Assembly (NCBI RefSeq): GCF_006345805.1
Contig: NC_043010.1
Location: forward strand, 25,420,001 to 25,484,000
Direction: 5' to 3'
Origin: Octopus sinensis
Taxonomy: Eukaryota
Length of the DNA: 64,000 nt
A program made the translations under genes and the position numbers. The notes under the pieces are model-generated. The model did no database searches and was not told the origin of the DNA. It saw only the letters and a list, made by a program, of their open reading frames with translations. This document shows, piece after piece, positions 1-64,000 of this stretch (position 1 is its first letter; every line of letters begins with the position of its first letter).

Positions 1-421
1 TCACCTCACTAATGTTCTACTAATGACTGCTTTTTGTCCAGGAACATGGCCATTTATTTGTTTGTTTGTTTATATATTTATTTATTTCATAGGCTGCTGT
101 AGTTTAATAGGAGTTGTTTTACTAAATCAGAACGGAGGATGGACAAATTCAGATTTTTAACTCAGAACAAGGAGAGAATGAGAGAGGAAGGAGAGGGGGA
201 ATGGAAAAGAGGGAGGGAGAAACAGAGACAGACAGACAGAAGTGGCCGGAGAGAGTAAATAAATCTACTGATAAATTTTGTGAGATATGCTAGGGTTTAT
301 TTCCATGGGCCCCTTGATATCTATCCGAACCCTTCTGTTTTTTGGCAGAATTATTTTAACGCAAATTTAATTATTAAACGATATCTGTTTAATTAGTTGT
401 TAGAGGATATCTATCTATCTA

Positions 422-472
<51 letters not shown>

Positions 473-1062
473 ATGTATTTATTTATATATATATATATAT
501 ATACATACACACTCACACACATATATGTGCATGTGTATAGAGGAATATATATGTATGTGTGGAATATATATGTATGTGTACACACACACGCACACACACA
601 TCCATATAAATACTCATATATATATATATATATTTATGTATACTGATAATAAAACAGAGTAAAACTGAATATAACTAAATACAAATAACTGATGAGTAAG
701 TCCAGAGAATTACCCGCTAACATTGACTTCTACATTGAATAACAAAAGACAAATTAAAAATAAGAAAAGTGGTGTGGCTACCTTTAGTAACCATGTATTT
801 CAGCAGACTTTGAGTACAATAAACGTGTCATTAGTGTTGTTAATGCCAAGCAGAAGTGTTCCTCCTCCTACACAGAGTGGAGAAAGGAAAAAAAATGTTA
901 AAGATCAAAGCATAAATACATAAAACAAATTATAAATAGGCATAGAACCCAATAAAAAAATGAATAATATTAATAGTATTGTACAAACACACACATACAC
1001 ACACACATTTATATATGGGAATGTATGTATGTATTTGTGTATATATATATATATATATATAT

Positions 1063-1112
<50 letters not shown>

Positions 1113-1181
1113 GATAGATAGATATACACACACACACATAAAGATATAGATATATATGTAAGTGTGTGTGTGCATATGTGA

Positions 1182-1270
<89 letters not shown>

Positions 1271-1413
1271 TGAATTGTCAGTAGCTCATATATCTGAGAA
1301 AGAAGCACACACTCTAAAGCATGGGAACAGTAATATATTTTTTAGGAAGATGAAAGTTCGCACCTATAAAGCACTTAGTAGTAATATAGACTGAAATGGC
1401 TGAAGGCCTTCAA

Positions 1414-1490
1414 GCCATTTCAGTCTGATGAGTCACCTATACTGCTAAGCACTTTATAGGTATGAAACCAATGGTCACTCTATGACTGGC
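1414..1490 (+). ncRNA. Type I hammerhead-ribozyme-like motif (slightly decayed)
   Basis: CTGATGA (1425-1431); stem II acctata...tataggt; GAAA (1464-1467); stem III CC-aat-GG; GTC triplet; bulged stem I gcca..tca.gt / ac..tga.tggc. Confidence 0.7.
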
Positions 1491-1574
1491 TATAACTTTA
1501 TATATTTATATATGTCATTTGTTGAAAACATAAATCCAAAAGAAGCTGCAGACTCCAAGATGTAGAGCCATATA

Positions 1575-1798
1575 TATTAAAAATGGGGAAAGCCACTTTA
1601 TGGGATTACCTTAGGTTTCCTGTCCATAAAGGGTTTAGCTTTGTGGTGTATTGTCAGATCCCAAAAACATGTTGGCGCATGACTTCTTAAAAAAATTTCC
1701 TCTTCCATAATTTTTAAGATGATAGGCCATAAAGCTAAACCCTTTATGGACAGGAAACCTAAGGTAATCCCATAAACTGGCCTTTCCCATTTTTAATA
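1575..1798. mobile_element. MITE-like element, about 70-bp terminal inverted repeats, TA ends
   Basis: tattaaaaatgggg...ggattaccttaggtttcctgtccataaagggtttagcttt is mirrored by aaagctaaaccctttatggacaggaaacctaaggtaatcc...cccatttttaata. Confidence 0.7.
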
Positions 1799-1878
1799 TG
1801 CACACCCACACACACACACATGATGGACTTTCCTGTTGGTTTCAACATATGAGGATCTGACAATCTACTCTTTCTTTG

Positions 1879-2118
1879 TCAGTCATAATACTTATATTGA
1901 ATGTGACAATCATTTGTAAAAAGTCCACAGATACTGCAAGCATGAGAATTACAGGTCAGTGCAGGTTGTATATTTGCAGCCACTTTTCTCCTTTGCTTTA
2001 CACCCTGAAGCCTATTAATGCTGGTTGCAACAAAGTTTCTAATAACATTTTGACACAACGATCTCCATTTTGTTCGCTCCAAGGCCGTTCGCTCAAAGCT
2101 GTTGTGAGCTGTCTTCAT
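1879..2118 (-). pseudogene. RTE-clade LINE ORF C-terminal fragment
   Basis: SFERTALERTKWRSLC...KQRRK...C...CSICGLF resembles the RTE C-terminus (A.DR..WR...KR..RK...C..C..GL.SH). Confidence 0.6.
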
Positions 2119-2129
2119 TTCTGAGAGGT

Positions 2130-3745
2130 TACTCGTCAGCTTGACTTTATACCTGAGCCATGGTCGACCAGCATTCCTGTCTATATCTTAGGAGAAAGAT
2201 GGGGCTCCTTAACCGTGGTGAAGGTATCCCATCTAGGAGAAGAGGAACTCTGATATAAAAGCAGGTCTTTGATTGCGGAGGGTCTCTTTAACAGGGCTGT
2301 ACTCTCAGCAAATTCTGACTCATAGGGTAGACTAGGCTCTCCAGCTTGTTTATAGTGGCTTGTTTAGAAGATGGAAACCTCTGAAAAAAAATCCTGAAGT
2401 GTGTTGTTCTTGGTGTTGTGGCACATATGTGTACCATACTCTTGCTATCATCACTTCCAAAAAGTGTGGCTTTTTCAAAAAATTGACTTCAACACTTAAA
2501 TAAAATCATATGTGTGCGTTTTCTGACAACTTACATTTATTCATTCAACACAGCACAGCTTCAGCTTGCAAAAATCAAAAAGTCCTCTGGTGAGAGAGTG
2601 AAAGTGGCAGGGACAGGTAAAGGATATTACTGAAGTGTCTTGCTGGATCTTTACACAGTCAGCGACCATTGGGTGATGGCTGTTCCAGCACAGAACTTGT
2701 AACTGTGTTGTCCATGTCCTCCAGTGGTGACAAAGCAGGTCTACTAAGACACAGCAGTGCTTTCCACAACAGGGGAGGGGGCGAGAAAAGGATCCCTAAA
2801 CATTACCTACTCAATTTAAGCTTGGTAGCCTGCTGCAGCTCTCTGGTTATTCAGTAACTCATTCTAAGCATGAAGAAATCTAAGAATATTAACCTTGGTT
2901 CTTGGAATGTGCACACTCTCCAAGACAGTCACTCAGCACCAGAATGAGAAACAGCACCAGTTGCCCTTGAACTAAAGAAATACAACATTGACAAAGCTGC
3001 ACTCAGTGAAACTCATCTTGCAGGATCATCACAATTAGAAGAAAGTAAAGGTGGATACATATTTTTCTGGTGTGGAAGAAATAAGGACAAACCACACCAC
3101 TTTGGTGTTGATTTTGGCATCAAGACAGAAATAGCTAGATCCCTTCTTTCTTTAACCAAAGGTATCTTTGATCACATCATGACACTAATGTTGGAACTTG
3201 ATCACAACACTTGTGCTATGCTTGTCAGTTGTTATGCCCCAACCATGACCAGCAGTGAGCAGGAAAAGGGTTTTACAACCAACTCCATGTTGTCATCTCC
3301 ATAGGGATAAACTTATCCTAAAGGGCAACTTTAACGCTCATATTGGTACTGACTATCAGGCATGGGAGGGTGTACTTGGTCATCATGGTGTAGGTTGAAT
3401 GAACTCCAGCGGTCTGTGTGTGCTCTCCATCTGCAGGGAATTCAGTCTAAGCATCACAAAAACCTTTTTTCAACAGCAAAATTGTTGCAAGATAACCTGA
3501 ATTCATCCTAGATCTAAGGATTGGCATCTCATAGACTATGTTGTCACTAAGAAACAAGATATTAGGGACTTTAACATTACAAAATCCTTTCATAACACCT
3601 GCTATCTCTCTGACCATTCTCTTTTCCATAGTATGACTACGTTCCATCAGAAACACACAAGACTACAAAAGTCATCAGTGCCTAAGCGCATTAATGTTCT
3701 GCCTTTGAAAACTGCTGAAAAGCAGGCTGAGCTTTCTATCAAGTT
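2130..3745 (+). mobile_element. Degraded 5' part of an RTE-clade LINE: 5'UTR plus AP-endonuclease domain
   Basis: From about 2862: MKKSKNINLGSWNVHTLQ...ELKKYNIDKAALSETHLAG...GGYIFFW.G...MLVSCYAPT, with stops and frameshifts. Confidence 0.8.
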
Positions 3746-3751
3746 GGACAT

Positions 3752-3813
<62 letters not shown>

Positions 3814-4028
3814 GTTATGAGAGGTAATGGTGTCATTGAGACACAAAGGTGTCAGGTAATGCTGAATAAGCGCTATAGATGGACCACAGTTATGTTCCAG
3901 GTTTGGTAATTATGTGAATAAGAGGTTCAACGTTGGTCATATGTCAGCGTGTGTATATAAAAATTTTATTTCGTAATGAGATAAAAAAACCAAGGCTGTG
4001 TAGATTTTAGAACATTTATAGATAGAAG

Positions 4029-4076
4029 GTCTTACAGCTATTTCCAGGATATTTATTATATCCCTTCATAGGAGAC
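4029..4076 (-). ncRNA. Degenerate minimal hammerhead motif
   Basis: Minus strand reads gtct-CCTATGA-agggatat..atatcctg-GAAA-TAGCTG-TA-agac. Stems I and II and a palindromic stem III are retained; the core has two substitutions. Confidence 0.55.
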
Positions 4077-4261
4077 AGTGTGAGAGGATGGTTAAGAAAT
4101 AATTAATTTATATAAGATATAAAATAGAGAATGAGGTGGAGAATATAAAAGAGACTAGATGTGAGATATGTAGGGATATTGCATTTTTAGATCCTTTTTT
4201 TTTCAGGCAGAAAGGTATACATATAATATTCCAATATCTTATGAGTAAAATCCAATATACC

Positions 4262-4694
4262 AGGGGTGTAACCAGCCACTTATGTGTACCTTTCCTTCAT
4301 TGAACATTAAACTCTGCTTGCGAAAACCTGTTGAGGCAAGTAAAATCAAAATCAAATTCGATGACTGGCATCTGTGCTAGTGGAGCGCTAAGAGTACTAT
4401 ACGAGCATGATCATTGCCAAAGCAACAAGCTGGCCTCCATGCTAGTTGCACATGAAAAAACATTCGAGCAAGGTCATTGCCAGTGCTGCTGGACTGGCTC
4501 CTGTGCAGGTGACACATAAAAAGCACTATCTGAGTATGGCCGTTGCCAGTATCGCCTGACTGGCCCTCATGTCGGTGGCACATGAAAGCACCCACTACGC
4601 TCTTGGAGTGGTTGGCATTAGGAAGGGCATCCAGCTGTAGAAACTCTACCAGATCAGATTGGAGTCTGGTGCATCCTAGTGGCTTTCCAGACCC
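4262..4694 (+). mobile_element. RTE 3'UTR fragment
   Basis: Same 3'UTR as the LINE at 4741-7355 but in the opposite orientation (gttggcattaggaagggcatccagctgtagaaac). Confidence 0.75.
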
Positions 4695-4740
4695 CACTAT
4701 TATGCAATTCAAACAATGATAGACATAAACCAAATCATCA

Positions 4741-7355
4741 TCATCATCATTTAGCATCCGCTTTCCATGCTAGCATGGGTTGGACAGTTCGACTGGGGTC
4801 TGTGAAGCCAGAAGGCTGCATCAGGCCCAGTCTGATCTGGCAGTGTTTCTATGGCTGGATGCCCTTCCTAACGCCAACCACTCCGTGAGTGTAGTGGGTG
4901 CTTTTTACGTGCCACCCGCACAGGTGCCAGACGGAGCTGGCAAACGGCCACGGATGGATGGTGCTTTTTACGTGTCACCGGCACGGGGGCCAGCCGAGGC
5001 TGGCAATGGCCACGAACGGATGGTGCTACGTGCCACCAGCACGTGGGCCAAGCGAGGCTGGCAACGGCCATGAACGGATGGTGCTTTTTACGTGCCACCG
5101 GTACGGAGGCCAGTCAGGGCGGCACTGGCAACGGCCACGATCGGATGGTTTGCTTACTTGTCACCGGCACTGGTATCACAGCTGCAATTTCCATTGATGT
5201 TGATCGACTTTGATTTTGGTTCTGCTTTCTGATATCTGATTTGATTTGGTTTGATTTTGATTTTGATTTTGATTTTCACTTGCCTCAATGGTTCTTCACA
5301 AGTGGAGTTTCGTGTCCCAAGAAGGAAAGGTATGTATAAGTCGACTGGCTACATACCAGGTAGAGGCCACGGGTTATGGTCTCACTAGTCTTGCTGGGTC
5401 TTCTCACGCACAGCATACTTCCATAGGTCTCGGTCTCTAGTCATTTCCTTGGTGAAACCTGAAGTTCGAAGGTCGTGCTTCACCACCTCGTCCCAGGTTT
5501 TCCTGGGTCTACCTCTTCCACAGGTTTCCTCAACTGCTAGGGTGAGGCACTTTTGCGCACAACTATCTTCAGCCATTCTCGTCACATGACCATACCAGTG
5601 CAAACGTCTCTCTTGCACACCACAACTGATGCTTCTTAGGTCCAACTTTTCTCTCAAGGTACTTACACTCTGTCGATTATGAACACTGACATTACACATC
5701 CATCGGAGCATACTGGCTTCATTTCTTGCGAGCTTACGCATATCCTCAGCAGTCACAGCCCATGTTTCACTACCATGTAGCATGGCTGTTCGTACACATG
5801 CATCATACAGTCTGCCTTTTACTCTGAGCGAGAGGCCTTTTGTCACCAGCAGGAGTAAGAGCTCTCTAAACTTTGTCCAGGCTATTCTTACTCTTGCAGT
5901 TACACTTTCAGCATACCCACCCCCGTTACTGACTTGGTCACCTAGGTAGCAGAAGCTATCAACTACTTCTAGTTTTTCTCCCTGGAACGTGGTAGAAGTT
6001 GGTCTCTGCACATTTTCAGTGTTTATTGCTCCTGAGCATCTGCCACAGACAAAAACTATTTTCCTAGTTAGCCTTCCTTTGACATTGCTGCACCTCTTAT
6101 GTGTCCATAGCTTACACTTGGTGCACCTTATAGAGTTTCTACCTACACCTTTTTTACAGATCGAGCAGGGCCATCTACCTGAAGGCGTTTGTGATTGGTC
6201 TACCTTCCTACTTATTAGGACTTTGGTTTTAGCTAGGTTGATTCTAAGGCCCTTCGATTCTAAACCTTGCTTCCACACCTGAAACTTCTCCTCCAGTTCT
6301 GATAGTGACTCAGCAATTAGAGCAAGGTCATCAGCATAGAGGAGCTCCCAGGGGCATCCTGTCTTGAATTCCTCCGTTATTGCCTGGAGGACTATGATAA
6401 ATAGGAGGGGACTGAGGACTGAACCTTGGTGGACCCCAACCTCTACCTTGAATTCTTCACTGTACTCATTGCCAACCCTCACCTTAGTAGCACCGTCTCT
6501 GTACATGGCTCGCACAGCTCTCACTAACCATTCATCTATCCCTAGTTTCCTTATTGACCACCAGATAAGGGATCGGGGGACCCTGTCGAAGGCTTTCTCC
6601 ATGTCAACAAAAGCCAGGTACAGGGGCTTATCTTTGGCTAGGTATTTCTCTTGCAGCTGTCTTACCAGGAATATAGCATCAGTAGTACTTTTCCCTGGCA
6701 CGAAACCAAACTGCATCTCATCTAAGCTAACTCTCTCTCAAATTAGTTGGGCTATAACCCTCTCCGTAACCTTCATTACCTGATCCAGCAGCTTGATACC
6801 CCTGTAGTTATTTGTATCTAGGGCGTCACCTTTACCTTTGTAGCAGTTGACTATTATGCTGCTACACCAGTCATTGGGTATGACTCCTTCGTGTATCACC
6901 TGGTTAACTATACCAGTGACTAGGCTATAGCCGACACTACCAGATATTTTGAGCATCTCTGCAGTAATTCCTGATGGGCCTGGGGCTTTCCCTGTTTTCA
7001 TGCTTGTAATTGCCTTAACTACTAAGGAACTGTCAACTCGGATTGCTGGTCCCTCTGTTGGGTCGACATTCGGCAGACTCTCTTTATCCCATTCATTTTC
7101 CTCATTCAGCAACCGTTCATAGTGGCGTCTCCAAACCTCTCTCTTTGCATCCTCATTTAGCACAAGTGAACCGTCATCCTTGCGAACACATTTCTCTCCT
7201 ACCACGTCACGATTCTCTCTCACACACTGTCTTGCAACACGAAATGCCTCAAATCTTTCATCCTCACGGCGCAGAACATTGGCAAATTTTTTCTTATCTG
7301 CTTCCCCTCTGGCTAAATACACCTGCCTCCTAGCTTCCCTTCTGGCAGTCTGATA
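4741..7355 (-). mobile_element. 5'-truncated RTE-clade LINE: RT, PHD-like finger, 3'UTR hairpin array, (GAT)n tail, AATCAT TSD
   Basis: ORFs 6738-7358 and 5385-6716 are in one frame separated by a single TGA. RT motifs KAPGPSG, NYRGIKLL, QFGFVPG, DMEKAFDRVP, HQGSVLSPLLF, LLYADD. AATCAT flanks both ends inside a host repeat. Confidence 0.95.
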
Positions 7356-7428
7356 CAATCATAAATAAAAAATGAAATATGATTTTTAAAACATATAACT
7401 CGATTACAAAAAGTACAAAAATGAATAA

Positions 7429-9081
7429 TCTCTATATTATAATTCTGAAATGCGAAAAGTTTGTTTCTTTGTTTGTCTGGTTTTGGCATTGAGAATGGAT
7501 TAAAGGCCACTAGATCCCATCGGATTGACTCCAAAATTTACAGGGACGTGAAAAATGAGGTGAGGATGCGAGTGGGCTAGGTTAGAAATCACTATCTTAA
7601 AAGGTGTCGTTGCTAGGGCCAAAAACGTACTTTGACAAGTCTACTCTCATTCTTTTATGTATCTGTCTTCCTCCATCAATCACTCTCTTTCCTCCCTTCC
7701 CATCACTTTCTATCTATAACGTTGTTTCACAGCGTCTACTTCCCCTTCACTTTCTCTTTATAACGTCGTTTCACAGCGTTCTATATCTCCCCCTCCCCGC
7801 CTTCGACAGCGCTTTCACACTCTCTCTCTCTCTCTACGTCTCTCTGCATTCATAGAGAGAATTACCATCGCCACCACCACCACCACACAATCATGAGAAC
7901 AAATATTATGAATGAGATATTTATTGGGTTAATTTATATATGTGTGTGTGTTCTATATATAAATATGTATATATAATGTATATATACAAAGTGTAGTATA
8001 TATCTGTATTTATGTATATTAAACTTTTTAATACTTTTTGATAGTTATATATATTTTTAAAAAAATATAAATTAATTTTAATTTTAAATTTAAATAATTT
8101 AAATTTTTAAATTTTATATTTTATATATTTTGTATATTATATTTTTATTTTTATGTTTTGGTTTATGTTTTTCACTGTTTGATTTGCCTAATAGTGAAAA
8201 GGGGTCTAAATGGGGCTGGAAGGGGATTAAAATTTACAGGAGCGGGTGTTTAGGAATTCTCTGTTACATCAAGCTAAAAAATTTGCGCCAGCCTTTTAAT
8301 CCTCAATGTGTTGCCGTCCATGATGAAGAAGTTTTGAATGCTTGCCATGGTGAGTCTACTGTCGTGAGAAAGAATCACTTCAAAACTTGGTGTTTAGGAA
8401 TTTTCTTTTACATCAAGTTCAAAATTTTACGCCAGCTGTTAAACTGCCACTACGTTGCTGTCCGTCGTTAAGAAATGCCAGCCATGGTGAGTCTACTATC
8501 CTCAGATTCTATCCCTTCAAACTTTGCTTTCCAATATTTTTTTATTTTTATTCAGCTCGCAAGTTCGTCTTTCCCTTTTAAATGTTAGTGTTTTGCTGTC
8601 TGCCTTGAAGCAGACCTTTCCGTTGTCATTGCCTGATATTTATGAGTGATCTTTGAAAATATGTTTCTTTCTCAACTTACTCAAGATCTTTTGTTGTTTA
8701 TAAATGGGAGAGAGATAGATAAAGATAGAGTAAGAGAAAGCGAGGGAGAGTCCGAGAGAATGGGATAGTGAGAGAGAAACAAAGAGGGAGAATCATCATC
8801 ATCATCATCATCATCGTTTAACATCCGTTTTCCATGCTAGCACAGGTTGGATGGTTTGACCGGGTTCTGGGAAGCCAGGAAGCTGCACCAGGTTCCAGTC
8901 TGATCTGGTAGTGCTTCTACAGCTGGATGTGTGTGTAGTGGGTGTAGTGGGTGTTTTTTCGTGCCACCGACACAGGTGCCATTGGCCATGTTCGGATGGT
9001 GCTTTTTACGTGCCGAAAGGAAGCAACAGAAAGTAACAACCATACTCTTACCCGTGCATAGAGCAGGTCACCTTAAGCTAG
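7429..9081 (+). mobile_element. Non-autonomous Helitron-like element (A|TC ... hairpin-CTAG|T)
   Basis: Starts TCTCTATATTATAATTC after A and ends cccgtgcatagagcagg...gCTAG before T. Contains an internal ~165-bp direct repeat (8224-8500) and an RTE 3'UTR insert at about 8793-9015. Confidence 0.65.
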
Positions 9082-9306
9082 TCAATATATATATATTAAT
9101 TATTCATTTTTGTACTTTTTTTGATCTAGTTATATGTTTTAAAAATCATATTTTATTTTTTATTTATGATTTGGTTTATGTCTACCATTGTTTGAATTGC
9201 ATAAATAGTGGTTTTTCTCTAATTTATATATTATATATTTATATTGTGAAATTTGATTTAATACTAAATCAAATTTTTCCCTGTAAGTTTGGAGTTCTCC
9301 TCCCTA

Positions 9307-9339
<33 letters not shown>

Positions 9340-9361
9340 AATACATACACATATAAATATT

Positions 9362-10850
9362 GTCATCATTTAACGTCCACTTTCCATGCTGGCATGTGTT
9401 GCATGGTTTGACTAAGAACTAGCAGGCTGGGAGGCTGCACCAGGCTCCAATCTGATTTGGCAAGGTTTCTACAGCTGGATGCCCTTCCTAATGCCACTCT
9501 GAGAGTGTAGAAGGGGCTTTCTATGTACCACTGGCATGGGAGCCAGTCAGGCCACACTTGAATGGTACTTTTTATGTGCCACCAGCATGGGTACCAATCA
9601 GGCAGCACTGGCATCGGCCATGCTCGAATGGTGCTTTTTATGTGCCACCGCTACGAGAGTCAGTGAGGTGGTACTGGAATTGGCCACTCTCAGATGGCAC
9701 GTTTTATGTGCCAATCAAGTGGCACTGGCATCAGCCATGCTTGAGTGGTGTTTTTTTACATGCCACCAGCATGAGTGCCAGTCAGGTGTCACTGGCATCA
9801 GCCAAGACTACAATTTCACTCAGTTCAACAGGTCTCCACGGGCACGGCATACTGGCCAATGACTGAAGGGTGTTTTTAAATGGGCCAGTTATGCAGCACT
9901 GGCATCAGCCACGACTACAATCTCACTTGGCTTGCCAGGTCTTCTCAAGCACAGCATATCTCCAAAGGTCTTGGTCGCTTGTCATTACCTCTGTGAGGCC
10001 CAATGTTTGACGGTCGTGCTTCAGCACCTCATCCTATGTCTTCCTGAGTCTACCTCCTTCACAGGTTCCCTCCACTGTTAGGGTGTGACACTTCTTCACA
10101 CAGCTGTCCTCATCCATATGCATCACATGACCATACCAATACAGTCGTCTCTCTTGCACACCACATCTAATGTTTCTTATGTCCAACTTTTTTCTCAGGT
10201 TGCTTATACTCTGTTGTGTGTGCACACTGACATTACAATTCCTGTGAAGCATATTAGATTAATTTCTTTCAAGCCTATGCATATCCTCAGCAGTCACAGC
10301 CCATGTTTCGCTGCCGTGTAGCATGGCTGTTCGCACACAGGCATCATACAGTCTATCTTTCACTCTGAATGAGAGGCTCTTTGTTACTAGCAGAGGTAGG
10401 AGCTCTCTGAACTTTGTCCAACCTATTCTTATTCTAGCAGCTATGCTCTCAGAGCATCCACCCCCACTACTGACTTGGTCACCTAGGTAATGGAAGCTAT
10501 CAACTACTTCTAGTTTTTCCCCTGGCATGTGATGGAATCTGTTTTCTGTATATTTTTGGTGTTTATGACACTTGTGCATATTCTACACACAAAAACTATC
10601 TTCCCAGTTAACCTTCCTTTGATATTGTGGCACCTCTTATGTGTCCATAACTTACACTGGAGTTTCTACCTATGCCTTTTCTAGATTGAGCAGGCCCATG
10701 TACCTAAAATGATTTGTGATTTCTCCACCTTCCTACTTACTAAGACTTTGGTTTTTGCTAGGTTAATTCTAAAGCCCTTCGATTCTAGACCTTGCTTTCA
10801 TACATGAAACTTCTCTAGTTCTGGTAGTAACCCAGCTATTAGTGCAAGGT
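9362..10850 (-). mobile_element. Degraded 5'-truncated RTE LINE (RT C-terminal part and 3'UTR)
   Basis: Fragments GEKLEVVDSFHYLGDQVSSGGG and RRLYWYGHVMHM, and the same 3'UTR ending in a gatgac tail. Confidence 0.85.
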
Positions 10851-12321
10851 CAATATATATATATACACTTGTGTGTGTGTGTGAGAGTGTGTGTGTGTGA
10901 GTGTGAGTCTAATAATATAGTAATAATTTAATATTCAGGTATATGCCTTGTAGTATGTTGTTTAAAGCCTGTTCACAGTATTCTGCTACCTGTTTTCAAC
11001 AACAGTGTGGAGGTGTATGCCACTAGATTTAATGCATGACAATTTATAGTACAGTATCTCCCGCGCGCACACAAACACACACACACACTCTAGGTAAAAC
11101 TTCTTTACGAATTATATTATTTCTTACAATGTGAACGCGTAAAATTACAGCTCAAATCCAATTGAAATGGCCTTTTTCTATTCTGAAAATTGTGTTTGTG
11201 ACAAACGTATTTAAAAACCCAATCTTCAGCATAAACTTAAAAGGAACTTTTCCCAGAAATCCTGTCTTCTACCTGTTGTTTCTAGCATGTCTGAGGTGAC
11301 ATTTGCACCTCCCACTTATTTTTCTCCTAAATTTCTTCCGATTCCTATGTTTTTGATACAGGAGATTAGGATTTTGCCCAAACAGCACGTTCTCAATATT
11401 TTAATTTTCTCCCTCCCTATCCCAATTACTTCATTTTTTAAACTGTTTTCCAAATTTTCTTCTTGATTATTCACAGAGAAAAAACAGAGAGTACGAATCT
11501 TTAAAGATATATGTACATATATATAATTTAAACAAAAAAAAAAACAAGAAACAAAACTGACCTAAGAGAAGGAACTCAAATTGAATTCATACATCATACT
11601 CATACACACACACACGAAGATATACACAATACACACGAATGTATACTCACACATGCATACACATATAATATTGACTATTGATATTAATTATTAAACATAT
11701 GAAATAAATACTTTGTAGTTCATGATAAAAATGATAATTTATTGCATGAAATCTAAAAGTTAAAATAGAATTCAGTGTCTGACTAACATTCTGATATTTT
11801 GATGCTAGATATGTAGTTTCCTTGTGTCTTTCAGCATCAATGTACACACACACACATGCATGCACGCATGCACATGCATACACACACACAAAGGCAGAGG
11901 TAAAGAACCTCTCTTTAACATTGGAAAGCTGCATTGAAGCTAATTGCCAAATGAAAAGGCTGCATTCCAAAAAAGTTTTTTGTGTTAAATCCATTATTTT
12001 AACGAATATAAATGTGTTCATAAAAGCTCCAGAAAATGTTTAAAAAAGACATATTTTTGGAATAAACAGCACCACCTTTAATGAAAAAAAAATTTTTTTC
12101 TCAAATATTTCTTCAGATTTCAATGTTTTAAACACATTTGTAATCATTTTACACAATCAATTTACAAGTATAGTTGACGAAATATAAACAGGATTTGTAA
12201 AATTTGCAGTTTGCTGAAAAGATAAGCTTTAAATAAAATTCCCAGTATCACAGTATCAACCAGGCCATCCGATGCTGTTGTACACTGCTGATCACTATGT
12301 GCTTCCAGTTCTGTCTTGATT

Positions 12322-12548
12322 TTTTTGTTTCTTTACTACCCACAAGGGGCAAAACACAGAGGGGACAAACAAACGGATTAAGTCGATTATATCGACCCCA
12401 GTGCGTAACTGGTACTTAATTTATCGACCCCAAAAGGATGAAAGGCAAAGTCGACCTCAGCGGAATTTGAACTCAGAAAGTAACGGCAGACGAAATACGG
12501 CTACGCATTTCGCCCGGCGTGCTAACGTTTCTGCCAGCTCGCCGCCCT
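12322..12548 (-). mobile_element. Young tRNA-derived SINE (family A) with 15-bp TSD
   Basis: ggcggcgagctggcagaaacgttagcacgccgggcg...gtcgactttgcctttcatcc...; TSD AGTTCTGTCTTGATT at 12307-12321 and 12549-12563; CpGs retained. Confidence 0.9.
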
Positions 12549-15134
12549 AGTTCTGTCTTGATTGTGCCATTCTTCACCATTCTTCACCATTTTGGTCCAA
12601 TTGCATGAGCAAATTTTCTTCCCATTATTGTGGAAGCCTTCCAAGAGGCATTTTCTAATTTCTTGGATACAGCTCTGCAACTACACAGGTCCATCTTTTG
12701 TCTGAACCTTGCAACATGTCTGGCTCAGCGGAACTTGTACTTTCGTTACTCTGTGATCCTTGTTCACTCTACTTCATTACTGAATAAGTCAACAGAAATA
12801 TATTTCAGGATAATGATTTTGATTTTTGCCCCTTAATGCTGAGTATCTTTCAGAAAGCTGTACTTAACTTTTTGGAAGATCATATGGAGCCTTAAAGCCG
12901 CAGGTTCACCATCTTTGTACTAAAGCATAAGAATTTTAAAGTATATGTCATCTACTAAGCTTTTAAATATATTAAATATTGTGCCAAAAAGACCAAATAA
13001 TTTCACTTTTAGTCATCTTGTGCCATGAACGTCCACACTGACCCACCATCATCATCGTCCTTTAACATCTGTTTTCCATTCTGGCATGGGTTGTTCATAA
13101 AACAGTTTGGCCAGAGCCTGCAAGCTGAAATGCTGCATCAGGTTCCAGTCTGATTTGGCTTAGTTTCTATGACTGGATGCTCTTCCTAATACCAACCACT
13201 TTACTGTGTGTGCTGTGTGCTTTTAACATTGCACTTCACAAGTGCTTTTATGTGACACCAACTCTTGTTGGCCAATTCTCTTCACCAGGAGATGTGGCCT
13301 TAATGCTTCTGCTGTGAAGGATGGGTCTTCTTGAGAACCAAGTCTTCTTGAAGCCTGTTCAGCTCTGACCTCTTCTCCCAGATTTTAACCCCTCGTCTCA
13401 TAACATAAAGTTACCTTCCTCTCTACTGTAACCCCACTCAGTCAAAGGAGATCATCTTGCCAGCTGTATGGTGCCATGAAAAAAAACACTCAATACACAC
13501 AATAAAGTAGTTGACATTAGGAAAGACATCCAGTCAAGAAACCTTAGCAAAACAGATATTGGGGCCTGATACAGTCCTTGGACCCTTCAGATCTTGCCAA
13601 ATCATCCAACCCATGCCAGCATGGAAGACAGACATTAAAAGACAATGATGATGAGTATCTTGCTAGTCATTACAGTATAGGAAGTAAGCAATTTTGTTTA
13701 CCTCTGGCGATTGTGCTAATTTTTAAAGACATCACCAAAGAATTTGCTGATACAGGTTTATGTATTCTGCTGTTCTTCTACCTTCCTGTTCTGCCACTTA
13801 TCATTTCCTCCCTTCCTCAGCCACTTCTATTCTTTTACCCTCCCACTGCCATAATGAAATTTATTAAACCCCACCTCTACCCCTCTTTCATTCACTATAT
13901 TCACCTCTACACCCACTCTAACCATCTGTCACTCTCCCCTCACACTCCAATGAACTTATTCACCCATTCTTCCTGATTCTTTGTCCATATTCTCTCTTAT
14001 ACTTAACCTCTTGTATTTTGAGAATACACCCTGACACCTTATCATCTCCATCATGGTCTTCTTTCCAGCTACTCCTATACTATATTTCCTCTATAGTAAG
14101 ACACTTGTGCCTATTCTTCTATCATACTTTAGCATCTTAACATCTGTCATAAAGTCACCTTACTCTCAACTACAAGCTCACTTAATCAAGGCTCTTCTCT
14201 TTGTCTTGTGAGTTACTTGGCGACCTCACAAGTGTCAGTGTCATGAAAAAAAAATTATCACTCAGTATTTGCTGTAAAGTGGTTGGCATTAGAAAGAGCA
14301 TCCAGCCATAGAAACCATCCCAAAGCAGGTACTAGAGTTTGAGGCAGTCCTTTGTTTCATTGGATATCAAAACTGTCTTAACTGCCAGCATGGAAGATAA
14401 ATATTAAATGTAGATGAGGATTACATACATACACTCATGCACACACACATACACACGACATGTATGCATGTGAGTTGTTGAATTTTAAAAGAGTTATGCT
14501 TCTCTCTATTTACACTTCAATGACTGAGAAAGATATGAAAACCACAAACCATATTTCCTGCTCTTGATGAATAACTCAGGTCTCAAAAATATAAAACTAT
14601 TGGCACTTGTTCAAATGCTCTGAGCATATCATCATCACTATCATAATTTTTAAGACCACTTTTCATGGGCTAGATAGTTACAGAGGATTCAACGGGTCAA
14701 GGGATCAGGTCTTGTCCCAGTCTCTCAGTTTGGGCATGGTTTCTCTGGGTGGATTCCTGCCCTAGTACAAACCAGCACAACTTTGAGATTATCTTGTAAC
14801 TTGTGCACGCGCACGTGTGTGTATTGTCTCTGTTCTTTTTCTGTCTTGTAACTTACATGGCAACTTCATTAGTGCTGTTGGCATGCAAAAAGCACCCAGC
14901 ACACTCTGGAAAGTGGTTGGCATTATGAAGCGAATCCAGCTGAAGAAACCATGCCAAAGCTGACATCAGGACTTGGTGCAGCCCTGCAATTCACCAGATC
15001 CAGTCAAACTGTCCAGCATGGAAAATAGGCGTTAAATAATGATGATGAGGACGACGTCGACAATGGTATTTACATGTATGTATCTATCTACCTACCTAGT
15101 TACCCATCTATCTATCTATCTTTCTATGTATGTA

Positions 15135-15178
<44 letters not shown>

Positions 15179-15879
15179 TATGTATGTATGTATGTATGTA
15201 TGTATGTATGTATGTATGTATCTATCTATCTATCTATCTATCTATCTACCTACCTACCTACCTACCTACCTACTTACCAATCTATCTATAAATATCTTCT
15301 GAAAAATTAACAGGTATGTTAAATTTTTGATATTGACAAAACTCATTAACCTGTAACTACAGAATGCTGCTTATCTTAACTTTGCTTGTATTATGCGTCA
15401 TTCACATTTAAGAAGCTCAATAAGAACATAAACCGATCCAGTACCGATGCGACATCAGACCAAGAAAGATAAAGGAAGTCGACCGCCATGGGATTCGAAC
15501 TCAGCGCGTAAAGAGCCGTATCTAAATGTTGGACATTGTTATAAAAGCACAAGGCCTAAGGATCTTCTTGGCCGAGAGAGGGAGAGGGGGGATAAGATTA
15601 TGTGACGTTCATGCTTCTCTAAAAAACATAAGCAAAATGAACAAAACAGTTACAATCAGAAATCGAAGCCAAAGAAACCAGTCTCAAAATCAGGCTTGCG
15701 CGCGCACACTCACTCATATACACACAAACACTACACCCATTATGTGCATCTACACACACGCACACACACATAAATATATATTTACATATACACACAGTTG
15801 TACATGTGCATGTGTAGACACACTTCTAGATTCACATGAAAACAAATAAAAAATAAACAAATTAATAAATAAACAATTA

Positions 15880-16170
15880 TATTGACGTCATAGATTTTGA
15901 GGTTTATATTTTCGCAGAGAATGATGACGTAAAGACAGCAATAAACAGAACCACAACAACTCTCGGCATTAAGGTAGGCATCGCTGATGTCTTGATAGTT
16001 TTCTCTCGTCTTTAATCATGGACCAGCCTGAAGTATTGACCTGACTAATTAATACCAATTAATTAAACGGAGTAAAATTACAATCACCATACGCCTGTAG
16101 ACCGATTAAGTTTTTTTTTTGGTTCGGTATATTTTAATACTCTGTTGCTGTCTCTCCAAACTCGACAGGT
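15880..16170. promoter_or_regulatory. Possible CpG-rich promoter-like region with CRE sites
   Basis: TGACGTCA at 15883-15890 and TGACGTAA at 15925-15932, at the left edge of a CpG-retaining domain. A donor-like CAG|gtacgt lies near 16168. No associated CDS was identified. Confidence 0.25.
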
Positions 16171-16334
16171 ACGTTTCAATATTTTTACTTAATTCTATCT
16201 TACAGGTAACACACACACATATACATACATACATATATATACATATATATATAATATATATACATATATATATATATATATCTATATATATATATTATAT
16301 ATATATATATATATCTATATATATATATATATAT

Positions 16335-17063
16335 ATAACATGTAATACGGACGGATAATGCAAACCGGGTATTGCTATAACATTGAGTATAAGTAGAAAT
16401 AGTAAACAGTAATACGAGTCTTTATTGGTAGACGATTGAATTCAGTTCGAACGTAATTAAAGTAGTTAAAAATTGATTTCTTGAATTAACGTGAATTGTT
16501 TACTGTTGAGTATACATAGTCGTCGTTGTATCTATTGAGCCTCTGATGAAAGGCGTTCAAATCGTTCGATTTCATCTATATATATTTTTTCTCATACATT
16601 GTAATTAGGATGATATTATTCACTGAGTCCTTTCCTTTTTGAGACACTAGGGTATGGTTTGAGGGAAATTTGTTTTCTATCTCTAGAAAGCTGAGTGATT
16701 ATGTAGAGGTTCAAATATTTGTGTGGACGTATTTGGACTGCAAAAACTGAAAAATAATTATTTCTTTACATAAACACAATGCCAGAATTTATCGTTGAGG
16801 AAGGTTATTGATCGATTATATCGACTCCTACTTCCACATCCAGCACTTGACTGGTTCTTATTTTATTGATTCTGGAAGGAAGAAAAGCAAAGTAAATAAA
16901 CCTCAGCGGGATTTGAACTCTAAACGTGAAGGAACAAAATGAAATACTGCTGCAATTCATCTCGTTCAGCGAGCGCTTAACGGTCTCAGTAAACGAATTC
17001 ACACTGCCAAATTTGACAAAAAGCAATCTCCAGAATTCATATGACTTGATTAGTGACAGTCGA

Positions 17064-17105
<42 letters not shown>

Positions 17106-17115
17106 TATATATATA

Positions 17116-17146
<31 letters not shown>

Positions 17147-17872
17147 ACATGTAATACGGACGGATAATGCAAACCGGGTATTGCTATAACATTGAGTATA
17201 AGTAGAAATAGTAAACAGTAATACGAGTCTTTATTGGTAGACGATTGAATTCAGTTCGAACGTAATTAAAGTAGTTAAAAATTGATTTCTTGAATTAACG
17301 TGAATTGTTTACTGTTGAGTATACATAGTCGTCGTTGTATCTATTGAGCCTCTGATGAAAGGCGTTCAAATCGTTCGATTTCATCTATATATATTTTTTC
17401 TCATACATTGTAATTAGGATGATATTATTCACTGAGTCCTTTCCTTTTTGAGACACTAGGGTATGGTTTGAGGGAAATTTGTTTTCTATCTCTAGAAAGC
17501 TGAGTGATTATGTAGAGGTTCAAATATTTGTGTGGACGTATTTGGACTGCAAAAACTGAAAAATAATTATTTCTTTACATAAACACAATGCCAGAATTTA
17601 TCGTTGAGGAAGGTTATTGATCGATTATATCGACTCCTACTTCCACATCCAGCACTTGACTGGTTCTTATTTTATTGATTCTGGAAGGAAGAAAAGCAAA
17701 GTAAATAAACCTCAGCGGGATTTGAACTCTAAACGTGAAGGAACAAAATGAAATACTGCTGCAATTCATCTCGTTCAGCGAGCGCTTAACGGTCTCAGTA
17801 AACGAATTCACACTGCCAAATTTGACAAAAAGCAATCTCCAGAATTCATATGACTTGATTAGTGACAGTCGA

Positions 17873-17900
<28 letters not shown>
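16335..17900. repeat. Apparently identical tandem duplication, 809-bp period, bounded by (TG)n(TA)n microsatellites
   Basis: ORF-track entries 16805/17614 and 16926/17735 are offset by 809 and identical outside the microsatellite. The text of the two units is identical by eye. Confidence 0.92.
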
Positions 17901-17942
<42 letters not shown>

Positions 17943-18839
17943 GTTGCTAATTTGTAATTAGACTGTTATTATCTGCGTGTATATATTTATTTGCTATCGT
18001 TGTCTGATTTGCACCTTTAGTTAAAATTACAACATAACCAACCAACATCGTTTTTCGAACACTTTTACTAATATTGCTGTTGTATATAGATTTTAAATGT
18101 GATCGAAATTCTTGCCTTTTCTTAACATGAATTATAACTGACAAATATGTTTGTCTTCATAAACACCTCAATCGTTTATTCTGACTGACTAGCTATAAAT
18201 TTTTATGCCATCAACTTAAGAATAGTTAAACGAGGGAGCTTCTACATAATCGTTCAACCTACTAGAAATAGCACTCAAATTACTTCTACTACCTTAAGCT
18301 AAAAAGGGCTACCTTGGATAATGTAGTCTTAGATACGCAATATCCAAGAGAAAGACGGGATGATCATAACCGAAACGCCTAGGTCAGTTAGTCTCCTTTT
18401 ATAATTGACTTCACATCTAGAATACATTATAGATATAAAAATCGACATAGTAATTGCCTGGTGTTATAATTTATCAGTTCTGGAAGGATAAAGAGAGGAA
18501 ATTGCCTTCAGTGGAATTTGAACTCGGAGCTGACCTGGAGCTAAACAATAACTATGTTACGAATATAGCGGAAAGGAAGAGCAAAATAAACGTAGCAAAA
18601 TAAACCATATATTTTGTAGATACATTGTCAAACTGTATGTGTGCACAGATTAGCACTCATATTCAATCGTTATCAGACTTCGCCCTCTTTTATAGATTGA
18701 ACATCTTGTATCTCATGATCGGGCTTTGCTGTGTTGAAATTTTGTGGTTTAGCTCAGCATCAGCCTTCACCGACCAGGCCTACGTTTAAAGTTGTTCCAG
18801 TTACGACCATTCATTATATCTTATAACTATATTATCAAA

Positions 18840-18898
<59 letters not shown>

Positions 18899-20559
18899 GA
18901 GACACACATTGTGGGCTTATCTCATTTTTTAGTTGATAGGTTGGAATTAAGTCTCAGGTTAACCTTGATGGAGCAAAACTAAATGAAAAGTATTATCAAT
19001 ATACATACCTCATCTTTTTATGGTTATTTAGAAATATGCTATTTCTAGCGAGGTGGACGACGACGTTCGGACTCCCTTGTTGATCTGTAGAAATCGTCAA
19101 TTGTGGGTGATTATATATATATAAAGAAAAGGACAAAATAATTGGAAACAGGAACTGAATTCACATCAGACTTTAGGAAGTTGGTACGCCTTTCAATAAA
19201 CCACACAAAAAAACAATTGATGATTGTGTTTGTGTATTAAGTTTTTTTCTTTATCTATTCTTTTTTTCTAAGGTTATCAACAAACATTGGATTATCATGA
19301 TAGTAACAATAATAATAACAAACTGGTATATCGGTATTTCAACTGCGGTTATTCAAACGGTGTCAATAAGGGCGTGCACGTTATAAATATACATACGTAA
19401 ATGGATAAAAAAACTTTAATCATCTTTATTACTAATTAGTAGGAGAAGCGAAATTCTTTTAAAGTAAATTATTTTCTAATTCATTAATCAGAAAATAAGA
19501 AAAGAAAAATAGATATTTTAGTTGAATGAACTTAGACGATTATGAAAAGAAGACAAAAGTTATTTCAACCACTTAGTCTAATAACAGGACGACGGTAGTG
19601 TTTGTAAGTAGCAAGAGGCCAGCGAAGGAAGTCAATTAATGACCGGATTTAGTTTGTCAATGCAGACAACTTATACATAGTTGAGACAAGAGAAACTCTA
19701 CGAGAGGGTCACTCGACCTGCTAGAAATATTAACCTCATCTACCTTAAATTACACCACACTCTTTGAAAAAAAAAGTGCGCGCGAGGAGCACAGACAATT
19801 TTAGTACTAGGTATAATGTCCCAAATAAGAGAGATCGAACACCTTTGAACATGGGTTTGATCCGAGTTTTTAGATCATCATAGTTACTTTAAAGTTTCTT
19901 GTCTGGAGATATTCGTCTTTATTTACTTCAACTTTTCTAGAATTAAATTTATTTTGGTGGGTGTGGTGGTGGTTGGACATTTCCATTTTTGTTGGATGGT
20001 AGATGATAAATGAATTAAAAATAGAAAAGTAAAAGAGAAATTCATGAAAGAAGAGCAAAGAATTTTTTAAATAAATACATAAAAAATAAAATATAGCTGA
20101 GAAGAAAAGGAAGAGAAAGAAATTGGAGGTATGCAATCTTCTAGGATTATACATTTTTGGGGTATTTAGCAAGAAATTGATTGCATTAGATGGTAGCCTT
20201 TAAAGACCTGATGAGTTGACTACATCTTAAAGTAGAAGCAGACGTACATTAACGAGGGATATAATACATGTAGCCACTGTAACTAATAACTGCAGTATTT
20301 ACTTGATGTTACCTTAAATTTATATTCTAACTTATATAAAATCTTTAGGAAACTTAATGAAAATTGCACTTACATGTAAAAATAGGATCATGTAAAAATT
20401 TCATTGAATTAAATTCTTTGATAAGGCAGTCCCTTACTCCAGTAAAACCTTACTAATGAGTGGATTCAAGAACAAAATTACTTGCTCACATAATTTCTGT
20501 CTTCACTTAAAGTTAAATTTGATATTGCAAAACTTTTGTAGCCTTAATAGATTAATATA

Positions 20560-21015
20560 TAAAGCTGATTAACAAACCTACTAGTTAACTAAGCTGAAAT
20601 TGTACTACAAACATGAAAAATGTATCACAAGCTCAATCCCAATAATGCTAAGGCCATATATGCAGGCAAAACACAATACTTGTCCGCTGAATGTGTCTTG
20701 CAAAGCAGAAGCTATCCTTTCTTGGCTAGATGCTACCATCATAAAACGAAACATTAATGTAGCATCTAAAAGTACATAAGAATGACTGAAGAGAGTTCAA
20801 AGGACGATTCAACAACCATTCTGCCTCTCTCAAACACATTAATATGAGAAATACAATAAAATAAGCTGAGTACACCCAGCAATTAAAAGAAAAATTCTGA
20901 TTAAAACATCAAATAGAAGTATTTTGAAAGATCAAAGTCTTAGAAGTTTGGAAATGAAAGATGCAATCTTTGAACAGCAGAGAAATGCCTCATCATAATA
21001 TAATCTGCTTAATCA
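20560..21015 (+). mobile_element. Degraded Penelope-like element (GIY-YIG region)
   Basis: Broken frames give TCPLN..C, KYIRMTE, FKGRFNNH, EYTQQLKE and C.L...EK-like motifs of Penelope endonucleases. Confidence 0.5.
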
Positions 21016-21103
21016 TGATCGTCATTTGATTGTTACATTTACATATATACATACATGCATGCGCACACACAAACATACATGTATATGTGTGTGTATATAA
21101 TCA

Positions 21104-21855
21104 TTTTAACCCTGCTTGCATAAGCAAAAGCAGGGTGTTGTAATCACTCATCATTGTCTGTCTGTGTGTTTGCAAAATTAATGGAAAATGGCTGAATGGA
21201 TTTTCTCCAAATTTGGTAGAAAATACTCATTGAGTGAGTGACTTGAAGTGATGAAAATTTGGTTTGATTATCTTCAACCATACATAAATACATACATAGA
21301 TTTGTGGCTCTGTGTGTGTGTACAGTGATGGATTGAGGGTTTCGTTTATTTACAAGTTGATTTCTTAATTTCACCAGTGTATAAATACCTATAATGGTGA
21401 TTCTTAAAAAAATAAAAGAAATTTTAAAAAACTGAGCTCATAAATTTCCCTATATTATTTATATCCTACAACGAACTACAGTACGTTTGATTCGCCTGCC
21501 ATCATCGAAAAACGTTGAAAACACTTATTCTATACAATATTTTCTACAAGTATTTCGTTTTGTTGACTTTCTTTTTCATATGAATTGACCTTTGTCTGCG
21601 TGTGTACAGATCATGGTGTACCTGTGTGTAGATACGTGTGGGTACATACATAAATACATACATAGATATGTGACTCTGTGTGTGTGTATGTGCATATACA
21701 GTGATGATTTGAGGGTTTCATTTATTTGTGGGTTGATTTCTTAATTTCACTGGTATATAAATACCTATAATGGTGATATTTTAAAAAAATATAATAATAA
21801 ATCAGTTTAATTAAAAAGCATGGGTAAGCAACGCATTGTAAGCCACACTATAATT
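21104..21855 (+). mobile_element. Helentron/DINE-like non-autonomous element with internal ~150-bp direct repeat
   Basis: 5' ttttaaccctgcttg...aagcagggtg palindrome, tgtctgtctg microsatellite, 3' aagcatgggta subterminal inverted copy; repeats at about 21279-21420 and 21643-21795. Confidence 0.5.
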
Positions 21856-22949
21856 TACAAAACATTTAGCTGCATGCAAGGTATGCATCACCCCTCTGAT
21901 GCCTCTGTTTTTCATTATGTCTGTTTTTCCCTGCAAACGTGGGTTGGACAAGTTTTCAGTCTTAATCAGTTCTTATTTGAAGTCACTATCCTCCCAGATA
22001 GATTGCAAGGTCATGTCTCACTCCCATGTCCCAGTTTTGAGCATTGTTTCTCCTTCTTGATACTAACCATTTTACAAGGTGTACACAGTGCATTTTGTTA
22101 TGGCACTAGCATGTGAGTTGGTCATGTCCTTGGAAAACTAGAGCGGTCTACATTGTCTCAGCTCACTTGTTCAGCCACTTTATGTAATGTAACTGAGTGT
22201 GTTTTGTAAGTAGTTTTGTCACGTACATCACAAAACTAAAGTGTTTGCACTACTCTAAAAGGGAAACCAGATGAGAGGGCAATGACAGAAGCTGAGCGGT
22301 GGTGAGAGATGTGAAAGTGCAATAGGGGAAATAAGTGGTGAGAGATGTGAAAGTGCAATAGGGGAAATAGATTTATGTGGGTGAAAGTAACAGAAGAGCC
22401 AGTGCTAGTGGTGACAAAGTAATGAATGAGAGACAGCAATGCCAGGAGTTAGTGGGGAAAGGCAGCAATGATGGAAAAACTACTTATTTGACAGTGAGAA
22501 GGCAAGAAGTTGATGAATGGTTAGGAAGATCAGTAAGAAACGAGTGAGGTATGTTAATCATAATAACCTGCAGGGGAGAAAACAAGGGCTTGCAGAAGGA
22601 TGACAGGCGGAGGGAAAGATCCTTCATTTTACAGGTATTGTGATAGGAGTAAGAGAAATGTTAGTCAGGTGATGGGGCTTGAATGGGGAGAGATTCAGTT
22701 CTATACTGTCGTATATGGTACAATGAATAGGAGAGGATCAGTGATAGAGAGATGAAAGCATGTTAAAGAAGTAGATGGAGAGTAGGGAGAGTGAGAGAAA
22801 TGAAAGATGTCAAGGCGATGGAGGGTTGTAGGGAGAGGGTGAATGAAAGAGAGGTAGAAGGATATTACAGAGGCGGGTGGCAGATGGTTGGTTGGGAAAG
22901 GGCATCCTAACCCTTATCTCTACCTTGTTTAAGTGTTCTCTTTGCCATG

Positions 22950-25110
22950 CTTATACAGAAGAAGAGTATATTTTTCCTCTGCCTTGTATATTCTCAATTG
23001 TTGTGGTCTCATAACATCTCTTTCATGAAGCTCTGCATCTGCAAACCAATTCTCACATCATCCCATGTCATCCTAGGTCTCTCTCTTCCACAAGTTTCAT
23101 CTATTTTGTACATTCATCACATTCTTCTAGAGCTGTCATCATTCAAACGCATCACATTCCCTTACCTGTGCAGTCTTATCTCTTGCATGCTACATCAGAT
23201 TCTTCTCATACCTAGTTTTTCACTCAGCTCATCAATGTTACACATGAGCATGTTCATTTCATTTCTTTCCAATTTTGTAAAATCCCAAACACTTTTCTAG
23301 CCCCATGTTTCACTACCATGCAGCATTCTACTTCATGCACAAGCATCGTTTAATCTCCACAGAGTGAACAGGCTCATTGTCGTTTGTATTTTCTTCACCT
23401 GCTTTTACTTTGGCAACCATACTTTCAGTATGCCCACCTCTCCTACTAACTAGGTCACCTTTATAACAAAAGCTATCAATTACATCAAGGGAGCTATCCT
23501 GGTATTAATTGTCTACAGAAACATTACTTATAAACCTACTATTATTAACAGCTTAAGTGTTTCAGATACAATGAATGTATATAAAGACATGGTGTTTCCA
23601 TCTGTCTATTACATACAGTCTTGGCTAAAATCTATTGATGAATTCCATAGTAGAAAGCATCTATTTTACCAGGGCTGTTAGTGCTTACTGCGTTTGTACA
23701 TCTGTCATGTATAAAGTCTACCTTTTTCATTGGCCTGCTTGTGATCCCACTAATACTTTGGTGCATCCACAGGCTGCAGTGTATGAAATTTCTACCTACT
23801 CTCTTTTTCTGCATATTGAGTACCACCACTTCCCTGATGGTACTAGAATCCTGTCTTCTTTTCTACTTACTAAAATCATGGTCTGAAGTTTACTTTGAGG
23901 CCTTCCAATTCTAGATTCTGCTTCCAGGTCTGGAATTTCTTCTCTCACTCCTCTTACAGAATTAGCTGTACAAACTAAATCATCACCATACTGAAGTTCC
24001 TATGAACAGCTGCTTTTGAAATACTTTGATATGGTCTAGTGGACTATAATAATCTTGAAGAGCTAAGGACTGAGCTCTGATGAACCCTTACTTACATGCT
24101 AAATTCATCACTGGACTCATATCTGACCCTCATCTTGTTGACTGCACCTCTGTGCATAACTTGAATGATACAAGCTTCTCATTTACCTTTAGTTTCCTAA
24201 GTGATTACTAGATTACAAAGTATGGAATCAATCCAGTCAGAGGTGTTCTGCAGCTCAACAAACACCAGATACTCCTTGCTAATTACTCTTGAAAAAGTTT
24301 CACTTGAAAGAAAACATTAGTAGTAACACTTCCTCACCCAAAGCTGAACTGCAGCTCATCTGGGCTAATTTACTTCCTAATCAATTCAGTTACAACAGTT
24401 TCTATAACTTTCATAACCTAGTCCAAAAATTGTGATGCCTCATTAATTGCCTCTAATGCATTACTCTTCTTCCACTCATTGGATGTGACTCCTTTCTGTA
24501 CAACCTGATTGCATATGCAAGTGTTTAGCCTGTGCCCTACTCTGCCAGATATTTTAGCATCTCAGGACTGACTGATGATCAACTTCCTTTAGTGCCTTCA
24601 AATCTTTAATTGTTTTAGCTACCATACTGCTGTCAATTCAAAATGCTGGTCCCTTTCTGAGTCAGCTTTAGGGAAACCCTTCTTTCTTCTATACACATTC
24701 CTCCTTCAACTTCATGCTTCTGTGCATCTTTCTTTTCCCTGTTAGCAAGAGCAAGTGTGTTGTTATCATTTCCTGCACATGTCTAATGACTGTGATTCTC
24801 TCTAGTACACATCCTTGCAAACTGTAATATCTAACATCTCAGATACTCTTAGACATAAAGCATTGAGTAAAACTCTTATTTTCTGCATCTTTCCTGACTA
24901 ATTATACCTGATGTCAAGCTTCTTGTTTAGCATAGTTCTCTGCTGTCCAATTTCTTCCAATGATTCCAGACTTATCTGCCAACTTTTATGGCTCTGTCTA
25001 GGATACTATTCCATCTTCTTGTCATCTTTGATCTTATTAAAATCATACTCCAGCCTGAGATGTGGTTTGTAAACCTCAACAGGTGTCTTGTAAGAACTAC
25101 CATGTGCTCA
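22950..25110 (-). mobile_element. Old, heavily mutated RTE LINE
   Basis: Remnants of GCPWEL-like, QGSALS-like, GRNFIHCSLWMH (PHD-like) and LHGSETW motifs on the minus strand. Confidence 0.7.
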
Positions 25111-25715
25111 AATGTAAATGTAGTTATAAATATTAGCTTATGATATATAGGGTAAAATAAGCAGGCAAGCTGGCAGAATCATTAGCATGCCAGGCAAAAT
25201 GCTTTGCAGTGTTTTCTCTGTCTTTATGTTCTGAGTTCAAATTCTGCCAAGGTTAACTTTGTCTTTCATCCTTTTGGGGATGATAAATACTATTGGACAC
25301 TGGGGTCGGTGTAAATACTCCAAAGAAGGAGGAAAAATTGCTAAAAATACAGCTTTTTAATCCTTTTGTTACTATATTTCAATTTAAATACACTGCTTTG
25401 TTTTAATTAATTTTTTAAATAATAAAGAATTTATAAAATAGTATTGTTATTGTAAAGCTGTTTTTTTTAAACAAATTAACAATAAACTTTGATAAGTTTT
25501 AATTTCAGTCACTTTAAGACAGGAAGTTTGTATAGAAGCAAGGAAGCAGCCAGTCTCAGGCAGGGTGCTATCAAAAGTGTTAAAAATGACATATTTTCCA
25601 TTTTTTCGAAACAAACATTTTTCTGCACTTTTATGTATAGAGACACTGCATCTGAGTGGATGCTTGAAAATTGTCATCCATGCATGCGTGTGTGTGTGTG
25701 TGTGTGTATTTTGAC

Positions 25716-25869
25716 ATAGGAGTGGCTGTGTGGTAAGTAGTTTGCTTACCAACTACATGGTTCCAGGTTCAGGCCCACTGTGTGGCACCTTGGGCGTCTG
25801 CTACAGTAGCCTCGGGCTGACCAAAGCCTTGTGAGTGGATTTGGTAGATGGAAACTGAAAGAAGCCCAT

Positions 25870-25919
<50 letters not shown>

Positions 25920-26128
25920 TATATTATGTTTGTGTGTCTGTGTTTGTCCCCCAACATCGTTTGACAACCGATGCTGGTGTGTTTACGTCCCCGTAACTTA
26001 GCGGTTCGGCAAAAGAGACTGATATAAATACTAGGCTTACAAACAATAAATCCTGGGGTTCATTTGCTCTACTAAAGGCGGTGCTCCAACATGGCCGCAG
26101 TCAAATGACTGAAAACAAATAAAAGAAA
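25716..26128 (+). mobile_element. tRNA-derived SINE family B
   Basis: ggagtggctgtgtggtaag...ggcaccttgggc...ccaaagccttgtgagtggatttggtag...(TG)n...ggtgctccagcatggccgcagtcaaatgactgaaac. Other copies at about 33551-34075, 37139-37531, 41829-42236(-), 42475-42850, 47005-47412, 48455-48822 and 55905-56480(-). Confidence 0.9.
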
Positions 26129-26397
26129 TATATGTGTGCGTGTGTGTTTATTTATATATATTTGTATATGTATGTATACACACACACACACATATGCATT
26201 TGTATATGTATGGTTGAGACTTATCCCTGTTGTCGTATTGCAGCTGTCCAGTAATTAACAGGCATGTATTTTGATTCCCAACGTCCAGTCTGCATTTTGT
26301 TGTTTAAAATGTATTTCACTCCTGACATACCATTATTACTGTTACTCTTTATAAACTCTTCCCTGTTATTTATAGATTCATTTGCACTTGAAAAGCT

Positions 26398-26497
26398 NNN
26401 NNNNNNNNNNNNNNNNNNNNNNNNNNNNNNNNNNNNNNNNNNNNNNNNNNNNNNNNNNNNNNNNNNNNNNNNNNNNNNNNNNNNNNNNNNNNNNNNN
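26398..26497. other. Assembly gap (100 N)
   Basis: Run of 100 N, probably a placeholder of unknown size. Confidence 1.
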
Positions 26498-27377
26498 ACG
26501 TTTCATTTGTCTGGTTGATCTAGCTGACCTATGATAAAAAGCCATTCTTGCTGTGACCATCCTGTGTTTTTTTTCTAGGCTCCAGTTTTTGCCCTGGTCG
26601 ATCATCGATCACATCTACTAAAAAAAAAACATTCCATCATTGACCATTCCGCACTTATTTTTATATGCCTCTTCTGTGTAAGAAATCAGTTTTGAAAATA
26701 CAGCAGTGAGTGATTGGACTGCTATTTCTGGGACTTCAAATATCCACATCGATAGCCTCTCTTTGCCTCGTGTTGCCCTGTGTGTGAAATATGGGTATGA
26801 AGAGTTTAGAGAGTTAAATTTAGTTACCAAATTCTGCTGTTTATTGCTGCCTTAGCTTCCAAGTGTTGGAATGAAGACTTGTAATTAACTAAATTACATA
26901 GATTGCTTTATAATATAGTTATTACAGGTATCTCAAATTCATACCAGTGCTCTCTCTCTCTCTCTCTCTCTCTCTTTGTCTATCTCTTTCTCTCTCTGTC
27001 TGTCTATCTCTCTCTCTTTGTCTATCTCTTTTTCTCTCTGTCTATCTCTCTCTCTCTCTCTCTCTCTCTTGTCTATCTCTTTCTCCCCCCTCTCTCTCTG
27101 TGTTTTCGCACTTACATTTCTGTAGTTGTTTTAAAAAAATAATCACACCTGTGCTTCGCTAATCGAAGTGTTGTTTAGCTTCTGGTCAGACCTGATCGAA
27201 TAAAGTTATGATCAAAAGCGTTTCAACTTGACCATACCGTCTTTATGTAGTTATATTTTGGCAGTGTTTCTGATTTGAGAGATTTGGTTCTAATTTCTAG
27301 CATGTTGGGGAGGCCCTTCGTCGTTTCGTTTTTAAAACTGGTTGCTTGGTTAAGACAGTTTTCTTTTTGTCTGTCAG

Positions 27378-27520
27378 AATGTTTTAAGTTCCCGACAAAA
27401 AGAAAATTACATTATGGGAAAGAATTACTGTTAGAAGAAGGAGGGTCTGGCAAGAAACTAACCATTGATAGAAGAGAAAACCCAGTCTTCGTTGATGCGA
27501 CGACACTGCTAAATATTGAG
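27378..27520 (+). CDS. Candidate coding exon of an unidentified gene
   Basis: Acceptor ttttctttttgtctgtcag| and donor GAG|gtatgc. Open frame CFKFPTKRKLHYGK...TLLNIE, phase-compatible with 27749-27835. No homology recognised. Confidence 0.3.
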
Positions 27521-27748
27521 GTATGCGCGTGCATTCTCACGTTTGACATCTCGCTCATTTTGTATTAGTAAATAATGAAGTAATTAGCTAAATATTAAAA
27601 AATAGAATGGTAGAAAACTATTTTTATTCGATTTTACAATACCTGGGTGGAATTGGGAATTAACAAATATTATTGCCAGGATTGTGACACGAGAAAATTC
27701 AATCATCGGTGAAACAACGGTGTTTTAACGAAGCTGATCTTATTTCAG

Positions 27749-27835
27749 TGCAAAGCACCCCAATATTGCAAGGGTGGGAGTATGCATGACCCTCTAAAAT
27801 TTAGTCTGCTACAAAGTTATTTCTTCGACTGTTGA
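27749..27835 (+). CDS. Candidate terminal coding exon of the same unidentified gene
   Basis: Branch-like CTGAT plus ttatttcag|, then CKAPQYCKGGSMHDPLKFSLLQSYFFDC*. Confidence 0.25.
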   Translation, partial: CKAPQYCKGGSMHDPLKFSLLQSYFFDC

Positions 27836-28696
27836 GGAATGAAGGACAAAATACAAAAAAGCCCATTTGTGTCAACTCGGTTAATAGAGAAGAAAGAAAT
27901 TTCTATAAGGCATATCGTTTCTTCTGGGCAATGATCTCTCCTACCATTTCTGCTGCTACTCACACCAATTTAACTCCTATATTTAACACATTTGTGTACA
28001 AGGTCATTTGAATTGACGCTAGTTTCATTATCACATCATTAATTACCCATTGAAGTAGTTGGTTATTATTTCAATGTACCTTCACTGTGTATTTTTTATA
28101 ACACGAGTTTAGTTATTTATTTACATTTGGTGGGGTGGGAAGTAGCAGGTAATTAACTTCTATGTTTTCTCTCATTTATTTTGTTATTTGTTATCTGGTT
28201 TTTCTTGTCTATTCGTTTAATTATAGAATTTTAATCTGTTACACCATTCTTTCTAACAACGTGTGTACACTAATTAATTACTCTCACTTTTCATGGTGTC
28301 TCTCTAGCATTGTATTCTAGGCGCGCTCTCTCTCACTCTCGCCCTTTTTCTCTCCATCATTTTCTTTCACATTTGCTCTCTTTCTCTTCTTCCACTGCTC
28401 TCGCTCCCCCATTCACTTCGCCCAACTTTCACTTTTCTCTCTTGTTTCTTCTCTCTGTCTTTCTACTGTTTACTTCTTTTTCCTCTATTCTGTATTTTTT
28501 CTCTCTTAAATGTACAACTGTGCATACATAGGTCTATACACATGATTAACTGACATATATAAACAAATAGAATTTTTTTTTATATAAGCAGTTCAAACTG
28601 GGATAAAAAAGATGTGCCGTGTAGAACATTTATTCCACCTTTTGAAGTCTTTGGACATTACTATTTACAACGCAGATCGTCACTAGTTTACTTTGA

Positions 28697-28818
<122 letters not shown>

Positions 28819-29759
28819 GTCATGTGTGTGTTAATTTGGTCAATAATATATATATATATATATATATAATATATATATATATATTATGTGTGTGTGTGTG
28901 CAGTTACCCGTCTGGTCGTGTACACCAAGGTATTGGCGTATCTGTTCATATATCGCAAATACAAATTCAATGCAGGTATGCTGTAACATTTCTGGGATTA
29001 TAATTTTAAAAAAACCCATATTATTCTATTTAATCCTAATCCACTTAGGCAAGAATAGATAGATACCAAATCTCTGAATGTTCACTTCGATAGTCTGGCA
29101 TCCTATCCAGGATATGATTATTCCTTTGCTCTGCTTCCAGCGACGAAACTTGAACTTGAAACTTAAATTCCAGCTCATTTACGCATTTAACGTTATTTAC
29201 ACACACAAGCATATGCACAGTTCTGTGTGTGTGTGTGATGTCTAGTTTTTACAGAACAGTCTTGTTTATCTTAATTTCATATCGATTGAATTTAATCAAA
29301 TGAATTTTAACGCATCATCTTTGCAATTAGAAAAAAAGAGGGAAATTATACACGCACATATACATGTACAAATATACATACACCAACATTGTGTGTGTAT
29401 GTACATGTGTCTATATATGTGTATGTTTACGTGTGCTTATATGCATATACACGTTTGTATGTGTATATATGCATCTATGTATGCGTGTGTGTATGTGTTA
29501 AGTGTCAGTTTACATGTCAGTCAATATCGATTTTTTTTAAAGATCTCAATGATTAATACATAATACTTTTTATTTTTATTATTTATTTATTTATTTATTA
29601 TTTTTCTTTTTGCTGCTTGTTCGTCGTATGGTGCGCGAACCAAGGTAGAAACCAATGAATGAGAGCATGCACGCATTTTTGTGTGTATGTATTGATATGT
29701 CGTCTGGTTTATTGATTATTTCCGGGATGCATGGTGTTGAGTGTTTGTCTTTTAATTAC

Positions 29760-29958
29760 CTCTCAACAAATCTATATTGCACGACGGAAGGATAGGTGCA
29801 TTTGTTATCTTATTCGTGTTTAATTGTTCCCCAGAAACTGTGACGATGTTGTTGACCAAAGTGGAAGGCGTTGACTCCTCTTTAATTAAAATACAGTCAC
29901 CGTTCCATACAACCTCGTTGTTTGTCATTATATCGTAATCGTTAATTTTCGTCACCAT
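29760..29958 (-). CDS. Candidate first coding exon of a divergent transcript
   Basis: gcgATGG Kozak context, 66 open codons of non-repetitive sequence, donor AG|gtaatt. No convincing continuation or homology. Confidence 0.25.
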
Positions 29959-29999
29959 CGCAATTATTATCCAAGAAATCTTTACAAAAAATATCTGTA

Positions 30000-30826
30000 T
30001 GGTTAGTCTCGCTAGTATATCGTTATTTATATATTTTTATTATACTGTGACATGGTATTTTGACGTAGTCAAATTTTAAAATGGACCAGAAGATCTATAA
30101 AATAATCTGTGTGGATTATCATGGTTATTTATAGTCATATTAAATATAACAGTTATCTTTAATTTTTTTATTCCAAAGGTAACTGTGACTGCCGTTTTTA
30201 CGCAGTCAAATTTAAAATGGATCAACAAGGTCTATAACTGTCTCACACGCGCGCACGTACACGCACACACACACACACACGGACGGGCGGACAGAAAAAG
30301 AGAGAGAGAGACCTGATTTTTGTTAAATATACTGAAGAAGATTAATATTAAATTCTACGAGCACATCCTGCCCTTATGGTTCTCATATTGTTCGCTGTTT
30401 TACATATGAAAAGTAGATGATCGGAAACAAATTCTGTACTTGGAGCAGTTTGTTTCTTGAATTCCAGTCATAGGTTTTAAACTTTGTCTGTGGAAATGAA
30501 AAATGAGTAATAATGTATTGAATATCTACCAATCTATATATTTCAAGAACACAACTAATAGAAAATGCTGAACCAGAGTTTCTAGACAGACTCAGTCTCA
30601 TTTATTGAGTAATGAATCAAGTGAACAAAACAGTTTTGTATGTTCACCCTCTCCACCACCATTTCTTGTCAAAGTAGTCAGGTGCAAATTGCAGTTTTGC
30701 TGTTGACAGTTTAGAAAGAACTGGTACAAGGAGATATTCAGACTTTGTTCCATTTGAAAACGACCCACCAGATTCCTACCTCATATATAGAGTGGTTAAT
30801 TCATATTTCTGAAACAACCTGATCAG
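30000..30826 (+). promoter_or_regulatory. Candidate R3HCC1 promoter / 5' non-coding exon region; strong donor CAG|gtgagt at 30826/30827
   Basis: At the right edge of a CpG-retaining domain that ends near 30420. Contains a duplicated motif at 30044-30237 and a consensus donor. The TSS is not determinable from sequence. Confidence 0.35.
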
Positions 30827-33702
30827 GTGAGTTTAATTATGTTACTCACATGCCAAGTTTGAGAAGCATTCTCTCTGGTCAATAGCTCCAGTCTGTGTCA
30901 ATAGCTTTTGTCTAATTTAACAAAAACTTCACAAAGGTACTTGCTGTGTTTGCTGGTTTATTTTTTAAAATCATTTTAATTAAAAAAAAAAAAGCAGGCA
31001 TAGTCTGATGATCATATTCACAATGCCATGAACTAACCTAAAGCTTGTTGAGTCGATAGATTCCATGAAGTGAATATTGATTTGTTCCCAAATATCAGTC
31101 TAGTTCTTATCAAAAATAGTAGAGAAAAGAGGAATACTCCAGACTCCAGACATGTCCTCCTACTGAGGTGCCCTTGAACTCTTGTGGCACAAAGCTAATA
31201 ACTGTATTGATTTTTTTTTCTATACATGGCTTCATCAGAATAGGAAGGTAAGCACTGTCCTGTGATCTTTTTCACAGCACCTTCAAGGCTGGTGGAGGAA
31301 AAAAGAAAAAAACATAACGCCAAGTCTTGAGAAGGAAATTGGGTTAAATGGTAAATATTGCAGAAACCCTTCTGATGGACTCTACCTGTTCCTGGGTAGC
31401 AGACAATCCATTGCCTGGTTTAACATCACAATCTGGCCTTTAGGTGCTGAGTCAATTCTACTGCAAGCGGTAAGATCAGGTTTCAAGTTCAAGGATAGAT
31501 ATATTAATGTTTGTATTCTCACTGACCTGAGTACACCCCACTGGTGAATTGTGTTTGTTATTATCATTTATCAGCTAAAGGAAGGTGGTGTTCTCTGATG
31601 ATGAAAAACAACAATCAGATATTCACGTTCAAATCTGCCCAAATGTATTAACAATAAATGGTTATGTTATTGTTTGAACTCTTACTGTTCTGCATGTACC
31701 TCATGAATTATTAACAATATTCAGTCATACAAGCTTCAAAAGGCAATTATTTGGGAAAAATTTAAATCTTAGTTTTGTAATTGGGTCTTGACTTAAGTCA
31801 GAAATGGTTTTTCTTCTGATTATCTGCCTCTGTCTCTTATCTCCCATTTTTAGTCTATGTTTTAGTTCAGGGGTGTCAAACTCATTTGATTTTGTGGGCT
31901 GGGTTGTTGCATAAACTAGATCTCTCAGGCCTGATAGGGATAATTGTTCATAAAATGACTTTAGTCACATTGTATGACAAAGTAAATAGATAAAGGCATC
32001 AATATACATCATGACAAGTTTATTTATAATAAAGAAAAGAAAGAATATGAGGTGTTAGTAGCAAAGTTTGTGTGCAGAGACATATGGGAATTGTTCATCC
32101 ACATTGTATATTTTACAGTCCTTTAGTTAAGAGACCTTTGAATGAGTATGGAGACAGAAATTGTCCCAATGGATGCAATCAAGTTCTTGACAAGATTGAT
32201 GCTTGATAAAAAAACTTGCAATGTTTTAGCTACAAAACAATTCAATATTGTTTATATTACTAGAATCCATTAAGATGAACACATGTAAAACTGAAGAAGG
32301 AAAAAAGAAACAATAAAAAATTTGGCTTTGTGAGGATACATAAAATGAAGAGAAATTGGTAGATTTTTAATAAATGAATTCATAAGCTTCTTTTCTATTT
32401 GTTGAAATAAAAGGTTTCCTAAAGTGCCCTCATTTGACCTAGTGAAATTGGTGTTAATCAAAATTCTAGCTAGGTTCTAACTCTGAACACATGCTAGCAA
32501 TATCATTTGTATTGTCATCATCATCATCATTTTCATTGTTGTCATTTAATGGGCATCTCCATGCTGGCTTGGGTTGAACAGTTTGATCAAACCCAACAAG
32601 CTGGAAGACTGCATCATTATCTAATGTCTGGTTTGGCATGATTTCTACGACCAAATACCCATTCTAAAGTCAGTCTCTTTACACAGTGTACGAGGTGCTT
32701 TTTCTTCCTGTGACACTGGCACCAGTGAGGTTGTCAAGTAACTTTGCAAGACAAAGAAAAAGATTCCTTGACTGAGTTGAGTTGTAGAGAAGGTGGTTGC
32801 TTATGTCAGTGTATATTTTACTGAAAATATTTTATAATTAAAAAAGGATAATCATTTTTTTGTTTCTCTAAAATTGAGTTAGACACCAGATGTTTGACAC
32901 TACTGCTTTAATTCACATGCACTTTTATCAAAACCTTGTTCTAAATCAACACATATGCATACATGTGCACACAGGCATGCATGCAAGCATGTGCACACAC
33001 ACACACACAAATTGGGTTGACTGGCAGAGTTACTCATGTCAAATAGAATGTGTTGCAATATTTGTCCTAGTTCTTTGTTCTCAAGGTTTAAAAAGATCTT
33101 CATCAAGGTCAGCTTTGTGTTTCATTCTTTTGAGGTGGGTCCAGTGCTGTTCTGGTCCTCTCTTCCTTCCACAGTCACATCCTGTATGCTGTACTGGATT
33201 AAGGGTGGGAAATCCAAGACAGTGCGTATCTGCTCACAACTACATGGGTACATCAAACCATTATCAAAAGCATGGGACCTGCTGATACCAAATTATCCTT
33301 GACTTTCAATGGCAGCCATAGTTTAGATATACATATAAACAGGTGCATACATGTTTCATTGTACACACTGTAACTCATCTAAAATCCAGGGATTTCTTAG
33401 TGAGAATCCTCTGTAATAAATTAAAATTAATCGAATTACTTGGAGCTGTGAAAATATTGGGAATAGAATGAAAGATACTTGAATATATAAAGGAAATCAG
33501 ATTTGTAAGTCCTATATGTTGTTGAAATCTACTCAGTGTGTGTGATAGGTGTAGGCATAGGCGTGTGGTTAAGAAGCTTGCTTCCCAACCATGTGGTTTC
33601 AGGTTCAGTCCCACTGTGTATATCTTGGACAAGTATTGTCAACTATAACCACAGGCTGATTGAAGCCTTGTAAGTTGTTTTGATAGACAGAAACCGAAAG
33701 AA

Positions 33703-33812
33703 GCTCTCGGCCATATCACGTTGAAAGCACCAATTCTCATCCAATCACCAAAGTTAAGCAATGTCAAGCCTAGTGAGTACTTAGATGGGTGACCTCTTGA
33801 GAAACCTAAGCA
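33703..33812 (+). pseudogene. 5S rRNA retro-pseudogene (CpG-decayed, 3'-trimmed, followed by an A-rich tail 33813-33838)
   Basis: GGCCATATCACGTTGAAAGCACCAATTCTCATCCAATCACCAAAGTTAAGCAATGTCAAGCCTAGTGAGTACTTAGATGGGTGACC matches the metazoan 5S consensus. Most differences are CG>CA/TG changes. Confidence 0.9.
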
Positions 33813-33837
33813 TAAAAGAAAATAAAAAATAAAAAAA

Positions 33838-34047
33838 GGCAGTGAGCTGACAGAAACATAGTGGTATTTCGTCTGCTGTTACGTTCTGAGTTCAAATTCC
33901 GCCAAGGTCAACTTTGCCTTTCATCCTTTTGAGGTCAATTAAATAAGTACCAGTTACACACTGGGGTCAATATAATCGACTTAATTCGTTTGTCTGTCCT
34001 TGTTTGTCCTCTCTGTGTTTAGCTCCTTGTGGGCAATAAAGAAATAA
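33838..34047 (+). mobile_element. SINE family A, 3' partner of the 5S pseudogene
   Basis: Family-A core gtcaactttgcctttcatcc and tail gtgggcaataaagaaata. Confidence 0.9.
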
Positions 34048-34436
34048 GAAACTGAAAGAAGCCTGTCATATGTATGTACATACGTATGTACATACATGTG
34101 AGTGTGTGAACTCTTGTCATGACATCATGTGATGGTTGTAAATGAGCATTAGCTTCACAGAAGCAGTGTCATTTATTTCCAGTCTTCCATGAAGACATAT
34201 CGGGCCATGGGGAAATGTTAGCTTGCTTAGAATCTGTTGAGGTTTAATGGCAGGAAGGTCTTAACAAATTCTGTCTGACCTATACAAGCATGGAAAAGTA
34301 GATAACTATTTCTTTATTGCCCATAGGGGGCTAAACATAGAGGGGACAGACAAGGGGATTAAGTCGATTATATTGACCCCCAGAATGTAACGGCAGATGA
34401 AATAATGGAAAAGTAGATATTAAAATGATGATGATG

Positions 34437-34474
<38 letters not shown>

Positions 34475-34505
34475 ATTTATCTGTCTTTCTGTTTGTCTCT
34501 TGCAG

Positions 34506-34618
34506 TACAGCCTGGCTATTTACGTAGACAACCGTTATCTTTCTGAGTCTGATAGTAAGTTTGTATCCCTTGTGATTGAGGAGCTTACCAACTATGCCAC
34601 AAATGCAGTGAAAGAGAG
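34506..34618 (+). CDS. R3HCC1: R3HCC1/R3HCC1L-family gene, first coding exon (N-terminal part of R3H region); probable CUG start at 34512
   Basis: Acceptor tctcttgcag|TAC and donor AG|gtaaga. Translates (YS)LAIYVDNRYLSESDSKFVSLVIEELTNY, resembling the human R3HCC1 N-terminus as I recall it ([29 protein letters not shown]). Phase-2 exit matches the next exon. Confidence 0.85.
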
Positions 34619-35685
34619 GTAAGACAAAGCTACAATTGTCTATATTTGTTGTTGTTCTTCTTGGACCACTTGTCAACTCTGATTCAGCAGACTAGATATC
34701 AGAACTGTTCCTTCTATAACCGTCCTGTCATATTCTTTGCCAGTCAGTATATTGAGATCTACATGAATCAATATGCCCTTCCTATTTTAAGATTGCTAGG
34801 TGTCTGATTTTAGGGAGATATAGTTTCTATTTGTAGCAGAACTGAACTATGCAGTGTCTTTCTCACCTTCCAAGTGGAAGTAAGGTGGTGAGCAAAATGT
34901 TCTGTGGTATTTCTTCCAGCTCTTTGTGTTCTCACATGTAATTCCACTGAGATCAACTTTGCCTTTCACCCTTTCAAGGTCGATAAAATATCATACCAAT
35001 TGGGGTTAATGTAATCGACTTATCCCCTCCTGTAAAATTTCTGGTCTTGTGCCAAAACTCAAAACTTTCCAGAGGCGGGGTATATATGTAGGGCTGTAGG
35101 TCTTTGGGTCATACCTAATCATTTGACAGACTGCCTACATACCATAGTCTGCTTGATCAGAGCTGATTTGGGGTTACACACTTTGGGGTATCTTTTAAAA
35201 TATTAGTGGACTTGATTAGATTGTTAAATAGCTTGATTATGGATAGGAAGCTGTAACCATGGACACAAACCACTGACCTGTAAGTCTCGAGGATAGCTCA
35301 ACAGAAGGGCTATGCTACATATCACCCTGTACAACTAGATTCCAGACTAGCTGATATTGTCAAAGTCATTACAACTATACCTGAAGTGCCAATGTGCCTT
35401 TTCCTCCTCTTTATGGCTCTTTTACTGTTCAATTTTCTGTTTTTATTCTTTATCATGTATACTATGCATGTACATCTAGCTTTCATTGCTGTCTTTCTTC
35501 ACATCACTTATTGTCGTTGTCTTTCTTCTCTTTTACTCTTTTCCAATAAATTGTAGTGTACCTGAGTACCATATACAACAAGCTCTTTATTATTATTATT
35601 ATTATTATTATTATTGTTATTACTATTGTTATTATTATTGTTATTGTTGTTGTTATTGTTGTTGTTGTTGTTATTATTATAAGTT

Positions 35686-35870
35686 GGTGATCTGGCAGAA
35701 TCATTAGCACACTGGGCAAAAAGCTTAGCGGCATTTCATCTGTTTTTACGCTCTGAGTTCAAATTCTGCTGAAGTTGACTTTTAGGATCAACCAAATAAG
35801 CACCAGTTATGAATTTAATTGACTTATCCCCTTCCTCAAAATTTCAAGCCTTCTGCCTTTAATAGAAAGG

Positions 35871-35917
<47 letters not shown>

Positions 35918-36715
35918 CCCTGGCTTGGTGAAAGTGGAGGTATTGTTTTCAGTTGAGTTTGTTTGTTTGTCCATGGATAAGATATTTCAAGAGCCGCTGG
36001 ATGGATTTGGACGAAACTTTCAGGAAAGTTTGGCCTCGTGATTGGCACGAACTGATTAGGTTTTGGGATTGATCAGGTACCAGACAAGGATTCTGGATTT
36101 TCTTTCAGTTTTTTTACTTAATTTTTGAGAGTGGTCAAGTTCATTTTTAGTATTCTCATTTGTGAGAATAGTCGAGTTATTTCAGATATTCTCATTTTAA
36201 AAATCATCTCTGGCTAATCAGTGAGAGGACATTGGTGTTGTCTTGGAAGTTTACACTCTCTGAATGCTCTTGTTATTATTATTATTATAAATAAGGCAGC
36301 AGACTGGCAGAATCATTAGCATGCCAGGCAATATGCTTAGCAGCATTTCATCCATCTTTATATTCTGAGTTCAAATTCCTCCAAGGTTGACTTTGCCTTT
36401 CATCCTTTTAGGGTTAATAGAATAAGTACCAATGAAACACTGGGGTTAATGTAATCAACTAGTCCTCTCCCCCAAAATTTCAGGCCTTGTGGCTTTAATA
36501 GAAAGGATTATTATGATTAATTAGCAGACTGTTAGCGCATCAGACAAAAAACATAGCTGTATTTTTTCCGACCCGTTATGTTCTGATTTCAAATTCCAAC
36601 AAGATCAGCTTGCTTTGGGTCCTCTAAAATAAGTACCAGTCAAATACTAGAGGCAATGTAATCAACTAGCCCCCCCACCCCAATTTCAGGCCTTGTGCCT
36701 ATAGTAGAAAGGATT
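35686..36715 (+). mobile_element. Cluster of three SINE-A copies with (TAT)n tails, one tail interrupted by a Helentron-type element
   Basis: Heads ctggcagaatcattagca at about 35692 and 36303, and a similar head at about 36525. Confidence 0.75.
35914..36274 (+). mobile_element. Helentron/Helitron2-type non-autonomous element
   Basis: ttatccctggcttgg...gaggtattgttttc...gtttgtttgtttgtcc...ggatggatttggacgaaactt... ending cttggaagtttacactctctgaatgctcttgtt, a typical HINE layout inserted in TT/TAT. Confidence 0.6.
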
Positions 36716-37046
36716 ATTATTATTTTCCTTCTTTCAGTTTTGTTTCTATTTCTTGCTGAGTGTCTTCCCAAAACACCTGGGGCAAAGAAGCTCACTGTAT
36801 ACATTGGTAAGCCATTAAAATAAACATACCAGATTGTTCATTCACAAAATCAAGTTATGTGATAGAAGAGAAAGGGAAAAAAGAAAGGAAAATAGAAAAT
36901 TATTATTATTATGGAGATGTACTTGCATAGCAAGTGACCGGATCTGAGATTGTGCTGAAACAAAAACAATTGCAGCGTAGAAAGTGTTTATAAGCCATTT
37001 AAAAACACATAAAAACCGTTGGATTTACTTCAACATTTAAATTTAA

Positions 37047-37097
37047 TTTGTCAAAATATTTTCATCGCTTTGAAACTGCGACCTGTTCACTGACAAA
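37047..37097 (-). ncRNA. Minimal hammerhead-like motif with variant G3-C8 core (GUGAACA)
   Basis: Minus strand reads tttgtca-GTGAACA-g-gtcgc..gcgat-GAAA-atat-T-T-tgacaaa: 7-bp stem I, 5-bp stem II, palindromic stem III. Confidence 0.55.
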
Positions 37098-37300
37098 ATT
37101 CCATGCTGCATTTCAAAGTGACAAAAATATTTTGACAGGTGCAGGAGTGGTTGTGTGGTAAGTAGCTTGCTTACCAACCACATCGTTCTGGGTTCAGTCC
37201 CACTGCGTGGTACCTTGGGCAAGTGTCTTCTACTATAGCCTTGGGCCGACCAAAGCCTTGTGAGTAGATTTGGTAGACAGAAACTGAAAGAAGCCTGTCG

Positions 37301-37331
<31 letters not shown>

Positions 37332-38404
37332 ATCTGTGTTTGTCTCCCAACCATCGCTTGATAACTGATGCTGGTGTGTTTACGTCCCCGTAACTTAGCA
37401 GTTCGGCAAAAGAGACCAATAGAATAAGTACTAGGCTTACAAAGAATAAGTCCTGGGGTTGATTTGCTTGACTAAAGGCGGTTCTTCAGCATGGTCGCAG
37501 TTAAATGACTGAAACAAGTAAAAGAGTAAAAGATTAAATTTAAATGTTGAAGTGAATCTAACAGTTTTTGTGTGTTTTTAAATGGTTTATAAACATCTTC
37601 CATGCTGCAATTATAATTATTATGTATCATTTTATTTGAAAGCCAGAATGATAAGTTTTGTAAAGGTAGGCATTTACTTAATTGAATCTACCTTAGTATT
37701 TAATTACTAGCATTTACTCTTTTGACTATCGTGATAGGAAGCAACATCAAAAACCATGGCAGGATGTGAGCTTGGAATAGAAAACCTTAAAGCAGACACC
37801 CTAAAGCCTCTCCACTGTCTGAACCTAATTTATTCTTCGCTGTCTACTAATATTCATAGATCAAAGCAAAATATTGATTTCTTTTTGAGATACACAGCCA
37901 ATATTTGTAGGAACAAAAGTATCGTCTACTGAATAGATTCCAGTATATTTATTTACTAATTAATAGTATTTATATTAATCCCTCATTCCCAGAGGAGCAA
38001 TAATGTAAAATGTAAGGGAAAAATAAAAAAGTGCAAAATCAGTCCCTGAGGAATATGAACTTATATGAGAATATATGGAACTGGATATTGTAATATTATA
38101 TGTTGTTCAGTCTAATAGTCTGCCATCTTTATGTCTCTACTACTCCACTGTCTTTGGAGTCTAGCATGATATTGATTTGATTTCTCACATTGGCTCAAAG
38201 CCACAAATGTTGTCAGATTAACCAAGGTGCCACACTATATGATGGAACCCTAAACCCCATAGTCACTGAATGAAATTCTTTGCCATTCAGCCGTACTTGT
38301 GCATCAAATGTAAGGGGAAGATAAAAAGAGCAAAATCAGTCCCTGACGAATATGAACTTATATGAAAATATATGGAACTGGATATTGTAATGTATGATGT
38401 TTAG

Positions 38405-38623
38405 GAAGGCGGCAATCTGACAGAAACGTTATCACACCGGTCGAAATGCTCCGCGATATTTCATCTGTCTTTACATTCTGAGTTCAAATTCTGCTGAGGT
38501 TGACTTTGTCTTTCATCCTTTCAGGGTCAGTAAATTAAGTACCAGTTGTGTACAAGGGTCAATCTAATTGACTGGCACCCTTCTCCAAAATTTTGGGCCT
38601 TATGCCTGGAGTAGAAAAGAATA
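38405..38623 (+). mobile_element. SINE-A with 12-bp TSD inside an older ~300-bp tandem duplication (38006-38845)
   Basis: TSD TATGATGTTTAG at 38393-38404 and 38624-38635. Confidence 0.85.
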
Positions 38624-39270
38624 TATGATGTTTAGTCTGATAGTCTGCCATCTTTATGTTTGTACCACTTCACTGTCTTTGGAGTCTAGCACAATATTGA
38701 TTTGATTTCTCACATTGGCTCAAGGCCATAAATGTTGTTTAATGTCAGATTAGCCAAGGTGCCACACAATGCGATGGAACCCTAAACCCCAGAGTTACTT
38801 AGTGAACTTCCTTGCCATTCAGCCATACCTGCACTTCAAATGTCGATGCTGATTTCTGACTCTGACACAAGATAATAAGTTTGTGGGGCAAGGCTTGGTT
38901 AGTTCCATTGACCCAGTGTATGGCTCATCCTTCCTGTTTCTTTTCATCTTATCGACCTTGTGTAAAATGAAAGACAGAATTGGCATTGGTGAAATTTGAA
39001 TGGAGAACATAAAGTGATGCAATGAAATACTGTAGTGATTCTACCAATCTATTATTGCCCTAATCTAAATATTGATTGCAACAAGCCTGCCACATTTCCT
39101 AGCCCCCACCAGTCCTAACTTCCTAACTTGCACATATACATATGCAGATAGATGGTCATGTGTGTATATGTATACCTATATATGTATGTATGGGTTTGCA
39201 TATATATATATATGTATAGATATATGTATTTATGTATATTTATATATGTTTATTTATATATGTATATGTT

Positions 39271-39303
<33 letters not shown>

Positions 39304-39326
39304 ACATGTGTATTTATATATATGTA

Positions 39327-39878
39327 CGAGCAAAACGCCCCCCTCCCGTCCAATGGACAGTGCTGAGTTGTCAAACGTTTAAACCAAATTTTCTCAAAAC
39401 AACTTGTCTGATCGTCCCATAGGCCTCCCCTTTGAGAAACACTGATTTAACCTAAATTTGAGACACCAGCAAAAGGTGAAATAAAGATAGACTTTTTTTC
39501 TATTCTAAATAAAACGATTTTATTCACTCAAATATGCAACCGAAGAGTTTAAAGTACCAGTAATGATAAGGCTGTTGACTGGGAGAACACAAACATGATT
39601 TAAATAGTAAGCTTGGCACAAAAGAAATGTGCTTTTAAGCAGTACAAAAACAACAAAAAATGGAAGGTGCAGTTATGTAAAGGTTGACGGAAGAAAAGCA
39701 GGACAAAAACGGCTTTATTGATTGCATTCTCACCTGGAATCAATTTTTGTAATTTTTTCAAGACTTATACATGCCCTGACACTGTCGGTATCTACATATC
39801 AAATTTGAGTGCAATCGGATGGAGGTTGCCTGAGATCTAAGAAGACACAGGCAGACAGAACGGATTTTATATAAGAGA
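39327..39878 (-). mobile_element. Non-autonomous Helitron-like element (A|TC...CTCG|T)
   Basis: Minus strand starts TCTCTTATATAAAATCCGTTCTGTCTGCC and ends gggaggggggcgttttgCTCG|T. Confidence 0.55.
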
Positions 39879-40703
39879 TATGTATATAGATTAGAGAAGA
39901 ACCACCATGTAGCAATTCAACAATGATATAATTACAATATATAAAAAAATTAAATATACTATAAAACATATACCTATATTTAAGTAAAGTACAAAATAAT
40001 AAATAAATAGTATATAATGGCTATATTTAAACTGATAACAGTAAAATCAATTCAATTTAAATATAGTCACTCTTCAGGTCCAAGATAAAAACAATAAAAT
40101 AATTAAATAAATAAATATACACATATTATCTTGTAAGAAAATATAAATATATATAAAAATACGTAATTTTTCAATAAAAATCGAACAAAATTCAATAATA
40201 TATCTTATAATAAAAACACGAAATATCTTAACATATCTTCTGTTAACTAAATCTTTAAACTTAATACATAGGACTTACGTTTAAAATTCAGTTAAAATAT
40301 TTTCTTCAATAAGATAAGTAACGTATTTCACCACTACTTTATTATTTCCCCTTCTTCCTAGCTCTCCTGTGTGACCTTTCTGTCCGGCATTCGCCATGAT
40401 AGATCGCTAGCCACTACACATTCTTTATTTTCTCCCCTTGTTTCTTTCTGTGTTCCTTTTTGTGGAAGAGTGTAGGCTCGAAACGTTAAAGACTTTTTTA
40501 CATCCCGAGTGTTAAACTAATACATCTGTTTGTTGTCTAAACCACCTGTCTTTGTCTTTTGTTTTTTGTTTTTTTTTTGTGAATTCTCCCTATAAATATA
40601 TATAACTTTGATAATAATAATAATAGAGGCAGATATGAAAGTATGCAGATATAGATTTTTATATAAACAATATTCTAATGCTAATATATACAGTTCTGTA
40701 TGT

Positions 40704-40759
<56 letters not shown>

Positions 40760-43140
40760 TTTATGTAAACACAGATATGTACATGTATATCTGCTATGTA
40801 TTTAGATATAGCAAACCTGATAATTAATTTTCCCATCTTTAAACACTGACTTTTGTGTAATGAAGTAGTGGTATGTAATATTTTTCTGGGTTCTCACAGA
40901 CACTCTCCAGCTAACTGGACATCTCCCAATTAGCTTTTCCTCTATCAGTTTTAGTTATGTTTTATTGATTGTTGGCCTGTTAAACAACTGAGATCATTAT
41001 CTTTTTTATTCAGTGTATTACTCTTGCATATGTACTGATGCATGCCTGCTTATTTATACTCATGTTTATGTGAGAACACACTTGCATGCTTACACATATC
41101 TCTGTTCAATAACCTTCTTGTTCTTTTATGGATGTTCCCTCTAGCTAGTAACATGCAGTTGTTATCGAACTGAAAACATTGACCATTCTAAACTTGCCAA
41201 GCTGTTCATATTTTCCAAAAATCTGTCTGTCCATTCATTGACCCTCATCAGCTGAGCAAACAACTTTTTATTTTTTTATGTGTGTATGTGTTTCTCTGTT
41301 TGGCAAAAGCCCCAATTGTTACACTTTTCATTCCAGCCAGCAATTGAATTTAGCATCATTCTACAAGTTCTACTTTTTATTAACGCTTGCTATAATCCTC
41401 ATTGATTTCTTTGGAATTAGATTTCACCCTGTTCCTTTACTGGTTTCCATCAACTGTACTGTAGTTATGATGGGGTACCACCCTGAAGGCTGTAGTCCAT
41501 GTAAATAATAGCCATTATTTGTAGGTTGACATCAGCATAGGAATTTGAACATGCAAAAAGCATAAAGGTTCATTAAATGAGGTAATGTGTGTGTGTGTGT
41601 TTATTTTTTTTGGGGTGGGGGTGAATATCTGTAGGGTCCTGAGATGGGAGTGGGAGATAAATCAAATTTAAAATTAGCTTTAACTCTTTTGTGACTATAT
41701 TTCTAATGAGATACACTACCTGTGTGTTCCAATTGATTTTGGTAATTTAAAAAATATTCAAGAATTTGGAAGCATTTAGTAAAATCATATATATATATAT
41801 AAACATATATATATATATATATATATATATCTTTTATCTTTTGCTTGTTTCAGTCATTTGACTGTGGCCATGCTGGATCACCGCCTTTAGTCGAGTAAAT
41901 CGACCCCAGAACTTATTTTTTGTAAGCCTAGTACTTATTCTATTGGTCTCTTTTGCAAAACCGCTAAGTTACGGGGACGTAAACACACCGCCATCGGTTG
42001 TCAAGCAATGTTGGGGGGGGGGGCAAACACAGACACACAAACATATACACACATACATATATATACACATATATACAACAGGCTTCTTTCAGTTTCTGTC
42101 TACCAAATCCACTCACAAGTCTTTGGTTGGCCCGAGGCTATAGTAGAAGACACTTGCCCAATGTGCCACACAGTGGGAATGAACCCAGAACCATGTGGTT
42201 GGTAAGCAAGCTACTTACCACACAGCCACTCCTGTGCCTCATTTAACGGCCATGTTTTAGGTTAACATTATGGATCTCTAAGGATTTATGTATATAAATC
42301 TGGAGGGATTTTGTCAGTTTTACTCTTAATATTTATTTCCACGTGTATATCTTTTCCAGCTTAACCCTTTGAATACTAACCCACCTCTGTAATCTGGTTC
42401 TTTGATACAAAACCTCTTTTAAAGCCATCAAAAGTAATTAAGACCTTCCACCATTGTTTTATCTAAGAGCCTAAGTGCAGACATGGCTGTGTGGTAATAA
42501 GCTTGCTTCCCAACCACATGGTGCCGAGTTCCTCCCACTGTTTTGTACTTTGGGCAAGTGTCTTCTACTATGACCTCGAGTCAACCAAAGCTTTGTGAGT
42601 GGATCTGGTAAACTGAAAGAAGCCCATTGTATATATACATGAGTGTGTGTGTGTGTGTGTTTCACTACTGCTTAACAACTGGTGTTTCTGTGTTTACATC
42701 CCTGTGACTTAACAGTTTGGCAAAAGAAACCAATAGAATAAGTACCAGCTCAAAAACTAGGTAATAGAGTAAGTACTTGGTGGTGGTGGTGGGTGTCAAT
42801 TAAAATTTCAAGGTGGTACTCCAGCATGGCTGCAAACTGAAACGAATAAAAGAAACCTTTTGCTATATTCCAAACACCAGGTTAATAGTCCAATCAAGTG
42901 AAGGAACCACTTCTACAGCAGCACTTCTCAAATGCTTTTTAGTTATTACCTTTTTCCTTTCACTAACACTTTTGCCTCCTTCCTTTTACTAACACTTTTT
43001 CAAAATCGCCCTGCTATGAGTCAACAAAATTAAATACACCACAAAATTTGTTACCAACAGTGTGATCACCATTAAAAGACTATCCGCACATAAGTCACAT
43101 CGTTAATGTATAATATGGGATGTCAAAACAACATTTCTAT

Positions 43141-43600
43141 TACTCATATTCATCATCATCATCATCATTGTTTAGCATCCGCTTTCCATGCTAGCATGGG
43201 TTGGACGGGTCAACTGGGGTCTGTGAAGCTGGAAGGCTTCGTCAGGCCCAGTCAGATCTGGCAGTGTTTCTACGGCTGGATGCCCTTCCTAACGCCAACC
43301 ACTCCACGAGTGTAGTGGGTGTTTTTTACGTGCCACCTGCACAGGTGCCAGACAGAGCTGGCGAACGGCCACGAACGGACGGTGCTTTTACGTGTCACCG
43401 GCACGGGGGCCAGCCGAGGCTGGAAACGGACACGGACGGATGGTGCTTTTACGTGCCACCGACACGGGGCCAGACAGAGCTGGCAAACGGCCACGAACGG
43501 ATGGTGCTTTTACGTGCCACCGACACGGGGCCAGACAGAGCTGGCAAACGGCCACGAACGGACGGTGCTTTTACGTGTCACCGGCACGGGGCCAGGCGAG
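43141..43600 (-). mobile_element. RTE 3'UTR-only insertion with about five hairpin-repeat units
   Basis: Same 3'UTR and (GAT)n tail as 4741-5200. Shorter copies at about 8793-9015, 13040-13260, 13430-13655, 14200-14420, 14860-15050, 32510-32760 and 53200-53375. Confidence 0.85.
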
Positions 43601-44889
43601 AGGAAATGATGTGTGTGTCACATCATTTTCATTGCCATGTTACAGACCAGCTAAATGCCATTCTGAGCAAAGACAATCTCTCTCAGGAAACCGGTACAGA
43701 CCTAGTATCACTAGATCCTGCTTCTCAAACTTTTTTAATTATTACCTCCTAACGTTTTTTCAACACCATGCTTCGATTCAATAAAATTGAATACACAACA
43801 AAGAATTGCTGCCAACTTGATCACCACTAAAAAAATTCCACTGGTACAGAAGTTATTTAATCAATATACCATATTTTCCAGCACACAAGTTGACATAGCA
43901 CATGGTGTAAACATGTAGTGTAAACATTCAAAGATTATCTTTTCAAATCTGGCAGCATTTCACTTGGAATTTTTGGTCCTTCAAAGTTATTTTGATGTAT
44001 ATGTTGACCTACCTTCTTTTGGCTGTGAATTTTGGTCTGAAAAATTCAATTTGTATGCTGTAAAATATGGTATTACAGAATATCCAAACAAGATTTTGGG
44101 AACTAAATATAACCATATGATTAGCATACAGATTGAAGAGACTGAAGAATATTTTTGAAAATTAGGGCAGTTAAAAGTAGTTATTTGCTGCTCCTTCCCT
44201 CACTGTTCACTTTGTTTCCAGCTCACATACAAAATCTCTCCCCCACCCCCAGGTGGTGGCAGTAATGCCCACTTTGAGAAGCTTTACTTGACATGATCTC
44301 TTCTGCTGCTAGAACTAGCAGACAGATACTCTCCATTTCACACCTAACTGTTTTTCAAAAACAAGGACACAATGGTAATGTTATCCTGGCACATGAAAAA
44401 GATATGATGGTCATGACTGGAATGTCCTTGATCATAAGTCTTGTTTACTTAATCAAGGCTGACCTGTAACTACTTATTGAAAAAGTTATTCCTGATTCCA
44501 AATTCTTGAATATTTTCATGATTAATTGGAGCATACAAGCCATGTATTTCATTGGAAGGATAATGTTCCTTTATTCTTTTCAAATGTTTTATTTATTTCT
44601 CGTTCCTCAAATTCTGGACTCATACATTTTACGTCCCTTTTTTCAGTATTTCTGTGGCTGAAATGTTTTTTGAAAGCATAGTTGTGCAGTTGAGAAATCT
44701 TACTGTGTGGCACCTTGGGCAATTGTCATCTACTATAACCCAGGCCAACCAATGCCTTGTGAGTGAGTTTGGAAGATGGAGACTGTGTGGAATCCTATCA
44801 TGTGTGTGTGTGTATGCATGTCTTTTTCTTAGACTCCACAGTGCTTGACAGCTGGTGTTCATTTCAGTTCTATATTTAAGAGGTGAGGA

Positions 44890-45660
44890 ATTATGTACAT
44901 TATTTACATTTGATGGATATTTGTCCTCATCTTGTTTGTTACTAACACAACATTTTGGCTGATTATACCCTCCAGTCTTCATCAGGTGTCTTAGGGAAAT
45001 TTAAAACCTGGGTTCTCATTCCTAAGGTATTTTTCGATGTTATTATTATTAATATTATTATTCAGGTCACTGCTTGGAATCAAACTCAGAATTTTGTGGT
45101 TAGTAGCCCGTACTCTTAACCCCTATGCCATATGCCACTCTTAACTACAACGCCATATGCCACCCCCTCAAAATAAGGGTAGATGAACATTGCATAGCTG
45201 TGACACGAGGAGATATTGATAAATCGGGTATAGCTGATCACGTATGGAAAAATGGCGACCACCTCCCCCTGTGGGATGAAGTTAAAATAATAGGCAGAGA
45301 ATACCACAGGAAAATAAGAAAACTAAAAGAAGCAGCACATATGATAGAACACAACAACCTCCTAAGCAGACCAAGTCCAGATATGAGTAGCATATGGGAA
45401 CCAGTATTAAGGAAGGATAGGAAAATATTAGATTTATAGGCCCTAAAATTCACTCCATTATTGCCCATGAGCATATGGCATAGTGGTTAAAAGTGCAGGC
45501 TACTAACCCTAAGATTCCAAGTACAGTTCCAGGCAGTGACCTGAATAATAATAATAACACCCAGATTTGAAATTTCCCCAAGACACCTCATATAAGTCCA
45601 AACGTTGTGTTAATAACAAACAAGATGAGGACGAATATCCGTCAAATGTAAATAATGTAA
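44890..45660 (+). mobile_element. 5'-truncated Penelope-like element: GIY-YIG C-terminal fragment flanked by inverted pseudo-LTR copies
   Basis: ORF 45125-45439 RVDEH...KSGIADHVW...H.PLWDEVKII..E...RKLKEAAHM...SSIWEPVL. The 3' region 45469-45660 is repeated inverted at 44890-45135. Confidence 0.8.
44945..44989 (-). ncRNA. Minimal hammerhead motif in a Penelope-like pseudo-LTR (two CpG-type lesions)
   Basis: Minus strand reads acac-CTGATGA-a-gactg..cagcc-AAAA-TG-T-T-gtgt. The expected GAAACG has decayed to AAAATG. Confidence 0.6.
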
Positions 45661-46615
45661 ATTATGGTGTTCATTTGTGTATGTCCTTGTAACTTAGAAG
45701 TTTAGAAGTTCAGTTTAAAAGTAAAGCTTCTCAAAGTGGGCATTACTGCCACCACCTGGGGGTGGGGGAGGGATTTTGTATGTGAGCTGAAGACAAAGGG
45801 AATATTGAGTGAAGGAGCAGCAAATACCATCTTTTAACTGCCCTAATTTTCAAAAATATTCTTCAGTCTCTTCAGTCTGTATGCCAATCATGTGGTTATA
45901 TTTAGTTCCCAAAATCTTGTTTAGATATTCTGTAATACCATATTTTACAGCATAGAAATACAATTTTTCAGACCAAAGAAGACTGATAGGATAAGTACCA
46001 AACTTAAAAAGAAATAAAATTTGTTTGACTAAAACCGTTCAAGGTGATGCTCCAGCATGGCTGCAGTTCAATGACTGAAGCAAATAGAAGAATTAAAAGA
46101 ATATTCATGTAATATCTTTTATCATTGGATGCCTGTCTCCCCACCAGCTGTGAAATAGGAAGTGCATTCTGGTTTCATTAGTCAGTTCAAACTGAATGAA
46201 AGTATGCAAGTAGAGACAGTTGCATCTGCTTCATTCAGGAGCACAACCAGCACAATCACATGTTAAGATTATAACTTTTCATCTGGTTGTTAATTTTACC
46301 CTACACACTGGTACAGCATGACTGTGTGGTTAAGGAGTTCATATCCCATCCACATGGTTTTGAGTTCCGTCCCACTGCATGGCATTTTAGGCAAGAGTTT
46401 TCTACTAAAGCTCTGTGCTGACCAAAGCCTTGTGAATAAATTTAGTAGACAACCACTGAAAGATCTTCGTCATATATATATATATATATATATATTTAGC
46501 AATTAAGGACAACTACTTAATAAGGAAAACTTAACAAGAAATTGTCAGGTAGATAGCGTGAAAACCTCATAAGAGAAAAAATTTCGAAAATAATTATTTC
46601 TTATTGAACATATTA

Positions 46616-46989
46616 ATTTATATATAGAGGGCATTATACATACATGCCAGATGGCATTATACATACATGCCACACGCTAAGAGGGACAATTAGTCATTTC
46701 TACCAAAAATATTACTAATCCCACCGAATGCAATTTTTCAAAGTAAGACATTTAAAAAATATAGACCTGTATCACCGTGATTTCATACTTACGTATGAAT
46801 ACGTATGAATACGTAAGTATGAAATCACGGTGATACAGGTCTATATTTTTTAAATGTCTTACTTTGAAAAATTGCATTCGGTGGGATTAGTAATATTTTT
46901 GGTAGAAATGACTAATTGTCCCTCTTAGCGTGTGGCATGTATGTATAATGCCATCTGGCATGTATGTATAATGCCCTCTATATATAAAT
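46616..46989. repeat. Perfect palindrome, 181-bp arms, 12-nt spacer
   Basis: 46616-46796 is the reverse complement of 46809-46989; no mismatch found on manual comparison. Confidence 0.95.
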
Positions 46990-47163
46990 ATATATATATA
47001 TATAGGTGCTGGAGTGGCTGTGTAGTAAGAAGCTTACTTACCAACCACATCATTCTGGGTTTAGTCCCATTGTGTGGCACCTTGGGCAAATGTCTTCTAC
47101 TATAGCCTCGAGCTGACTAAAGCCTTGTGAGTGGATTTGGTAGATGGAAACTGAAAGAAGCCC

Positions 47164-47213
<50 letters not shown>

Positions 47214-47456
47214 ATATATGTATATATGTGTGTGTGTATGTGTTTGTGTGTCTGTGTTGGTCCTCCCACCATCGCTTGACAACTGGTGTTGGTGTGTTTA
47301 CATCCTCATAACTTAGCAGTTCAGCAAAAGAGACCAATAATATAAGTACTAGGCTTACAAAGAATAAGTCCTGAGGTTGATTTGCTCAACTAAAGGTAGT
47401 GCTCCAGCATGACTGCATTTTGCACATGTACATGATTTGTTTTTGATTTTGTTAAC

Positions 47457-48076
47457 TACACAGTATAGTAGGGTCAGTTGGGTATCACCTGAGAGAAACA
47501 GCACTGTGATGCAATTCACTCTGCCAGAAATTTGGAAACAACATGCTGTACTGCTTGGCATTTGCACTAGGGTCTCCAGTATGAACATTTCAGAGTGTTT
47601 GGGTATCAATCTGAGGCCATGTACTGAGAGTAGTAAAAATCAAACATCCAGTCAACATCATGGTGTTTGGAGTCGTCACTAGTGATGGTGACATCATGTC
47701 TCCATTCATCTTCCCACACAACCTTGGACTCAACATGGAGGCCTAGATCAAGTGCCTGAAGTAGTATTATGTGTAGGGTGCAGTTGAGTGAGAGACCAAA
47801 AAAAACCTCCTTATAACACCAAAGATGAACTGAAGGCAAGGATTATGGCAGCATTCACCAACTTAAATAAAGAGCCTGTCCAGAAGAGTTGCAGAAGATT
47901 CCAAAGTTATCTGAAAGCCACGGTTGAAACCAATGGTGATTTTATTGAATAAACTTACTCTTTAGTATTTCAAGATATTTTTATGTAATTTTGGTAAATA
48001 TATCTGTAAAAATGAAATGTCAGTGTTATTTTCATTTTTGTGTAATTTAGATGACAATATATTCACCGCACTCTGT
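47457..48076 (+). mobile_element. Internally deleted Tc1/mariner-superfamily (DD37D/maT-like) transposon
   Basis: KHPVNIMVFGVVTSDGDIMSPFIFP and TKDELKARIMAAFTNL...CRRFQSYLKATVETNGDFIE*; end ttcaccgcactctgt with a decayed inverted counterpart at 47457. Confidence 0.75.
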
Positions 48077-49755
48077 GTGTGTATTTATATATATATATAT
48101 GCCCATATGTGTGTGTGTGTGTTTGCCTCCTTGCCTCAGCATCACCTGAAAGGTATAAATGAGTGTCACTATCATTCAAGCAATGTCATTCATTTCCAGT
48201 TTCCCATGAAAATATGTCTGCGAACAGCTGAGGATCAATAATAGGAAGGGCATCCAGTCATAGAAAGTCTACCCAACTTAGACAAGCATGGAAATGTGAA
48301 TGTTAGACTGATGATGATGGTGGTGGTGGCGGTGGTGACGATGATGATCCTTCCTCGGCAAGTTGACTTCTTGTGGGAAAGGTTATTAGCCTGAAAAAGA
48401 AGGCCACTGTGGTGTTTTGTACTCTGTTACAAAACAAAAATAACAACTCGTTAGGCATGGCTATAGGTTCAGGTGTGGCATTGTTCCGGGTTCAGTCCCT
48501 CTGCATGACACCTTGGACAAGTGTCTTCTATAGCCTCAGACAGACCAAAGCCTTGTGAGTGAATTTGGTAGACGGAAACTGAAAGAAGCCTGTCATATAC
48601 ATGTGTGTGTGTATGTTTGCATGTCTATGTTTCTCCCCCCCAACAATTGCTAGACAACTGATGCTGGTGTGTTTACGTCCCCGTAACTTACCAGTACAGC
48701 AAAAGAGACTGATAGAATAAGTACTAGACTTACAAAGAATAAGTTCTAGGGTTGATTCGTTTGACTAAAGGTGGTGCTCCAGCATGGCCTCAGTCAAATG
48801 ACTGAAACAAATAAAAGAACAAAAAATAGATATTAGTGAATAAAAAAAGTGTAATTATATTAACAACTCATCTTCAACATTTAATACCTTTTAAGATTTG
48901 AACTTATGAACTTGTGGTTAGTAGTCCAGTGCCTCAACCTTCTCATCCATCATTTTACATTGTCATAATTTGTTGTGTTTTTTCTTGACATTTCCCATTT
49001 TTTCTATATTTTTTAAAACTTCAGTAGTTTCTTTTTTTAAACAGCTCATAAGATTTTTCTTTTAACTCTTATTGTTTATTATGTTTTTTAAACTTTTATT
49101 TTTTTAAACTCTTCCCCTCCTACTATTTCCTATTTACATATAAAGCTCATGTTGTTTTGCGTTCCCCATCAGTTGCAACCAATTTCTCAAACATGAGTAT
49201 GTAAAACTCTGCTGTTTTTCATTTATTTCCCTCCTGTCAACTTTACCCCAAGAAGGACTGTCTGAAACGCCCTCCATAGCAATTTCACGATAATCTTTCT
49301 GTTGCTTTTTCCAAATGATACAAATCTTGCCAATGTAGACTGCTCTTGGTTTCCATGGATTTTATTTTATCTATTTTACTGGTATAATATATTATTGAAC
49401 ATATCTATAGATTTGCCCTTCCTCTTGCTGACCTTCATTTGTTTCCATGCAAGAGTATACACACACACAATATAATATAATATAATATAATATAATATAA
49501 TATACATAGGAATGTAATATTGTATAATATATATATTCCAGCATGGAAAACAGACGTTAAATGATGATGATGATACATATATATATATATTATATATATA
49601 TATATATTATATATATATATATTTATATTTATTTATTTATTTATTTACACCAGAGTAAGCACATGAATGTGAAACAAGCTGGAAAAAAATAGTACTTGAA
49701 TACCAGAGGTAGAGTAATATGCTTTATTAATAAAGCTGCAAAGACATCACAAAAA

Positions 49756-49793
49756 CTGTTACTCAGAGTTTCACATTCCCGTTTGTCAGACAG
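49756..49793 (-). ncRNA. Minimal type I hammerhead motif (G8>A CpG lesion)
   Basis: Minus strand reads ctgt-CTGACAA-acg-ggaa-tgt-GAAA-CTC-T-GAG-T-A-acag. An inverted partial copy lies at 49801-49832. Confidence 0.65.
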
Positions 49794-50089
49794 TTTTCCC
49801 GACAAACAGGAACATGAAACTCTGAGTAACAGTTTTTGTGATGTCTTTGTTAATAAAGTATATATATATAAACTAATATATAAATAATATATATTGAGAT
49901 TAATAATTATGTGTGTGTGTGTGTGTGTGGTGTGTGTGTGTGTTTATGTGTATATATGATGTCTCTATAGACATAATATTTACATTAGTTTTCTCTTATG
50001 ATATTGGCTACAACAATATGGATATGTTGTGTAGTACTTTTTATAGCAATGAAATGAAACCCTAGTAATTCATTTTTTTCTGTTTGCAG

Positions 50090-50236
50090 GGTCCTCTTGT
50101 TCCCTCCATTCAACAGTTATTATCGCCTGTTAATACACAAAACTGTCGAAGCTGATTTTGACCAGCTCCACAGTTTCTCAATTGGCTCCGATAATCAACG
50201 TCGTACTGTTGTTTGTCGTTCAGACGCCATGCTGCA
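50090..50236 (+). CDS. R3HCC1: R3HCC1-family exon encoding the R3H domain core
   Basis: Acceptor ttttctgtttgcag|G and donor CA|gtaagt. Reads RVLLFPPFNSYYRLLIHKTVEADFDQLHSFSIGSDNQRRTVVCRSDAML, with the R-x3-H signature (RLLIH) and clear similarity to R3HCC1 VLLFPPLSSRLRYLIH...SFSVGEGWKRRTVIC. Confidence 0.93.
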
Positions 50237-52859
50237 GTAAGTCATTCAATTTCTTCTTTATTTCTTTACATATTGACTAATATTTTACCGTTTCTTGCTG
50301 AAATTCACCAACTCCACTCCTGGCATGTTTCTGCACCCTTTACTCTTTATGACTCTTTTACTATTCATTCCTCTGAATTTTTGTGTTTTATTCTTTGTAC
50401 TGTGCATGTACTTTTTGGTTTTCATTGCTGCCTTTCTGTACTTAACTTATATATCTGCTTTCTGTCCCCTTTTTTTACCCCTTTCTGACAAACTGAAGTG
50501 CATCTGAACTCTGTGTACAATAAGCTCATTATGGTTTATGCATACACATATACATGCAAACAAACATACATGCATAAACACACATGCCTATATATATATG
50601 TGTGTGTGTGTGTGTATTTGAATGTAGGTAGGTCTTCTATTGTTCACTTTTGTGTTTATGTTTTGTGTATTCTCGAGGTATTGCTTAATGGGCTGCATGA
50701 AAATTTGAATATTTTGCAGTAACTTTGAAATTAAAATCCTTTTTCTCAAAACATCAAAAATTCTTCTCAGTTAGAACAAATATTGATTTCCGGCTAATGA
50801 AGGACTTTGATTTTACAATGTTGTTGTTGTTGTATCTTATAAGGTACTGTTTTGTATCCTACAGCCCCTATTTACAGCAGGGATGGACTGGATTATTCTA
50901 AGTATTGAGTGTCCTGATTGTGGACATTAAGTAATTTCTGTGTCTAAAATATGACCCACCAACATCTTGGCTGATCTGGTTGCCTGTTTGTTTGGTTGCT
51001 TCTGTTCTTTTTTTTTTATAAATATACAAAATCTTTGTTGCAGACATGTAAAACAAGAATAAAAAGCATAGCTGTCACTCACAAGTGAATGTGACCTGGT
51101 CACTTGTACCGTGCTGTTGTTCATTGTTTTCTGTTCTTATATACTCCTAAGCAGACACACTCTCAGCCTTTTGCTGTTGACTCAGCAGAACATTAAAAGT
51201 ATGACAGCTGGGGTGGGGGGGAGAGAGGGCTGCACCAGTACTCAGTTGCTACTAATTTTTAGCTGAGTAGACTGGAGTGCATTGCTGAATGACTCAATGT
51301 GCTACCTGGTACAGGGAATGAACCCATGACTTTACAGTCATGAGTCTGACACCCTAACCACTAGGTCATTTGCCTTGACAACTGCTATATGCTTGCCATG
51401 GAATTTTCAAGCAGGATCACTAAGGTGGTTTCCCTGTTGCCCTTCCTTTGGATATTGTTTTAAAAGCTAAGTGCACCAGCCTGGGTACCTGAGCAAATAC
51501 TGCAAAGTTTGTATGGCCAGTTCTCTAACAATTCTACCAATCCACCTTCTTGCACTGATAGTGTAATTTATTGAATCTCAGATGATGACAGACAAAGTTT
51601 GCCTTGAAGAGATTTGAAGTCAAAATGTAAAGGACTAAAGCAAATAATACAAGGCATTTTGTCCCAGTGCTATTATAGTTCTGCCTATTTGCTGCTGCTG
51701 ACCATTATTGCAGTAGTGTTTTTATGTGTTGCTTAGTTTGGGTAATTTAGTGGCAAGTCCCAAATCCATTGAATTTGTCAGGATAGATTCAGGGAACTTG
51801 TTTGATGATAATATCAATTCAGTGTCTTTAATTACACTGTATTTCTAAGTTAATTAACTCATAGTTATGTTATGGAAGAAACTCCGAGTACAAACCCGCA
51901 CTGCCTTGTGAGTGCTTTGGGAAAGAAAAAGGCTTTGGGAGTCAACCTCAACAGCAGATCAAGGAGTTGAGTCCCTCAGGTGGTCTGGTGCCCCTTTTTG
52001 ATACCTTTCCTGGCAAGCAACTCCAGCCCTGTAAAGTAATCCACCTTGGACAAGGCCATTACAATGTAATGGCCTACAGCTTGCTGGTCACTGCGGCTGT
52101 TTTAGCCAACTGGACCACTGTGGTCAGACCTCCAAGTCTAAAGAGTGGGATCAGCTTGTGTGGACTGACTCTCACTTGAAAACCATTAACCACAGGCAGG
52201 AAGAAAAAGCCCTGCAGTGTCAGGGATCAGTTTGCATAGCCAACTAAGGACATGCTGCTCTTCCTCATGATCTTCAGACACAAAGAGACTGCCATCATAT
52301 ATGTAAAAAAAACAGAAAGAGAAAAATATAAATAAAAAGACAGGATGGTCATGGCTGGAATGCTTTTGACATAGGTCTGCTTAATCAGAGTTAACCTGTG
52401 GCTAAATAACCATTGAGCCAATTAACCTTTTAGCATTCAGATTATTCTGTCAAATGTAATGTTTATATATTCGCATTGTTTTGAATTAAGCATGCATTGT
52501 CTCTTAGCTTTGAGATTTCAATGATGTGATTACTCATTTTTAGATTGATATTATAGGGCAGGTGTGAGAGGCCTGATCTGGCCAGTTTGAAATGGATATG
52601 GCTGGTATAAATGCTAAAGGGTTAAAGAGACTCAGCTGTGTTATTTGACCTACTAGAAATAGCAAACAAATTTCCTTAAACTATTCTTGGTCATCTTTAA
52701 AATTAGGAAGGTCACAGCTGAAAAATATTTGATCATAGATCTGCAGCATCAGAACCGACTTGATGAGAAACAACAACCCGAACCGTACTCGAAATCTTTA
52801 TTGAGTACAAAAAAAGAAACATTACCAAATATTGATGTTTTTCTTATTCCTCAATTTAG

Positions 52860-53042
52860 GAATGGTATCAGTGAACCAATATCATCTGCAGGAAGTCGTC
52901 CCCTTAGGGGACGTGGTCGAGGTCGTTTAATACATCCAGTTAACAGCAGTGTGTTTAACAAGGAACCATTGCCAGTTGTCTTAAAGAACCAGAAAGATGA
53001 TGAGAAAATCAAATACTGTTCAGACTCCACAAATACATCAAG
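52860..53042 (+). CDS. R3HCC1: R3HCC1-family exon, RG-rich linker
   Basis: Acceptor ttcttattcctcaatttag|G and donor AG|gttaga, phase 2 in and out. Open frame NGISEPISSAGSRPLRGRGRGRLIHP...STNTSR. Confidence 0.8.
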
Positions 53043-54170
53043 GTTAGACTTTTAAACTTTTTCCTTATGTTTGGAGATTTCCTCCACAAATATTTTACTT
53101 TTAATTTTCTTGAGTCCATATAATTACATTGCCTTATACGTATAAAACTATATATGCATATGTATGTATATGTAAATATATATGTGTGTGTGTGTGTGTG
53201 TGGCACCCATGCTGGTGGCATGTAAAAGCATCTATCACACTCTGAGAGTTGTTGGCATTAGGAAGGACATCCAGCCATAGAAACCATGACAGATCAGACT
53301 GGAGTCTGGTGCAACCTTCCAGCTTACCGGCCCTGGTCAAGCCGTCCAACCCATGCCAGCATAGACAACAGACACAATGCTAGTCTCAATGCGCTTTGCA
53401 TCATTTTACCTTTCAAATGATGCCACACTGCTGTCCAAGCAAGCAGGTCAAATTCTCCCTGGTCAGAAGGCCAGTCTGTAACATTTACAGCTGAGTGGAC
53501 TGGAGCAATGTGAAATGAAATGTTTTGCTCAAGGATACAAAGTGCTGCTCAGTCCGGAAATCAAACTAACAATCCAGTGATTGTGAGTACAACACCTAAC
53601 CACTAGATTGATATATATATATATTTATGAAAAGGTAAAAACCCCCTTCGGTCATCAGTGAGTTTGCATCTAGAACATTCTTCTCTGAGATTCAAGTCCA
53701 GGCATGGCTGTTTATAGAAGACCAGCAGTCACCCATGCATACCAGCCTCCCCTCTCCATGTCACTGATGTTATCCAAGGGAAAGGCAAAGGGGCCAATAC
53801 AGCTTGGCACCAGTGAAGTCACAACTTATTTCTCCAGCTGAGTGAACTGGAGCAACATGGAATAAAGTGCCTTGCTCAAGAACACAACACACAGCCCAGT
53901 CTAGGAATTAAACTCACTACCTCATGATTGTGAGCCTGATGCTCTAACCACAGCCATGCGCCTGAGGCATAGAACTTGCGTTAAACAGTTTTTCAACTTA
54001 TTTTCTGCTGATTCACTTTCCTCTTTCTTTCGTTTTTTTCTTTCTTTATTACTTTATATACTTTGTGGATGACAATATGTCCATTTAGATGTGAATCCAG
54101 TAATTATGATGTTGATGACTACGTTAAAACGCTTTTTATTTATTTTTTTCCCGTCTGTTGCTTGTTGTAG

Positions 54171-55887
54171 AGCAAAGCAGAAAAAGCCTGAACAGCAGCT
54201 CTATATACCAAGACCTCGTCGTATAAAACAGCAGCTTTACCAGGATACTGACAACTATCAACAGCAGCAACAGCAGCAGCAACAGCAGCAGCTGCAGTAC
54301 TCTACTGAGGAGGAAGATGATATACGAAGTGGTCAAGCTCCCTACCAACATGAACTGTCATCAAGTCTATGCAACACTGGCCAGTCGTCACTGCCTGCTC
54401 GTAAAAACACTTCCAAAAACGGATGTAACCTGAAAAAAAATCGGCGTGAAGTGGAAATCTATGTGCCACGTGCCAAGCGCCAAATGCAGTTACAGAGTGG
54501 AGGAGGAGGTTTTGACGTCAGTTCAAAGAGCATTCCTCCTGCAGACTGTCGGGAACCCACCTCACCTTTAGACAGGATATCGAAAGATTACGACATAGAA
54601 TCTTTGTCAGTGAATAATAGTAATAATATTAATAATATGAATAGATCTGCAAGATGCCAGGATGCTGGTTGTGATATATATTTTCAGTTATCAAGATCAC
54701 ATCATGGTTTAGAAGGGTTTTCTCCTGGAATTAAGGACACTAACTCAGGAGTTCCTTGTAATTTTTCCAATAACGTTTCTCATAAGAGTGGCAAAGGTAA
54801 ACGTTATGAATATCATTGTAATTCCTCATCAGCAGATTTTGGCTATTCAGATAAAGACTCGCTGTCACCTTTGTCGTTGAAATCTCAATCGGTTGCTGGC
54901 AACCACGACAGAGAAAGCAGTTCATTCCACAGACCTGCTGCTGGTGCTGCTGCTGTTGCTATCCAAAGAACTCGATCTCCTGAAACAAGAGCCATTATCA
55001 ACAAAGTGTCGCGTAGGGATGGCATTAGCCAAGAAACTTCGAATCACAATCACAGCACTTCAATGTCTGCTCGAAAATACTCAAAAGAAGTTTCCCCAAC
55101 ACCCAACACTCTACAGAATACAAAAACCGATCTGTCGAGTGCGTTTTCTCCAGAATCTACGTGTGATTCTGACTCTGACATCAAATTGCCGAATGCGTTG
55201 TTTGTCCCCAGTAAAGACAATACACCTCTTGAGCCGTTCACCTTGGCTCAAGGAGATGAAGACCATCGGTCATCTGCTGGAAAAACTGTTCCAAATCAAT
55301 GGAATGAGAGTTCAGCTAGTGTGACAAGGGAGAGAACTCTGCCGAACGCAAATTCTCTAAGCACAAAACAACATTCTGACTCGACGAACTCTGAAAATGT
55401 CCATGCTCCTTCATGTGACCAAACAGAATCGGAAGAAAGTTCAGAAACAGAAGCAGACCTTTCTCAATCTCACCTAGAAAATATGAACAGTTCACAGCAT
55501 GACTGTAATTCTTCTAAAACTAGCATAAATGAAAGTTATAGCAATGCTTGTGAGCTTTCTACAACTGATCAACAACAGGAGTCAGAACTATCTTGCTCAA
55601 CAAACTGTGATTGTACTGGTTCAGGAGGTGAGAGCTCTTTGGACAGATCTTCTCCTTCTTCCTCAAAATTAGATCAGTGCGATGGTGATATGAATTCTAA
55701 ATTCAAAAGCAGCACTAAGACCACAACTACACCTAGTAATGATTCGACTTGTTCGTCAGAGAGTACAGCCAAAACAGAGAAGTTTTCTCCACAGATGGCT
55801 ACGTCTACAGCAGTTGTTGATGATGAGTCATGGGAGGCATTATATGATGACAATGGAGATTGTTTGGAACCTCAAGCTTTGGAAGAG
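54171..55887 (+). CDS. R3HCC1: R3HCC1-family large exon: two EJC-binding-motif-like segments, polyQ, long Ser/acidic low-complexity region, conserved SWEALYDDNGDCL motif
   Basis: Lies in the 604-aa ORF 54091-55905. Acceptor ttgcttgttgtag|A and donor GAG|gtaagt. Contains KKPEQQLYIPRPRR, RREVEIYVPRAKR and DDESWEALYDDNGDCLEPQALEE, typical of R3HCC1/R3HCC1L upstream of the C-terminal RRM-like domain. Confidence 0.92.
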
Positions 55888-56127
55888 GTAAGTTACATCT
55901 TTTAGTTGTTTCAGTCACTGAACTACAGCCATGCTGGAGCACTGCTTTGACAGGTTCAGTTGAGTAAATCAACCTCAGTACTCATCTTTTTAAGTCTGGT
56001 ACTTATTCTATCAGTCTCTTTTGCTGAACTGCTAAGTTGTGGAGTTGTTAACAAACCAACACTGGTTATCAAGCAGTGGAATGGGCGGAACAGATACAGA
56101 TACACATGACAGGCTTCTGTACAGGTT

Positions 56128-56361
56128 CTTATTTCTTTATTGCCCACAAGGGGTTAAACACAGAGGGGACAAACAAGGACAGACAAAGGGATTAAGTCGA
56201 TTAGATCGACCGCAGTGTGTAACTGGTACTTAATTTATTGACCCCGAAAGGATGAAAGGCAAAGTCGACCTCGGCGGAATTTGAACTCAGAACGTAACGG
56301 CAGACGAAATACCGCTAAGCATTTCGCCCAGCATTCTAACGTTTCTGCCAGCTTGCCGCCT
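56128..56361 (-). mobile_element. Young SINE-A nested in a SINE-B
   Basis: Near-consensus copy flanked by TGTACAGGTTC / TGTACAGTTTC. Confidence 0.85.
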
Positions 56362-57826
56362 GTGTACAGTTTCTGTCAACCAAATTCATCCACATGGCAC
56401 TGGTCGGCCTGAGGCTATAGCAGAAGACACTTAGCCAAGTGCTGCACAGTGGGACTGAATCCAAGATCATGTGATTGCTATGCAAGCCTTCCTACCTTAA
56501 GCCGAAGTCTGTGATTTACTTTTCCTTCTTTTAACATTACTTTAGTCACAGGAACATGGCCCTGCCGGTGCTATACCAAGGGGTTTTAGGTGATATAACC
56601 ATTTTGTCTGGGATTTTATTTTTATTTATCAACCATGGAAGGCAAAAGAGCACAGTTGATGTGGATTGGATTTGCACTCAAGATACCAGATATAGGTATA
56701 TGCCCCTAACCTCCCACATTTTACAGGTTGATGATCATTTCAAAAGCAAATACAGTGTGCACTAATGCAAACAATGATAGTGATTAGAAACAAAAAACCC
56801 TAAAAAAACAGCAGGACATTACCTAACTGAAGACACTGTTACCACCTGCCTAATTTCACTAGTGTCACAACAATGGTCATATAAAATATGAGAGATTTTT
56901 CTGCTGCACTTTGTGCAACAAGGCAATATATTTCAGCTAGCAGAATCGTTAGCACGCTGGACAAAATGCTTAGCGGCATTTCACCCGTCTCTACGTTCTG
57001 AGTTCAAATTCCACCAAGGTCGACTTTGCCTTTCATCCTTTCAGGGTCGATAAATTAAGTACCAGTTGCATACTGGGATCAAAATCGACTTGCTCCTTCC
57101 CTAAAAACTTCAGGCTTTGTGCCTAGAATAGAAAAGAATATATTTCATGACCACTGGATTGACGGTTATTGCAGCCAAACAGAAGATCTGTACCATCAGA
57201 CAATGGTTGGGCGTCAACGAGCAAATGAACTGTTACTGGGGGGGGGTCTCTATGTGAACCATGCTCATTGCACTCTTGCACACCACTAGGTACTTGGTGT
57301 GGAGGTCCAAAGAGCCAGTCAGAGGTGGGGGCCATGCCAACTGCCTCACTCACCATTCAAAGCTATTTTGTTTCAGTTGAACAAATCAGTCAATGTCGAT
57401 CTATGGCAGACACCTAACGACAACGCTGATATTTCATGCTCCACTGATTTTATCAATCCGTTGTTCTGCTGTTTCTATACTTTTGTTTTTCATTGTTTTT
57501 AATATTTTTTTCTTTCCTGTGTGTATGATCCTTAATGTTTATTTACCTCCTGGTAAGTGATTTACAGTAGAAATAAATCTGTTGTTAGAATTTAGTTTCA
57601 AGTTGAGCCAACTCTTGCAAATGAGATTGAGTCGATAGAAACTGCGATGTAAAGCCTATTGGATGGCCTGAGCCTGTAATTCAAAGGTCTAACCTTGATA
57701 TATGTTATGTTACAACGATTGTGTAAGATTTACATTAAGAGTACATGTGCTTTAGGAATACTCAGCCACTCATACACTGATTCTATGAATAAGTGGTTCA
57801 TTTGGTTTGAAATTATTACAGGATTC

Positions 57827-57838
57827 ATTTATTATTAT

Positions 57839-57892
<54 letters not shown>

Positions 57893-57906
57893 CACCACCA
57901 CCACCA
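57827..57906. repeat. Compound trinucleotide microsatellite (TAT)n(TAC)n(CAC)n; representative of many simple repeats (e.g. 412-470, 1040-1115, 15077-15290, 28697-28820, 35585-35680)
   Basis: Directly visible. Confidence 0.95.
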
Positions 57907-58199
57907 CCGCGCACGCCTGTGAATATGTATAGGATGGATTGAACACGGTGAAGGCATCAAAAAATATCTTGAATTTAGGCCCACCTGAATTATGTCCCTT
58001 TACACTAAGTCTTCCAATTTGCCTTCTTTCCTTTCGAGATTAAGAAAATATATAGCACAGAGATTACGGTGATCAATGCAATGAATTGAAACTATCTTGG
58101 AAAATAAAGGACATTTGGATAATGTGGTTCTAGAAGCACTTCTAAAAAGAAAGGATGGTCGTAGCTGGGATACCTTTAATCAACAACACAACTCACCAC

Positions 58200-59880
58200 A
58201 TCATCATCATCATTATCATCATCGTTTAACGTCCGTTTTCCGCGCTAGCACGGGTTGGACGGTTCGATCGGGGTCTGGGAAGCCAGGGGCTGCACCAGGC
58301 TCCAGTCTGATCTGGCAGTGTTTCTACAGCTAGATGCCCTTCCTAACGCCAACCACTCCGTGAGTATAGTGGGTGCTTTTTACATGCCGCCGGCACAGGT
58401 GCCAGGGGAGTCTGGTAGCGGCCACGATCGGTTGGTGCTTTTAACGTGCCACCGGCACGGAAGCCAGTCAAGGCGGCGCTGGCATCGGCCACGTTCGAAT
58501 GGTGCTTTTTACGTGCCACCGGCACAGAAGCCAGTCGAGGCGGCGCTGGCGTCGGCCACGTTTGGATGGTGCTTTTTATGTGCCACCGGCACAGGTATCA
58601 CAACTACTATTTCCATTGATATTTATTTCGATGTTCATGTACTTGACTCAATAGGTCCCCTCAAGCACAGCGAGATGTTCTGAAATCCAAGGTACTTTGA
58701 ATGGGCAGGGGCTATGCGGAAGTGGTGCAGAAAGCAGCCCGGGTCTTTGCAGTCACAGCATATCTCCAGAGATCTCAGTCCTTTGTCATTGCCTCTGTGA
58801 GGCCCAACGCTCTGAGGTCATGCTTGACTACTTCATCCCATGTCTTCCTGGGTCTACCTCTCCCCCTGATACCTTCAACTGTTTGGGAGCGGCACTTCTT
58901 CACACATCTCTCCTCATCCATCCGCAGTACATGACCATACCATTGCAAGTGTCGCTCTTGCACACCACATCTGATGCTTCTTATTTCCAGCATTTCTCTC
59001 ACGGTGCTTACCCTCTGTCGTGCGCGCACACTGACATTACACATCCAGCGGATCATGCTAGCTTCATTTCTTTCAAGTCTACGCATGTCCTCTGCAGTCA
59101 CAGCCCATGTTTCACTACTGTGAAGCATGGCAGTTCGCACACATGCATCATACAATCTACCTTTCACTCTGAGCGAGAGACCCTTTGTCGCCAGTAGGGG
59201 TAGGAGCTTTCTAAACTTTGCCCAGGCTATTCGTATTCTAGTGGTGACACTCTCTGAGCATCCACCTCCACTACTAACTTGGTCACCCAGGTAGCGGAAA
59301 CTATCAACTACTTCTAGTTTCTCCCCCTGGAGTGTGATGGAATCTGTTTTCTGAGTATCTGTGGTGTCTATTGTCCCTGTGCATCTGCCGCACATGAAAG
59401 CTATCTTATCAGTTAATTTTCCTTTGATGTTGCTGCACCTCTTATGCGTCCATAGCTTACACTGGGTACATCTTATGGAGTTTCTACCTACACCTTTCCT
59501 ACAGATTGAGCAGGGCCACCTGCTGGAGGGTGTGTGTGCTGAGTTTGCCTTTCTGCTTACTATAACTTTGGTCTTTGCTACATTTACTCTAAGGCCCTTT
59601 GATTTAAACCCTTGCTTCCACACCCGAAATTTCTTTTCTAGTTCCGGTTGTGATTCTGCTATGAGAGCCAGGTCATCAGCATAGAGGAGCTCCCAGGGGC
59701 AACCTGTTTTGAATTCTTCTGTTATTGCCTGGAGGACTATGATGAATAAAAGGGGACTGAGGGATGAGCCTTGGTGTACCCCTACTTCTACCCGGAATTC
59801 TTCACTATATTTGTTGCCAATCCTAACCTTGCTGACAACCTCTCTGTATAGGGCCTGTACAAGACAATCACTACCAACAT
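58200..59880 (-). mobile_element. 5'-truncated RTE LINE (second subfamily) with PHD-like finger and 3'UTR array
   Basis: 371-aa ORF 58775-59890 (HQGSSLSPLLF, LLYADD, WPCSICRKG..., GRGRPRKTW); (GAT)n tail at about 58200-58222. Confidence 0.93.
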
Positions 59881-60268
59881 GCACAGTCACTCGCTAATAC
59901 TATTACACAACTCACACAGCACATATTTTACTCAGTATAGCACTACACATTCTACATAATCACCTAATGTATAAAACATCTCACACAGGAAGGAAGCACT
60001 CCGTCGGCTACGACAACGAGGGTCCCATCTGATATGATCAACAGAACAGCTTGCTCGTGAAATTAACGCGCAAGTGACTGAGCAATCCACAGACACTGCA
60101 TCCTTCAAAACTTCCATGCTTCCTGAGATTCACCAACACTACACTTGATTTTCTCCCTTCTATCTGACTCATACACTGTTCACTTTCCAGACATTTGTAC
60201 ATTACTGCATATACTTTATCTGCACTTTCGACAAGTTATGGTGCACCTGAGCACTGTATACAATAATT

Positions 60269-60301
<33 letters not shown>

Positions 60302-60324
60302 TATATATGATGATGATGTATACC

Positions 60325-60535
60325 CCTAACATAGTTCTCAAGGAGATTTGGCGTGACACAGAGTGTGACAAGGCCGGCCCTTTGAAACACAAGTACTACT
60401 CATTTTTGCCAGCTGAGTGGACTGGAGCAACATGAAATAAAGTGTCTTGTGCAAGGACACAACACGTCGCCGGGAATTGAACTCACAACCTTACAATCGT
60501 GAGCCAAATGCCCTAACCACTAAGTCACATGCTTT
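60325..60535 (-). mobile_element. tRNA-derived SINE family C
   Basis: Minus-strand head gcatgtgacttagtggttagggc...gagttcaattcccggcg and core ccagtccactcagctggcaaaaatgag. Related copies at about 51230-51375, 53470-53960 and 60780-60945. Confidence 0.7.
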
Positions 60536-61151
60536 CACTATAAATCATCTTGCACAACACCTGCTAGAAATAGCTACCAAATCTCCTTCAAATAATTCTG
60601 TTATCTTAAAAGGCAGAGTGGGTAATGTAGTCATAGATTCTACCCTGAAGTTGAGGTGGTCATAACTGGACATGGACTCTCCTATCATAGACGACAGACG
60701 AAGGTTCCGCTGTTTCTTGCAAGAATAACCTGCACAGGTGATTTGTGTGTTACATTCCGCTCTCTCCCTACATCAACAAATCAATATTGCTTGTGGTATA
60801 CATCCGATGTCTGATTGCAGAGCGACGTGAGATGAAGTGCTTTGCTCGACAATACAATTCATCTCTTGGTCTGAGAATCGTGGTTTCAAAACCACGATCA
60901 CGCAGTCGTGAGTGCAACACTCTAACCATGAGGCCACGCACCCTCACAGCTTTGTTAAAACCCATTTTGCTCAATCAGTGTAAACATTAGCATAACATGG
61001 TAACTAACACATCTACTTTACCCAACAAACAAGCAAAACACCAGAAGCAATACCAGAAACAACAAAAACAATCCCCACAATTGAAGATATGAAGCTATGT
61101 ACACGTCAGGTTCACTTCCTAGTAGTATTGCATAGCTGTCGAAAACTTGCA

Positions 61152-61180
<29 letters not shown>

Positions 61181-61182
<2 letters not shown>

Positions 61183-64000
61183 TGACCAAATTAGACAAGC
61201 AGTAACGTATAAAATGAACGAAGCTGCAGCTAAAGAAGATAAGACAGAGGAAATAATTATAGACCAGCCCAGGGCTGATAAAAACGCAGTAAGGATTGAA
61301 AGAGTTAGTATAACTGATAGGCAAAGTGAAATACTAACTGAATCAATCATAACCACTAAGACAGATGAACATCAAATAGATGAAGAAAGTCACACAAATA
61401 TTGACCCAACAGAACTACATGAGCTGAAGAATCAAATCATGATTGAATGGTTGAAAATTAAAGAAGCCAGTATGAATGGACATGATACACTCCCTAAAAT
61501 CCGCAACTCTAACCAAAACAGGAAAATAATTGGTAAAATCCGCCTTGCACTTAAGGAGATAATTTCAGCTAATGATGTCGATATCACAGATCTCAACCAC
61601 CTGTACTATGCATCCGTGAAAATGTCAACGATTCTATCTGGTGAAAAGATTAGAAAACGGCAACATTCCCACAAAAAGCCTTCTTGGCAAGAGCGTATCC
61701 AACAACAAATTAAACTACTTAGCTCTGACATTGAATATTTGAAAAACCTTAAGGTTGACAAGACTACCAAACCTACAAAATGCAAAAAATTAAAGAAAAA
61801 ATATAATATGAAAACTATACTTGATATTGATGCCACCATAGAAACCATCAAGCAAAAGGTATCTGCTAAAGCTGCCCGCATAGCGAGGTATGAAAATCGT
61901 GTTAGATTCTTCAAGGACAACAACATGTTAAAAAATAACCCCAAAAATTTTTACAGGATGATAGGGAAAACACCAGTTACTGTAAAGTCTGTACCAGCAA
62001 AAGAAGAAGTGCAGGGATTTGGGAATAAAATTTGGGCAGAAGAAAAAACACACAACGAAAAGGCCCCCTGGATTGATAGAATATCTACAGAACTGGACTC
62101 CTTAGAAGAGCAAAAGTGGGAGGGTGTCAAGGTAGAAGATATAAGATCTGCTCTCAGGAGGTCAAGCAAATGGAAGTCTCCAGGAAAGGATAAAATTCCT
62201 AACTTCTGGTTGAATGCCTTCCCAGAGAGCCATGAACTGCTAACAGAACTTTACAATGATGTTTTGCAACACCCTAGTAGGATGCCTCCTTGGCTAGTTA
62301 ATGGGTTAACATTCCTGCTTCCAAAAAGTGAAGAAACAAATGAACCAAAAAACTATAGACCCATAACCTGCTTAACAACTATGTATAAAACGCTAACATC
62401 TGTCCTGACGGAATATACCTATAGTTTTTTAACAGACAGCAGCATATTCCCTAATGAACAGAAAGGATGTAAACGTGGATCCTATGGTTGTAAAGATCAG
62501 CTACTCATCAATAAGATGATCTTAGAAGATTGTCACAAATGACACAAAAATTTGTCAATAGCCTGGATAGACTATAAAAAGGCTTTTGATAGCCTACCAC
62601 ATAGCTGGATTAAGAAATGCCTGGAAATGTATAAAATAGCACCTACTCTGCGAAACCTTTTGTCTATAAGTATGAGATCATGGAGAACCACACTGACTTA
62701 GAACAGTGACATTGAATCTCTAAATGCTGGTGATGTAAAAATTTCATGTGGCATTTTCCAGGGTGACTCACTATCACCACTCCTCTTTTGTTTAGCCTTA
62801 ATGCCTGTCTCAAAATTGCTCAATGACGCACAGTACGGATATAAAATGTTGGATAAAAATATAAATCATCTCATTTACATGGATGATTTAAAGCTCTTTG
62901 CAAAAAATGACCAACAACTCAAGGGCTTACTAGCGATTGTTAAACAATTCAGTGATGACATCAGAATGCAATTTGGCCTCGATAAATGTGCAAAAGCTAC
63001 CTTTATCAAAGAAAAAATGACAGAAACATCTAACGTTAACCTTGACCAGCAGAATGTCATAAAAGAGTTAGACCCAGCGGAAAACTACAAGTACCTAGGG
63101 GTAATTGAAGGGGACAGAATAAGGCAATCAGTGATGAAGGAAAGGATCAGGAGAGAATGTTATCGCAGAGTAAGAGCAATACTCAAGACAGAGTTGAATG
63201 CGAGAAACAGGATCGAAGCAATCAATGCTTTAGCCATACCAGTCGTGCCTTACAGTTTCAATATCGTTAACTGTTCAATTACTGAAACATGCAATCTTGA
63301 CAGAAAAATATGAAAACTGTTGACAATGCATAGAATGCACCACCCTAAGGCAGATATAGAATGACTTTATCTGCCAAGAAAAGAGGGAGGCCGTGGACTT
63401 TTACAACTGGCAATAACAATGAAGATTGCTACAATTGGCCTAGACACCGACCTGAAAAACTCTGAGGACTGGATGTTAAAACTGGTCTCAAAACATGAAA
63501 ACAAGAAAACATCATACTCAGTAACAAAACAGGCAAAAGAATATCTAAGTGAATTCCGAATACAACAAATTTCGGAATTAGACATAGAAGAAACAAGCAC
63601 AGAAAAAGCTAAGTGCATGAAAACCCGTGCTAAAACTGCTGCTTTAGATATTTTGAATGATAAATGGCAAGAAAAACCTCTCTATGGCAAATACCCAAAG
63701 AGAGCGAATAGTGCAGATGTTGACAAAGCCCTGACCCATCAATGGCTAATGGCCTCTGGCTTAAAATCTGAAACAGAAGGGTTTATCATGGCAGCTCAAG
63801 ATCAATGCCTACCAACAAGGAACTACCAGGCCAACATATTAAAAAACGGCAGTAGCCCAACATGTCTTGTATGTCAACAACAAAATGAAACCATTGATTA
63901 TGTTGTCTCCAAGTTCAGTCTTCTAGTGCCTACAGACTATCTCAACAGGCATGATAGAGCTGCACAATATATTCACTGGGTAATTTGCAAAAACCTGGAT
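61181..64000 (+). mobile_element. R4/Dong-clade non-LTR retrotransposon, running off the window; single frame with four in-frame stops
   Basis: KSPGKDKIPNFWL, NYRPITCL, EQKGCKRGSYGCKDQLLINK, WIDYKKAFDS, FQGDSLSPLLF, YMDDLKL, HHPKADIE.LYLPRKEGGRGL, AAQDQ, decayed CCHC knuckle, RHD. Confidence 0.92.

Follow-up and report, generated by a model that had tools for sequence, protein, structure and literature searches.

Translation of the R3HCC1-family gene of Octopus sinensis probably begins at a CUG codon. The comparisons presented here point to scanning ribosomes initiating at CUG 34512 with the initiator tRNA, helped by the C-4/A-3/G+4/C+5 context, and we infer both the use of this CUG in octopus and its decoding as methionine. 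Very probably, the CUG start of R3HCC1 is not a mammalian peculiarity, and represents conserved non-AUG initiation rather than a new mechanism. A CUG start in mammals and vertebrates was already known; the new element, supported by sequence comparison, is the presence of the CUG start of this family deep in Bilateria.

The CUG start of human R3HCC1, on which the original prediction drew, is indeed published (PMC3105428; PMC5714202; NM_001136108). Ribosome profiles and reporters support the human codon, at ~30% of a Kozak AUG, and its dependence on eIF5/5MP was shown (Tang et al. 2017, PMC5714202). A 2022 preprint counts R3HCC1 among the annotated cases supported by Ribo-seq (bioRxiv 10.1101/2022.05.02.490320). 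Mammalian R3HCC1 carries about six out-of-frame AUGs and a first in-frame AUG at a variable position (Ivanov et al. 2011, PMC3105428). Conservation of the CUG was described in mammals (2011, PMC3105428) and that of the protein in vertebrates (2017, PMC5714202), R3HCC1 being absent from the ten genes given as non-AUG in all vertebrates (PMC3105428). Experimental evidence for initiation at the R3HCC1 CUG comes from human only (PMC5714202; bioRxiv 10.1101/2022.05.02.490320), and our literature search found no paper tying non-AUG initiation of R3HCC1 or R3HCC1L to invertebrates.

The window, that is the whole 64-kb stretch of octopus DNA that was analysed, contains the following features of the locus.

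34425-34471, plus strand: (ATG)5(TG)16 microsatellite, open and in frame with the CTG, presumed intronic
34472-34505, plus strand: polypyrimidine tract and acceptor of the 5′UTR intron (tttatttatctgtctttctgtttgtctcttgcag)
34506-34618, plus strand: exon A, with TAC AGC proposed as untranslated, then codons 1-36 (LAIYVDNRYLSESDSKFVSLVIEELTNYATNAVKE plus AG of Arg36); phase-2 donor
34507-34516, plus strand: initiation context aCAgc-CTG-GC, the octopus form of a conserved motif
34512-34514, plus strand: CTG, proposed translation start, presumably decoded as Met by the initiator tRNA
34594-34611, plus strand: out-of-frame (+1) ORF of 5 codons, MPQMQ then stop, with the first AUG 3′ of the CUG
50090-50236, plus strand: exon B, core of the R3H domain (VLLFPPFNSYYRLLIHKTVEADFDQLHSFSIGSDNQRRTVVCRSDAML), in phase with exon A (AG+G)
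50229-50231, plus strand: ATG of codon 83, start of the RefSeq model and possible secondary start, context gacgccATGc
52860-53042, plus strand: exon B′, 183 nt, in phase, NGISEPISS...NTS plus AG
54171-55887, plus strand: exon C, large (AKQKKPEQQLYIPRPRR ... WEALYDDNGDCLEPQALEE), with later exons past the window end

Exon A is bounded by ttgcag/TAC AGC CTG G on its 5′ side and by the donor AG/gtaaga on its 3′ side, and its frame TAC AGC CTG GCT... reads YS-LAIYVDNRYLSESDSKFVSLVIEELTNYATNAVKE. The CTG lies 6 nt into the exon. As originally described, it has A at -3 (34509) and G at +4 (34515), both read directly in the sequence; at -5 octopus has A, departing from the T conserved in relatives. 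After the 15.5-kb intron A-B, the R3H core in exon B reads VLLFPPFNSYYRLLIHK...RRTVVCRSDAML. With residues numbered from the CTG, the protein encoded by exons A and B matches Pfam R3H (PF01424, E=9.7e-12) over positions 24-79. Reading on from the CTG through the splice, the first in-frame ATG is encountered at 50229, past the R3H domain, in agreement with the original claim that there is no in-frame AUG before codon 83. The short ORF starting at ATG 34594 is also present as described, ending at TGA 34611; altogether octopus has two out-of-frame AUGs and one short ORF. Exon B′ was recognised through the RefSeq R3HCC1L model. Downstream, the basic motif P-[ED]-x-Q-[LV]-Y-[IV]-P-R that follows the R3H domain is present at 54175-54234. 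A C-terminal RRM-like region (GFDIKWVDDTHALA...) is present in the RefSeq protein (P0152), but none of the exons encoding it is found in the 64-kb window; they map beyond position 64000. A hairpin 3′ of the CUG that would enhance the start was ruled out, as exon A folds worse than shuffled sequences (z=+1.55).

Five ATGs at 34425-34439, overlooked in the original prediction, lie upstream of exon A in a frame that is stop-free through the acceptor to CTG 34512. They would matter only if a transcript bypassed acceptor 34505.

To compare start codons between species, relatives were collected in two ways. A first protein search returned ORF fragments of the R3H exon only, from eukaryotic contigs, and these contigs were searched with the exon A peptide. 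A single-sequence phmmer search of the full library was preferred to a profile, since a profile built from ORF-fragment matches would drop the exon A columns. It returned 205 relatives including named gene models, and the genomic loci of six were fetched. An exon A orthologue was found 250-450 nt 5′ of the R3H exon in every ORF-fragment contig fetched. In all 11 genomic loci, a phase-2 donor is located 107-116 nt after the start codon, and this common position shows that exon A is orthologous across the 11 loci. Loci L001-L005 are metazoan loci from metagenome assemblies. The codon found at the start column, with its flanks, is as follows.

Octopus: AGC CTG G
Chiton (Liolophura): AAG CTG G
Sea slug (Plakobranchus): AAC CTG G
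Scorpion (Centruroides): AAA CTG G
Crinoid (Anneissia): ATA CTG G
Amphioxus: AAG CTG G
L001 (metazoan, metagenome): AAA CTG G
L002/L003 (metazoan, metagenome): ATC CTG G
L005 (metazoan, metagenome): ACA CTG G
Hemichordate (Ptychodera): AAA GTG G
L004 (metazoan, metagenome): AAG GTG G

With a cephalopod cDNA added, the start column contains CTG nine times, GTG twice and ATG once (the cDNA), and nothing else was seen. All nine leucine codons at this column are CTG. As a control, CTG accounts for only 14 of the 103 other leucine codons of the same exons (13.6%), and at the invariant Leu10 all six leucine codons are in use. The metagenome loci make up four of the comparison loci and L001, L003 and L005 look related, so that the nine CTGs correspond to about seven independent lineages; counting these three as one, seven independent CTGs at 13.6% each give a probability of ~1e-6.

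The flanks of the codon are conserved as well. Each of the 11 non-AUG loci has A at -3 and G at +4, and the conserved motif around the codon is T(-5)C(-4)A(-3)NN[C/G]TG-GC. In the nucleotide profile, the information content reaches 1.35-1.59 bits at positions -5 to -3 and 2 bits at +2 to +5, with 0.96 bits at +1, the position occupied by C, G or A, and at most 0.54 bits at -6 and further 5′. Conservation 5′ of -5 is absent from this profile, upstream residues are unrelated between taxa, and protein conservation begins at L/V/M-A. Residues at the two codons before the start vary (Y/D/F/I/V, then S/K/N/I/T). The conserved C-4 is the third position of a codon whose first base varies (TAC, GAC, TTC, ATC, GTC). 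Because C-4 is conserved beside a variable first codon position, the constraint acts on nucleotides and not on the peptide.

An alignment of spiralian and other bilaterian orthologues at the start codon, proposed with the original prediction, finds CTG or GTG and its context conserved. At the DNA level, CTG with A-3 and G+4 occurs in three mollusc classes, scorpion, crinoid and amphioxus, which upholds the proposal that CUG initiation predates the protostome-deuterostome split. In-frame ATGs are missing from exon A in all 11 loci, and +1-frame ATGs occur in this exon in 9 of 11 related loci. In 11 named taxa, the first in-frame Met is found at codons 85-189, never inside the R3H domain. The published mammalian pattern (PMC3105428) is alike in this respect.

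The same column was then followed in proteins. The proposed match of LAIYVD to the human start was borne out: octopus LAIYVDNRYLS aligns at the vertebrate start column once a gap of one residue is allowed ahead of the conserved D. Mammal-like models read 'TL/ALLCLDG' through the known CUG, and these together with several frog and fish models show '..[VAF]T-L/A..' across the start column. At the protein level, invertebrate models, including those of locusts, mosquitoes, a mayfly and a nematode, have a K/T/I/N/R-L-[A/D/E/G] junction, and a nemertean model has T-V-A at the same place.

The closest relative, P0007, was found in two RNA-seq assemblies (L006, L007). Its 78% identity to the octopus protein across the C-terminal 207 aa indicates that it belongs to another cephalopod. 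The P0007 mRNA is spliced A-B and the ATG of its ORF falls exactly at the octopus CTG column (MAEYLFGQY...), with an in-frame TGA 32 codons 5′ of this ATG. This cDNA establishes that exons A and B are coding in a cephalopod and that the N-terminus lies at the CTG column. The L006 cDNA reads ttttgg ATG G, without the TCA context. The AUG-start cephalopod cDNA was called decapodiform-like. Its 5′UTR (L006 1-141) gave chance-level matches of 11-13 nt only when compared with the window. A search for an octopus transcript-derived protein with exons A+B, exon C and the spliced N-terminus as queries gave no match, a weak negative, as the last query also missed the identical RefSeq protein.

The start codon does change in evolution: in several lineages AUG has taken over, in this column or close to it. 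Besides the cephalopod cDNA, AUG occurs at this very column in a nematode-like sequence, in Xenopus, in coelacanth and in some fishes, the coelacanth, goby and Xenopus models having M there. The P0008 cDNA and L004, which represent one lineage, have an in-frame ATG 6 codons upstream, and the Pecten and Saccoglossus models have a start ATG 2-3 codons downstream. From these sequences, the CUG start appears to be the ancestral bilaterian state, sometimes replaced by GUG, with repeated lineage-specific switches to AUG.

The strong acceptor of exon A leaves no doubt that another exon lies upstream of it. Two candidates were considered.

30797-30826, plus strand: end of a candidate upstream exon, with an in-frame TAA at 30797-30799 and donor CAG/gtgagt after 30826
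15883-15973, plus strand: possible alternative promoter and exon 1, with TGACGTCA at 15883, TGACGTAA at 15925 and donor AAG/gtaggc after 15973

The donor after 30826 has the top score (13.4 bits) in the 24 kb upstream and is the strongest candidate for the exon spliced to 34506. Provided that this donor is used, TAA 30797 precedes the CTG by 11 codons and no ATG intervenes, as originally noted, and the exon is stop-first in the CTG frame. More speculatively, the CRE-like cluster at 15883/15925 and donor 15973 could define exon 1, which would also be stop-first in the CTG frame. Elements resembling this CRE-like cluster were observed 100-140 nt 5′ of the start in scorpion, amphioxus and hemichordate.

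The upstream exon implied by the strong acceptor might nevertheless be an unannotated one that joins 34506 in phase 0 and brings an in-frame AUG; the CTG would then be an internal Leu codon and the protein slightly longer. Since an ATG with an open frame would come from 14 of the 40 best-scoring upstream donors (~35%), some probability has to be left to such a canonical start in octopus, but we consider it unlikely. Gene predictors did build N-terminal extensions in chiton, sea slug, scorpion, crinoid, amphioxus and locust. However, these extensions are dissimilar between taxa and set in directly behind in-frame stops, around which the predictors had to splice. In the genomic sequence of 8 of the 11 loci, in-frame stops are found 3-26 codons 5′ of the codon with no ATG between. 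In L005, the TAA at codon -4 lies within the exon, and no AG separates it from the CTG. The nearest acceptor-like site is 6, 6, 8, 8, 24, 25, 27, 40 or 72 nt from the start codon, a distance that varies without respect for the frame. The ATG 6 codons upstream in the P0008/L004 lineage is real and speaks for a canonical start; against such a start stand the cephalopod cDNA, whose ORF begins at the start column behind an upstream stop, and the restriction of this column to CTG or GTG in the genomic loci, with nucleotides -5 to -3 conserved where residues vary. If we read the annotation pipeline correctly, it also speaks against an upstream AUG that RefSeq placed none, though the conserved domain would have been gained.

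Initiation at CUG 34512 also has to be weighed against the deposited annotation. Exon C is 100% identical to RefSeq 'coiled-coil domain-containing protein R3HCC1L [Octopus sinensis]'. This 824-aa protein, encoded on a 68-Mb chromosome record, begins MLQ/NGISEP... with ATG 50229. No Pfam domain is recorded for it, R3H included, and its gene range, which begins at the annotated ATG, is uninformative about untranslated exons. The octopus gene represents the one pro-orthologue that invertebrates have for both R3HCC1 and R3HCC1L, and RefSeq names it R3HCC1L. As the R3H domain spans residues 24-79, a start at Met83 loses it entirely. The O. sinensis model thus exemplifies the truncation that had been predicted for AUG-only gene models; a CUG start would give a protein of ~906 aa.

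That the RefSeq model is right, exons A and B being a 5′UTR relic of an R3H domain, is very improbable, despite the good context of AUG 50229 (gacgccATGc). The A+B frame is intact across a 15.5-kb intron and scores as a bona fide R3H domain, and the exon B protein is 59-67% identical to those of distant metazoans. Octopus has moreover retained the ancestral CTG with C-4, A-3 and G+4. Met83 itself is unconserved outside cephalopods and is preceded by an out-of-frame AUG. Hardly any credence can be given to a start at (ATG)5 34425-34439 with acceptor 34505 unused (product MMMMMCVCV...LLQYSLAIYVD): five in-frame ATGs do lie 73-87 nt upstream in a frame open to the CTG, but they form part of a di-/trinucleotide microsatellite with a textbook polypyrimidine tract and a CAG acceptor behind it, changes in (TG)n length would disrupt the frame, no relative has a counterpart, and RefSeq left them unused although the longest ORF would result.

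Gene models of this family are wrong in many invertebrate genomes. Truncation concerns Octopus sinensis, and spurious exons were added in the chiton, sea slug, scorpion, crinoid and locust models. In RefSeq, the 'partial' flag is carried by the Cloeon model and by three of the six Schistocerca models; these begin a few residues 5′ of the K-L junction, which suggests that the pipeline found no ATG. The N-terminal extensions of other invertebrate models are unrelated to one another.

The preferred reading, initiation at CUG 34512, suggests the following course of events. The start codon would lie in the second exon of the mRNA, behind a 5′UTR intron. A 43S complex carrying initiator Met-tRNA would accept the near-cognate CUG thanks to C at -4, A at -3, G at +4 and C at +5, and the product would have its R3H nucleic-acid-binding domain inside the first 79 residues. 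Ribosomes passing the CUG would first meet the out-of-frame AUG 34594 and then the in-frame AUG of codon 83, which could at most yield an R3H-less product. It was originally proposed that the MPQMQ ORF intercepts leaky scanners. This is mechanistically doubtful: its stop lies 146 nt before AUG 50229, which makes re-initiation plausible, and the ORF would delay ribosomes rather than trap them. The original prediction further suggested that the CUG start may tune the ratio of R3H+ to R3H- isoforms. If octopus behaves like human (PMC5714202), output would be expected to rise with eIF5 and to fall with eIF1 and 5MP/BZW.

More broadly, we lean towards the view that the family has been obligately non-AUG-initiated since the bilaterian ancestor (>550 million years), with a dedicated TCA-NN-CUG-GC context that was lost at each switch to AUG. 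If so, it would be among the very few ancient genes with their whole output tied to eIF1/eIF5/BZW stringency, and the systematic annotation errors across invertebrate genomes would be explained. Few proteins are made solely by non-AUG initiation, and most examples on record are confined to mammals or to vertebrates. A CUG held from octopus to human with conserved flanks argues that inefficient, stringency-dependent initiation is a selected trait. Lineages with CUG, GUG and AUG, with and without the TCA context, constitute a natural experiment on the efficiency of near-cognate codons. The R3H/RRM-like protein of the R3HCC1 family has itself been little studied.

Comparison with human R3HCC1 shows a shared gene family and protein start column (M/L-A-L...D-x-x-[YF]-L-S). 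In both genes the CUG is flanked by a purine at -3 and by G at +4, the R3H region is free of in-frame AUGs, out-of-frame AUGs occur downstream, and the first in-frame AUG varies in position between species. The two differ in that the start traced from octopus extends to molluscs, arthropods, echinoderms, hemichordates and amphioxus, and in that the octopus start would lie in exon 2, behind a 5′UTR intron. Out-of-frame AUGs number two in octopus versus about six in mammals. Finally, the human site is backed by ribosome profiling and reporters whereas the octopus site is predicted from sequence.

The GUG start of EIF4G2 (NAT1/DAP5) is also found in insects. This gene resembles the octopus case in that a non-AUG codon (GUG) is the sole start of the main ORF and is conserved across vertebrates (PMC3105428), and in that the start is sensitive to eIF5/5MP stringency control (PMC5714202). 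It differs in encoding an unrelated protein, in using GUG rather than CUG and in having a depth of conservation that was already documented. GTF3A provides another parallel, as CUG and AUG interchange among lineages at one homologous start position (PMC5714202). There, AUG is the ancestral state and the CUG arose newly in mammals, whereas in the R3HCC1 family CUG appears ancestral and AUG derived.

In the comparison locus L001, which comes from a metazoan in a metagenome assembly and carries CTG at the start column (the codon aligned with the octopus CTG at 34512-34514), two inverted CCAAT boxes (CTGATTGGC and CTGATTGGCCAAT) are found within a direct repeat at positions 9480-9545. The boxes are located 20-70 nt 5′ of the CTG, and this position suggests a very short leader in this species. 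In the cephalopod orthologue that starts at ATG, the 5′ leader, as represented by two cDNA assemblies (L006, 1-141; L007, 1-112), contains upstream ATGs forming short uORFs. Six upstream ATGs are present in L006 and three in the shorter L007, and one of the uORFs (MSCWSFPRFYFQPVLDG) overlaps the main start.

An M-I-S-x-x-K sequence beginning six codons 5′ of the L/V start column is common to the cDNA-derived protein P0008 and to locus L004 (1265-1285), their sources being two related metazoans. In this lineage, an upstream in-frame AUG seems to have been gained, the old CTG or GTG being kept. The upstream ATG of L004 overlaps an acceptor-like tttcag.

In insects, several R3HCC1L RefSeq models (Schistocerca and Cloeon; P0171-P0173 and P0031) are flagged 'partial' and begin just 5′ of the Lys-Leu junction at the start column, while the models of sibling species are padded instead with a GC-rich extension (MRAAVQRAAWPARPQ...). 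This pattern points to insects sharing the non-AUG start. As concerns the searches, a word-index protein search missed P0007, the protein of the cephalopod cDNAs, despite a 12-residue identical stretch shared with the query, and a second such search missed even an identical RefSeq protein. Negatives from word-index protein searches are therefore weak.

Three features of the octopus window bear, or may bear, on the gene itself:

15603 and 15883-15932, cluster of CRE-like elements (TGACGT, TGACGTCA and TGACGTAA)
34425-34471, (ATG)5(TG)16 compound microsatellite adjoining the polypyrimidine tract of exon A (34506-34618)
52860-53042, 183-nt exon, a multiple of three in length, located after the R3H exon and before the large exon

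The CRE-like cluster is followed downstream by a good donor, AAG|gtaggc, after position 15973, and the two together may represent the promoter of the octopus gene plus a first exon that is non-coding. Elements resembling TGACGTCA are also observed 100-140 nt 5′ of the start codon in the scorpion, amphioxus and hemichordate orthologues. The (ATG)5 of the microsatellite is in the same frame as the CTG with no stop between them, and could provide a false start to a gene predictor overlooking the exon A acceptor. The 183-nt exon, which encodes an RGRGRGR motif, has phase 1 at its 5′ end and phase 2 at its 3′ end. Since its skipping would preserve the frame (CA|A), it may be a cassette exon.

The remaining features are the following:

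4774-5170 and 43195-43749, interspersed repeat family, two BLAST-checked copies 87% identical
5388-7358, minus strand, pair of neighbouring long ORFs, 450 aa and 206 aa, with reverse-transcriptase-like sequence
26398-26497, assembly gap, run of 100 N

From its sequence, the ORF pair looks like a non-LTR retroelement copy. Within the repeat copy at 43195-43749 are tandemly arranged units, each about 62 nt long, and ORF text resembling this repeat family also occurs at 8860-9033 and 58249-58680.
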